Shown piece by piece: positions 1 through 64,000 of a DNA stretch of 64,000 nt. The DNA comes from Neophaeotheca triangularis (lineage: Eukaryota), in assembly GCA_054600435.1 (NCBI GenBank), contig BAAIJX010000016.1, positions 248,001-312,000 on the forward strand, in the 5' to 3' direction. The position numbers and the translations under genes were made by a program. Position 1 is the stretch's first letter; each line of letters begins with the position of its first letter. The notes beneath the pieces are model-generated. The model ran no database searches and was not told the DNA's origin. It saw only the letters and a list, made by a program, of their open reading frames with translations.

Positions 1-712
1 GACTACCACTGCCGAAACCACTCCTTCCCCCTCCATACCCGCCAGGTCCGCCGAATCCACCACGACCGTAGCCATTCTCTCTCATCCCACCAGGGTAGCT
101 GCGTCCACCGCCGGGACCAGGGGGCGCACCACCACGCGCAGCAGGAACAGGAGCCACACGCCCGTCCGCGCCGGGAGGGTAGACAGAGCAGACAATGTAA
201 TCGCCAATCACGAACCTCGCCTCGGCCAAGCTCTTGCCAGCATCACCTTCCAAGTCCTTGAGATCCACGGTAGCCGTCGCAGCATCCCCATCCGCATCCG
301 TCGCGGGAAGTTCGGCACCTACTCCTCCAACCACGACGTGCCCCAGAGGCTTATCCAACCACCTTCCCTTCCCTCCAGCGTCAGGCGCGGACCTAGTGTC
401 GGGGAAGACGAGCTTGAAAACGACTCTCGTGCCCACAGCGGGTGTTGGGAGCATGTTCTTGACTTGCGAGCTCAGCAACTGTACCAATTCACCCAGAGTG
501 CAGTCCGGCCACGTGTAGATGTGGACGCTGTGGGAGCGCAGCGAGGCGGGGAGCAGTGCGGTGTAGTCTGGGACGTCGGTGGTGTCCTCGGGGGGCGCAA
601 CGCTGAATTCGGAGGGGGCGAAGAGAGCGGAGCTGCGGTGGAAGACACGCAGGAGGAAGGGCGATTGTTGGGTGCGGTCGATTTTGGACGAGGGGTCGGG
701 GCGGAGTGCCAT
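1..712 (-). CDS. SAP18: Sin3-associated polypeptide SAP18 (3' end runs off the window)
   Basis: Not in the ORF track. Manual translation from ATG at 712: MALRPDPSSKIDRTQQSPFLLRVFHR...VHIYTWPDCTLGELVQLL...VGTRVVFKLVFPDTR...KSLAEARFVIGDYIVCSVYPP, then an RGG-rich tail. These are SAP18 motifs. Confidence 0.85.
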   Translation of the reverse strand, partial: MALRPDPSSKIDRTQQSPFLLRVFHRSSALFAPSEFSVAPPEDTTDVPDYTALLPASLRSHSVHIYTWPDCTLGELVQLLSSQVKNMLPTPAVGTRVVFKLVFPDTRSAPDAGGKGRWLDKPLGHVVVGGVGAELPATDADGDAATATVDLKDLEGDAGKSLAEARFVIGDYIVCSVYPPGADGRVAPVPAARGGAPPGPGGGRSYPGGMRENGYGRGGFGGPGGYGGGRSGFGSGS

Positions 713-1752
713 GTTGGAGAGGGTGTGGTTTATGTGGGTGAGGTGAGTAGGGTGAGTGTAGGGTAGGTTTCGTGGTTAACTGTATTCGAAATTGATGTGA
801 TCGCAGTATGATGTAGTGTGCGTCAGTCAATGACAGTGACGGACGTGAGATTGTGGAATAGAATAGTAGGTTGTAGGTCGTAGGGTTGCGACGCGGAAGT
901 TGAAGTACGAGCGCGCAAAAATGTCGACTTGTTGCAGGTGAGCTTCCAAACCCAGAGCTTGGACGCGCTTATCTTAGCGCCGGAGGGGAGATACCGTCTG
1001 CCGACCGCAGAGCGATTGGATGGGCATGCTAAGCACAAAATCACAGACTCGTTCTAGTGTACAAGCGAGAGTGATTGCAACGGGTAAAACTTTCATGGAT
1101 TCTCTTAGCACTCTAATCTCCCCAAAGCTACAAATACACAACTCCACCAAAAGCCACCTTGGCCAGTAAACCCTCAAGAAGGTAGAGAAAAGAAAGCAAG
1201 CGGTCCACGTGTTGAAGCAAACCGTCAGCCCAGTCCCTCGTAAAGCTCCATTAAGAAGAATGAGCACCACACAAAGAGCTCGTTTCCTTGGGCGTAAAAC
1301 AAACAAGCGCCACAGAAAGCCCAGAGAACTGGCAACAACAGGGGTATCTTCCCATCCACAACTCCGACACATCCTTCCTCCACCGCAAAACGCTAAACGC
1401 CGCAAAAGGGTTCCGTAAAGATGCTTGGGGTGCTTGAGGAGACTTGAGGAGAGACTGTTAATGCCATTTCTCTCTAGGGATATTGGAGGGCGAGAGGTTG
1501 GATGATTGCGGCTTTGAGCCGCCGGGGAAAAGGGGAAAGCAGGTGGCGGCAGCGAGGAGAGCGCGTATCCAGCGGTCATTTGGGCTCCCTTGCCTGCTTG
1601 TGTCTTCTGTTTTCTTACCTGTGGTTAGGAAAATTCCGTTGGCTTTCCGGCAGGTTGGGAAAGGGGAGTTAGTAGGCTGTGGGTTAGTTCCGGCGGAGGA
1701 GGTCCAGCAAGCAAAGTTGTCGGTCAAAGGGGTTGTTTCGCAGTCGATAAGC

Positions 1753-4218
1753 TCAAGAGTCGGCAGCGCTGGTAGGATGAGCAGCCTCGACAGCCTCCGA
1801 AGACTTGGACTTCTTCAACGCGGGCTCGGGCTCATCATCGTCTGTGAACAAGTCTTCATCAAATTCGTCAAATGGGCGCTTGGCTGGGGTTGTTGGAGAA
1901 GCCGCAGTCTTTGCAGCCTCTTGTGCTTGATACTCGGTCGGCGTAAGATCGTCCCATACGATGTCGTCTTCTGGGCCCTCCTCAATGCTGTTGTCGAGAG
2001 TGGGCGTCTGGGCGACAATGGAAGCGGTTTTGCTGTCGTCGTCATCATCCTGGGGCTGTTGCGCGAGCTCTTCCTTGATTTCCCCGCTGATCGTGATAGT
2101 GGCGTCGGCGAGCGGGGAAGTAGGGTTCTCGCCCTCGGTCTGTTGCTGCTTGTCGTCTGCGTGAGGTTCCTTAATTCCGACGTCACTCGTAGACGGGTTG
2201 ATAGAGGCAGTAGCAGCTGCAGCCCCAAGCTGAGTGGCAGCAGCCTGCTGAATGCTGGCGTCTTGCAAAGAAGGCATTTGAGTGACATTCAGGTGACCCA
2301 GATCATAATCAACTTCAGTGCTGTTAGCGGGGTTCGCGTCATTTTTTGTTGCGAGCGCCGGTAGCAATTCCGCTTCTGCACGAAGAACAGCGGCGGCAGC
2401 AGCTTCTCCATCGTCAAGAGCCTCTGGCTGTTCTGCCTCTCCTGCTTTTGAAGACGGAGCAGTGCCATCTTCAACTTCGACAACTGAGTGCTTACTGCTA
2501 GGGCTGGTGTATCGATCGAACCTCTGCTTGTTGGCAGGCATGTCTTTGCTGGCTCCGTGGACTTCTACGACGTTCGCATCAGCATCGTCACGGTTATATG
2601 CCTCGATGTCTTGCTCCTCGGGAGCCGCCAAACCAGTGTCTTCTTCCACAGCGTCGTCTTCGGCGTTAGGGTCGATGTCCTCAGCATAGTCCGTAACAGG
2701 ATCTTCCTTTGCTTTGTTGGGAGCTTGAGTCTCGCTCGCTCTGTCCTCGCCGCCCGCATGCTCACCCAAAGCTTGCGCGGCAACCTCGATTCCCTCCTTT
2801 TCTGCAACAAACTCACCGTCAGTAGCTCCGTTTTCCTCCTCTTGCACCTCATAGCCTTCCCCAGCCTCACTAAGGAGCTCACCAACGTCCTCTTCCTCAA
2901 CGTCTTCTTGCTCATTGTCTTGATATTGTGTTTGATTAGCTGCTGTTGGCTCCTGGGCTTCGTCCTCATTGCTGACGCCGGGCACATCTTCGGGAAGAGT
3001 CGAAATGTCGTTGCCTTCGGGCGCCGAGATTTGCGCTTCGCTCTTCTGTCGTTGCGTCTCCAACTCACCAGCATCGTAGTCTGATTCGTCGGGCTCCTGT
3101 AAAGACTCTTCCTCGGGCTGGCCAAACTGCTCAAACCCTTCCACCCCCTCCCCCTCATACTGCTGCTCCACGGCACCATCCGTACCGAGGCCGGGGTAGT
3201 GGCCAGGCTCGTATGACTCAGCAAAATCGGCCGGATTGTCTGACTCGTGGCCAGTGGGCTCTCCGCCCTCTCGCCCTTGGCGTTCGTCGTGAAAGCCCGC
3301 TTGCTGCTCCACTGTCTCCTCCTCAACAGCAGCCTCAGGCTCGGCGGCGTATTCCTGGGCGGCTCCCTCGATGAGTCCGTGGCTGACATCACCCACCTCA
3401 CCGGGGGAGACGTCCCAGTCCATGACCTGCGCGAGTTGAGAAAATCCAACACCCCCAGCCGCGGCCCTCTGTGTTGCTGCCAAATCAAGGGCGAAGCTCT
3501 CGCAGAATCTTACAGACATTTCAAGTTCCGGGACGTCCTCATGTTGAATGCCGTCGTTGTATTGCATTTGAAGGTATAGGTTGACGATATCGGACAGACT
3601 TGCCTGGTAAGCATGTGCTTCTGTTTCGATGAATTTGAATCGTAGTTGAGGAAAATGTGCCTCAAGCTGGCAAGTGTAGAGACTCGCTGGCGGATTCGGG
3701 AAGCCCTCTAGGTGCGATCGGATCTTACCCAGAAGCGCGTTGAGGGAGAGGTTATAAAAGTTCTCATCATCGATCCATCCTTGTTCTGAGTCAGGCATGG
3801 TGAAGAGAGTCATAGAGAATCCATCGTATAGTAGGGAGATGGGGAGGGTGGTTGAGTGAGTAATAGTAGTGGCGGTAAGGGTAGTAGGATCGTTGGCGTC
3901 AATTTGCTCGGTTGTGGTTGGGTCTTCTTTGCCCTGAACGTTGTCGTTCATCTCCTCATCGTCGTGCGCTTCGTCCATTTGTTCATCTACGGCGTGGAGG
4001 GTCTCTCCCTCCATATCCTCATCGACGTCCAGTAGCTGCTCTCCGTCTGGCCCATCCTCAAGGGTTTCGTCGACATCCTGCAATTGCTCGTCGTCCTTGA
4101 TCTGGTCGACATCACCGAGGTCAAAGTCGATGTCTATGTCCTTGGAGCTGTCGGGAGTGGCAGCAACGTCCATGCGATCTTCTGGCGGAGCCAGATTCGC
4201 CATGGCTGCTGAAGCCAT
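1753..4218 (-). CDS. Glu/Asp-rich protein with a DUF2420 (UPF0646/Rmr1-like) domain
   Basis: Long acidic ORF, likely ATG at 4218 (MASAAMANL). The segment PISLLYDGFSMTLF...DENFYNLSLNALLGKIRSHL resembles fungal DUF2420. C-terminal basic NLS-like patches (KRPF...KKSK). A GTGAGT donor at 4371 and a GCTGAC branch site suggest a 5'UTR intron. Confidence 0.6.
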   Translation of the reverse strand: MASAAMANLAPPEDRMDVAATPDSSKDIDIDFDLGDVDQIKDDEQLQDVDETLEDGPDGEQLLDVDEDMEGETLHAVDEQMDEAHDDEEMNDNVQGKEDPTTTEQIDANDPTTLTATTITHSTTLPISLLYDGFSMTLFTMPDSEQGWIDDENFYNLSLNALLGKIRSHLEGFPNPPASLYTCQLEAHFPQLRFKFIETEAHAYQASLSDIVNLYLQMQYNDGIQHEDVPELEMSVRFCESFALDLAATQRAAAGGVGFSQLAQVMDWDVSPGEVGDVSHGLIEGAAQEYAAEPEAAVEEETVEQQAGFHDERQGREGGEPTGHESDNPADFAESYEPGHYPGLGTDGAVEQQYEGEGVEGFEQFGQPEEESLQEPDESDYDAGELETQRQKSEAQISAPEGNDISTLPEDVPGVSNEDEAQEPTAANQTQYQDNEQEDVEEEDVGELLSEAGEGYEVQEEENGATDGEFVAEKEGIEVAAQALGEHAGGEDRASETQAPNKAKEDPVTDYAEDIDPNAEDDAVEEDTGLAAPEEQDIEAYNRDDADANVVEVHGASKDMPANKQRFDRYTSPSSKHSVVEVEDGTAPSSKAGEAEQPEALDDGEAAAAAVLRAEAELLPALATKNDANPANSTEVDYDLGHLNVTQMPSLQDASIQQAAATQLGAAAATASINPSTSDVGIKEPHADDKQQQTEGENPTSPLADATITISGEIKEELAQQPQDDDDDSKTASIVAQTPTLDNSIEEGPEDDIVWDDLTPTEYQAQEAAKTAASPTTPAKRPFDEFDEDLFTDDDEPEPALKKSKSSEAVEAAHPTSAADS

Positions 4219-4773
4219 ATGGAAACAGAAATGCCAACAGGGGCAAAGCTGTGTTAAGGTTGAATGTGCAGTTGCTTTGTAACACGCTGTGTCAGCGGAG
4301 TCCGCAGAGCTGGCCCGAGCGTCTGTCGCACTCGTGGCGCGTGAAGAGTGCGAAGCAGGTGGCATACTCACAGGAACGAGGCTGTGGAGGTATTGAGTAG
4401 CTGTATTGATGGTGGAAGAGAGTGAATAATATGCGAGCGGTGCAATACAGGCAGTATAAGGTGGAAGGAAGTGAGAGGAGTGACAGTGGTGGTGGTGGCG
4501 GTGGTGGTGATGTCGCGTTTGGGAATCAGGTGGAGGTGGTAGAGGGAGTTCAAAGGGATCCTAGGAGCTGGAAGCTTTCTTTGTGCGAGGATGCCACTAG
4601 CGGCGGGACTGACTAAGCGAGTTGATGCCAAGGGATTGCTTTGGCTGGACACCTTGCAGCGGGCTGCCTACTCGACGTTGGGAAGAGGGACAGTACTGTA
4701 TACAGATAGTAGAACCAACGACGGCAGAACACTTTTAAGGACGGAGTAGAACGACACAGACTGAATTGCCATC

Positions 4774-6408
4774 ATGGTAGGCTCGAGAAATACACATCGT
4801 GACCCGTGTTACGGTAAAGCTAACACCATACGCCAGGTCGTCCTCTCAGCAGCAATCACCACCCGCTCAGGGAAACCCATCCTCGCCCGCCAGTTTCGAC
4901 AGATGCAAAGATCCCGTGTAGAAGCACTCCTCGCCTCATTCCCGAAGCTCGCCGACACTCAATCCCAACACACCACCGTCGAACAGGACAATGTCCGCTT
5001 CGTATACCAACCATTGGACGAGCTGTACATGGTTCTAATCACCAACCGCCAATCCAACATCTTGCAGGACATCTCGACTCTCCACCTATTCGCACAGGTT
5101 GTTGGCTCAATATGCAAGAGCATGGACGAGCGGGAGATTGCCCGCTGCGCTTTCGAGCTGCTATCCGCATTCGATGAGCTCGTTACTCAGGGATACCGGG
5201 AGAACCTGACCCTCTCCCAGATCAAGACCTTCCTTGACATGGAGAGTCACGAGGAACGCATTCAGGAAATCATCGCGAGGAACAAGGAGTTGGAGGCGTC
5301 AGAGGAGCGCAAGAGGAAGGCGAAGCAGTTGGAGATGCAGCGCAAGGAGATGACCCGCGCGCAGAGCCGCGGTGGAGGCATGCCCCGGGCACCAAACTAC
5401 CCGACCTACACCCCGACTCAACCGGCTCCCTCCCCGAGCGTGCCCGACACCTACGACAGCTACAATGCGGCAAAGAACCAGAGCTTCGGCAAGCCCCTGG
5501 CTTCAAGAGGAAAGGGTATGCAGCTTGGGAAGAAGAACAAAACAGGCAATATGTTCGATCAAGTCCGCGGTGATCTTGGTCCCGAAGCAGAAGCCAGCGC
5601 GCCTCTTGCTGGTGTTCCTGCAGCAGCACCTACACCTGTTCAGCCAGACGTTGCATCGGCCGGCGCTCCTGCCCAACACGGCGATACCGAAAGCGTGCAC
5701 ATCACAATTGCCGAAGCCATCTCCGCCCAACTTTCCCGTGAAGGCGCCCTTGAATCCTTCAAAGTCAATGGCGACATGCAAATGCGCATCACAGACAGCT
5801 CGCTTACACAAGTGAAACTCGATCTTGCGGTTGGGGACACCCGCGGCGCGCAACTAAACACGCATCCTAAAGTCGACAAGGCGCAATTCAAGAACAACAA
5901 CATCATCCAGTTGCAAGACACTTCCAAGGGCTTCCCAGCCAACAACAGCATCCCGGTGATGCGATGGCGGCTAGCAGCCAAGCCCGAAGACGTCGAGGAC
6001 CCACCCATCAAATTTACAGTCTGGGCAAGCGAATCCAGCACAAACACCTACTCCATCACCGTCGAGTACGAACTTACAGGCGAAGACGCTCTCAAAGACG
6101 TGACGGTCGTGATACCGTACTCCACTTCCGAACCCTCTGTCGGCAGTTTCGACGCCGTCTACGAAGTGTCCGGCGACAGCATCGACTGGAACATTGGCGA
6201 TATTGATGAGAGCAACGGTAGCGGCAGTTTCGAATTCGAGGCACAGGCACAGGACGAGAGCGAGTTCTTCCCCATGAGTGTGAGGTTTACCAAGAGCAGG
6301 CCGTGGGTTGATGTTGATGTTAGTGGGGTTGAATTGTTGAGCATGGGTCATGAGGTGCCATTCTCGAAGGAGGTCAGGAGTGTTGCTGAGAGCTATACTA
6401 TTGTGTAG
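4774..6408 (+). CDS. RET2: Coatomer subunit delta (delta-COP)
   Basis: Exon 1 is the ATG only; intron 4777-4836 (GTAGGC...GCTAAC...CAG). Spliced N-terminus MVVLSAAITTRSGKPILARQF, longin domain, MESHEERIQEII, C-terminal mu-homology domain (GSFEF, FFPMSVRF). Confidence 0.95.
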   Translation: MVGSRNTHRDPCYGKANTIRQVVLSAAITTRSGKPILARQFRQMQRSRVEALLASFPKLADTQSQHTTVEQDNVRFVYQPLDELYMVLITNRQSNILQDISTLHLFAQVVGSICKSMDEREIARCAFELLSAFDELVTQGYRENLTLSQIKTFLDMESHEERIQEIIARNKELEASEERKRKAKQLEMQRKEMTRAQSRGGGMPRAPNYPTYTPTQPAPSPSVPDTYDSYNAAKNQSFGKPLASRGKGMQLGKKNKTGNMFDQVRGDLGPEAEASAPLAGVPAAAPTPVQPDVASAGAPAQHGDTESVHITIAEAISAQLSREGALESFKVNGDMQMRITDSSLTQVKLDLAVGDTRGAQLNTHPKVDKAQFKNNNIIQLQDTSKGFPANNSIPVMRWRLAAKPEDVEDPPIKFTVWASESSTNTYSITVEYELTGEDALKDVTVVIPYSTSEPSVGSFDAVYEVSGDSIDWNIGDIDESNGSGSFEFEAQAQDESEFFPMSVRFTKSRPWVDVDVSGVELLSMGHEVPFSKEVRSVAESYTIV

Positions 6409-6709
6409 TGCAAAGCTCGTGGAACAGTGTAGGCGTGGGCGTATGGTGTTTTGGGAGGACAAGCGGTATTTTAGATAGAACATGCAAGTAGTGGCACGTG
6501 ACAGCGCGCTTGCTGAAAACGCGCTAGTGCTTTGACCTCACGTCTTCCCATCACGCCCCAATGCAGCTTGAACCGTAAAACAAACCCCTCATCATACAAC
6601 GTGGTACTGTGAACCTTCGCCAACATGACCAAATGATATCAAATGCAACGCTCAAGCCCGCACTTAATGTAAATTGGCTCAAAAGCCCTACCGCCAACCA
6701 AAAAGCAAT

Positions 6710-9202
6710 ATGACACCCCAACCAACCCTTCCCCTCCTCTCTCAGCAATCTTTCCCGCATCCTCTCGACCACAAACTTCTCGTGACCTCCCTGAACACTG
6801 CCCACGATCTCTTGGCTCTAGCTCCTCTACCCCTGGACGACTCAACAACCCCTTCGCTTCGCATTTCCCGCCTCATAACCGGACAGGAAATTCAGACTCT
6901 TACACACCAGGACGAGGACTTCGAGGAATGCGCTCCTACTGCGCTTGGCTGGAGGCAAGATGGTAGGGGCTTGGCCGTTGGGTGGGGAGATGGGAAGTGG
7001 GAGGTTGTTGGGAGGGGTGGGGGGAGTGTTAGAGGTGACGAAGGGGGAGAGGGGCCTTGGGGAATCGAATTGGGAGCGAGGGGGTTCGGTGGTAGTGGAG
7101 GGAGCGATGCTGGGGAGGGAGGTGGGAGGGTTGTCAGGGTTGTTGGGTGGGGGATGCATCGACTGAAGCGGGTGAGGGGAGGGGGAGGTGGGGGTTTGTC
7201 GGCGGGTGGCAGGGAGGGCGATGAGGACGGTTTTGGCTTTCTGGGTGGTCTGGGGTCGCGGACGCCGGATTTGCCAAAAGTAATTGCCACGCTGGACGCG
7301 GCTAGGGTGCTGCCGAAACTCAGTGCGATTCCTTCGCATGGCATACCGGGAGCTCGGTTTGACTCGGATGCGAATAAGTTTACTACGCAGGCTGCTGTTG
7401 ATGGGGTGTTTGAGACGCAGAAGACGGTCGATGCTGAGGGTGTCGATGTGTTGCTTGTAGCTAGCGATGACGATGTGAGGGTCATGCTGGACGAGACGGT
7501 CAATATTGGCGCTGTGCCTGTTGAATCAAAGGCCGTATTGCATGCTTGCCACGAGCATAGCGGGACGCACGCTTTTCTCGGGACGGAAGAGACGGAAAGT
7601 GGTGGCCAACAGGTGAACTTGCATCTACTGGATCTACCTCTTGAAATCCTTGGAGGTCCATTGCTACATGTTATCGCCACAAACACTAAACGTACGCAAA
7701 ACCTCGTCAGCTACATTACGCAAACACTCCGCTGCATGCAACACGATTATACCACCGGCCTACAGTTCCCTACTCGTCTCATGAACAACATCAACGAAGA
7801 GTTATCCGAAAAAGAAGAGACCCCCCTTCCCACCCAACTCTTCCACCTATCGATGACCGGCCATTTCACTCCCACCATCCTTGAATGGCTCACTGACATC
7901 GTCAAAGACACAAACCACAAACGTTGGCACCAAGCTGTAGATGGCATGTACAGCAACCTTCAAAACCACCTCCTCGTCAATCTCCTCCCTGCTCTCGACC
8001 GCCTGAGCATCGCAATCTCCACTCTCCGAGGCCAGGCTAAATTCCACGACGGCAGCAGCGCTTTCGCCGTCGAGCATCCTATTTTCTCCGACATACTCGA
8101 AGGTGTGGATGCCCTCCGTCTCGTCGCGAAAAGGCTGCAACTCCTGGTCATCATGGAGCAGCGCCAATTCAGGGCTTTCAGCAAGTGGCTGCGGGTGCAG
8201 ATTGACATCGGAACAGCAGGACCCGGTTCAAAAAGCGCGGTCGAGACTGAAGAAAGGGAAGTGGCGAATATCGATTTCCCGCTGGTGTTGGCCTACCTCA
8301 AGGGTGCAATGCTGCAGTCGAAGCTCGCTGCGCATCTTCTACCCAGACCGGGTGTTAGCAAGGGGAGTCTCTCGAAAGAGCAATTCTTCAACCACCCGCT
8401 TGTAAAGTACATGAGTTTTGAACGGACCGCAGAAGCGCTGAAAGAGCTTGACACCTTTGTCGATGGCCCTCTCAAATCGTCTTTGCTAAGAGACGTTGAG
8501 GACCCTCGCGCGTTGCTCAACTTACCCGCTATTGCCGTTGCCACGAGTGGGCATGTTCGGGTCGCTATTGAACGCATTACGCACTGGCAGGGTAAGATGT
8601 TGCCTCGGGTGGTCTCGCATTCCTTGAGGTTCCCAGAAGAAGTAGCTTCACCCCTTCCGCGAGCAGTGGATATGTGCATGCAAGCAGAGCCGGAGAAGGC
8701 GTCTGTGAGGTTGAGAGTCCTGCTGATCAACGATGGTGGAGATGGCGCTGTCTACGCACACGACACTGCATACACGCCTAATGACAGCAGCCAAATTCTT
8801 GAACAAAAAACTCTCGCTACTGCCAACCCGGCGCCGGACTCCAAAATCTTAGACGCCAAGTTCATCAACCACAGCGTCTTCATCGGCCTTTGGCGAGTGG
8901 CAGATGCCTACGTCTTGGCAGTTTCCATCTGCCCCGATACTGCGTTCGCCGCTCAGTCGGATGAGCCGTTGAAGACTAGTGTCATTCACCAGCTGAGCAC
9001 TGACGACGCTTTCGTACCTGAGAGCATTGTTGTTGGTGGCCGCAAGGGAAAGAAGGTGTGTATCGCGTTCGGCAACGAAGGTAAAGCATTGAGAGTCTTT
9101 GATCTGGAGAGTGGTGTCGTGGCTGGGCTTGCAGCGCTTAAGATTGATGAGAGGCGGCGGAAAGGTGGAAAACAAGAGGAGGATTTTGACATGGGGATGT
9201 GA
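6710..9202 (+). CDS. APC4: Anaphase-promoting complex subunit 4 (Apc4/Cut20)
   Basis: ATG at 6710. WD40-like N-terminus (DLLA, ALGWRQDGRGLAVGWGDG) and Apc4 helical region (LFHLSMTGH...LEWL, KRWHQAV, LLPALDRL..ISTLRG, FRAFSKWLR). Confidence 0.85.
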   Translation: MTPQPTLPLLSQQSFPHPLDHKLLVTSLNTAHDLLALAPLPLDDSTTPSLRISRLITGQEIQTLTHQDEDFEECAPTALGWRQDGRGLAVGWGDGKWEVVGRGGGSVRGDEGGEGPWGIELGARGFGGSGGSDAGEGGGRVVRVVGWGMHRLKRVRGGGGGGLSAGGREGDEDGFGFLGGLGSRTPDLPKVIATLDAARVLPKLSAIPSHGIPGARFDSDANKFTTQAAVDGVFETQKTVDAEGVDVLLVASDDDVRVMLDETVNIGAVPVESKAVLHACHEHSGTHAFLGTEETESGGQQVNLHLLDLPLEILGGPLLHVIATNTKRTQNLVSYITQTLRCMQHDYTTGLQFPTRLMNNINEELSEKEETPLPTQLFHLSMTGHFTPTILEWLTDIVKDTNHKRWHQAVDGMYSNLQNHLLVNLLPALDRLSIAISTLRGQAKFHDGSSAFAVEHPIFSDILEGVDALRLVAKRLQLLVIMEQRQFRAFSKWLRVQIDIGTAGPGSKSAVETEEREVANIDFPLVLAYLKGAMLQSKLAAHLLPRPGVSKGSLSKEQFFNHPLVKYMSFERTAEALKELDTFVDGPLKSSLLRDVEDPRALLNLPAIAVATSGHVRVAIERITHWQGKMLPRVVSHSLRFPEEVASPLPRAVDMCMQAEPEKASVRLRVLLINDGGDGAVYAHDTAYTPNDSSQILEQKTLATANPAPDSKILDAKFINHSVFIGLWRVADAYVLAVSICPDTAFAAQSDEPLKTSVIHQLSTDDAFVPESIVVGGRKGKKVCIAFGNEGKALRVFDLESGVVAGLAALKIDERRRKGGKQEEDFDMGM

Positions 9203-9455
9203 TACATCTGTTATTTCTTATGAAAGTCTTTGCCCCCTATCGACCTATACGGCAACTGAGCAGGCCATCTTATGACCCCAGACGCATGTCCCGTTTCGCT
9301 CTCCATTTCGCCAAACTCCCGCCAAGTCTTAACAACGGATCAACAACGAAACCAGTCCCCCATGTTTCCACCCTGTTATGACCAATTCCGAATAGGATAC
9401 CGCACAGCCTCCCCATCTCTCGTCTCAGTCTCCAACTCAACCGCTCCTATCTCCA

Positions 9456-10349
9456 CTAAACCTCCACCCCACAACCCTCCTCATCCATCTCACGCCAAAG
9501 AACCCAAACACCCTCAACAGTCAACTCCCCCTCCCCCCTCGCCGTCTCCAAAACCTCCCACAACCCCAACATTCCCCTCAACCTCTCCATTTTCGCTCCC
9601 TCCTCAGTCGCCAGCAAATCCTCGATAGCAACGATAGCCGTGACATTCGCGTTGCCGGGATTGTTGACGAAAGCGTTGAAGTAGTTATCGTCGACGGGCG
9701 TGGCGGAGGTTTCGGTGGAGAGAGCGAGCAGGCCGCGGAGGAGTTGTGCGTTGGTTTCGGAGAGCGGGGTTTCTGGGGAGAGGTCGGTTGCTGTTGGGAG
9801 GTTGGTTTGAGGCCATTCTGGCGCCACTGCGGTGATGCGTTTGGGCAGGGTTTGGAGGAGGTAGAGTAGGCAGAGTTTCTTGGTTTCGGATTTGGTTTTG
9901 ATGGGGTCCGGGGTCGGGGTTGAGGTCTCGGGAGTTGGCTTCGGGGCTGGGACCGTGCGGTTGAGGATTGTGGTGTAGGTCTCTTGGGTTTGGAGGTTGG
10001 TGAGGTGGAGTTCCCAATCGGCTATGGCGGTGTCGAGATTGGCGCGGAGCTGGGGGAGGATGGAGGTGAAGTTGGAGAGTTTGGAGCGCATTGCTCGGGG
10101 AACTTGGAGGGATGGTAGGGATTCGGAGGCAGTGTTGGAGGTGACGTTGTCGTTGGAGCCATCCATGGTTGTTGACGTAGTGTTTGGAGATGCTGGGGAG
10201 TCGGTCTGGCTGTTGCTTGTTGACTGATCACTGGGTATGGCAGGGAGGGGTTTTGGTGGCAGGGGCTTGTTCACGTCTGGTTTCATGCTTGACGGCGCCT
10301 CTGGAGTCTCCGGCGAAGGGCTTGCCGACCTTGTGTTTGGTGGCGCCAT
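9456..10349 (-). CDS. Hypothetical protein (Pro/Ser/Thr-rich N-terminus, helical C-terminus)
   Basis: ~297-codon ORF from ATG 10349. The start is uncertain because an upstream exon is possible. No family recognised. Confidence 0.5.
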   Translation of the reverse strand: MAPPNTRSASPSPETPEAPSSMKPDVNKPLPPKPLPAIPSDQSTSNSQTDSPASPNTTSTTMDGSNDNVTSNTASESLPSLQVPRAMRSKLSNFTSILPQLRANLDTAIADWELHLTNLQTQETYTTILNRTVPAPKPTPETSTPTPDPIKTKSETKKLCLLYLLQTLPKRITAVAPEWPQTNLPTATDLSPETPLSETNAQLLRGLLALSTETSATPVDDNYFNAFVNNPGNANVTAIVAIEDLLATEEGAKMERLRGMLGLWEVLETARGEGELTVEGVWVLWREMDEEGCGVEV

Positions 10350-11086
10350 TGGAGTCTCGGGCGAAGGGTTGGCCGACCTGATAAATGGCACTGGCGCGGT
10401 CGCTGCGGGTAAAAGTAGATGGTTAATTGCTGACCGAAAGCACTTGATGTCTCAGCAGGGCACGAGTAGAATATTACTAAGAGCTGGCAATGCAGGGCGC
10501 TCGTTTTTCATGGGGTAGGCGTTCTTAAGAGGCTTCATCTTGCCGGCCAGGAGTGGTAGATGAGTTGCGCTTGTCGAGGTGTTGTCGCGGGTGTTGGATC
10601 ACAAGAAAAGGCTGCCTTCACTTTGGATCGGAGGTTGTTGTGTCAGGCAAAACCGTTTAGTGAAGTCTTTACAACCCGTTCTCACTTGCATACAAGCACG
10701 GACCAGAAAGCAGGAGACGACGAGAGGATAATGTCTGAGGCCGCAGAGCATCGAGATGGAGTGACATTGCAGAATTCACGGCTGCTCTGCATCGAGTCAC
10801 TAGATCAATACCATCTGTAATTCGTTTGAAAGCTTGGAACAGATTATGGATCCTTGCATGATCTTCTCGATGTGCAACGCTTCTTCCCCTCGTTCTCACA
10901 CCTTTTTTTGGCATGACTTCGGTCTCCTTTCCCATCTTGAGGGCGCTTTCACCGTCTTGACTGGAGGCCGCAAAAGCTTCGCATCCCAAACTCCATTCGC
11001 TCTCTTTGCACCCCTAATCACTCCCACAGCGAACTTCACACGCTGCCCATCTCCATGTTAAATCGATGTCCCTCAAATACCCTTCC

Positions 11087-12887
11087 TCAAACGTTCCCAT
11101 ACAGTAGATCATCCAGCTTCTGGCGTACCTCCGCCGGAAGAGGCCATCTGTGTTCCTCACAGAGTTGCAAAAAAGCATAGATAGCCGGCCCCCTGACAAA
11201 CCTCGGAGACCCAACCAAATACTCCAAAAACCGTTTCGGATCGTCCCTGAACTTCAACATCTTCTCTCGAGCAGCATTCACTAGTTCTTCGCTGCCCGCG
11301 GTAATGTGTGAAGGGCTTGAACGAGTCGACCCATACAGTTCGCACATGTGCTCTTTGCCCATCCGAATGTAGTGTTCGTACGTGTCCGCACCATCTTGCA
11401 TCGCGGCTTTGTGGGCAGCGGAACGCTTAAGCTTCGGCTTCGAGACTGGACGCTTGCCCATGAGGGAAGGCAGTGTTGGGTTGAACTTGCGGAAGAGGCG
11501 CCTGGCATCGCGGTAGCGGTCCCAGTCACCGTTCAGTCTCACCATGTTCATGTCTTGGAAGGCTATCTGGGGGTTGGAAGTTCCTATCAGTATCTCGTCG
11601 TATCTAATTCTTTAGGCCCCCTTCCTCCTGCTTACGTATTGCATCATTAGAGGTTCAGCCGTGTCGATGGCGGCATCGAGGAATTTACCGAGCGCAGCTT
11701 TGGCCGTCGCGAGGTTTTCGGGTTGTCGCAGAGCGTTTGCCACTACATCGGCATCCGGCATGCGCTTGTCGAAGCGACGTTGGAAGTCTTCGGTCATCAT
11801 AAAAACTGGGACTGTCGTCAGTGAAGCACAATTCGAAAATCGATGGGTGGCTTACAGTATCGCTCAGAAGAGGACACTTCCGGCCAGTGAGGTGGGGGTA
11901 CCCACTGCTCCAGGCGAGTGAGTGGCTTCGGGGTGCCAGGGGGAAGCTTTGCGTGCTTCTTTGCTTCATCGCGTGCAAGCTTGCGTGCCCTACCCTTGAG
12001 CGCACCGTTTGGCTTCACCTGGCAGGCGGCTTTGACGACTGCTTCGCAAGCCTCTTGGTAGCTTTTTGGCTGGGCCGGGACCTCATCCTTGTTGGTTGTT
12101 AATAGTAAATTCTTGGATTTCTGGAGGCAGCTAATACTCACCTCCTCATACCACAACCCTCTCTCTGGAACGAGCGCCTCTAGTGGGTGCATTGCAATGG
12201 AGTAAGCCTCTTCCCAGGGTCTTCCAGAGAAGCCAAGTTCATCATGTCTAGCAGCGACGAGGTCGAAGATGATCCTAAAGTCGGGTATCTCATGCGTGAA
12301 CCTGGCGCATTTGACGTAGTCTGTATCCATAATCTTTTGATGCCTGGCGGCTTTGTCGGGAATAGCCGCAGTGATTTCGGCAACTGTGGGCTGAGTTGGC
12401 CTCATCGATTCCAACGCGGCGATGTCAGGGTCTTGCCACTCAGCTGCCCAGGAAGGTTCGGAAGGTTCAAATCGATCAAAGGTTGTGGGTTGCCACTCTT
12501 TCTCTTCGGGGGTTTCCGCTTCCACCGCTGCTGGCTCGCCACACGAGTGCTTCATGCCACGATCCTGGAAGTACAGATCCCAACGCTGAAAGGTATGCTT
12601 GCTGCACTTCATCAAGTCGTCCATGTCGCGATTTAGATGGCGCACTTCCTCCAAGGCATCCAGGCTTCGCTTGCTCACGTCCTTGGCTGGAGTAAGGTTT
12701 AGCAAGGTACGTTCTTCATATTATACGGGTGAAGAATCAATGGCAGTTGCGAACCCTTCTCCAGCACTTTTTCGGTGTTCTCTAGGTGCGACTTAGCCTC
12801 AGCGAGGAAATCCTTTGCTTCCGGCACCTCAGGCTGCTCGTTCGCCTCAGGCTGTTGGCCTTTTTTCTGCTTGTTCTTTGGAGCCAT
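11087..12887 (-). CDS. Hypothetical 4-exon protein (orphan-like)
   Basis: ATG 12887 (MAPKNKQKKGQQ). Four consecutive minus-strand ORF segments are linked by introns at about 12688-12754, 11807-11855 and 11568-11635, with GTTCGC/GTAAGC donors and CAG acceptors. Stop at 11087. No family recognised. Confidence 0.6.
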
Positions 12888-13240
12888 GTTGGTAGTGATG
12901 TTCAAGTTGACGTGGTATTTCGATGTGGTAGTTTGCAGGGTGAGTGAGGTTGGAGTGTCGTGTTGCTGCGGCCTAAAACAACACCGACGCACGGGCCACT
13001 GTCAATGTTTTGGGAAGATGCGTGAGTATGCCACAGTAGGCGGTCGATGCCAAATCCTCTAGCAACGTGCTAGTTGAATGGGGATAAGAGAGTATAGAAG
13101 CAGCGCACAGTATTGTTTTCCTTGTGGCACGGCAAAAAAAGCGCCGTGTACCCCTGCGTGAAGATAGAGTGAATCTCAGGAGAACAACACCTCGAACAAT
13201 AACAAAGCAAGCCCCTGCGGTCAAAAAAGAAAAAAAGGAT

Positions 13241-13410
13241 AAAAAAAAACTCTCATTTCCTCGAAAGTACTGAGAGGAAACCCTACTTCACGCTGACACC
13301 CCTCGGGGCTGGGTTTTGAAGTGTGAACCTTTTAATCGTGGTAACCGGATCGAACCTGGGCAGCTAACCTTGAGGGAGCCTTTGACCGCTCAGCCTCGAA
13401 CCCTTACTCA
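13241..13410 (-). ncRNA. Candidate Pol III transcript: tRNA-type A/B box leader, structured body and oligo-T terminator
   Basis: Minus strand: A box AGGCTGAGCGG (13396-13386), B box GGTTCGATCC (13356-13347), several perfect complementary segments, then T9, T7 and T6 runs (13249-13223). Confidence 0.5.
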
Positions 13411-14734
13411 CTACTCATATTTTTTCAACTCGGTTAAAACGCTTTGGGGGATCGGCTTACAAATCTTGCTGCAAATGTCGAATATATTGTTGCAATTGAT
13501 TTTGGTCAGAATGTTGGCGCTGCAGGGGGTCAAGTGTAGGAGTGGTGTTTCGATGGTGGCGGAGGCTTGCGATGATTTCTGCATCCCGTCGTGAGATCCT
13601 CTTGTCTAAGGTGCACGTGGTGGTCATCATCGTATCGTCACGCTTTGGCTCTCGTTGTTGCTCGGGACCGACTCGCTCTCTAGCCACGAGGCCATGGGGA
13701 CCGGCTGATGGGCAGCATACAGACATGCAGGCTTCTCGAAGACATTGCGCTTTCTCGCCTTCGTAAAGTCCGGGTATCTTCAAGATTGCCTACCCCGACT
13801 TCACCCTTCCAGATTCGATGTGCTCCGTCAACACTGAGCGATGTCTGTCTGGGTTTGCCGGCACCGCAGTTGACAACTTGTCACTGCCCGTATCAGTTCG
13901 ATCTTACTTTTCCCGTTCTTTCTCAATGACATCCGATAATTGCGGGATCCCGGAGGAAGCGATCCCTACTTAACGACCACGCAATACTGCACCCTCTCAA
14001 TGCTTCAAAATTGATACCAGCACAGCTCCAGAAAGAATCATTGCCACAGCGAGCCCATTCCAAATCGCCACAAGGTCCAACAAGACCCAGTACCCAAGAA
14101 ACCCCAGAAACGCGACCCAAACGGCCAAAAAGCAACACCCGCCCACAACCCTCAGCCATCAAATAGCCAACACAAAGCCAAAGCTTCCATCGCCCGGACG
14201 CCCAAGCTAACCCAAACATACAACTTAACCCGCATTATCTCCATCGAGCAAACACATCTCGTACGAAAGCTCTCAAGGTCGTACCAAAAACGCCATCTGG
14301 CGTGCTCGCACGCGTGTGGCTTGCACTTGGTGGCAAAGCTTGCACGACCCTGCGTTGACCGCCTACGCTTCTGCGAGCTTTAGAGGGGAGTATGGGAGAA
14401 GATTTTAGCGTGTGGATGGGCTTAGGGTGTTCCTGTTGCGAAACGGACTGATCTAGACTTTCGATGTGGACGGTGAAAGAGCTGCGAGAAGTGTTTTTGG
14501 GATGTTGGGTGCTTTGATCGGGCGTTTTGCTCGGGTTTGGTGGGTATCGAGGTTGACCGCTCTGGCTCGAAGCGCGGGCTGAGGTCGAGCTGGCGGGTAT
14601 AAGAGAGAGAACCCGCACGTCTCTCAAGGTTGTCCAGCCCCTAGAAGCCACCCACTGCAATTCATCCTTCTAATAGACACTCCAGCTCTTCGTTCTCCCC
14701 CAGTATCGCAGAGTCCACCAGTCCTCAAGCAAAG

Positions 14735-15207
14735 ATGCTCTTCACCAAAACCCTCTCCCTCGTCTTCCTAGCCATTGTATCCATCCAAGGCCTACCAGGC
14801 AAGGACCCGAAGTCCACCGTGCTGGTCACCCGAGATGGCGAAGCCGCAACCCTCGCCGCAACCTCCTCAGGCAACCTACTAGGTACGAGACCCCTCTCGC
14901 ACCAACCCATCCTCCTTCAACCCCCGACTGCCAAACCTAACACCCTCCCCACCCAGCCCGCCAGTCCCCGGACGAAGTCGCCAAAGCTCTAGCCACTATC
15001 CTCACAGCCGCCGCTCCCAAAGACCTTATCGGCACCATTAGCGCAACCCTCAACGCGCAGCTCGCCACGCTCCTCGTCAACAACGATAATATCCCGCGAA
15101 CCGCGGATCTAATCGCCAGAACGCTCGGGCAGAGTCGCGTGTTTGCTGAGAGCGTGGCGATAATCATTACGGCGTTGAGAGCGGAGGAAGGGGGGAGCGG
15201 TTGTTAG
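14735..15207 (+). CDS. Small secreted protein (~132 aa), candidate effector
   Basis: Signal peptide MLFTKTLSLVFLAIVSIQG. Intron 14883-14956 (GTACGA...CCTAAC...CAG). Exon 2 reads ARQSPDEVAKALATILTAAAPKDLIGTISATLNAQLATLLVNNDNIPRTADLIARTLGQSRVFAESVAIIITALRAEEGGSGC*. TATA-like TATAAGAG ~137 nt upstream. Confidence 0.7.
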
Positions 15208-15619
15208 TGGGGGAGGGTAGGGGGGAGGACTCTTTTAGGATCTGCAGGGTGCATTGCTTTGATTTGCTTTGAATTGGTTCAGTATGATAACATTTGACTT
15301 GCAGGAATGACGGGGTCGAATGTCGTTGCTGTAGATCGATGAATATAGCGTCTCTTCGATGTAGTTGCGGGTTTGTCACCGCTAGAATGCCCCGAACGTC
15401 GTCGTATAAAAGTTGTGTCCTACTCGTAAGTCGTACCCGTAGCGCTGAGTTCTCCAGGGACCAAAAACTTGCAAGGAAGTAACAACGGCACCTCGTTGCG
15501 CAGCGCAAGTGCAGAGCGGCTCGAGACACCGCCATAAGATATCATCCGTCAATAGAAAGTAAGTATATGTCCAACTCACAGCGCAAGGTTTCCAAGCTCG
15601 GTGCCAAACAAAAAAAGAA

Positions 15620-15781
15620 GTCCACAGTAAATCCCCCAAATGGGTCTTCTAGCTGCCTATTCGATCCCGATCGAAACGCAGTTGGGTACATGACTTTGGG
15701 AATCTGGCGCAATGTCAGGAACCTCGCTGTTGTGTGGTGCCGATCTCTGTGGATTGATTCTTTTTCTTTTTCTTTTTTTTT
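15620..15781 (+). ncRNA. Candidate multi-stem structured RNA followed by oligo-T
   Basis: Closing stem GTCCACAG/CTGTGGAT encloses three hairpins with G-U pairs on the + strand; followed by T5, T5 and T9 runs. Confidence 0.35.
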
Positions 15782-16389
15782 GTATCGCTAATGGAGTAGT
15801 TTGCACTTGCCGGAAAAGTTTGCTTGATCCTGTGTTGACCGCGCGGCGTGGTTCGGAGTGTGGGGAAGGGTTATGGGCTTTCCGGTAACAGTTTCAGAGA
15901 GCTGATCATGAGGGGTTTTGCTAGTTGGTGCTTTGACCGGGCCTTGGACTAGAGTCGGGTAGGTATCGAATTTTACAGCACTGGCAGACGAGCAGAAGAG
16001 GAAGCGAAACCGCGCAGCTCCTCACATTTTCGAGCTTCCACAGGCGGGACTCTTCCAGAAGGCGTTCAGCTCCTTCGCAGGCTTCCTCAAGTGGAAAGGC
16101 ACGAATAGCTCGGTCCACGGCAGGAATGCAAGAATGGCCTTTGAAACGCACAATCCACCGAGTCCGGCATGCCTGCTTATAATAGGGCGCTCCTCGCTCC
16201 ATAGATCATCCATGGGACCGGGAAGGGCTAGCGAAAACGTCGCACGATATCGTGCTCTAAATTGTGTAATATACTGTATTCGTATAAGCCGTAAGAGCCC
16301 ACGGCTACAACAATCGCCTCCACACACATCCCGCGCTTCCGACAGCCACCTCCCTCGCTTCCCTCCCTCCCTTCCGCTTTCCAGACCGT

Positions 16390-18178
16390 CTACTGCGAAT
16401 AAACATCCAACCCTAACCCAACAGGAAAATACTCAGCCCCCGGCGTCCCCTTACAAACCCAAACCCCCGCACTCCCTCCCCTACAAGGAAAGACTCCGCA
16501 TCCATCACCCTGGATCTGCACCTCTCCATTCCCACCAACGCAATCCCACCAGACCTGCCCCGGCATCCCGCACTGCATGCGCTTAGCAGTAAACTCCTCG
16601 CCCAAATCCTCTCTCGGGCCAGTGGAAATGACAACAGCGCATCCGGGACGATCGTGAGTGCCGTGGCGAACCCAGCCAATGTGGGATTCGGCGTCTAGGT
16701 AGTCAGTTTGCGGGCCGTAGGCGAAGAGTTTGCGAGCGAGCATTAGGGAGGGGAGGACGGAGAATTGGGAGCCGGAGCGAGAGGTCTGGAGGCAGGCTGG
16801 CGGGGCGCCTTCGTCGCCGCAAGTGCCGTAGAGGTCGCCCCAGAAGACGCAGGGGTAGCCTTCTTGGCGCAGCAGGATGAAGGCATAGAAGAGGGTTTTG
16901 AGGTTTGCGTCGACGGGGGTGTCGGAGGCTTGGCCCGGTTGTGTGTCGTGATTGGTTACGAGGGTGACGGCTTGGGTTGGGCGGAGGGTGATGAGGGAGT
17001 TGCGGGTGATGGTGCGGAGGTCGGCATTAGGGGAGCCGTTGACGACGTCGGTGGAGATGCGGGAGAAGTTGTAGACGAGAGGTGTGTCATAGGCGAAGGG
17101 CGTGGGGCCGACTACGTCGAGCCATTTGGTGATGCGCTCAACTTCGCCGGACCAGACTTCGCCGACGATGAAGGCGGGGCGGCCTCGGCAGCGGTGTGAG
17201 GCTTCTTGGACGGCGGCGATCCAGTCGCGTGCGAATGTCCAGGAAAAGTGGGAGGCGGCGTCGAGGCGGAGACCGTCCACGCCGACGTGTTCGATCATCC
17301 AGCGACCCCATTGGATGACGTCGTGGCGGGCTTCTGGGTTGGCGTAGTCGATGTTGGAGAACATGAGGTAGTCGAAGTTGCCGTGCATGTCGTCGACGTC
17401 CGGGGCCCAGCCTTTACCGGGACGGTTGGTGACTGGCGGCGGGGAGGTGAATTTGTTCTTCATTTTAGACATGAAACGATCGAAGCGGTCACCGCCTTGT
17501 CCGGGTTTAGGATAGCTGGCCGGGTCGTCGATGAGTTTGAAGATGGCTTTGTCGCCTGTTTTCTGATCGTAGTCGGAGCCGTTGAAGTGACAAGCACGCC
17601 ATTGCAGAGGGCTGTATTGGCCCCCTCTGCCAGAGAAGTCGTATCTGATCCAAGGCTCGATTCGCTTTGGTGAGCAAGTCTCAACGTTGCGGTCTAATGG
17701 TTTAGCTTGCAAATCCTTACAATCATCCCATTGTGTATTGACAATTGCTCCACTCACCTCCCTGATCAACCTCCACAGCCCAACACTCCTCGGTGGTATC
17801 ACCCGCAGTCTTGTGATTCAACACAGCATCCCAAACAACCTCCACCCCAGTCCTCTTCGCACAGCCAATCAAATCGCCCAGCTCTTCCCGGCTCCCCCAC
17901 TTCGTCGCTCGCTGGAATTTCTGATCAAACTCGCCCAAGTCCCAAAGATCATAGCAGTCGTAACCGTTACCCGCCCCGGAAGGTTCGTTGGCTTTGCAAC
18001 CCGGCGGGAGCCAGATGGCAGTTGTCCCCAATCCTGCGAGCGAGGGGAGGATGCGCTGTAGACGGGACCAGTGGGAATTGTGGTTGTGAGTCTCGCCGCC
18101 CTCGGGACGTTCGGATTGCGTGTGCCATTCGAAGGATTGGAAGAGGGTGCGGTTCTGGGGAGTCGGTGGGTAGGCCAT
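16390..18178 (-). CDS. Intracellular alpha-amylase, GH13 subfamily 5
   Basis: TLFQSFEW, GNGYDCYDLWDLGEFDQK, DAVLNHK, catalytic regions DGLRLDAASH, VGEVW and VTNHDTQPGQ. Intron 17694-17757. No signal peptide. Confidence 0.9.
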
Positions 18179-18700
18179 GACGGCGGTGCGGTCTATATGG
18201 GCGGTAGTGAGAGTTTGCGGCTTGAGTGGGGCTGGAATGATGAAGACGGTGAGGAGGGTTGTCTGTGAGATGGAGTGAAGTCTTTTACCGTTCTATGTAT
18301 GTGATGTCCTGTAGTTTATACACAGCTACAGTCTACCATTCAACTATGCTATGCTGGCTGCAATGCAGTGGCCATGCATCTTCACAAAACTAGACGACTG
18401 AAGTCTGCTTTAGATTGGCGAGACCCACTTAAAGGCGAGGTTCACCCTTGACAATAATGACACGTCGCACGCGTAGGTCTGGGCGAGGTTGCGGAGACAC
18501 AAGGTGCTGTAAACGTTCTTCTGTTGTGTTGATCGAGCATAGAACCAGGCCAGCTTCAAGTTACAACAGATAAGGTGTGAGGTGTTGTCCCGTCGACGAA
18601 GGAGGAGGATAGTGAAGAAGTGTAGGTACTATGTACATAGCTAGGTAACCAATCAGACGAAAGGACGGCGCCATAACCGAGACCGGCTCATCGTTTTTCG

Positions 18701-18745
18701 CTTATCGCTTATCGCATGTGTCGCTTATCTTATCGCCGACCTATC
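18701..18745. promoter_or_regulatory. Cluster of GATA-factor sites (4x CTTATC plus CTATC)
   Basis: CTTATC at 18701, 18708, 18724 and 18729 in the divergent region between the amylase and the 19247 ORF. Confidence 0.4.
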
Positions 18746-19246
18746 CATCCCGTCGTCAACCGAAACCGAGCCGCTAGCACGAGCATGCAGGTGAGGTGAG
18801 GCGAGGTGACTCCCTCGCGACTTCTCGGAACAGAGCAAAGACCTCATCCGGTGACTCTTACGCCTATCAACCCAACTTTGACCTTCCAAGGAAAGCAAAC
18901 CATTCCAGTCACGATACCTCAGCGGCCGTTTGCGAAATCGGCCATGGCACTCCATCCAGCTGACAACGTCTATCATGGTGTGATGCCCAACGGACACTCT
19001 GTCGCCATCGATATGAGTCTTGAAACCCAAAAACCCATTCGTATAGAAGTATATCTAGACATGTCCACCCTTGAGCTCTGCAAGTAGGCAGTCAATCAGA
19101 GAAAAAAAAACACCACCAACCCACCAATTCAAACAAAGATAAATTCGAGCAATTCGAGCACTTCTGAACTCCACAAACACTTCGCCACCGCCAGCAATTC
19201 ATCTCTCCTCTTCTCCCCCTTACTCCCAGACCAAACCAGAACAAAA

Positions 19247-19576
19247 ATGGGCCACAAACACAACCGCAAACGCGTCCGTCACCGCCCTCAACCCCACCAA
19301 CAACAGCGCCACTCCACCACCACAAACCCCCAAATCCTTAACGATAGAGAACCAACACCCGTGGCCGCGTTCCCACTCGCCACCGAAAGTTTTCCACACC
19401 GGGTCCCCGTTTTCCCGAATCCGAGAATCAGAGACGTCCGGGCTTTCGAGACCTGGCTGTTCGGTGGTGTGAATGATGCCGGAGAAAAGGTGGAAGAGGG
19501 TTCCGAGGTGGATCTTAGGGGTCCAATGCTTGAGGTTGTTTGGGGGCTTTGGAGGGGGCTGGATTATGTGGATTAG
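19247..19576 (+). CDS. Small basic hypothetical protein (109 aa)
   Basis: ATG in a good context (AAAAATGG). Basic N-terminus MGHKHNRKRVRHRP and a C-terminal motif GPMLEVVWGLWRGLDY. Confidence 0.5.
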   Translation: MGHKHNRKRVRHRPQPHQQQRHSTTTNPQILNDREPTPVAAFPLATESFPHRVPVFPNPRIRDVRAFETWLFGGVNDAGEKVEEGSEVDLRGPMLEVVWGLWRGLDYVD

Positions 19577-19913
19577 CCTTTGCTTCATCCTTTTTTTTTT
19601 TGTTCTTTTCGGCAGGGTTTATGGTGATTTGGAGATCCTGGCTAGTGATGTCGGTTTGTGGAACAATGGATCTGGGGTTGTTTTGAGATTGAAGGGAGTT
19701 GTTTTAAGATTGGTTGGGGATGGTATTAAGGCGGGAAAGGGGTTAAACGGAATTTGTTTCGAGGACTGGGTGAAAGAGCGGTAATGTCGAGTCCTTTGGG
19801 GTCAGATCTGGACGCATGACGAAGTGAATGAGACGGCGTTATGCACTCTTTGATCCTCTTCTTTTGTACAACAGGTATCTAGATATACACACATCCTCAA
19901 AGTCGCTCCCACT

Positions 19914-20945
19914 CTACCGCTTAACCCAAGTCGGCATCTTCCTAGCCTTGACCCTACCAGGCTTCTTCCTCTCCACGCGCCTCGGATCCCTAGTAACCGT
20001 GCCCGCCCTTCTCAACGCCGGCTTCAACGCAGGCTCATGCGCCAAAAGCGCCTTTGCAACCCCCAAAGTAATCGCATCCGCTTGTCCGGTAAGCCCGCCT
20101 CCCTGCGCCACGGCCCAGACATTATACTTATCGAGCCGCTGCGTCGCTTTCAAAGCCCAAACGGCACTCTCCCGATCGTGCAAACGGCCAAAATACTCCG
20201 ACAAGCTGCGGCCATTGACAATACACTCTCCCTCGCCTTCGACCAGGTAAACGATGGCGGAGCTGGCTTTTCGCCGACCCATAGCGCGCGCTCTTCCGTA
20301 TTCATCTACTACGATGGGTTTGGGGATGTTGAGCGAGGGCTGCACGTCGCGTTTGTAGCGGCGCAGCGTCTGGGTGACTTCTTGCGGGATCAACGAGGGG
20401 TGAATGTAGTTGAGGCGTTTGAGAAGTTCAAGGAGTCGGTTGTAGCGAGCGGCTTTGACGGGCTCGCCCACTTCGGCTTTGTATTGTTGGTAGGTTTTCC
20501 AGGCGACGCGGGGGGCTTGACCCGTGGGGAGGAGGGGGAGAAGTTGGTGTCTGCGGAGCAAGGAGGAGAGGTGCAGTAAGTCGTCGGTGTAGGTTGGTGT
20601 TGCGGTGAAGTAGGAAGGCGAGGCGGGGACGATGCGGATCGAGTCGAGGAGTTTTCGTTGCTCTAAAGCGCGTTGCTTTTCTTCGGAGTCGAATTCATCG
20701 GCGTCTTCGTCTCGGGGGGAGAAGCGCCGATTCGGATCACGGTTACGGGATCGGTCTTGACCGCGAGCGAATTGGTTGCGGTTGCGGGTGAAGTTTATGG
20801 GGGCGGCGGGTTTGATGTCGTCGTTGGAGGTGGATGTGGGTGTGGCATAGTGTCGGCGGTGGGGGAAAACGGCACGTCTTCGTGCTGGAGCATGGCAGGC
20901 TGCTATGGCTCGTTTGAAGCCCGGACGGAGGAGAGAGGCGTCCAT
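19914..20945 (-). CDS. MRPS9: Mitochondrial small-subunit ribosomal protein uS9m
   Basis: Arg-rich presequence; GRRKASSA, GGGLTGQADAI, TRDPRRVERKKPG...ARKMPTWVKR. Confidence 0.95.
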   Translation of the reverse strand: MDASLLRPGFKRAIAACHAPARRRAVFPHRRHYATPTSTSNDDIKPAAPINFTRNRNQFARGQDRSRNRDPNRRFSPRDEDADEFDSEEKQRALEQRKLLDSIRIVPASPSYFTATPTYTDDLLHLSSLLRRHQLLPLLPTGQAPRVAWKTYQQYKAEVGEPVKAARYNRLLELLKRLNYIHPSLIPQEVTQTLRRYKRDVQPSLNIPKPIVVDEYGRARAMGRRKASSAIVYLVEGEGECIVNGRSLSEYFGRLHDRESAVWALKATQRLDKYNVWAVAQGGGLTGQADAITLGVAKALLAHEPALKPALRRAGTVTRDPRRVERKKPGRVKARKMPTWVKR

Positions 20946-21231
20946 TCTGCCAGCGTACCTCGGAATATGCTATAGTAGGGCGTAGAAGGTGGTAGTAGAT
21001 GGAGGCTTGAGGTTGTCGATGCGGCTCGGCTTTGCGCCAAGCCCGCTTAACGCTAACTGGCCGTGCTCACTGCTGGCGCAAAAACTTCGAAACAGCTGCG
21101 CACCCTTCAAGTTCATCCACAACTCAACTTCACCACCAACATCTTCTCAATCACCTCTCCTCTTCCTTTCTATATACCCGCCAAAGAAGGCACACTGCAT
21201 CTCGACCACACCACCGACACTACCACCCAGC

Positions 21232-22835
21232 ATGTCGAACTTTGGCAAGCTCTACACCTACCCGGTATGCCCACCAACAAGACCCCTCCAGCCCCACCGC
21301 TCTCCTGAGAGAAATCCGCATAAATAGTACCAGACAACAAGACCTCCTCCGCTGACACGGTACAACTCTAGGGCAACCCCAGGTCCACGGCCATCCGCGC
21401 TGTGGCAAAGGCCAACAACCTCAACCTCGAGGAGGTCCACACCGAGCCGGCCAAGGGCGTCTCCGACGACTACAAGCTGCTCAACAAGCTCGGCAAGGTC
21501 CCAACCTTTGAGGGCCAGGATGGCTACATTCTCAGCGAGTGCATCGCCATCGCCATCTACGGTATGTCCCGCCTGCGCTCGGCACGCGCATTGCATTGCA
21601 CCTTCACTCTCCCCGCAAAAGGATGAAAATCAAATATCAAACAGTTATCCCTGTCTGAAGACTATTGTTGAGAACGTATTCACACTCTGATATTTACAAT
21701 CACCTCACCACACACATTAGCACTCTCCTTCCTAGATCCCAGCGCTAATATGCAATTACAGTCACCTCCCAAAACGAGAAGACCACCCTCCTCGGCAAGA
21801 CCAAGCAGGACTATGCCTCCATCCTGAGGTGGATGTCCTTCGCCAATTCCGAGATCCTTCCCGCCCTCGGTGGTTGGTTCCGCCCCCTCATTGGCCGTGA
21901 CCCCTACAACAAGAAGAGCGTCGAGGAGAACATGAAGACCACCCAGCGCAACATGAAGACCCTCGAGGACCACCTCATGATCAACACCTACCTCGTCAGC
22001 GAGCGTCTTACTCTCGCCGACATCTTCGCCGTCGGTATCGTCAGCCGCGGCTTCCAGTTCTTCTTCGACAAGGAATGGCGCTCTGAGCACCCTTCCATCA
22101 CGAGGTGGTACGAGACCGTCTACAACCAGCCCATCTACTCAGAGGTTGCCGACAAGCTTGAGTTCATCGAGAAGGCCATCCCCAACCAGCCCCCGAAGAA
22201 GGAGGAGGCTCCCAAGAAGGAGCAGGCCAAGAAGCAGGAGAAGCCCAAGGCTCAGGCAGAGGAGGAGCCCGAGGAGGCCCCCAAGCCCAAGCCGAAGCAC
22301 CCTCTTGAGTCTCTGCCAAAGGCCACCTTTGTCATTGACGACCTGTAAGTTGCATTAGGTCCTTGTTCCGATTGAAATTGTAGCTAACAAGCTCAACAGG
22401 AAGCGCAAATACTCCAACGAGGAGACCCGTGAGGTCGCCCTCCCCTGGTTCTGGGAGAACTGCAACTTCGAGGAATACTCCATCTGGCGCTGCGACTTCC
22501 TCTACAACGAGGAGCTGACCATGACCTTCATGTCGGCCAACCAAATCGGCGGCTTCTTCGCTCGTCTCGAAGCCTCGCGCAAGTACATCTTCGGCGCCAT
22601 GTCCGTCTTCGGCCAGACCAACGACAGCGCCATGCTCGGTGCTTTCGTCGTCCGCGGCCAGGAGCACGCCCCCGTCTTCGATGTCGCCCCCGACTGGGAG
22701 AGCTACAAGTTCACCAAGCTCGACCCCACCAAGGCCGAGGACAAGGAGTTTGTCAACGACATGTGGGCCTGGGACAAGGCGATCGAGTACAACGGCAAGG
22801 AGATGCCTTGGGCTGACGGCAAGGTCTTCAAGTAG
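21232..22835 (+). CDS. TEF4: Translation elongation factor eEF1B-gamma
   Basis: Exons 21232-21264, 21372-21561, 21762-22344, 22400-22835. GST-like N-terminal domain, Lys/Glu linker, KRKYSNEETREVALPWFWE, ends DGKVFK. Strong codon bias. Confidence 0.97.
21620..21690 (+). ncRNA. snR38: Box C/D snoRNA snR38 in eEF1B-gamma intron 2
   Basis: C-like AGGATGA (21620). Guide GTTATCCCTGT (21644-21654) is complementary to LSU rRNA ACAGGGAUAAC and is followed by D' CTGA. Terminal D CTGA at 21687-21690. Yeast snR38 is also hosted in the TEF4 intron. Confidence 0.9.
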
Positions 22836-22978
22836 AGTGGAGTCTAGTCTAAAAGGACTGGCCCGCTTGCTTGTGATCTGAATGAAAGACGAAGCTGAAA
22901 AGTGTTTTTTACCCGAATGCTGAGAACAACGAAGAGTCGATGTGATGGCTGTGACGCGATGGGCATGATGTGCACGAG

Positions 22979-23900
22979 CTAGCTAAATGCTAAACCTCTT
23001 TTTTCCCCTTCCGCCTCACCAGCGCTTCTTTTTGCTTGCCAAGTAGATATCACGTCGAGGCTCGATCTACGTATACCCAGCAATTCGCAGGCGATGGTTC
23101 CGCGCGTTGTCAACGTTACCTTTCGAACTTCTCTCTTGTAGTCTTTTGCGAACCCAAGTGGTTTACCTTGACTCATCGTAATGTTGATGTTGACAAAATC
23201 TCGCGTACCTAGGTAGCTTGGGCCGGTTCGCGAGGGAGAAAAGGCTGTCGCATTTGATCGTGCAAAATGAGCATCAAGGGCATCTGATCTCTCAATGGCC
23301 TCTCCTACCATGAACCCGATAACGAAATTCAGCAGCAAGTAGAATCAGAAACGGCATTTACTCGGGCATCAGGGGCGAGCAATGCCAGTTGCTGGCCGAT
23401 AGTTGCGCGCTTTGAAAGCTATTGTCGCCACTCTCACAGTACATTGACTCTTTCGATACACCTCCAGGGGCCCTGATGCATCCGGGTTTGTGATAAGTAG
23501 CTCTCTATCACTGAGGATGCCATATTCCTATGGTACCGTTGTCACGTCGTACTGTGACTGGTTGGGCAGGGCATCGTGTGAGTTGCCATTGGTTGCACAG
23601 CGAATTTTCGCGGTCTTCGAACATAATGCTCGACTAGCGATTGCCATACGCCTGTATTAATGGAGGCTATGGTCTGAGCCAGGTGGGAGTAGATGAGATG
23701 CAAAAGCAAGAGGGTCGAGAGTAGCTGGTCCGGCCTACCATTTCCTTTTCCATCGCGAAGACGATGTCTCTGAAGCATCTATACATCTGGGACAATGAAT
23801 ATTGAGCGGTTCCTCGACCACCGTCGCTAGTGCCGATGTCTATGTATCTGCTGATGCATAGAAAGGTGAAGTGCGAGATCAGGGCGATATCAGTCGCCAA
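22979..23900 (-). pseudogene. Remnant of an APC-family amino acid/amine (GABA/choline-type) permease
   Basis: Fragments in different frames and in the expected order: SINTGVWQS, EHYVRRPRKFAVQPMA, YGILSDRELLITNPDASGPLEVYRKSQCTVRVAT, LLNFVIGFMVG, SRTGPSYLGTRDFVNINIT. Boundaries approximate. Confidence 0.5.
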
Positions 23901-24179
23901 GAGCTCCGGCGTCCGATCGGCAAGGTGGAGAAACCGCTATTCTAAGGACGACCTCTTCTATTCACTCTCGCGACTGCAACCTGCTATCAGCTCTGTTCTC
24001 CTGTGTCCAGGACTCCCGGTAAATGCATAAGCCGCCATGCTCCGATATGCCTGAGACAAAAGGCCGAGCGAGTCTGGCGCCTGCAGCGTCTAGCTGCTCC
24101 ATCATCTTTGACACTAGTCCTCCTAGATACGGTGCGTAAACGTGCCGCCGGCGACCATGACTTAGCAACCGACAAGGCA

Positions 24180-25420
24180 ATGAAGACACGCCTCGAGGTT
24201 GAGAACTGGAGGTCTCACGTGTCGCGGCCGGAGAAAACGCTGCGACGGGATACGACCAGCATGCTGAGCCTGCAGACCCTTGAATATGGAGTGCACCCTT
24301 CAAGGCCAGCGCAATACTAACGTGGAGGGGGTTTCCAAACCGCCAACAACACCGCAAGGAGCCTCGCAGCTTCTGCCGGATGTGAGCTTCAATTATGCGA
24401 CCCAAGGCCGCAAGATTCTCAGCTACTACGTTGGGTGTTTTGTGCCTGCCATCTCCGTTGCCACGACTCCTACAAGCTTCTACACTTCCCTATACGTACC
24501 TATGGCCTTTCAGTCGGACAGTGTGCTGAACGCACTAATCCCATGTGCCGCTTTGCATCCCTCTCGGATGGCGTCTGGAGCGCGGCAAGTATCTTACTAC
24601 CGCGACCTATCTGATAGATTTGCTAGTAAATGCCATGGCTTTTTTCCAGGAGCGGTTTTCCGTGGCTGTTCAGCCATTGAACGAGCCTCTGCAATAAATC
24701 CGCCGTAGACAACTGCGGGGTACGTGAGACCCTTGGATGGTGTGACACGGTTCCGACGCTTTTTGTCGACGACACCCAGCTTCTGCCAGTATGACTTTCG
24801 AGAGTGGATGGTCTCGCCTTGTTCGACATATCTTGCCCTGCTCAGCATCTGAAATGGTATTGGCACTAGGCTTGACCTTGGTGGAAGTCCCGGGTTCAAT
24901 TGTGGTCACCGTCATGGGAACCGTTCGCTCGGCCTGTACCTGGCGGCCATATTTTGTTTCTTCCATCAACGAGATACAGTACACAAACGCAATAGCGATC
25001 CAGATGGCAGTCCACCATCAGACTACGTCAGCACTCTACGCTGGGAAAACAGAGGGAATATCTCTGACATACCAGGATCCATCGCCAGTCTTATCCATAG
25101 TTGATAAAACCTGCCAGAGTTGCAGCTAGTCTGCCACTCACAGACAGACTGAAGCCGTATAAGGCAAGAAATTTGGGCCGCTCGTGCTGGAGTCACTAAC
25201 GGAAGTCAGAGAGAGCATTTAAGTGGCTAAGAGACGACTCACGATGCCTGTAATCGAAATCTCGCAGAGCGACTCGACTGGGGCACCGAAGAATCCTCGA
25301 AGGCACATGTTATTGAGAAGAGATGTGCTTCTCACAGTGCAAAGCTTTCTAGCACCTTGATCGACACACAATCGCACGGTCGTTTGGAGAGCGCTTCGAG
25401 CTCTTTGAGCTATATTTCGA
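24180..25420 (+). pseudogene. Zn(II)2Cys6 transcription factor pseudogene (Fungal_trans_2-type body)
   Basis: From 24196: RLRTGGLTCRGRRKRCDGIRPAC*ACRPLNMEC, with the first Cys replaced by Gly (GGT, 24211) and an in-frame TGA at 24265. Downstream LSYYVGCFVPAISV...FYTSLYVPMAFQSDSVLNALI, then frameshifts. 3' end approximate. Confidence 0.8.
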
Positions 25421-25976
25421 GATAAGGTAAGTTATTGATACCGCATCATCAACAGAATTGAGTTACGGGTGCCTCTGATAGATTGTCTTCCTCTAGACGT
25501 CGTAGACGCTCTGAGCTTGACAGCGATGGCTTCCAAGGTTCTTGAGGCAACTGAATGAGGTCTCCACTCCTTGATATCATCAACTGATAAGGACCATCCC
25601 TCGTCCAGACTATGCTCTGCAACGTTGCTCTGTATCTTGCTGCGGGTAATACAACCATATATCAGCCAACAGACCCTTATCAATTGACGAAGTATCTATC
25701 CGCGACGCTACGCTGATGAATTGGAGGTAGGCATCAGGTGGCGTATAAAGGTCTTGGGCGCTTGTCGGAGCATGCGCTGACAAGGTAGTCAACCCAGGCC
25801 CGATATCATTGAACTTTTCAACGTGCTATCTCAACAGCATCTAAAAGGCGAAACGTCGCAATCATCAGCCGGACTGCGATCCATTCTTGCATCTCATAAC
25901 CAACACAGTGGTAGACCAAGATGCATGGCACGACACGATGCTTGAGGCTCGTACAACACCTAGCTTGCAGTTTTCC

Positions 25977-28126
25977 ATGCCCCCGTTGCAACATATCTCA
26001 GAGAAGGAGATATTGCAGGCCAGGGACATTGTGCTCGCAAAGTTAAGGCGAGGCGAAGGCTACTCCAACAATGTGCGCTTCAGAGGCACCTCGCTCCACG
26101 ACCGCCCAAAGCACTTTTATTGCCTTACCTTGATGCCGAAGCGGGAGGCTTCCCTCCAGCCTGGCAACCTTTTGTTCCTCGATGTTTAGAGGTCATCTGG
26201 GCGACTCACGATGAGAGACAGGTCTGCGAGAGCATTGCGTTAGAAGTCTCGCAATCATGCCCTCGAAAAGGACAGCATGGAACGATTGCTAGTGACCTAA
26301 GTGAAGATGAAAGAGGAAGTAGCACCGACTGATGAAGAGGGCTGCGGGTCCGAGGCCAAAGCAGCTGTAGGCCAAATCTTGAACGATGTCCTCGTGATCA
26401 ACGTTATCACAGAACTCGGTCTAGCGGACGGGGGGCCACAGTACTTTGCGACCCCTGGATGAGGGGGGAAGTGACCACGACAGCGACGAAGACATCAACA
26501 AATTCATACGAGGCTACTTGTAAGCACTCGCTCCGGGTGAAGATCGTGAAAGGAACCAACACGCCCACTCTCTCACATTTTCGCCCGTGTTGGATCAATA
26601 CGTTGGAGAGGTTAACCGCCTGGAACCGATGGGCAGTGCGGGCCGCGAAGATGGCCATACCTTGAGCACCGCGGGTTGTAATTCCCTGGATCACCGTGCG
26701 CCCAACGAATACCACGAAGGCATCATGTACGTGCTTCTACTGTCGGAGTTGAAGCCACTTTTGGTCGTCCAACCAGACGGGCCCAACTTCAACGTCACGG
26801 ATGAGAATCTTGTATCATGGCAGAAGTGGCGTCTTCTTCAACCATCGGGATGAAATGACGATTCACGATGTAAGATACGATGACCGTCCACTCTTTTACC
26901 GCCTAAGTGTCAGCGGAACGACAGTTCCGTATGAGGTAAGTACTCGTTTCCCAAGACTTTTCATGTCGGCGTGTGATACTTACTCCTCCAGACCCCCGAG
27001 CGCCATTTCATCGCAAGCAGGCAGCAGATCCCGGCGATGCTGGAGTGGGAAGCTGTGCCAACAATCTCAGTCTGGGTTGCGATTGCCTGGGCAGCTCCTG
27101 GCTAAGCGATGGTCAAGGTGATTCCGTGGCAGAACTGAATGTCATCTGTCTACACGAGCAAGACGGCAGCATCGACTGGAAACACACTCGTCGACTCAAC
27201 CACACCGCGAGCGTCGTCCGCGCGCGAAACTTTATCCTGCAATCTATCGTCACGGTCGGTAACTACGAGTACGCCTTCGCTTGGGCGTTTATGCAGAATG
27301 GCAACATCGAGCTTGAGGTTCGAGCCACGGACATTTTGTCGACCTCTTTAATCGAACGCAGGCAAAACTTCAGACTGGGAAAACGTGGCGTTCTGGCAGC
27401 AAATCACCAACCAACATCTCTTCTTGATGCGCGTGGACCCCATACTCGACGGCGCCGCAAGACCCATCCCGCAAGAAGACACCATCCCCGTATCCCAGAG
27501 CAAAGACCAAAACCCCCTGCGGCAACGCCTGGCGAGACGAGCGAGTAAACAACCAACCACACCTCCGGCCCCACGCACGCAAACCTTTCCACCAACCACT
27601 GCTTCAAACCCCATCGACGAAATAAAAAGTCCTCAACCCTGTCTCCGAAAATCCAGTCGGCTACAAACTACACCCCCAGCCCTGCCAACTACTCTTCACC
27701 GCGCCCGCTTCTCCGACTATTACATCCAGGGGACGCGCTACCGTCGACGGCGAACTCTAGTCCACGTGCAAGTGGGCGAGCTACTCGTTACGTAAGAAAG
27801 ACGGCTTGCATGAGATAGATATCGGCTCGAGGTGACGGCGACGGTGTGCGCGACGACGTCGCAGTTATGCTGTGGTGTTCGCTTTTGGCATTGACGCACG
27901 ATTCAAGGGCTGAAGGAATCTCCCCGTCATGCCTGTGGAGGTTTCCGGGCTTGAGCTTGAAAATGGCGGGTTTTTGTTTGGCAAGAACACCCGGCGCGGC
28001 GCTGGATGTGGCGTGGAGTTTGCTGAGGCGCAATCGCGGTGGTTTGTATCCTGGGGTTTTATTAGACGCGGCGAAGGAGAGTTATCGGATGGAAGCTATG
28101 GGGATGTGTTGCTGTGGCGGGCGTGA
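25977..28126 (+). pseudogene. Copper amine oxidase pseudogene
   Basis: Collinear fragments across frames: PLQHISEKEILQARDIV, PLLVVQPDGPNF, VSWQKWR, RPLFYRLSVS..TVPY, DPRAPFHRKQA, ANNLSLGCDCLG, VICLHEQD, TVGNYEY (TPQ motif), HLFLMRVDPILDG, LTHDSRAE, MPVE. Many frameshifts and stops. Confidence 0.9.
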
Positions 28127-29175
28127 TGCGAGAGCTTGTTGTAACGTTAGGGGGTACATGGCGTGTAGGAACGAACAATGCGGTCTTTCACTTCATCCGA
28201 TTCGCCTTCTTGCCGACTATAGAAGCATGTGTTGTATTCCACCTCCCGCAAACAGATCAATGTCCCCAAAAGCGCGTAAAGTGCCTTGTACCTATAGTTA
28301 ATTCATTCATATCCCAAACGCCCACTCCACCCTTCCTATCAATAACTTGCGCCAATCCACCACCATACCCGCTCTCCTTACCACCCACCAAATCCATCTC
28401 AACAAAGTATTGAGTGAGTAACAACAAAGAAAAAGGCAAGCCGCTAATCTCCCCCACAGCGTTCCCAGCAGCAGCAATCCCCACTCGCATAAGCCAAACT
28501 CCAACCCCAAGCCCCAAAAAAACCCCCCCAAACACCAACCCACTGACCCCCAAACCCCCCTCAAAGACCAAAAACCAACAGAGACCTCTAAAAACCCACC
28601 GCGCTGCCAAAAACCCCGTCTCGAAACCCTCGACCCGGCCAGAGATTAGTTCGCAGCCGCTTACAAGGACCCTCACCACGCATTACCAGCAACAGAACAT
28701 CCACAAACAGTAGGTAGGTAGGTAGGTAGCTAGTCTCGAGGCAAAAAAACTCCGAGCACCGAGCAAAATCTCAAGGCAGCGTGAAAAAGTCCCCCTGTTT
28801 CGGGCGCGCGAGCCGCGTGGTAACGCTACCGCGACGCAATCTCCTCGTCTTCCCTGCCGGGCTTTTGCTCTCTCGGGCTGCCTTTTTTTTTTCCGTCCTT
28901 TCTGTTGCTCTGGCGTCCCGGGCCTCTCCGTTCTGTGAGCGGCGGGGTGGTGGCGGATACTCGCTTCTTTGCGTGCTAGCGGGGTTCTATCTCGCTGGAG
29001 AGTGGGTGTGAGGTGCTGAGTAGTAGAGTGATGGCGGGAAAAACAGCCTACCCCCGGCAGGGCTCCCCCCAGTCGATCTACCAGAGGCGTTGCTCTCCCA
29101 CCAACCATGTCCAGCCGGGCCTTTCCACCCTCCCGGTCGCGAGCAAGAGCGCTACACGCCAGCCCCTCGCACACG

Positions 29176-29180
<5 letters not shown>

Positions 29181-29242
<62 letters not shown>
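29181..29242. repeat. (AG)31 microsatellite
   Basis: Perfect dinucleotide run of 62 nt. Confidence 0.98.
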
Positions 29243-29245
<3 letters not shown>

Positions 29246-30544
29246 AAGAAAGCAAGAAAGCAAGCCCATCCCCGCCCCCCCCTGGGCCCTCACTGCCATT
29301 TTCACCCCAGCCCGCGAGCCAGAACCCACACCACGAGACTTATCAGCTCACAGCAACACCAACTACAAGACGACGGAGGAACAAGCCAGCCAGTCGCTCG
29401 TTCGCTCGCCCGACACGAGACCTCCGCTTTCTTTCCGCTAAGAGTAGTGGATTTCCCGAAACGGCAGCTCGGGCTGGGTTGACTTGTGGCGGATGCTATG
29501 CTGGGTTATGGGGTTGAGCTGGGGACTGCCAAAGGGATGATGGGGTTTACTAGTGTTGGGGATAGGAGGGCTGGGGGGTGGGAGGTTGTTGGTGTTGCGG
29601 GAGTTGATGATTCGGGGGGGTTTTGTCGACGGCTTTTCGGGCGACGGGGGGTTGGAAACCCGATGAGCTGGATAGATAGAGGGAGGGGGGAGTTTGGTTG
29701 GTTTGGCTGGGTCGGCTGAGTTGGGTTGCGAGATGGATGGATGGCTGCTGGGTGGTTTGGCAGGATGGCTCGAATCGGCTTGGTTTCACTGCCACCTACC
29801 TACCTTATTACTACCACCTCTGTGCTTTTGCGTCGTCGGGTATATCCTGTAACATAACGATGCTCAAAACCGTCGTCTCGCCCGACGTCCACGGAGTCGG
29901 CTGGCAACAAACACACTCGTCGAAATGCCGCCCGTCGGTCTCAAGAAGCGCGATTTCGCGGTTTTGGGTAGTGCGAGCGTCGAGATTGAAAAACCCCCCA
30001 CGCAAGTCCTTGCAACTCCCAAGACCGGCCGTCAAGAAAGTCGCCCTTCTCCGTCCGACTCCGACGACAACAAAACCCCGGGACTTATCGAAAACAGCGC
30101 GGTGAGTCAGCACGCAATACCTACCTTACCCAACCTGAGGTACCTTGTTCACCGACACGGCTCACGCCACCGTCCGGCCGCCTTGGATAGTTACCGTATT
30201 ACAGGCCAGCTACACCCAAGTTCCAACGCAAAAGTACCTAGTCGCGGCAAGAAGAGGGAACAACCCCCTAAGCGCCTCAGGCAAGCAACCCCCACTCTCG
30301 CGCTTCTCCAAACGCCCTTGCGCACGACCTAACGCGACCTACTGTACCAACGACGAAAACGATAAAGTATTGCGAAGAAAGCGCGGCAGAAGCAGTTGAG
30401 TTAGTAGTAGTAGTACCTAGTATAAGTAACTACTACTAAGGCAAAGTCAAACTAGCATAGCAGCAGTAGCAGTAGCAGTAGTACCTCGCCCGCGCTAATC
30501 TAGAAGCGGGGATTCATGGATAACTAAGGTACAAGTCGTGCGGG

Positions 30545-30569
30545 CTGACCTGACCTGACCTGACCTGAC
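30545..30569. repeat. (CTGAC)5 microsatellite
   Basis: Direct reading. Confidence 0.9.
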
Positions 30570-33514
30570 TAGTCGTTCGACCTTGGACCTTGGGCTTTCG
30601 ACCTTCGGGGGGTTCTATGGACTATGATTTTATTTTGGAAAGCCGATTTCGACCGGTACGCTCCCGAGCTAACGGGTTTAGTGGCGGCAGGGCTGAGTCG
30701 TTTGTCTATGATCGGGTACTTGTACAGAGGGGGGTGAACTTGTCCGTCTGAGAAGTGCTATCCAAAAGTCATCAAAAGACGTTCGGGACTCGCGAGTGCC
30801 CTAGGTAGACTAGGGAGTTTGCTTGACTAATAGTTAGTAGTAGGTGTATGTATGTGTATATGTAGGTCGTACATAGCTATCATCGAGTCGCGTGAACTTT
30901 TGTCTCCATATCTATATACTACTGTGCCTACCTTGCTAAATTAGCTGCTGCTTCTCCTCGTCGTGTCGTTGACTACCTTACTACTACTAGAGTATGGAGA
31001 CACGGAGAGGCTTTGGCACTAATAATCTGATGACGAAGGTGGTGGTTTTGGTGTGGAGAGGTGCTATTTTGACCTGCTAGAAAGTCTAGACAGAACTAAT
31101 GTATTGTGTTGGTGGGGACGGGCGCGTTTTCTAGCTGCGTGAGAAGGTTTTCTTCTCTTTTGCAGGTCGACGTGTCGATGAGGGAATTCGTGAGCGTCTC
31201 TTTTTTTTTTTTTTTTTTGGCCTTCTTGTGAAAGAATTCTGGCTCTTGATGTTTGTTTAGAGTTATGCCTGTCATCGTTGTGATCTGACAGTGTGTGTTG
31301 CTACGGACTATGGTCCCTTTTTTTGGCCGGGTTGATATGCTCCTATGCTCTAACGAGGCGATTGGTGGTGAGGCGATTCGCTTGGGTACCTGGCTGGGAG
31401 GTACTGTTGCTTTCCGAGGTATCGCTATTAACAGCACCGAGGGCAATTAAAAGGTCGTATTATTTCGAGGTATTTCACGTGCTCGCAAGGCACATTTCCG
31501 CTTGCTTGCTTGCTTGCTTGATTAATTCATCGTACCGTGTATTCTTATCATCGCGTGCTCTACCCTTTCTCGGAGACAAGCGACGGCGCCATCGAGGCCG
31601 AGGGCAATAACAAGACCGAATATGTGGGCTTCTGAGCTGGGCAATCATCATGCCGCGACCGAGTCAAGGTAGGTTGCCACTTGCCACTGCATCCTTTCGA
31701 CTTCCCTCGACTGCTTGCCTTGCACTTCGTCGACGAGAATAAACAATAATCCCTCACTTGCGACCCCACCGCGGCGTACCTCCCTAGTGCCCATCCTTCC
31801 CCAAGATGTTCGAGAAATAGCATCAACGCCGCTTGGAACGGTTGTTGCTGGGCCGGTCTGGTCGGTGGCAGTCACATTATTATTACCTCAGCTGTCTACC
31901 TACCTATTCCCGCAATCGATAATTCGCAATTTGTGCTTTTCCCTTTCCCCCCCCTCTCAATTTTACGATAGGGCGCTTCTACACGTTCCTTTTTTTAGCT
32001 CCATCGCCCAGTCAACACAGTAGTCAACCGTCAACCGTCAACCGTCCCCCATCCAGCAAAGCAAAGTTTCCTTGGGACAGCTCGGCACTAGACGCTAACG
32101 TTACGTACGGCGGCGGGCGGCGAGCGGCGGCGGCGGCGGTGCGGCACAGGAACGAGGAAGACGAGAGGGGCTGATGTCGGAGGATTTGCGTGCATCGGAG
32201 GATAAAATAATATTCTGGCTTTCTTTGAAGGCGGGTGGCCTCGGCGAGAGCTTGGGAGGGTACCTACCTATACGAGTACAGTACCTACGCGAATCACAAT
32301 CCCTCCGTACCTCTGTACTCCCGTAGACCGGTTACCGGCTAGCCGCCCCGAGGAGTAGGGGAGAAAGAGCAAAAGTAAAAGAATCGCGCGTGGCAGCCGT
32401 GGCTTGTTGGCACTGCAGGTCCCGGCCTCTTTCTTCCCGCTGGCCAAGAAGTCTCCATCATTATTATCGTTGCTAGGTACAAGAGATAATTACGTGCAGC
32501 ACCAGCCAGCGCATGCGACAAAAAGACCCCTTGCATGCTTTTCGAGGCCAAGCCAAAACAAAAAAAAAAGAAACCTGCCACCGATGAGAACTGCCCGACT
32601 ACTCTGCGCCTCGTTGATTTTTCTTGCTTCCTTCTTTTCCTGCTTGCCTTTCCGGCCATACGGTCGCGCTTTTAGAGTTTCGTGATCGCCTGGGGAAATG
32701 AGCAATGGTGGTGAATCAGAAGCAAGACACCCTCCCACACGGGGAAGTGTGCGAGAGAGCTAGTTGGTTGATTTAATTTAGTACGATGGTTAGTGTGGCT
32801 GTGGTGATGATGAGAGTAGTCGGTACCCAGTCTTCTTCTTCTTCATTCGCGCTGTTTCTAGGACGGTCGATTTTCCAACTCTCGTGTAATGGCCTGCTTA
32901 GGGCGGGAAAGCTTCTCTCCACGCGCCAACGCTCGACTACGGACTACTAGGTAAGGTACCTAGGTACTGTTATTATTATAGTCGAGGGGAGCGGGACTAG
33001 TAGTAGTTGCTACTCGCGAGTCGGTGAAGTTGTTGTCGGTTTGTTGCTAGAGCACCCGCGAGAACCTGCATGCATCAGTGCATACGAGCCGTCGATAGAG
33101 CGTGGGAACCCCTGCAAACCGCTTACCGGCTCGAACTCTGCCTCATGAACGAGTTCCTCGTCGCGCCATGACGATGATTAGTGTAGGGTGTTTGAGAGGT
33201 GAACACGTGAAGAATAAAGCAAATACTGGACTTGTTCGGCCACGGGATCGGGGTAGGCGAATTGAGTCATGGCACACGGCAGACAAACACAACAGACTAC
33301 TACTACTACCACCTACAATCGTCTGACTCTTGAGAAAAGCTGGAGTGTTGTGCCCCCGCCGATACGAGAACAGCGAGGGAGGGGACGTTGCTGGGGTGGG
33401 CGGAGAGTGAGCAACTTAGAGGAGCAGTCGGCCAATCAAAATTATCTACGAGCGGCCTTCTATTCCTGGCGACGGAGCCAAGCTCGCTAAGAGCTTGCCG
33501 ACCATGCCGTCGAA

Positions 33515-33547
33515 CCACCACCACCACCACCACCACCACACCACCAC
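33515..33547. repeat. (ACC)n trinucleotide microsatellite, one interruption
   Basis: Direct reading. Confidence 0.9.
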
Positions 33548-34739
33548 AAACCAGTTCGCCAATAGCCACCATCAAAAATCAATTCAGCCACCCACCTCAA
33601 ACGCAGGGCAGCGTTCAACGTCAGAGCATAAAATGAGCGTGGCATCGACTACCAAGCTTGGCGACACGCTGGTATGACGAGAATCCACGGTACATATGAT
33701 TGCCTGGGTAGGAGGCTAGCAGCCCAGTAGTCTACCTAATAACGTAGGTAGGTGGCGTGGTTTGCAGTACCAACTCTGCTCACGTGGTGTTTGGTCGCAC
33801 GAGCAACCAACCCTTGCCTCGATAATGATAACCCAACCTCCTCTCGTTGCCTGGACGTTGACAGTAGTAAATAATGATATACGCAGGCTGAGGGATGAAG
33901 AGGGGTAAAACAGCGGTACCACTACCTCCACTACTGCTACAGTTGCAGTCCAGGTAGCGTAAGTTACTACTTGCTGTACTGCACGCACGAGAACAAGGTC
34001 CTACCTACTTTTAACTCCGCACGCGGCTTGGCCTTGGAACCGTTCCCTATTCACCCGCGCGGAACCTGCATTAGCCTAGTCACTTTGCGCGGATCGCGGT
34101 ACCTAGATACCTCACATTGCCCACCCAGGCCACTCTCCACCGGCATCAACGCTATAGCCTGGCATTGGGAGCCTTGGCCCTCGACAAATCAGAATACGAA
34201 CTCTCGCCTGCCAGCCTTTTCCTCATCGGGACCTGCCTCCTTCCCAAGAATACATCCCCAGGACAAACTATTGCTCCCGGTCCACTTTTTGACGGGGGGC
34301 ATGGATCTCCAGTTGCCCAGTCAGCATCCTTCTCGCTGCTTCACGACTCTTCCAAGCATCGTGATCAGGTTGTGCCGTTCGTCTGGGACTCTTGGACGAC
34401 CGACCGGTGCGCACTACTACACTACTGCCACCACGGCGACCACCGTTGCACATGCAGGCTGGGTCCCACGGCGTAAGTTGATGCCGTCGATCATCGTTGC
34501 TGCATGCCGTTTGTTTTCTCAACTTGTCCAGCGTCCCATCGTGAAACATATAATCCCCGCGCCCTCCTACCTCTCACCATCTTTCCTTCACCCAAGCCTC
34601 AACCTACCCTTGATTCAACGCCTATTGTCGAAGACTCTCTCGCTACGGTCTTCACAAGTCATTCGCTCTTACTCGACATTTTTATCCTGCACCACCAGCC
34701 AACCATAACTACCCCCTATCGTTAATTCAAACAATCAAA

Positions 34740-36950
34740 ATGGTCAGGAACTTGGCCCTGCTGGGGCTTGCTGGCGCTGCCTTTGCTGCCGCCCAACAAG
34801 GCTACGAGGATGAGCACAAGCCCGCACCGCCCGCCTACAACGATGGTGGTGACTGGAACCAGACCGCTCCTGAGCCCCCTCACTACGAGGAGCCTCCCAA
34901 GGATGACAAGCCAGTCGAGACCATGTCCGAGGCACCAGAGTACCCCGCCGAGACCAACTCTGAAGGCGTCCCAATGACCACTTCCACCGTCTACGCCACC
35001 GAGATCAACACAGTCACTAAGTGCCCGCCTGAGGTCGAGGACTGCCCTGGTCAGGAATCGACCGTCTACGAGACCAAGACCACCGCTCTCTACACCACTT
35101 ACTGCCCCGTCACCGAGGTCCACGAACCCGAGCCCACAATGTACACCAGCAAGTCGGAGCACGTTCCCGAGCCTTACCCTACTGAGGAGCCCAAGCACGA
35201 TGACAAGCCCGAGTACGATGACAAGCCTGAGCACGACGACAAGCCTGAGTACGGTGACAAGCCCGAGCACGACGACAAGCCTGAGTACGACGACAAGCCG
35301 CACCACGACAAGCCTGCCGAGCCCGTCACCGTGTGGAAGACCAAGGACGCCGAGACTGTCTACAAGACCAAGGAGCCAGAGACCGTCTACAAGACTGAGG
35401 AGAAGACCATCTACAAGACCAAGCAGCCTGAGACTCACGACGTCACCAAGACCATCCCTGTCTACGAGACCAAGACTCACGACACCACCGAGGTTGTCAA
35501 GGAGACTCACACCATCCCGGTCGACCACAACATCACCAAGACTGAGGTTGTCGATGTTACCAAGACTCACCCAGTGAAGGAGACCATCCCCGTCTACGAG
35601 ACCAAGACCCACGAGACTACAGAGGTCGTCAAGGAGACCAAGGTCATCCCCGTCGACAAGACTTCCACCAAGACTGAGGTTGTCGATGTCACCAAGACTC
35701 ACCCCGTCGAGGAGACCATCCCCGTCACCAAGACTGACGTCGTCAAGTCCTACGAGACCATCCCCGTCTACGAGACTAAGACCTACGACACAACCGAGGT
35801 TGTCAAGGAGACTCACACCATCCCCATCGACAAGACTTCCACCAAGACTGAGGTTGTCGATGTCACCAAGACTCACCCCGTCGAGGAGACCATCCCCGTT
35901 ACCAAGACCGACGTCGTCAAGTCCTACGAGACGATCCCCGTCTACAAGACTTACGACACCACCGAGGTTGTCAAGGCCACCGTCACCAAGCCTGTCTACG
36001 AGACTGAAGTTACGACTGAAGTTGTCAAGGAGACCAAGACCATCCCCGTCGATGAGACCAACACCAAGACTGAGGTTGTTGATGTTACCAAGACTCACGC
36101 TGTTCAGACCACCGAGGTCGTCAAGGAGACCAAGACTATCCCCGTTGACGAGACCTCTACCAAGACTGAAGTCGTCGATGTCACCAAGACCCACCCGGTT
36201 GAGAAGACCATCCCTGTGACCGATGTTACTACTGAGGTTGTCAAGGAGACCAAGGTCGTCCCTGTCGACGAGACCTCCACCAAGACTGATGTCGTTGAGG
36301 TTACCAAGACTCACCCCGTGACCATTCAAACCACCGAGGTCGAGGAGTCCACCAAGGTCCACCCCGTGACCGAGACCAAGTACGTCGAGGAGACCAAGAA
36401 GGTCATGGAGACCATCCCCGTCACTGAGGTCCACACCTCCGTCGTCGACAAGACCCAAGTCAACACCGTCCAGAAGACCGACGTTGTCGAGATCACCAAG
36501 ACCATCCCCGTCGACGAGACTTCCACCAAGACCGACGTCGTCAAGGTCACCACCACCTACCCCGTCGAGGAGACCGTCCCTGTCAAGGAGACGATCCCCG
36601 TCACCGAGGTCATCACCAAGGTCGTTGAGGAGACTAAGCCCGCCGAGCCCATGGTCCCCGTCACCGTGACCGAGCACGAACAGTGCCCTCCTGCCGTCAC
36701 CCACGAGCCCGTCACCGTCACCGTCACCAAGGAGGCCGAGTGCCCCGCCACGACCCCGGCTCAGCCCGTCCAACCCCCCACCACGACCCCGGTCCAACCG
36801 GTCCAACCCCCCGTCAACGCCACCCAAAGCCAGCCCCCGGTCGCTCCCTCCGGCACTCCCCCGGTCGAATTCGAGGGCGCCGCCTCCAGCCTAGCTAAGC
36901 CCGCTTTCGGCCTGCTGGCCATGATCTTCGGCGCCGTCGCTCTGTTGTAA
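34740..36950 (+). CDS. GPI-anchored repetitive cell-wall protein (736 aa)
   Basis: Signal peptide; TTSTVYATEINTVTKCPPEVEDCP wall-protein motif; DDKPE(Y/H) hexapeptides; Thr/Val/Lys/Glu repeats; C-terminal FEGAAS plus a hydrophobic GPI signal. Confidence 0.9.
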   Translation: MVRNLALLGLAGAAFAAAQQGYEDEHKPAPPAYNDGGDWNQTAPEPPHYEEPPKDDKPVETMSEAPEYPAETNSEGVPMTTSTVYATEINTVTKCPPEVEDCPGQESTVYETKTTALYTTYCPVTEVHEPEPTMYTSKSEHVPEPYPTEEPKHDDKPEYDDKPEHDDKPEYGDKPEHDDKPEYDDKPHHDKPAEPVTVWKTKDAETVYKTKEPETVYKTEEKTIYKTKQPETHDVTKTIPVYETKTHDTTEVVKETHTIPVDHNITKTEVVDVTKTHPVKETIPVYETKTHETTEVVKETKVIPVDKTSTKTEVVDVTKTHPVEETIPVTKTDVVKSYETIPVYETKTYDTTEVVKETHTIPIDKTSTKTEVVDVTKTHPVEETIPVTKTDVVKSYETIPVYKTYDTTEVVKATVTKPVYETEVTTEVVKETKTIPVDETNTKTEVVDVTKTHAVQTTEVVKETKTIPVDETSTKTEVVDVTKTHPVEKTIPVTDVTTEVVKETKVVPVDETSTKTDVVEVTKTHPVTIQTTEVEESTKVHPVTETKYVEETKKVMETIPVTEVHTSVVDKTQVNTVQKTDVVEITKTIPVDETSTKTDVVKVTTTYPVEETVPVKETIPVTEVITKVVEETKPAEPMVPVTVTEHEQCPPAVTHEPVTVTVTKEAECPATTPAQPVQPPTTTPVQPVQPPVNATQSQPPVAPSGTPPVEFEGAASSLAKPAFGLLAMIFGAVALL

Positions 36951-37312
36951 ACACCTCATCACAATCACAACTCAAAGAAGCCGACCCAAGGCAAAACTCC
37001 GGAGTCTGCGCATTTGCCGCACTTTCGACAAAAAACCTTTTGTACACACTCTTAGCTTTTTATTACCATTCTTTAGTTACACGCCGATACGCACGCGAAA
37101 CATGAGGGAAATCATTGGGACAAGGCCGCGGTTTTTACGGTCGCTGGTTTTATGGGTCGTTTTTTTTTTTAACTTAATATTTTTGGGAGGGAGGGGAGTT
37201 TTACTTTTCTACGCTTTGGATAGAAAGGCTGTTTAATGCATCTTTGGGGCTGGTATGTGCCTGAGATGGCTTGGGTGGGGGAGGTTTTGGTGGATGATGA
37301 GATGAGGGGGTT

Positions 37313-37348
37313 GGATAGGATAGTATAGGATAGGATAGGATAGGATAG
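37313..37348. repeat. (GGATA)n pentanucleotide repeat
   Basis: About 7 copies with one substitution. Confidence 0.85.
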
Positions 37349-37804
37349 TCTAGGCTAAATGTTAATTTGATGCATTTGTCGAGTAACGAATCCCTTTCGA
37401 CTTTTTCTGTTTTGTGGCGTTTGGGTTTTGGGGTTTGGGTCGTTTTAGTAGTCGTATACTCCCTGTCTACTTTGGTCATTCTATTCTACTCTTTACTATT
37501 GGCTGCGCTTTGAGATGGGTGCGTCATTGCTGAAGTGTTTCTTGCTACCTCCGTGTGTTATATTCTGTAGATGTCGGGCGGGTGTCTGTTGCTGCTGCAC
37601 GCTTCCGCGTTTCGAAGAGGCGTTGGCGATGAAGCGGCTTTTTGCATGCGAAGTTTGACATCACTTCATACGGGCTGGGCTGCTGCTGCGCTTCTCTACC
37701 ATCATGCCGACACATCGACAATAATACCTTTTTAGTTTCAATCACCAAAGCGGCGACAAGAGTTTCACCTTCGCAAGCGCATGTGGTGAACGATAAGATC
37801 CACG

Positions 37805-39425
37805 ATGCATGAAATCATCACCCTCCAGTTTGGCCAGCAGGCCAATTACGTCGGCACGCACTATTGGAATACTCAGGTAGGTGGGTGTGCTAACTAAAGC
37901 ACTAAGTACTGCAAGCGATAGATACTGACTGGCTTTCCAGGAATCCTACTTCACCTACTCTGGCGAGGATGAATCGCCCGTCAACCACGACATTTCTTTC
38001 CGGCCTGGCATCGGCGCCGACGGCTCGGACACTTACACCCCACGGACACTAATCTACGACCTCAAAGGCGCCTTTGGCACGCTCCGCCGCGAGAATGCGC
38101 TTTATGAGCTCCAAAATGAAGAGGAGACGAATCGCCAGGGTCCTTGGAGTTCGGGCGCCACTCCTTTGCGGCTCCCGCCTATTGCTCCCAGTCCGTATCA
38201 ACAGGCTTTGGATCAGGGTCTCGCCCCGCCTCAGCTCACGACTGAGACCGTGCGCTTCTGGTCAGACTTCAATCACATCTTCTATCATCCGAGAAGTATT
38301 GTGCATTTGCACGATTATGAGCTCAACAGCTCGCTCATGCCTTTTGAGAAGTGGCAGACGGGGGAGGAGCTTTTTGACGAGTTGGACCGCGAGCACGACT
38401 TGCTGGATCGAGACCTTAGGCCGTTTTTGGAAGAATGCGATCAGGTTCAAGCGATTCAAGTGCTGAGCGGTGTCGATGACGCCTGGGGAGGTTTCGCTTC
38501 CAAGTACCTCGAGCGCATCGCAGACGATTTGGGCAAAGGTTGCCGCTGGCTGTGGGGTTTGGAAGACGACAAAACCGGGCCACGTGAGCGTCGCGCGCTG
38601 CAAGCCGCCAATACTGCGCAATCCATCTACACGACCCGCGAGACCGTGAGCATGTACGTCCCACTCACAAACTCGCCGGCCCCGCTGCCAAGCTACACCT
38701 CCCTAGACACGAGCAGCAGATGGCACACCTCGGCCTTGCAAGCCATGCTCATGGAAACGGCAACCCTTCCCTCGCGCTTACGCACCAGAGAACCCGCACA
38801 CACCAGCCTCGACCACACGGAACTCGCCCTCAGCACGACGGGAAACCGGCGCATCGCGGCCGCCTCGCTTTCAGCCGAGCCCCCGACTCCACAAAACCGC
38901 TCTGCCTCCCCTCCCCTCCCCAACGGGCACGCAACCGACACCCGCATCAGCCAAACCCTGCAATCCACCACTTTAGCCAACCACACCACCGCAACCCAAA
39001 ACCTCGACATCTCCCTCCTCCCCCCGGCCCCAACCGCCCACCACCGCCCTCGGCACATCTTCACCACAACCCACATCCACCGCACCCACCACCCCAACCC
39101 AACCTCCCAAACCCCAATCCCAACCCTAACCCAAAACCCCCCTCTCCTCTTCCCCCTCCTCCCCTCCTGCCCCCGCCTCTTCACCTTCCCAACCTCCAAC
39201 CCCACAAGTCCCGCGAACTTGGCTGTCAAAGCGGATCTAAGCACTACCACCGAGGTCCGAGACTTTCTGGCGCATTTACGGAGCTTGGCGGGCCGGGCTC
39301 TCGGGGTGGGCGTTGAGGAGCGCGAGGCGCTTGCGGAGGGGTTGGCGGGGTTGGAGGGCGAGTATGTTGAGGGCTGGAGTGACGGGGGAAGTGAGAGTGG
39401 GAGTGGGGGGGAGGACGAGGATTAG
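37805..39425 (+). CDS. DML1: Misato/DML1 tubulin-like mitochondrial inheritance protein
   Basis: Exon 1 [24 protein letters not shown]; intron 37877-37940; exon 2 ESYFTY...[50 protein letters not shown]. Confidence 0.95.
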
Positions 39426-40269
39426 CTTCGTGGAGGGTGTTGGGGGAAGGGTAAAGGGGGAAGTGAGGATTGAGGGGGGTTTGATTCCAGGGGGTTTGGT
39501 TTTGGGGTCGGTGGCTGGACTTGTCACATGCCGGGCCGCACGACGAGAGCGTGCGGCGCAGTGGCGATGGATATACATACGGCTTGGGCGTAGACGACGA
39601 CATGGTCTGTGGGCGGGAGGGAGCTGATGCGGGAGAAGGGGTTTCTAACTATGGGTTTTGGTGCTTATCTATTGCGTGGAGCGAACGAGTGCCTGTCGTT
39701 GTCATCAAGGGCTATTCAAAGATGTGTCTCTCGCTTAACTCTTGCTTGCTTGCCAAAGGCGTAAATGGCGATTTATGCGTTGCCGCGCTTGCAAAAATCG
39801 TCAACGACCACTCTGCCCCGGTCAATCGCCAATAGCTCTGCATACAATCCCTCACGAACCATCGCGGCCACTCTCACACCCGCGAGAGACCGCGAATCAC
39901 CTCTTTCCTGCCAACTCTACATGACGTACCGAGATATAACCCCCCACCTCCCACAATCTTCGCTCAAACGCTTTTGCTTTTCCATACCCCTCCGCGAACC
40001 CGCAAGCGACTGAAGCTCCCAGGACTTTCCTTCCCTCTCTGCTCTTGCGGAAAGTTCCCCTCGCTCACTCGCCGAGCTAGTCAAAGGCAACCCCCGCCTC
40101 GCCGGAAACCAGATGAAGGCGCTACTTTCCGCCGAGCGGGTAGCAAAGAGCCACCGTAGAACGGCTCTAGACAGCCAAACTCAAGGGAGCGGGGACATAG
40201 TCCCCGACGAAATAAAAGCAGCGGACTCAAGAACCGCCGGTCAGTTGAGAGAAGATGGCAAAACCTCAC

Positions 40270-41805
40270 TCACGCGGCGCCCTCGCGAATGAGTTCCAAC
40301 ATAGCCTCGCCCTTGACAGCCCCGGCCTCGAGCGTCAGATTCCGATAGCCGTTCCGAGTAATCACGACGTCGTCTTCGATCCTCACGCCTCCGACGCCGA
40401 AGTACTTTTCCAGCACTTGCAGGTCCACGGCACTTTCGACACTACCGCCAACCCCACCCTCGGCCGCGAACTTCCTCTCGAAATCCTCGCGGTTGAAGTA
40501 CAGCCCGGGCTCAACCGTAACCACCATTCCGACCTCCAAAACCCCGCTCTCAGGACAACAAGGCGCGGCAAAAGCACCGCCACCATCGGCCTCCCAAAAA
40601 GCCCTCGCGCCCCGTCTCGGCGCCGAACCCAAAACTGCAGTATTCACATCATGCGTCTCCAAACCAATATGATGACCCAGCCCATGCATGAAAAAAACCC
40701 GACTCCAGCCCGCTTGGAGCAGGGCTTCCTTCTCCCCCTTCAAAATCCCCATGGCTATCAACTCCTCGATGGCGATTTCGTGCGCGAGGGTGAAGAGCTC
40801 CCAGAACCGGACGCCGGGTTTGAGGCCCGCGAGACACGCGTCTTGCATGCGTGATACGGCGGCGTGGAGGCGTGCGCTCTCCGCGCTGGCCCAGGTTCCC
40901 GGCTTGTGCCGGTTGAGCGGCACAGTGCGTGTGACGTCGCTTGCGTAGTTTTGCCATTCGACTCCCGCGTCTAGGACGACGAGTTCGCTGGTGCCGAAGT
41001 CGGAGCCGTTGGCTGTGTAGTGCAGTACGCTGGCGTTGGCGCTGCTGCCGACTATGGGGGCGTAGGCTTGGGTGCGGGCGTGGTTGGCGATGCAGGTGCT
41101 GGTGTAGAGGGCTTCGAGGGCGGGTTCGGAATGCAGGGTGTGTAGGTTTTTGAGGACGCTGCGGTGGGCTAGAGCTGTGATGTGGTTGGCGTGGGCGATG
41201 AGGTGGATTTCGTGGGCGTCTTTGTAGGTGCGGGTGGTGTTTATCGCGGTTTTAAGAGGGGTGGTGGCGGTCGTGGGGGAGAGGGAGGGGGTGTTGAGGA
41301 GAGTTGTTGAGGGGTTGGTTGGGAAGGGGAGATCAGAGGGGTTGGAGGAGGGGGAGGCGGCGGTCGAGGCGGAGTAGTATTTAGCTTGGTCAATGTCGTA
41401 TTTGTTCATTGCTTCTTTGATTGTGCTGCCTCTCCCTGTCCAGATTAGCCGGTCCCAGTTTATTTCCGGTAGCCAAAGGGTCAGAGTGTCGGTGGGAATG
41501 TCGTAGGTACAGTAGCAGTCCGGCTCGGGGCAACCGGTTAAGTAGTAGAAGTAGCGGTCTTGCCGGAAAGGAGGCGGCATGTCGGAGTCTGGGTAGGTTG
41601 TTGATGGAGTGGATTGAAGGACTAGAAGAGTGGCGGTGGTCTTGGAATTTTTGGAAAGTTCTGCTGCCACACGACGGGCGTGAGCTTTGGCTGGGTATTT
41701 GTCGAGGACTGTCGAGGATTCAATGTTTAGAGTGAGTTGATGGTGTGGTTGGATATCCCGGTCATAATTGCCCCTTTGGTAGGAGCGTGGGTTGAGGTTG
41801 TCCAT
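40270..41805 (-). CDS. Xaa-Pro aminopeptidase/prolidase (M24B)
   Basis: KYPAKAHARRVA, FRQDRYFYYLTG, LDAGVEWQNYASDVTRT, HGLGHHIGLETHDV, VTVEPGLYF, GGVRIEDD. ATG at 41805. Confidence 0.92.
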   Translation of the reverse strand: MDNLNPRSYQRGNYDRDIQPHHQLTLNIESSTVLDKYPAKAHARRVAAELSKNSKTTATLLVLQSTPSTTYPDSDMPPPFRQDRYFYYLTGCPEPDCYCTYDIPTDTLTLWLPEINWDRLIWTGRGSTIKEAMNKYDIDQAKYYSASTAASPSSNPSDLPFPTNPSTTLLNTPSLSPTTATTPLKTAINTTRTYKDAHEIHLIAHANHITALAHRSVLKNLHTLHSEPALEALYTSTCIANHARTQAYAPIVGSSANASVLHYTANGSDFGTSELVVLDAGVEWQNYASDVTRTVPLNRHKPGTWASAESARLHAAVSRMQDACLAGLKPGVRFWELFTLAHEIAIEELIAMGILKGEKEALLQAGWSRVFFMHGLGHHIGLETHDVNTAVLGSAPRRGARAFWEADGGGAFAAPCCPESGVLEVGMVVTVEPGLYFNREDFERKFAAEGGVGGSVESAVDLQVLEKYFGVGGVRIEDDVVITRNGYRNLTLEAGAVKGEAMLELIREGAA

Positions 41806-41979
41806 TGCAGAGGTTGGGCGCTCACAGGCGAGCTTCCTGAATGAGACGAAGAGTACTGTTTTGTGTTTTTCGAATCGCTGTCTTTTTGCTGCTCTCCTGA
41901 TCACATCCCTTGGTAGTAAGTACTATGTATTCGTGTGGACGTCCACGGGTGTCCCTGGGCGTGCCTGAGGTCAAGTAAG

Positions 41980-42040
41980 CTTATCTTATCGATATCGATA
42001 TCGGCATCGGGCGTCGGGAATATATCGGCGATAAAGATAG
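41980..42040. promoter_or_regulatory. GATA-site cluster upstream of the prolidase
   Basis: CTTATCTTATCGATATCGATATC...GATAAAGATAG, 175-235 nt upstream of the ATG. Confidence 0.4.
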
Positions 42041-42719
42041 AGAAGCGTGCCGAGCAAGCCGAGGTCGCTTTCCAAGACTCTGACAAGCACCGCAACACAA
42101 CAATCTTGGAGCACCTACTACCTCCAGTAAGTTACTTGTAGCGGTCCCGGCAACAGCAATGCTCCCGCCGTCAAAATGGCAGTGTGCCATTCGAATGTCG
42201 ATTCCAGTGTCTCCATCCGAACAATTGATCTTTACCCGAACTTCACCGCCAACAATACCCCCCCCCTTGGTAAGATTGGAGAGAATAATGAAAGTGCTGC
42301 TGTCATAGTGCAGAAGCGAGGCGCCAGCAAACAACCGTGCCATTCATCTTATATCTATTAGCATCTCCCCTACCGCTGCGACTGCCTTGGTTTCAGCAAT
42401 CTATCACGCACATCTGCTGGGCGAACTTGCCTGCCCTCCCTCGATCGCATACCCAGCCCCCGACATCATCTGGCCATCGTCGTAACTCTGCAGGTGGACT
42501 ATCTACCTCTTGATCACTAAGTACCTCTCTTCATCCGTCTTCCTTCACCACCTCTCAACCCTCTCTCTACACTCCTCTCTCATCGGTTTGCTACGTCCCC
42601 GCATGTCGATATCCTTTGGACTCCCTTAGTTCGTGTTACATCGTATCGCCTACCTTATCCCTCTCGGCGCATTCATCCTCGGTAAATCTCGACATCCGAT
42701 CCCTCCAATCGCATACCTC

Positions 42720-43875
42720 ATGAAACGCATATCTACCTACCTCATCGCGACGGTGCTGGCCACTGTCGCAAATGGCGAACACCACATGAAGCGCAAAGCC
42801 GAACGTCGACAGAGCAGCAGTGGAGGAGGTGGGACGTCGCCGCTTTTGGTCAGCAATTGGTGTGAGGAGACAATACATCCGGGAGTGGTCACACAATCGG
42901 GCGATGGACCGGATGAGACAGGGTGAGTGGGAATTGAATATCTCGATAATAAATCACAAACTGAGGAGCCCCTGCAGCTTCGAACTCGCCCCAGGCGCCA
43001 ACAAAACTCTCACCGTCTCCGACGACTGGCAAGGCCGCCTCTGGGGGCGGACAAATTGCACCTTCGACAGTAGCGGCAGAAACTCTGGCGGGAACCCGCG
43101 CGCCTGTAGCAGCGGCGATTGTGGCGGCAACATCCAATGCAGAGGCACAGGCGAAGTTCCCGTAACCCTGGCGGAATTCACCCTCCACGGCAGTGACCGG
43201 CAAGCCTTCTACGACATATCGCTCGTCGACGGCTACAACCTCCCCATGGCCATAGTCGTGCTAACTAACGGCTACGGCGACCTCGAAGACCTCGAACCCA
43301 ACGAAACCAACCCCTCATGCGTCGCCTCCATCGGCGACTTCCACACCAACGACCCCTACGCCAACTCGGCAACCTTCCTAGGCACAACCTCCCAACAACC
43401 CTTCCCCTTTGCCAACGACGTCTCCAGCTCCGACGTCAGCTCCTGGTGCCCCTGGGACCTCCAAGTAAACCCGCCAGAAAAACCAGGCGATGGCGTCTAC
43501 CCCTACCCAGACACAGGCATCGAGCGCCCGCCCTTCAACCCCTGCCTCAGCGCGTGCGCCCGCTACAACAAACCGCAATACTGCTGCCAGGGCGACTACG
43601 ACGACCCGAGCGTCTGCGGCGCCAACTACTACTCCCGCGCCGCCAAGAACGTCTGTCCCGACGCTTATTCTTTCGCTTACGACGACCAGGACTCGACGTT
43701 TATCATCCCTCATGGCGCGGGGTTTCAGGTTGTCTTTTGTCCCAGTGGCAGGAGTACGGATATTATTGCTACGGGGAAGGCGAGTATGGCGGGTGGGAGT
43801 GGGAGTGGGAGTGGGCCGCAGACGAGTGGGAATGGTCGTAAGAGGAGTTTAAGGGAGAGGTGGTTGGGGTGGTGA
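42720..43875 (+). CDS. Secreted thaumatin/PR-5-like protein
   Basis: Signal peptide MKRISTYLIATVLATVANG; intron 42923-42977; WQGRLWGRTNC, TLAEFTL, FYDISLVDGYNLPM, CPDAYSFAYDDQDSTF. Confidence 0.93.
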
Positions 43876-44627
43876 GCTCGACGGGGTGGTGACGGGCAAT
43901 GGCGAGGTTGGAGGTGCGATTTTGATTGGAGTTTTGAGGGCGGTTGGGTTTGCGGTTTTTGTTTGATACCCCCCTCCCCGCCCGGATACCCTACATACAT
44001 ACAGTCTGGACCTTTGTTGTTGTGCGATGGGTTTGGTATTCTTTGTTTAGACATCGCGTTTTGCCGATGCTGGGCGCTTTTCTCGGTATGAGTAGGTACT
44101 AAGCAAGACTTTTGACCCGCATGTGTGGAAATCGTTCATGTGGTCAGTCCAACATCACGGCACAGGTTCTTCCTTGGTACGTACATAGGTAGGTAATGTA
44201 TCGTATAGAAAGCCTGTACTGTATAACGACTAGCTACCTACTTACCTATAAGCGGCAGCCAGCCCAGCCCAGCCTGCGGGACTGGATGATTCCGTTCGGA
44301 GACTTTTTCGGCATGTTGGTTTGGAGCTTGATGGAACGAACAACCTCTTGCCATGCCTCCAATCTTCCTTTCTTTCCTTCTCGCTCGCTTTTGCTCTCGC
44401 GATAATGCTTTCCAATCTTGCCATACCTGACTTTACTCAACCTTATCTTACTTACCTTACCTTGCCGGAGCGTACACTCTGCCGTTGTTGGGTTCTGGCA
44501 CTCATCGCGAGACGGGGTGATTCTCTCCACCGTTTTCCCCCATTCTCCGTGGTCGTGGTGGCTTGCGGGCTGGGGCTTTGTTTGTTTTGGGCGCTGGCTG
44601 GATAAGGTGCTTTGGCAAGTGGATGAG

Positions 44628-44740
44628 GTAGGTAGGTTGGTGGGTGAGGTTTGGAGGTATGTATGTAAGGTAGGTACGGTAAGGTAGGTGCGGTAGGTAC
44701 GGTGAGGTGAGGTAGGTACAGGTAGGTAAGTAAGGTAAGC
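44628..44740. repeat. Degenerate GGTA/GGTGA/GGTAA minisatellite
   Basis: Run of GTAG/GTAAG/GTGAG/GTACG/GTATG units upstream of the MFS gene. Confidence 0.7.
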
Positions 44741-44968
44741 GACACATGTGGCCGGTTCGTTTTACCTACAGTAGGTAGTGTGAGTGAGTGAGTACCTTGA
44801 GTAAGCCCAAGGCTCCTTCTCTTTCTGTGGTCGCTCAAAACTCCCCCCTCCCCTTCGTAACGTTACTCTTCCGACTTTGACACATCACACGTACCTTACC
44901 TTGGGACAAACATCAGAGCTCCCTTCGCTTTCGAACGAAGCAAGGTCAAAACCGCTACCACCGCAACC

Positions 44969-46791
44969 ATGACAGACCCCAATGAAAGGCCTCCCCATGG
45001 TCTAGATCAACACCCTCTCCCAGTCCAAACCACCAGCAAAACCCCCTCCCTCAACAACCACAACAATAACCCGAACTCAACCAACACCGAAATCAACCTC
45101 TACCCCTCCACCGCAAAACTCATCCCCATCCTCATAGCCGTCTGCCTCTCCATCTTCCTCGCCGCCCTCGACATGACAATCGTCGCAACCGCCATCCCGC
45201 GCATCACCGACGATTTTCAATCCCTCGACGACGTGGGCTGGTACGGCAGCGCCTTCTTCCTAACCCTCGGCGCTTTCCAAGGAGTCTGGGGCAAAGTCTA
45301 CAAATACTTTGACCTCAAGATCGGCTTTCTCGTCGCCATTGCCATTTTTGAAGTCGGCAGTTTGGTCTGTGGTGTCGCGTCTAATAGCGTTGCGCTTATT
45401 GTTGGGCGTGCGGTTGCCGGTGTGGGTGGGGCGGGGATTGCGTCGGGGGCTTATACCATTCTTGCTCTTGCGGTGCCGCCCAAGAGAGTTCCGGCTTTTA
45501 CGGGGGTTTTGGGCGCGACTTATGCCGTTGCTAGTGTTGTTGGGCCGTTGGTTGGGGGCGCCTTCACTGAGCATGCTACTTGGCGGTGGTGGTGAGCTTT
45601 TTTCATGTTAATTGATGGTGGAGTAAGGTGAGGGCTAATGCCTGAGACAGCTTCTATGTCAATCTCCCCATTGGCGGTTTCGCTGCGGCCATGATTGTGC
45701 TCTTCTTCAAGGCCCCCAAGGCTTTCAAACCGCTCGATGCCCCGCTCAAGGAAAAGATACTCCAGCTCGACTTCAACGGCGCCGCGCTCTTCCTCACCGG
45801 CATGGTATGTCTCCTGCTGCCTCTCCAATGGGGCGGCGTGACACGACCGTGGTCCTCACCCTCCGTCATCGCCTGCCTAACCCTCTTTGGTATCCTAACC
45901 ATCGCCTTCATCGCCAACGAACTCTGGATGGCCGACCGCGCCCTCATGGTCCCGCGTCTCCTTTCGACCAAAACCCTCGCCCTCTCCGCCCTCTACTCCC
46001 TCTTCAACAGCGCCTCCTTCTTCATCCTAATCTACTACCTCCCCATCTACTTCCAAGCCATCCACAACACCACCGCCAGCGGCTCCGGCGTCCGCAACCT
46101 TCCTTACATCCTCAGCGTCGGCATCTGCAGCATCCTCTCCGGCCTAACCATAACCCTCACCGGCCACTACAGCACCCTTATGCTCTTCGGCAGCGCCCTC
46201 ACAACTCTCGGAACGGGTCTCATCTACACTCTCACCCTCACTTCCCCCGCGGCTCGCTGGATCGGCTACCAGATCCTCGCGGGCATCGGCACTGGCTCTG
46301 CCCTCCAAATCCCCATCATTGTCGCGCAAGCCACTTCCGTCCCAGCCGATCTCTCAAGCGCTACAGCCATCATCCTATTTTTCCAACTCCTCGCCGGCGC
46401 CATCTTTGTTTCCGTGGCCCAAGCTCTCTTCGCCAACGGCTTACTGTCTTCCGTTTCCCGGAACGTGGCGGGTGTTGAACCGGCTTTCGTCGTTGCAACC
46501 GGGGCGGTGGGGTTGAGGGAGGTTTTTACCGAGGCTCCCGTGCTGAGGGCGGTGCTGGAGAGTTTTATGGTCGGGTTGAAGAATGCGTATGTTCTCGGGA
46601 TTGCGCTGGGTGGGGTCGCTTGTGTGGTTGCTGGGCTGGTTGTTGGGTGGGGTAGGGGGAGTTTGAGGGGTGGAGTTGAGGGTGTGGAGGGCGAGAGGGT
46701 TCGAGAGGGGGAGAGGGAGAGGGATGAAGGCAATGGAGAGAAGGAGAAGGCGAAGGTCGGCGGGAAGAGGGCTGGGGGTGTGGTGGTTTGA
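44969..46791 (+). CDS. MFS drug:H+ antiporter (DHA2, 14-TMS)
   Basis: [63 protein letters not shown] (across intron 45592-45650), [10 protein letters not shown]. Confidence 0.93.
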
Positions 46792-47937
46792 GGTTTGAGG
46801 TTTTTTTTTTTTTTTTTCGCGACGCTGGCTTTTGAGCAGAGATGAGACTGGGCGTTTGGTGGTTCTAGAACTTGAGAGGGTTGTTGTGACGGTCAACACT
46901 ACTACCGCTGTCAGTTCAATGGCTTTGATAGGTCGCACCCCAACGCTTCTACGAGCTAGCTACACACTACAGCACCAGCAGCAGCAATATCAGACGATCG
47001 CTAGCAGGAGACAACGAACCAAACCCCCGGACCGCTGAAACTAGCACCGCCCTTCTCCCACTGTTAGAAGCCTGTCTTTGAGTGAGATGATGAGGGGTGG
47101 GGGTGGAGGGCCTGAGATCTGGGATCTGGGAGTTGGCGGAGGGGTGGAAGTGGTAGGGGTCGCTGCTTTGGGTGTTTTTAGGTTGCTGTTCTTAGAGCAG
47201 AGATGGCGCTGCCGAGAGGGAGTAATACTTCTTTTGGCCAGCCTCGAGCGACTTTGGGCTTACGAAGGAAGGGCGGCGAGGTGGCTTCATTAACTCAAGC
47301 CAAGAGGGCCCCGTATAAGATCGAGATGGTGATGTCTGAGAGTCTGATGGCTTGTTCCTGGGGCAGCGGTCTAGCTACCTAGTTCCTTACTTTCGTCCTT
47401 CTCGGGGAAGAGTTCTTAGGCGTTTCATAGTGCTGTGAGAGGGAGAGCGTCGTACAACTATCTGGGCTAGAGGGATTTGAGCCAACGGAGACGCCCCGGC
47501 GACGTTTCTTTGGGTAGTGTTTCGCCGCGCATGCTAATAGGTGAGCTAAGAAATAGATGTTGCGAGCATCTCGCCTTCCTCTCTGGCGGAGTTGCTCCAT
47601 TCTACTGTTTGCACTATGTTGGGACTTGCACGAGGTTCACTGCTAAGCTCGAAGAACTCTCATGCATAGAGTAGAGCGTTTCGTGAAAAACAAAGGAGAG
47701 GTGGCAGCGACATGCTTCTGCGTTTTCTTGCTGTTCGTTGAGCCATGGTACTCCGGTACTTCTAGGCAAGGCTGCCTCAGCACCGCCAAAACTGCAGGGC
47801 TGCGGCACGAGCACCGACAAGGCAAGGCGGCGGTGTTTTTTGGCGGTGTTTAGCTTTGGGCCTTGGGGGTTGGATATAAGGCTATACAGCTTCACCTCAC
47901 ATAGACATCCTTTCCCTCTTACTACGAGCACTTCTAT

Positions 47938-48156
47938 GCGGCCGCGGCCGCTGCTCTCCTAGTCAAATTGTCAGTCAAGGAAAATACAGCAACATTGTTG
48001 GATCATACTACTTCTTCTCCCCCTGGCGCAGCCTTTGCAGGCGGCGGCAGCCGCTGCTGTCCTGGTGAAATTGTCAATCAAGAAATACCCAGCAACATTG
48101 TTGAATCATACTACTCCTTCCCCATCTGACGCAGCCTTTGTAGGCGGCGCCACCGA
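47938..48156. repeat. Diverged 103-bp tandem duplication
   Basis: AAATTGTCA.TCAAG...CAGCAACATTGTTG.ATCATACTACT...CGCAGCCTTTG.AGGCGGCG occurs at 47965 and 48068. Confidence 0.85.
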
Positions 48157-48224
48157 TTAACAAGATCGCCAAGCTGGACCACACATTCTAGTGGATCCAT
48201 CAACTCAAAGTACCTGCAGTTTTT

Positions 48225-49160
48225 ATGCAGCGTTTCCCCCCCGGCAGCTTCAATGACCGCCCCATACGTGCGATTCTCTCATGGAAACAACTCCCTGAGT
48301 TAGTCCCCCCCGCTTGCTCCGACCTCGACAACATCAGGCCTGCAGTGTATTTTGGCCGACCTGAGAGATACCCACCGGAACGAAAAAAACCGATAGCAAG
48401 GACTCAGAACAACACCGATTCGTCATCTCGAAATGAATCAGGCAAAGCATCTGGCCCGGCTCACGAAATACCCAAGCGGGGGTTTTCCTTCACCTGTAAA
48501 CATTGCGACATTTCCTTAAGTAACAAAAGCTCTTTGGCCAGACACAGGCGCTCGGCCAGACACCTGAGCCTTTCCGGTAGCGGGACCTCAACATCTAATT
48601 TCCTGTGCACATTGTGCCAGAAGAATTTCTCTCGGCGCTACGGCCTCAGACGCCACTTTCAGGAGCGCCACTGCAATGTCAAAAGAGCCACCAAGACCGG
48701 GAGCTCGCCATCCACCTCAACGACCACGAACACGTCGGCTATATCTCTTGACCCGCCGAGTCGTCCAGAACCCGCCAAAGTGCAAGCGGTCGAGCAAGCT
48801 TCCACTTTGGATAGCTTTTCACATTTTCCAGTCGCAGCACCTCCGGCCTGGCAACTCAATGGTTTGAACTGGGACACTCTCTTCGCCGATTGCAACCAAG
48901 ACGCTTTCGAGACAAAGAGTGGCATTTTGGACTATGCAGAGCAGGACGAAGCCGCCTCGAGGGGCTCAATCTTACCTCCGGAAGGTCTGCTCGGGCTAGA
49001 CAATGCCTGCGCTGCCTCGACTGGTACAGCGTACGATAATCAGCCCAGCTTCGGTAATCCAGAACTCGGTACCAACAACGATTATCCGATTTCGGACAAT
49101 CACTTCGATTGGGACCCAGCTGGATGGAACTTCGAGGACACTTTCTCGAGCATGGTGTGA
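48225..49160 (+). CDS. C2H2 zinc-finger protein (2 fingers)
   Basis: FTCKHCDISLSNKSSLARHRRSARH and FLCTLCQKNFSRRYGLRRHFQERH, followed by an acidic/aromatic C-terminus. Start uncertain. Confidence 0.75.
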   Translation: MQRFPPGSFNDRPIRAILSWKQLPELVPPACSDLDNIRPAVYFGRPERYPPERKKPIARTQNNTDSSSRNESGKASGPAHEIPKRGFSFTCKHCDISLSNKSSLARHRRSARHLSLSGSGTSTSNFLCTLCQKNFSRRYGLRRHFQERHCNVKRATKTGSSPSTSTTTNTSAISLDPPSRPEPAKVQAVEQASTLDSFSHFPVAAPPAWQLNGLNWDTLFADCNQDAFETKSGILDYAEQDEAASRGSILPPEGLLGLDNACAASTGTAYDNQPSFGNPELGTNNDYPISDNHFDWDPAGWNFEDTFSSMV

Positions 49161-51006
49161 TAATTCTTTTTGGGTAAGCTCCATCCTCGACAATACTCCC
49201 TGAATTCTCTTGTGGCCAGAAGTAACTTTAATGCAGCTTTCTCTTAGGTCCTAGTTTGGACGGTCGCTTTCGGGCGTTGGAGTCGATTTGGAGATTTGGC
49301 AGGATATTCTACTCTTGTGACCTTGGAAACGAAGGCTCTTCATAATGGCTGAACATGCCTGTTGCAAGGCTGCTAGTGTAACTATCGCAACACTCATTAT
49401 ATCTATCGAACATCGAAATGGCCTACTAGGATATTACTCTCAAACCGGCCAGAAGTCATCTCCGCCACCGGCGCAGTTCGTGGTGCTCATCCGAGAATGC
49501 AAGCTCGATGCTGTGTACCGGTGCTGCTCTATCGCATTCGCACGTGTTCGCTAGACGTCATTGCATTGAGCAAATGACTTGAATCGTGCCTTCGGTAGCA
49601 CAACAACTGACATCAGCCATGCTATCGAGGAAGCCTATCACGACCTGCGAGAGAAGAATCCAGCCCTCGATTCGCTGAAGTCGCGAAATGCAACGACAGC
49701 CAATCGTTTCCGCCAAGCCACTAGCTTAAGAGAGGTCGGCGCTTAGAACGGCGACCTCACTCGTTCCCATCTCTGCATCCTCATCACTTGGGAACACACG
49801 ACTAAGGGCATCGAAGCGCTCTTGGTTGTGCTCATGCCTCCCATTTGCTGTCTTACCTGTGTGATCGACTTGGGGGATGCGGGATTTGAGGGGTTTCTAG
49901 CCCAGTGTCCGGGGGATCGTACTTTTGCTGAGAAAAGGTGGCGAAAGGATGATGCTTTTGCGTAACATTCCGGGACAAGAGCTGGAGCGGTCTAAGAAGG
50001 TGATGTCCAACGTTCCTTGTCCTGACGGGCACTGCTGGCGACGCAGTCTCGAACGATGCTGCAAACGGGTCAAATGAAAGCAGTCTGTAGTAAGGTATAG
50101 TAAGGAGATCTCTCAAGCCACACCCTTTCGCTCTGCACATGCAGGGACAATCGGCTCGGTCCACATCCGGCTTGTTTAGGGAAGAAGTAGAACTCGGGTA
50201 TACACCTGGGCGCATGGGTCAATTGAATCGATATCACATCAATCGCAGCCGCTCAGATTCACGGAGCAGTCGACAATACCAAGAAGTGGCATTACGGCAC
50301 TTGATCTTATAGGAAAGTCTATGAGAGGAACCATGCGTAGACTGCACGTCGCCAATACTACCAACCGCCCAAAGACCGTGCAGAAAACGTGCCGACGAGG
50401 GTGATAGGTACGGGCTAGATGCTGTGTGGGGTCTCCTGCAGATGAAGCTACCGCTTTCTCCGCTTCTGCAGGGGTCCTGGAATGTATAGTATGTATGCAT
50501 GCTTTATCTCTCTTGAGCTTTTGAACTTGCTTTCCGCGCCGATCAGTTGCTTTACCTCTACCGTTTTCAGAACTTCATGGTTCTTGCATTGCACGGATTT
50601 CAATCTGTTTGCGACCAGGAGATCTTTCAAGAACCGAATACGACGGACCTATCGAGCCAAATGATTTTACTAGGCCCGGCCCCGTTGCACAAGCTTTGAG
50701 CCTTCCATGAAAAGTGCCCGCCATTGTGGAACGAGTAGCCCATCCGCAACCAGCCGCAGCGTGCGACCCACGAGACCGCAAACCATCCCCGAGCTTACGA
50801 TAGAAAGCTCCTACACTAGCATCTTGCGTGGAATCTGTTGAGTGAATTTGACCGACTCGACAACTCTTAACACTTGATCGATATTTGAAGAAAAGCAATT
50901 TAGACCTACGGAGATCGGGCCACACGCATCTTTGCGCGGATACCGGCCGCTACATCAAGTCCTCGCCGAACCGGCATCGAGCTTCGCCGCTCAAAGCTCG
51001 ATCATC

Positions 51007-53612
51007 ATGCCGGCTGTAGCAGAGATACTCGCTAGAAGAGCTGGCATATCACTGGATATCTTCGAAGACTCCGAAGCTCTTCTGGGGCGAGATGTCTTTC
51101 AGCCAGAGCAACCAGGCATCCTAGAAAAGCGCATCGAGATACCTTGTTGCAACGAAAGTAGCCCGCCTGGCTTGGTCGAAGCGACAACCGTGGACCCGTT
51201 TCGGGAATCCAGCAAATATGCCTTGGGCTGGGTGTATTTTGCGATAATCTTGCTCGTGGCAACAACGCTCGTCCGGTTCTACCATCTGTGGACGGACAAG
51301 ATCAGGGTGGCAATGCATAAAGAGGAAGTCGAGCAGAACATGCAGACAGAGTCGCCGGATACAGACTACGAGCTGTCTGCGCTTAGCACGGACAAGTCAA
51401 CCAAGAAATTTTTCCCTCGCGAAGGAGCCCTGCCATCACAACCTCCGCCACGACAGTCCACTTCGTCCAGCTCGTGGATGAATAGAAGCATCGCTCTCGT
51501 ACGCTACGTCTTCTACCGACCAATCCCGCACGTCTCATACCGAAAAGGCTGGAGGCCGATCTTCTTCCCCTCTCTTGGTATCATCGTCATAGTGTTCGCG
51601 GCGCTGGTCTTCACCATTCTCTACTCCTTCGTGCCACAACCTCTATATTGGGAGAAGATACGTTATGGTTCGCCTCCACTGGCTGTCCGTTCCGGGATGC
51701 TCGCTGTCTCTCTCATGCCATGGATCGTCGGTTTGAGCATGAAAGCCAACTTCATCTCCATGATGACAGGTATTGGCCACGAGCGCTTGAATGTCTTGCA
51801 CAGATGGCTGGCTTATATATGCTTGCTGTTGAGCTTGATACATACCATACCCTTCTATGTCCAGCCTGTGTGGGATCAGGGAGGGCTGCGTGTGTTCAGA
51901 AGCTACTTTACCGGAACGGGGGTCATCATCTACGGCACAGGTAAGCCTTGAAGACAGCATCTTGCTTAGCACTACTGACCTTAACAGGCGTTGCCGCACT
52001 CGTTCCACTAATCTTCCTCTGCGTGCACTCCCTGCCACCTCTTAGAAGAAGGTTCTATGAGCTATTCGTCGCAGTGCATGTACCTGTCTCGATTGTGCTT
52101 CTGGGTATGCTCTTCTGGCATTGCAACAATTACATCAGCTCTTGGCATTACTTGTACAGCACCGTCGCCATTTGGCTTGCCTCGTATGCCGTTCGTCTTA
52201 TTTATCTCAACTGGACGAACCCTTTCCGCATGTCCTGGCTCATTGGCGAGGAAGCCGGGGTAACGATTATGCCAGAGGACGCCATCAAGGTAACTATCCC
52301 CACGCAGGTGAAGTGGCGACCTGGCCAGTACGTTTACTTGCGGATGCCTGGAATCTCGATCTTCGAAAACCATCCATTTACGATTGCTTCTCTTTGTAGT
52401 GACGACTTCCCCTCAGCGTACGGAGACGAATACAGAGACATGGTTCTGGTCTTCCGTCCGTTCGGCGGTTTCACGAACAAAGTGCTGAAAAGCGCCCTGG
52501 ATCACGGCCCATGGCACACCTACCGAACTTTCATCGACGGTCCGTACGGAGGAATGGCACGGAGCCTCGACTCTTTCGACCATGTTGTCCTACTTGCCGG
52601 AGGTAGCGGCGTCACAGCTGTAATCTCACATTTGCTAGACTTGATCAAGCGTATGAGAGACGGCAAAGCAGTAACAAAGACGGTCCAAGTTATCTGGGCT
52701 CTCAAACGCCCGGAAACCATGGAGTGGTTCAAAGAAGAGCTTCGCATCTGTCGAGAGTTTGCGCCGCCGGATGCCGTGACTTGCCAATTCTACATCACGT
52801 CAGCAAAACGACAAACCCAGACCGGCAAGCCCATGAGTGTCAACACCCCCACTCGTCCGGTAAGCATGTTCTTTCACGACCAGGTCAACAACGTCTTCCA
52901 AAACATTGCCAGCAACCGCTTTTCCACGACCTCAACACAGAGACATTCCGCCCTTATCCAGGCAGAAGCGAACGGCGATCCGGAGCGCGAGAAAGAGCTG
53001 CGCAAAGAAGAGCAAGACCGGATACGGCCTCTTCCACAGGCACACCTAATGCCCATGCGCAGCGCCTCACGAGGCCATCTATCGGCGTCCCCAAACCGCG
53101 GCTCACAAGATCGCTCACCAGCCCGCTCAGCATCTCCAGACAACGCAGCATCCCAGGAAACCCCCCACATGCCACCCCACCCCACCCTTCACGAAAAGCG
53201 CCGCTCCCGGGCTCTGACTCTCGACATCACCTCCGCGCAAGACGCCCAAGCCGAGACTCTCGCAAGACTCGAAGAAGGCCACCAAACCGAGCAGCAACAA
53301 CAAGGCTTCGATTTCGGCTTCCCATCTACACCTACGGAATTCCAAAAAAACCTCATGCGTTTCGCTTTCATGCCCGCGGCCGTCAAGTCCAAGAAGACTG
53401 GCTGGAGCACCGAGTGGGGTCGGCCGGATATTCCGTATATGCTGAGGGATATGAGCGAGGACTGGACGGGGCGGAGGGCCTGCGTTTTTGTTTGCGGGCC
53501 GCCGGCTATGCGTGTGGACGTCGGCAATACGGTTGCCGAGTTGCAGAAGGGGGTTTGGAAGGATAAGGGGATGGATGAGGTGTTTTTGCATACGGAGAAT
53601 TATGCTTTGTAG
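51007..53612 (+). CDS. Ferric/cupric reductase transmembrane component (FRE family)
   Basis: Heme-ligand His motifs (LNVLHRW, LIHTIP), WRPGQYVYL, HPFTI (FAD), DGPYGG, GGSGVT (NADPH), FVCGP, HTENY. Intron 51941-51987. Confidence 0.92.
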
Positions 53613-53778
53613 GTCGGGGTGGGGGGGGCATTATAGTTGGGAGCCGTGCGCATGGGAGGGGATGGCCTTTGATACCCAAACTTTGTGCTTAGCGTTTTAT
53701 CGTACTTGGCGGCACTTGAAACAATAACTTTGCTTAATGAAGTCGCTCGTCTTACGAATGGTCTCACCGTGCATGACT

Positions 53779-53939
53779 CCGTTTACGAGGAAGGGGTCGA
53801 ACTCGTATCCCTCGTCGGCTAAATTTGATTCAGCATAGCAATAGCGAGAGGTCAAAACAGTATCGTCTCCCCTCGCAGGGCAAAAGGAACCTACTACCTC
53901 GGAGGCAGTAGGGAAGGAAAATCCACTCTCTAGGATTTT
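53779..53939 (-). ncRNA. Candidate structured RNA: four consecutive hairpins
   Basis: Stems at 53918-24/53933-39, 53890-99/53903-12, 53844-51/53869-76 and 53785-92/53808-15. All three non-Watson-Crick positions are G-U on the minus strand. Confidence 0.4.
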
Positions 53940-56637
53940 TCACTTTTGTGATCGGGTTGTTGATCGGTGGATCGAGATCTCGGAAATGGCGGCTTTGGTG
54001 TGGGATCGGTCGGTTCGGTCGGGGGGAGGGTCGGTTTCGGTGTCGGTAATCGCACTCATTCTTGTTCCATCCGGGCGTACTAAAGAAGGTGAACAGAGGT
54101 GGGTTTCGAACCGCTGACCTTCGCCCGGTTTGTAGACGCCCCGAAACTACCTGCTCACTAGTGTCGAAATTCACTCGTGAGTTTGTCTTGATTGGGGGGC
54201 GTCTTAACCGTCCAGTCATTGGACCACTTGTTAGGAGCGCTGGCTGGTGGGTGGCTTGTATAGGCTGTGTTTCTCACTGTCGCTGCTGTCTGGCTGGTAA
54301 GATGAGTGTAGTGAGGTCAATGTTGGGACCATACTACTTTGATCCTGGTAGTGGCTTAGCTTGAAGCTGACTTGCGGCGTTCTGTCTGGTCTAATGTTTC
54401 GTTTCAATTCATTTCTTACCTAAATCCCTCAATGGTGGTATCATATCACTGTCCGGCGTTTTGCATGCCCCTACCCGCGTTTAGCCGTGGCGAACATCCC
54501 TCGGCAGTTTTCTGCTAGACGGAAGAGATCCGCATTTGAGGCATTGATCCATTCCAAAGTCCGTGTTAAGACTTGCTCTTTCATGCGCTGGCTTCTCCGA
54601 TAGTCTTGGACCGGACAAGAGATACCAGACTAAGATGCTACAAATGATCACAACCCACCGGCTCACAGCTGTGGCACCCCTCGTTTCCATGCTGCATCTC
54701 AGCATTGCTAGAAAAATACAGCACGACTGCTCATACAGTCATGGAATGCTCTCCGGCGTTTACCGGCCACTCAGCTTCCTGTTGCTCCTGGAGCCATCAT
54801 AGCCAACGCCTGGTCCACTGGGTACGGGGCAAATTTGTGCCCCCTTCTGGCCCTCGGGGACGATGTAACACTCGGCATGGTTTGGGCCTTGCGAGCACGA
54901 TAGGCAGGATTCTTGAAAGAGCTTAGCGTACGAGATGAATGAATTCTCGCCATCGAACGTTCCGCTATCCTTTCCATGGTCTTTCCATGATCTTCCAGTA
55001 AATCACGGGTCAGGTAATCCAGACTAAATGAAGCTGCAGTGTGTTCAACGAATTACTCACAGACTTGACCGGCAATGCATTGTGATCGCACTTCGAAACG
55101 TATTCGCATAAGAAGGCTTATTAGTGGTGGGGCGTAAAGAACGAGAAGCGCAGGCAAGGGAAGCGGCACAATGCTACCGGCGACCACGTTAGTCGACAAC
55201 AAAGACGACAACAGTGATCAAGCCTTTTTCGGCATTAGGAAAACAATGCTTCAGAGAGGGCAGGCTCTACGTAGGTAGTCTCAGCCAGAAGGTACCTACC
55301 CAGGTGAAGTTGGCAGATCGTTTAGTCAGCGTGTAGCTTGCCCGACATCGCGGAGCTTGTCCAGACGACATCCTTCGCCTGCGAATCGAAACACCGACAA
55401 TACTGCAGTGTCACAATAGTTACATCACCGTGACAACAAGATCGAGTCAAATTGCCCTCTTTGTGTGATCGCGTCCATTGGGATAATGGGACGGAATGTC
55501 TTGACGGCCACCAGGAGACGAAGAGACGACATCACGCTGGAACCAGTCTCGGCCAGGCCTCTCATTCTGTCCAAAATCCTATCCCACCGATTTTAGACTG
55601 GCGGGCTGTTTCTACGGTTCTCGTGTAGTGGATTGATTCCAGACAGTGTCGCTCCGATGTGGTCGACTCGGCGAGGGCACACCTAAAGAGAGGCTTGAGC
55701 TAAGCGACCTCATCATCATCAACGACCAGCCACCACAGTTGATCATTGAATCTCAAGTTGGTCCTCAACGAGACGAAGCGCCCACCGGCAAGTCATAGGA
55801 ACAGCCTAAGGGAGCGACTGCGCAGAAGGAAGGCTTCAAGGGGTCTCGAGGGGTCAGGGGAGGGTAGAACAGGACCAACGAGAACCACGAAAGATAGGTC
55901 ACCATAGATCTCAGCAGCAAAATATGTACTTGAGCATGATAAGTCTCACGACAAAGCCGCAGAAAGCAGGCTCTGCGACGAACGAAGCCGACGTTTCCTG
56001 AGAGAGAGGCGCACGGCAAGTCAACACGGCAAGACAGTAACTTGGTCTGATTACAAGAAATGCCCTCGAATCAAGGGCCTCCTGTCGCTTTGGTGACCCT
56101 TCATTCACAAACAAACGTGAGCGCTGAGCTCTGGAACTTCTTCCATAGATTATTCTTCACGCGCGGGCTGCTTTATCAAATTACAAAAGAGCGAGCGCCT
56201 CGAATCCTCCTCCACAACCTTTTCCTAACCTTCTACCTTCCTATCAAACTATCTAACCGAACAGAGTTCCAATAGCATGTTTCAACCCACAGACTACATA
56301 ACCCAGGAGCCATCGGAGCCGTCCCAACACTTCACACAGTATACCACACTTGTCGAATGTATAGCCGGTCAGGGCTTGCTGACACCTTCGGTCAGTAGAA
56401 CTGAACAACAGCAAATCTCTCTCTCTTCCCCCTGATTTCCGCCCACTATTACGGCAACGCTGGAGTGCCTTCATCGGCTTCCGGGGCGGTGGCCCACGGG
56501 TCAGCTATCCACAGATTCAACTCGAAGACCTTCTAAAGCTAATCTAGACCAGTATTAAAGAGCTCGACCAGGCGCTCAGAGATCTGAATATGAATGTTTC
56601 CAACGGCAGCCGCCGAAAGTACCAGTACCTTTCCGCC

Positions 56638-57244
56638 ATGGGCGTCAACCCCACAGCCGGCGAGTTTGTCCCAGGTCAGTCCCTAGCCTAGACCCGTTGA
56701 GACCCTTTCCCCAAACCTGACCCAAAGCGCAGTGCCTTTCTTACCCGGTCAGCCGCTATACAATCCCTTCACCTTCAGCCACTGCCCCGGCGGCTACGTC
56801 CACCCCGAGACCCTCGCGCACGAATTCAGCTTCACAGGCCCCTTTCCCCTTCCACCCGGCATGGCCTACGACGAAAGGTTCGAGAAAGCCGACCTCCTCG
56901 CGCCCACAACGACCTTGCAGCAGACTCTCGAAGCGTTTGAAAAAGACACCGCGCGTCTAGAATGCTACTGCAAGCAACTCCAAGCGAAGACCGAGGAATC
57001 AAGCTTTTATGCAAGCTACTCCAGCTACTCGCCGGCGAGCTCGACGTCAAATCGTAAATGGGCGGACGAGGCTAAGTTGTTACCTCCGTCTGTGAACGGG
57101 TCGCGGGGGGCGAAGTGGTTGATGGGTGTTTTGGTCCTTCAGGCTCGCACCCTCACTGGGATTCTGGAGGCTTGTTCGCAAGCTGGTTTTGGGGGCGGCT
57201 GGGCTCGAACGCTGTCGTGGAGTTTGCGGGCGAAGGTCGCGTAG
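56638..57244 (+). CDS. Hypothetical protein with a PAM2-like motif
   Basis: MGVNPTAGEFVP, intron 56675-56732 (GTCAGT...CCTGAC...CAG) joining in frame to ORF 56732-57244. May extend further 5'. Confidence 0.4.
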
Positions 57245-57874
57245 GCGGTGTATGTTATGGGCCAGGTCGTAAGGGTATTGGGGCGGATACATGCAGAATT
57301 TGGCCAAGGAGGAGAGTTTAGGTAGAGGGGCTGTGGTCAATATCATAATGCCCAGTTGATCATTCGGCCGGCCGCGGGTATGGTATTGGTGGGCCGGTCT
57401 CATTGCGTACAGAAAGATATTGGGTATCTCAGAGGCGGGGTTCTGACCAAAGGCTGTGGATGCTTCGACTTTCGCTCTCATCGGCATCATTGTGCTTTGA
57501 AGCTCTCTACCTACCATCGTCTCGTCCATTCCCGGCTAGCAGCAAACTAGATGTAGTAGACACAAAAGTTTACCCCTTGAACTAAGCAGAGAGCATCAGG
57601 GGGCTTGTCACCCATCAATTTTCTTCCCAACGTCCAGATCAGCCAGACTGCGCTTACAGATTTTTTTCAAGGTATCTATAAAACTAAACACCTTCTCCTT
57701 TCAGATACTACCACAGCTCAGTGGATGTAAAGCATCCGCCGCATGTTCCAAAGCCAGAACATGTGGTAACACAATGTTACCCAGGTAATACGGGGAGTGC
57801 GGCTTATCTTACGGTCGACACGTAGAAGATAGGCTCACTGTTGATTTTCTCAATCCGAAGACACCCACTCCATT

Positions 57875-57959
57875 GCTCTTCGATATTCAAGCATCACCGG
57901 TAATTAGTACTACGGTGAGTGACCATGTGGGAATCCCACCTGTTGTATCTTGTTTTTTT
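57875..57959 (+). pseudogene. 5'-truncated/degenerate 5S rRNA copy
   Basis: TTAGTACTACGGTGAGTGACCATGTGGGAATCCCACCTGTTGTAT (57904-57948) matches the 3' half of ascomycete 5S rRNA and is followed by a T7 run. Weaker upstream similarity (GCTCT...CAAGC); no recognisable 5' end. Confidence 0.75.
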
Positions 57960-58473
57960 CTGTACTCCTGCATTGAAGCTGGGCTGGTCGTAGCTTTTTG
58001 ATAGAGTCCGTGCGCTGGCTTTCGGCTTTGGCTCGGACATTGGGGTTGCTTTTTGGCCGAGGGCAGCTGTGGACGACATGGCTCAGGGGCTTACTCTCCT
58101 AAATTTTTTTTTACATCGTAACAGCTCAACGGCAAAGGCTTTGGAAAGATCTATGATACTTGCAAACCCATCTTGAGTTGTTGAGTGGTTTTACTATTCC
58201 CAGGCTCATCCGAGGGTTACCACACTCGCCGTAGAGCCCGAAATTCCTGGAAGAATAATGCTTGAGGCAGTCCACCATAATTCACAAGGCTCCATCGCCG
58301 CCGCATCGTGGAAACATGTAGGGACCTCTTCATGGAAGTATGCGCGGTGTCTACCGCAAATCCCTCATCTCCTCCACTGGGTGCCTCCACGTCCGGAACG
58401 TCTTTTCGCATCTAGCCTTGGCCAGGAGACAACTGCACCGGCTTGGCCCGTGAACAACACGCCCGCGCGTCCT

Positions 58474-59708
58474 TTATTCCAAGAGATCAATGGCCTCAAA
58501 GTCAGCATCAGTAATGAGGCGACGCCGTTTCTTGCCCTGAGGGTTCTCGACGATGGTCACCTCGTCGTCGTCGTCATCCTGAGCAGCGCGTTTCAGCGTT
58601 TCGGGAAGGACAGTTGTGCTTCTCTCACGCTTAATAGAGCCGCGATCTGAGACACGCTGACGCAGAAGCCGAACTTGTTCGCGTAGCTCCTCCAGAGTCA
58701 GATTTTCGGGGTCTCTGTCTTCGGGAGGCGTGGGAGAGCGGTCTCTGGGGATGACATGCTCGCGCTGTAGGTCCGCTGGCAAATTGTAAGAGTTCTGGCC
58801 CCTTAACGGAGTTGGGAGAATCGAAAGGCTTACCTCTTGAACGATACCTGAAGGTGAAGGTCGCGAATGGTTTGTGGCCCTGGGGGTATGAGTAGTGGAT
58901 GGTGTACTCAGAAGGAGCGGATGGTCTAAGTGGAGGGAGGATGGTGCGATCTTGGAGGCTGTATTAACACGATCAGCGGAGCGACTCTTCAACGCCCGGT
59001 ATGCCAAGGTAGGTAACGCTCGGCTTACATGACGTGGTTGGAGATCGCGCGACCCTTGAGGCCCTTCTCTGGAACTATGTCCTCGGAGCCGGTGATTGGA
59101 TCCACGACCTCGGCCTGGTCATCAGAGGCACGAGTGCTGTGCTTGATGGAGCGTCTCTTCGAGCGTTTCTTCTCGGTGCGTGTGGCCCAAGTGAGTTCCA
59201 CAACGATGGTTCCCATTGACATGTACTTCAGAAGCTCCCCGAGGTCATCAGGTGTGTCCTCATCTATGCAAGTTAGCCTTTATTCCGGTCTCTTGGAGCT
59301 CGAGGAACACTCACGGGTCGTCAAGTCGCCAAAAGCAAAGCTCTGCTTGATCCGTTCCCCTCCTATCGTTTGATAGATGCTGCTGTAGGTGTGTGTGTTC
59401 TCAACCTCCTCACTGTGGATGGGATGGTATCTGAGGGATTTGCCATCGCAATAGATTTCGACGTTGACACCCGCATCTGTGGAAAGCTTTTCGAATGCAG
59501 ATCCGATCGCCACGACGATCGAAAACTTGGAGCCAGGAGTCACTTCGACGTATTGAGTGCGGGCATCGGTGGAATCGCGATGTTTGATGGTGTTTCGAAC
59601 GCTGCCATCTGGGTTTAGCTTAATGTCATCGGGCACATCATGCTCAGGCAGGGCAGCGCCATCGGTCTCTATCGTCACTTCAAGTCCCTTGATCTTGGTG
59701 ATCTTCAT
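58474..59708 (-). CDS. Uncharacterised Pezizomycotina protein (probably DUF7918-like), paralog A
   Basis: 4 exons: MKITKIKGLEVTIETDGAALPEHD...QYVEVTPGSKFSI; MGTIVV...VPEKGLKGRAISNHV; PFATFTFRYRSR; DLQREHVIPRDRSPTPPEDRDPENLTLEE. Confidence 0.8.
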
Positions 59709-60444
59709 TTTGAATCGTCTTCGAGATAGTGGTGCTTCACTGTGGTAGGTGATGGAGTCCTGCTGTGGATAAAAACCCTGTGATGTTCGCTCGTGAGATT
59801 TAAGAAGTAGTAAGTCTAGGCTCCGTCCTCCCGGGGAATGGGGAACCTAGTACTGAGTAGGATGAGTACTAAACAAGAAGCAGTACCGAACTGGTTGATT
59901 TGAGTAGATCGAGATTGTGAAACGCCCCGTAAGACTTCGAAGTTGGTGCAAAAAGGGGTGGACCAGTACCGGGAAAGCTCAAAGTACTAAAAGGCTCTGA
60001 CCATGACGACGTGCCTGCTTTAGAATGTGTCTAAAGTGAAGGCCAGCGAAGACTGCTGGAGGGCGAGCTACGGAGTGGGAGGAAGCTTACGTAGTGTAGT
60101 TGAACAGGATAAATAGATAAGCGAGCAGAAAAATCGTCGAATCGATGCCTATTACAACAACAAGTCAACTTACTTCTTTCTTTATGAAGGGAAAAGGTAC
60201 AAAGTAGTGATTCAAAGAAGCTATCGAAAGTGCCTTGCGGTCGTTCAGGAAGCTATCCCAGTTCCGACCCCTTGCTCTTTCGGAATCACCTTCCGGTAGC
60301 ACTCCTCCGAGTATGCCACAAATCGACAAACTTGGGTATCTCATGCTGATCGTCCGTACATTGCGCCCATACGACCGTGCCGATAACACCATGATGCCAA
60401 GAGAAAAATGGGCTAGCGAGTGCGAGAAGCGTAGGGCAGCACTT

Positions 60445-61592
60445 TCAATCGTCCTCAATGGTGATTGCTCCCGGAGCGCCAGCCCCAGAAACGCGCTGGC
60501 GCTTCGGTCGGGATTCGATGAAACTAACGTCCTCGTCGTCGGGATCGAGCGGCCTGAGAGGTTCGCTACGTTCGCGCTTCACTCTCACTCCAGTTTCCCT
60601 CTTCAGGGGCACATTCTCGGCTTCTTGTCGCTGAAGACGTTCGCGATTACGACGAGCAATCTCGCGGGCTTCTTCTAGAGTGAGTGTCTCAGGGTCACGC
60701 TCTTCGAGAGGCACTGGACTCGGCTCGCGAGGGATGATGCCTTCGATCTGCAAATCGGCTGCGCTATCGTTAGCGTTGTACCTCGTGTATCGTTTTGGGA
60801 ATCAAGAGTGACCACCTTTGGAGCGGTATCTAAAGGTAAACTTCGCGAAAGGGTTCTTCCACCCATGAATGTACGACAAATTCGAGCGGAGTGGGGCTGA
60901 AGCTAGAGCTGTCTGAGCACCAAGTCTGCTGATGGTCAGGTACCGGTGCCTTCTGACCTAACTCAGTGGAATGGACTTACACTACTTGACTGGAAATTGC
61001 GCGACCTTTGAGAGCTTTCTCCGCAACGCTTGCTTCTGCATCGGTAATGCGGTGGGCTTGTTCTTTAGCCACCGTGGTTGAGAGCACAGTAGAAGCCACC
61101 CAACAACACTCGACGACGATCTCCCCAAGCCCTTCAAAGTCTTGAGGCTTCTTTCCCGGGGTGATGGCACCATCGTCTGTCTAAATTAGCCATATGAGTC
61201 AGTGGTATGATCATCTCCAGTTCATACGTACGAGTCAAGAGATCGCCAAAACAAAGTTTTGCATCCACCCAGGCATCCTTCACGAACAATGCGACGGTGC
61301 CCCAAGTGCACGTGTGGACGCTACGGATGTACTGGCTCTGGATGTGTCGAGCGAACAGCCACTTGCCATCGCAACAGATGTGAACCGCGACACCCGGGTT
61401 TTCAGGTGGCTTTTTGATTCTTGGTTCGATCCTGAAACGAATGTTCCACTCGCGACCCGGCTCCGCCTCGACAAACTTGGTGCCTGTTGCGGGAGGATCC
61501 GTGTGGCTGTCGTCCGACAAGTCGTACTCCTTCATGGTGGTACCATTCATCTGGAGCTCGACCTGCAGATGCGGGACGCTGGGGATCTTCAT
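60445..61592 (-). CDS. Uncharacterised Pezizomycotina protein (probably DUF7918-like), paralog B
   Basis: 4 exons: MKIPSVPHLQVELQMNGTTMKEYD...KFVEAEPGREWNI; LGEIVV...VAEKALKGRAISSQV; PFAKFTFRYRSK; DLQIEGIIPREPSPVPLEERDPETLTLEE. Confidence 0.8.
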
Positions 61593-62577
61593 CTTGCCGT
61601 ATCGGTCGTGAGTGCCGGTGAAGGTCGATTGGTGCGGGATGTTCGAAGTGAAAGTAAGAAAGGCAGCAACAAGCGCAAAGAAGCCGAGTGAAGTCAAGTC
61701 TTGTTCAAATCAGGTGTCGTCGGTCACTGAAGTGAGAGTGTTGTTGTCAGCTTACGCCTCACACGCAAGTGTCATTGCGGTGTCCGCAAGAAGCGAGAGG
61801 TGAGGTCGAAGATGTGAGGTCAAGGTATAGGAAACCACCTACCTACCTAATACCCAAGGCAAGCACAAACGCCGGACCTCTACCTCCGATTGGCTCCGCC
61901 GCGCAACACCTCTCAGCGCGCTTAACACGTCAGGAGCGCGAAGGCACGTGATATGTTTTGAGGTCTCATTTTGTGACCTGTTTACCTTGTCAGCGTTCCA
62001 TGCAGCAGACCGGGTACTCGACGAATTACGTGCACCGGCCAAGCCGATCCAGTCCGGCGACATCCACACTCCCAAGACTCCTTTCCCGCAAACCTCCAAT
62101 GCCGAATAACAGTCTCTTACTCTCGCTTTTTGAGGCGACTCTCCCGGTCCCATTGTATTCCCGAAGCACCCACACCTCCAATGTCTCTGGCCTACAATTC
62201 CCTTTTCCCATAACGAACCCCTGATCTCCGACTTACAGCCTCCCGCTTCTGTATAATGAGACCATTCTTCCGAGCTGAGGGGGCGAGGCAAGGAAGAGTC
62301 CGGGGGTTGATTTACTCGCAAAGCGCGAAAAGAAGGGGCAGAGACGAGAAAGAGAGTGGATGGGAGAAGAAATACGGAGTGTACATCAAAGCAGCATTCA
62401 CCACACTTACCAAGACCCTCACCAGTTCTTGAGTTGAACCCAAGCAAATACGCAAACAGTGGGTACGAGTACAGGAGCAGTACATGCATCTTGATCCCTC
62501 CTCCTCCATCTTCACCAGTCTACACTAGAACCACCCAAACACTCCTCAGCTTCTAATATAATCACGAGTGCATATTT

Positions 62578-64000
62578 CTACTCCCAGAACTCCCCAGACA
62601 ACCACCTGTTGACCATCTCCAAACTCGCAACCGGCTGGTCGTGCGGCACCATGTGGCCACCAGCGTGCAAGCGTGAGAAAGTAAAGTTACCACTCGACTT
62701 GACGGAGCCGATGTTCGTGCCGTCGGAAAGGAGCTCCAGATCCTCCATCTCAGCTTTCTGGTAAGCACTCTGGCCGGGCCACTCGAGAGCGTTGGTCCAG
62801 GCAAGGTTGCCAAGCCAGTTGCACTGAAAAAGGACGTTAGCATGAGAAAAGGGGTGTTGGGGGAAAGAAAGTAGCTTACGATAAAGTCGGCATCACCGGC
62901 GTAGACAAGGACGGGGATTTGCTCCAAAATACCCGGTACCAGACGGTGGAAGGGCTTCATCCAGTCACCTTGGAAGAGGAAGTTGCGGTTGATGTCGAAG
63001 TTGCAGCTGTCGTAGCTGTCGACCTCGGCGCCCAGCGCTTTCATGACGTTGTCCTTGTTGAGGTATTGCTGGATCCAGTCAATTTCGTCGTAGCAAAGAT
63101 CGCTGCCCTTGCACTTCTCGCGGACGTCGTAGGGGTTCTGGCCGGTCTTTTGGTAGGGACCGATCATGGCATTGTTGCAGTAGATCGAGGCGGGCACGCA
63201 AGTCCAGGCAGATTCGCTGTTGTAGCAGCTTTCGATCAGCGACTCGCAGCGCGGGAGCGAGTTGTCCATGGCAGTGCACTCGGATTCGGAAAGCACAGCG
63301 GGCCAGCCTCCGTCACCGCAGGCCATGGGGCGGTAGTAGTTGTACTGGGTCAGGCCGTCGGTAAGACCGTTGCCGATGAGGACAGACTGCAAATTGATGT
63401 TACGCTTCTTGTGAGAGAGGATCTCGTTGGCGAAGACGGGGATGTAGTGGCCGGCGTAAGACTCTCCGCTAATGTGGAATGGCTGCTCGGCGTACTCGGG
63501 GAACTGCTTGAAGAAGAGAGTCATCAAAGCGTAGACATCCTTGCCAGCTGCCACTGTGTTGCTGACGCTGCTGCCAGAGTAGGAGTAGCCGACGTTTACG
63601 GGCTGGTCGAGGAAGATGACGCTGGCATTGGCGTTCCATGCGCTGGGGTTGTAGTCGAGCTCAATTTTCTCGTTGACGAACGAGGGGCCGAGCTCCATGA
63701 AGAGACCAGTCAAGGAAGAGCAGCCGGGGCCACCATTCAGCCAGAGTAGGACGGGGTCGTTCTTGGGGTCGTTGCGGGACTCGAAGAACCAGTAAAACAG
63801 ATGCTTGTCATCCTCTTCGTTGTCAAGATATCCAGAATATTGCTTGACATCATCAACACCCAAGCTCTTGGGGTCGACCTTCTTGGTACGAAGGTTGAAG
63901 TTCTCGAGGTTACCCTCAATCTCGCGCTCCTGCTCACCCTCGCTGTTGGTGACCCAGACGTCCTGAATCTCCTTACCGACAGTGTGGAAGTCCCATTCGC
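62578..64000 (-). CDS. PRC1: Carboxypeptidase Y homolog (S10), 5' end outside the window
   Basis: [38 protein letters not shown] (intron 62824-62879), GGHMVP. Stop TAG at 62578-62580. Confidence 0.96.

Follow-up and report, generated by a model that had tools for sequence, protein, structure and literature searches.

The minus strand between positions 13442 and 13223 of the 64-kb window (the whole stretch of DNA that was analysed) carries the two internal promoter boxes of a tRNA gene, followed by a short non-tRNA sequence and a series of T runs. The question raised by this locus is whether it represents a gene for an undescribed small RNA. The first-pass annotation had proposed such a gene, with a tRNA-type RNA polymerase III (Pol III) promoter leader fused to a switch- or pseudoknot-like body of interlocked helices. 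Every motif named there is present in the sequence with the coordinates assigned to it. Based on the analysis described here, the most fitting classification for the element is that of an orphan Pol III-type unit derived from a tRNA, which is a known kind of element and not a demonstrated new RNA class. Ranked by probability, this reading is followed by an untranscribed relic or chance match, then by a leader-type Pol III gene, and in last place by a SINE-like element.

The A box, AGGCTGAGCGG, is situated at 13396-13386 on the minus strand and agrees at 10 of 11 positions with the A-box consensus TRGCNNAGYGG, which is common knowledge, was already used in the first-pass annotation and served here for scoring; the sole mismatch is at the first position. 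It is continued on the same strand by a D-arm-like sequence, TCAAAGGC (13385-13378). After a gap of 29 nt from the A box, a spacing permissive for a type 2 unit, the B box GGTTCGATCC (13356-13347, minus strand) matches GGTTCGANYC exactly, at 10 of 10 positions, and stands without a T stem, as checked by hand. Scanning of the minus strand placed the first run of four or more T residues 3' of the B box 97 nt further on; this run is a T9 (13249-13241), behind which a T7 (13236-13230) and a T6 (13228-13223) complete the terminator-like tracts. On the 5' side of the predicted start an AT-rich stretch (13416..13442, minus strand) includes AAAAAATATG at 13425-13416, and the GC content across 13150-13449 is 0.467, compared with 0.53-0.55 in the flanks further out. 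From what is generally known of type 2 Pol III promoters, this stretch is a possible landing site for TFIIIB. An A box, a B box at the right distance and an oligo-T tract with no earlier T run together give the arrangement of a type 2 (tRNA-type) Pol III unit. The first-pass description could be confirmed in this respect. The A box with one mismatch, its tRNA-like continuation and the perfect B box were all recovered, the AT-rich upstream stretch and the T9, T7 and T6 runs are borne out by the sequence and the GC profile, and the boxes, their permissive spacing, the upstream stretch and the oligo-T terminator support the tRNA-type promoter layout that had been claimed. Two other B-box matches are found in the 64-kb window, at 27317 and 61423, and no A box precedes either of them in the A+B scan of the window.

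The ~75-80-nt leader itself (13337..13415, minus strand) could not be identified as a tRNA. ARAGORN reported no tRNA gene in the window at default settings, nor at thresholds of 95, 85 and 75%, and the Rfam tRNA model gave no match at the gathering score in the window and none at E<=10 on 101 nt, in support of the earlier statement that the 5' part is no tRNA. Instead of a cloverleaf, a long irregular hairpin is predicted, closed by a 7-bp stem with one bulge (13411-13404 / 13344-13338); its energy is -22.9 kcal/mol (z -0.73), and 21% of shuffles fold equally well. The first-pass annotation had noted the lack of an acceptor stem. A true acceptor stem is indeed missing, but the predicted fold does contain a closing stem. 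On the 3' side this stem is correctly placed, directly behind the T-loop-like B box, but relative to the A box it sits ~12 nt too far off for a tRNA acceptor stem. A D arm can be paired by hand (G10-C25, C11-G24, U12-G23) and a CUCAAGG heptamer occupies the anticodon-loop position. Relaxing ARAGORN to 65% thresholds produced a forced tRNA-Leu(caa) over 13411-13337, together with a nonsense call on the opposite strand. Since the likeness exceeds the box consensus, extending to the D arm, the CUCAAGG heptamer, the closing stem and the forced tRNA-Leu(caa), a tRNA ancestry of the leader is likely, and a tRNA-Leu(CAA)-like gene as the ancestor is to be taken as a lead only.

The reading put forward here, with middling confidence, is that of an orphan single-copy type 2 Pol III unit which arose from a decayed tRNA gene, possibly tRNA-Leu(CAA)-like, and carries a read-through body. 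The unit has lost the cloverleaf and the original tRNA terminator, while both boxes read by TFIIIC are intact and correctly spaced. This reading is favoured because the body shows neither an energetic nor a family signal and because the unit is single-copy. We infer from the layout how such a unit could operate. TFIIIC would occupy both boxes, A at 13396-13386 and B at 13356-13347, and place TFIIIB on the AT-rich stretch at ~13442-13416. Pol III would then initiate near 13412, transcribe the relic and ~97 nt of non-tRNA sequence, and halt in the T9 (13249-13241), or failing that in the T7 or T6. A transcript of ~165-175 nt ending in oligo-U would result; in it, the body would be read-through sequence with ordinary, chance-level hairpins rather than a selected structure, and the RNA as such would presumably have no function. 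A biological effect, if any, would more likely be due to the presence of TFIIIC and Pol III on the DNA, ~340-510 bp 5' of the probable start codon of the neighbouring same-strand gene (near 12885), than to the RNA.

The best-surviving alternative, a minority possibility that has to be taken seriously, is a dead relic without Pol III transcription. Either a young pseudogene could have kept its boxes by accident, or the A+B pair could itself be a chance match, and the T9, T7 and T6 would then be part of a pyrimidine-rich core promoter that serves the neighbouring minus-strand gene, whose start codon is probably located near 12885. In promoters of filamentous fungi, pyrimidine tracts are often found just 5' of the start sites, and the T tracts are located ~340-365 nt before the first ATG in the same-strand ORF 12884-12699. 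The frequency of chance pairs was estimated with an A+B pair defined as an A box with at most one mismatch that precedes an exact B box by 24-60 nt. The window contains one such pair, and 4 of 300 dinucleotide shuffles of the window had one as well. At this rate a few, perhaps several, chance pairs are expected per ~33-Mb genome, and the shuffle rates have to be read with the fact that the element was selected out of many windows. However, none of the 300 shuffles of the window produced a pair whose first run of at least four T residues lay within 200 nt and comprised six T residues or more. The AT-rich upstream stretch also speaks against a dead relic, as does the extension of the match past the box consensus to the D-arm-like continuation and the other tRNA-like features, which follow each other in the right order.

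That the locus is a true leader-type Pol III gene encoding an undescribed small RNA is rather improbable. In such a gene the ~90-nt two-hairpin body with its U tail would be functional, the leader with the A and B boxes would act as promoter only and be removed, or would be retained as in tRNA-derived regulatory RNAs, and the 3' hairpin might toggle between registers. The retention of the boxes despite the loss of the cloverleaf is consistent with this possibility, and much of the remaining evidence comes from the body. The five helices named in the first-pass annotation consist of standard pairs with one G-U in GCCCC/GGGGU, all of them exist as written, and the last one ends at the T9. Hairpin 1 (13285..13322, minus strand) is formed by ACUUCA/UGAAGU around a 4-bp CCCC/GGGG-type hairpin, with mean pair probabilities of 0.92 for the outer and 0.69 for the inner helix. 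For the inner hairpin, given earlier as GCCCC-GA-GGGGU, the pairs are real, but a 2-nt loop cannot close and the feasible form has 4 bp and a 4-nt loop. The alternative helix of this module, AAACCC/GGGUUU (13316-13311 / 13283-13278), reached a pair probability of 0.004. Hairpin 2 (13250..13280, minus strand) has two competing registers, UUUCCUC/GAGGAAA (13280-13274 / 13262-13256) with a pair probability of 0.59 and CUCUCA/UGAGAG (13276-13271 / 13255-13250), which abuts the T9, with 0.34. Only the last hairpin therefore has a real alternative, the values being 0.92 versus 0.004 in module 1 and 0.59 versus 0.34 in module 2.

The same values bear on the two modules of a-b...a'-b' topology that had been described. 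The pairings are there, but as mutually exclusive competing folds and not as simultaneous ones. The best fold of the state that combines ACUUCA/UGAAGU with UUUCCUC/GAGGAAA is -21.8 kcal/mol, and that of the state combining AAACCC/GGGUUU with CUCUCA/UGAGAG is -18.3 kcal/mol. An H-type pseudoknot in module 1 is predicted to be sterically implausible, because a single nucleotide joins UGAAGU to GGGUUU and, by reasoning rather than computation, is too short a link over a 6-bp helix. The fold energies were at chance level, which counts against a leader-type gene, with z-scores of -0.51 for a 186-nt stretch, +0.03 for the body, -0.44 for a shorter version of the body and -0.40 for the whole unit. 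With a body fold no stabler than its shuffles (z about 0) and AAACCC/GGGUUU at 0.004, the proposal of a switch- or pseudoknot-like interlocked body is not supported. The 81-nt body is enriched in perfect complementary hexamer pairs: it holds 5, whereas 2000 shuffles averaged 0.84 and 1.2% of them reached 5, in a test devised after the helices had been noticed. This enrichment and the two registers of hairpin 2 are points in favour of a leader-type gene.

No Rfam family was matched at gathering score in the entire window, as the first-pass annotation had expected, and lax scans returned noise only (ncr982, NPPA-AS1_3, sR1, CRISPR-DR19, SNORA49, ceN114 and anti-hemB, with E-values of 0.29-9.7 and scores far under gathering). 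No C/D or H/ACA boxes could be seen by eye in the body. This and the lack of a family match speak against a leader-type gene. A C/D or H/ACA snoRNA, U6, SRP or RNase P/MRP RNA was rejected as the identity of the body on the lack of an Rfam match and of boxes by eye. A Dicer-type precursor was rejected as well, the helices of merely 6-7 bp being too short, and a telomerase template in the heptamer TAGGGTT was dismissed as a chance occurrence.

The general layout of a leader-type gene is known from yeast. In S. cerevisiae, snR52, RPR1 and Zod1 have leaders with regular A and B elements that could not be arranged as tRNA-like structures, and the promoter leader of RPR1 measures 84 nt (PMC2566860). 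The element shares with SNR52, RPR1 and ZOD1 the A and B boxes in a non-tRNA 5' leader (here ~75-80 nt), the non-tRNA sequence behind it and the oligo-T end. The bodies of SNR52 and RPR1, in contrast, are a C/D snoRNA and the RNase P RNA, whereas the body described here matches no Rfam family. ZOD1 is a weakly transcribed orphan unit.

Tandem genes led by a tRNA offer a second comparison. Two papers describe dicistronic tRNA-Trp-RUF70 and tRNA-5S genes in Yarrowia lipolytica, where RUF70 is an RNA of ~70 nt and of unknown function with 13 genes behind tRNA-Trp (PMC2566860), and, in Neurospora crassa, milR-4, which is co-transcribed with tRNA-Ala, released by RNase Z and followed by a T cluster right after its hairpin (PMC3547838). 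Neurospora possesses Pol III hairpin RNAs directly before T clusters, including one that shares its transcript with tRNAs, and the dicistronic genes resemble the element in that a promoter-less downstream RNA is driven by upstream tRNA-type boxes and ends at a T cluster. Their leader, however, is a functional tRNA that can be released by RNase P/Z, whereas the leader found here fails every tRNA test. RUF70 further differs by its 13 genes from the one copy of the element.

Conservation was assessed against run X2, which bears the same organism label and study as run X1, the probable source of the window, and represents a relative with ~2% divergence in the flanks (33 differing letters in ~1620 aligned bases). 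Over 13186-13360 the X2 contig shows 0 substitutions and one T9-to-T8 change, where ~3-3.6 substitutions would be expected (Poisson P ~0.03-0.05, by hand arithmetic on one 175-nt contig). The comparison spans terminator, body and B box; 13361-13454, which is the A-box half and holds the leader at 13361-13438, and 13037-13185 lie outside it. The lack of substitutions counts in favour of a leader-type gene, yet its dependence on a single short contig that does not reach most of the leader counts against one, and for terminator, body and B box it gives a weak hint of constraint. In addition, the near-perfect boxes beside a ruined cloverleaf hint at selection on promoter function and thereby argue against free decay. 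The unchanged X2 contig and this contrast between boxes and cloverleaf are the main argument suggesting that more than decay has been at work. Such selection could act on the promoter or on TFIIIC occupancy instead of the RNA. As a separate observation, one X2 contig departs from the window left of 13215.

The only homologue found belongs to this near-identical relative, which argues against a leader-type gene. Run X3, a marine metagenome, contributed a 157-nt contig at 13507-13663 and two poor pieces of 37-38 nt, none of them on the element, and the contigs of run X4 gave no match to the region. A pattern scan of metagenomes for an A-box stretch, a gap of 20-30 nt and a B box, with 140 nt after and 30 nt before each hit being read, returned 35 loci, made up of tRNAs, bacterial or other, and of chance matches in coding sequence; 0 of 35 resembled the element downstream.

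A bolder version of the leader-type gene can be formulated, which we consider quite improbable. The element would be a lineage-specific Pol III small RNA with a tRNA-Leu-derived leader, and its 3' domain would switch between UUUCCUC/GAGGAAA and CUCUCA/UGAGAG and so control 3'-end formation or the binding of a La/Lsm-type protein, as a fungal counterpart of BC1. The mammalian BC1 RNA consists of a tRNA-derived 5' hairpin domain, an A-rich linker and a unique 3' domain, ends at a T-run terminator, and is expressed and has known partners. Both share a tRNA-derived 5' domain that forms a hairpin and not a cloverleaf, together with a T-run terminator. They differ in that BC1 comes from an unrelated lineage and is expressed with known partners.

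Copy number was examined in the contig set of run X1 (56312 records, 32.5 Mb, read whole). The element was covered by one contig at >=80% likeness, a count made with a tool whose filter can drop contigs. Two records aligned to 12300-14300, the second touching only 13455-13491; as this 37-nt match with 5 mismatches was reported, it gives a measure of the sensitivity of the search. No second copy was found within the 64-kb window. A convincing target-site duplication is also lacking around the element, where the search for flanking direct repeats yielded a single 8-mer (13401-13394 / 13197-13190), which extends into the tRNA-like head and is of a size expected by chance in 550 nt. The 3' end consists of T runs; a tail that is A-rich, made of simple repeats or LINE-like is absent. 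An ordinary multi-copy SINE, which the first-pass annotation had kept as an alternative outcome, is unlikely because a search able to detect a 37-nt match with 5 mismatches returned one covering contig, and no convincing target-site duplication accompanies it.

The closest published description by layout is that of AfuSINE2 in A. fumigatus Af293. These elements measure 140-493 bp, have degenerate A and B boxes in a 5' region that does not form a cloverleaf, and carry a tRNA-unrelated extension before an oligo-T tract; 1-5 copies were estimated, 5 of 8 elements were transcribed, and target-site duplications of 4-14 bp were reported (PMC5063351). As described there, AfuSINE2 shares with the element the A/B-box 5' region without cloverleaf, the tRNA-unrelated extension and the oligo-T end. 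It differs by its degenerate boxes, which are near-perfect here, and by its duplications, no convincing one being present here; likeness was judged by eye and without alignment, and none of the 8 AfuSINE2 sequences in Table 1 of that source was similar (PMC5063351). A tRNA-derived SINE or SINE-like retrocopy, which would account for the A/B-box head and the tRNA-unrelated body and for which published low-copy elements in A. fumigatus provide a precedent (PMC5063351), is nevertheless highly improbable in view of the single copy in the X1 contigs and in the window, the T-run end and the chance-level 8-mer. A paper on A. fumigatus small RNAs makes no mention of Pol III boxes (PMC2377427), and a literature search turned up no published description of the element, which is not proof of its absence from print.

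Leader-type genes, SINEs and TFIIIC-bound boundary elements arise from orphan units whose A and B boxes are intact. To our knowledge, little of the Pol III transcriptome in filamentous ascomycetes has been mapped apart from tRNAs and the 5S, U6, SRP and RNase P RNAs. If the orphan unit described here is transcribed, it would offer a clean single-copy case in which the RNA and the Pol III/TFIIIC occupancy beside a Pol II gene can be weighed against each other as the selected trait. Under the same condition, its Pol III promoter-leader, which is compact and native, could be used to express guide RNAs in the host fungus. If it is silent, it would be an ordinary tRNA relic.

The element is intergenic and lies between two genes, in a window with a GC content of ~54% and interrupted ORFs. 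Together with the amylase-type ORF mentioned below, these traits suggest that the window comes from a genome of the filamentous-fungus type. The same-strand ORF at 12884-12699, with its first ATG near 12885, begins ~340-365 nt downstream of the T tracts. No Pfam family was found for 7 of the 8 neighbouring ORFs examined, and an ORF of the alpha-amylase family is present in the window.

Comparison of the region around the candidate tRNA-derived Pol III-type unit (minus strand; A box 13396-13386, T9 13249-13241) with contigs of run X2, a relative that is about 2% diverged in the flanks, showed that positions 13186-13360 are unchanged, in contrast to the seemingly variable stretch between the unit and the neighbouring minus-strand gene (first ATG near 12885). 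At 12909-12910, upstream of the likely start codon of this gene, X2 carries 16 additional bases relative to the window, present as two adjacent insertions of 12 and 4 bases, and one X2 contig departs from the window sequence to the left of 13215. The stretch from the unit to the gene (12909-12910 and 13037-13215) therefore seems to be structurally variable.

For the 37 nt at 13455-13491, situated just upstream of the unit, a second copy of about 86% similarity is located on another contig of X1, the public run that is probably the source of the window DNA, and also on two X2 contigs, these copies being flanked on both sides by unlike sequence. By estimate, a second copy of this kind is no more than chance would give in a genome of 33 Mb. 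The minus strand also carries an imperfect direct repeat of 13 nt whose copies are 77% alike and 120 nt apart: GTGAAGTAGGGTT lies in the non-tRNA body of the unit (13279-13291), and GTGAGTAAGGGTT is found shortly before the A box (13399-13411). This repeat may be due to chance.

In the marine-metagenome run X3, a 157-nt contig with a depth of about 6 showed two differences to window positions 13507-13663; this sample may thus contain a close relative of the organism, which is not meant as a statement on its habitat.

No Pfam family was found at E<=0.01 in the seven ORFs around the unit (61-311 aa; 9456-14660), and the genes of this neighbourhood are poorly conserved or lineage-specific. Further along the window, two adjoining minus-strand ORFs, 17723-18178 and the longer 16390-17802 (Pfam Alpha-amylase PF00128, E 1.6e-10), look like a single glycoside-hydrolase gene split by an intron. 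Bacterial cytoplasmic alpha-amylase families make up most of the nearest protein atlas clusters of the amylase-like ORF. Long homopolymer T runs are located at 31201-31218 (T18) and 46801-46817 (T17).
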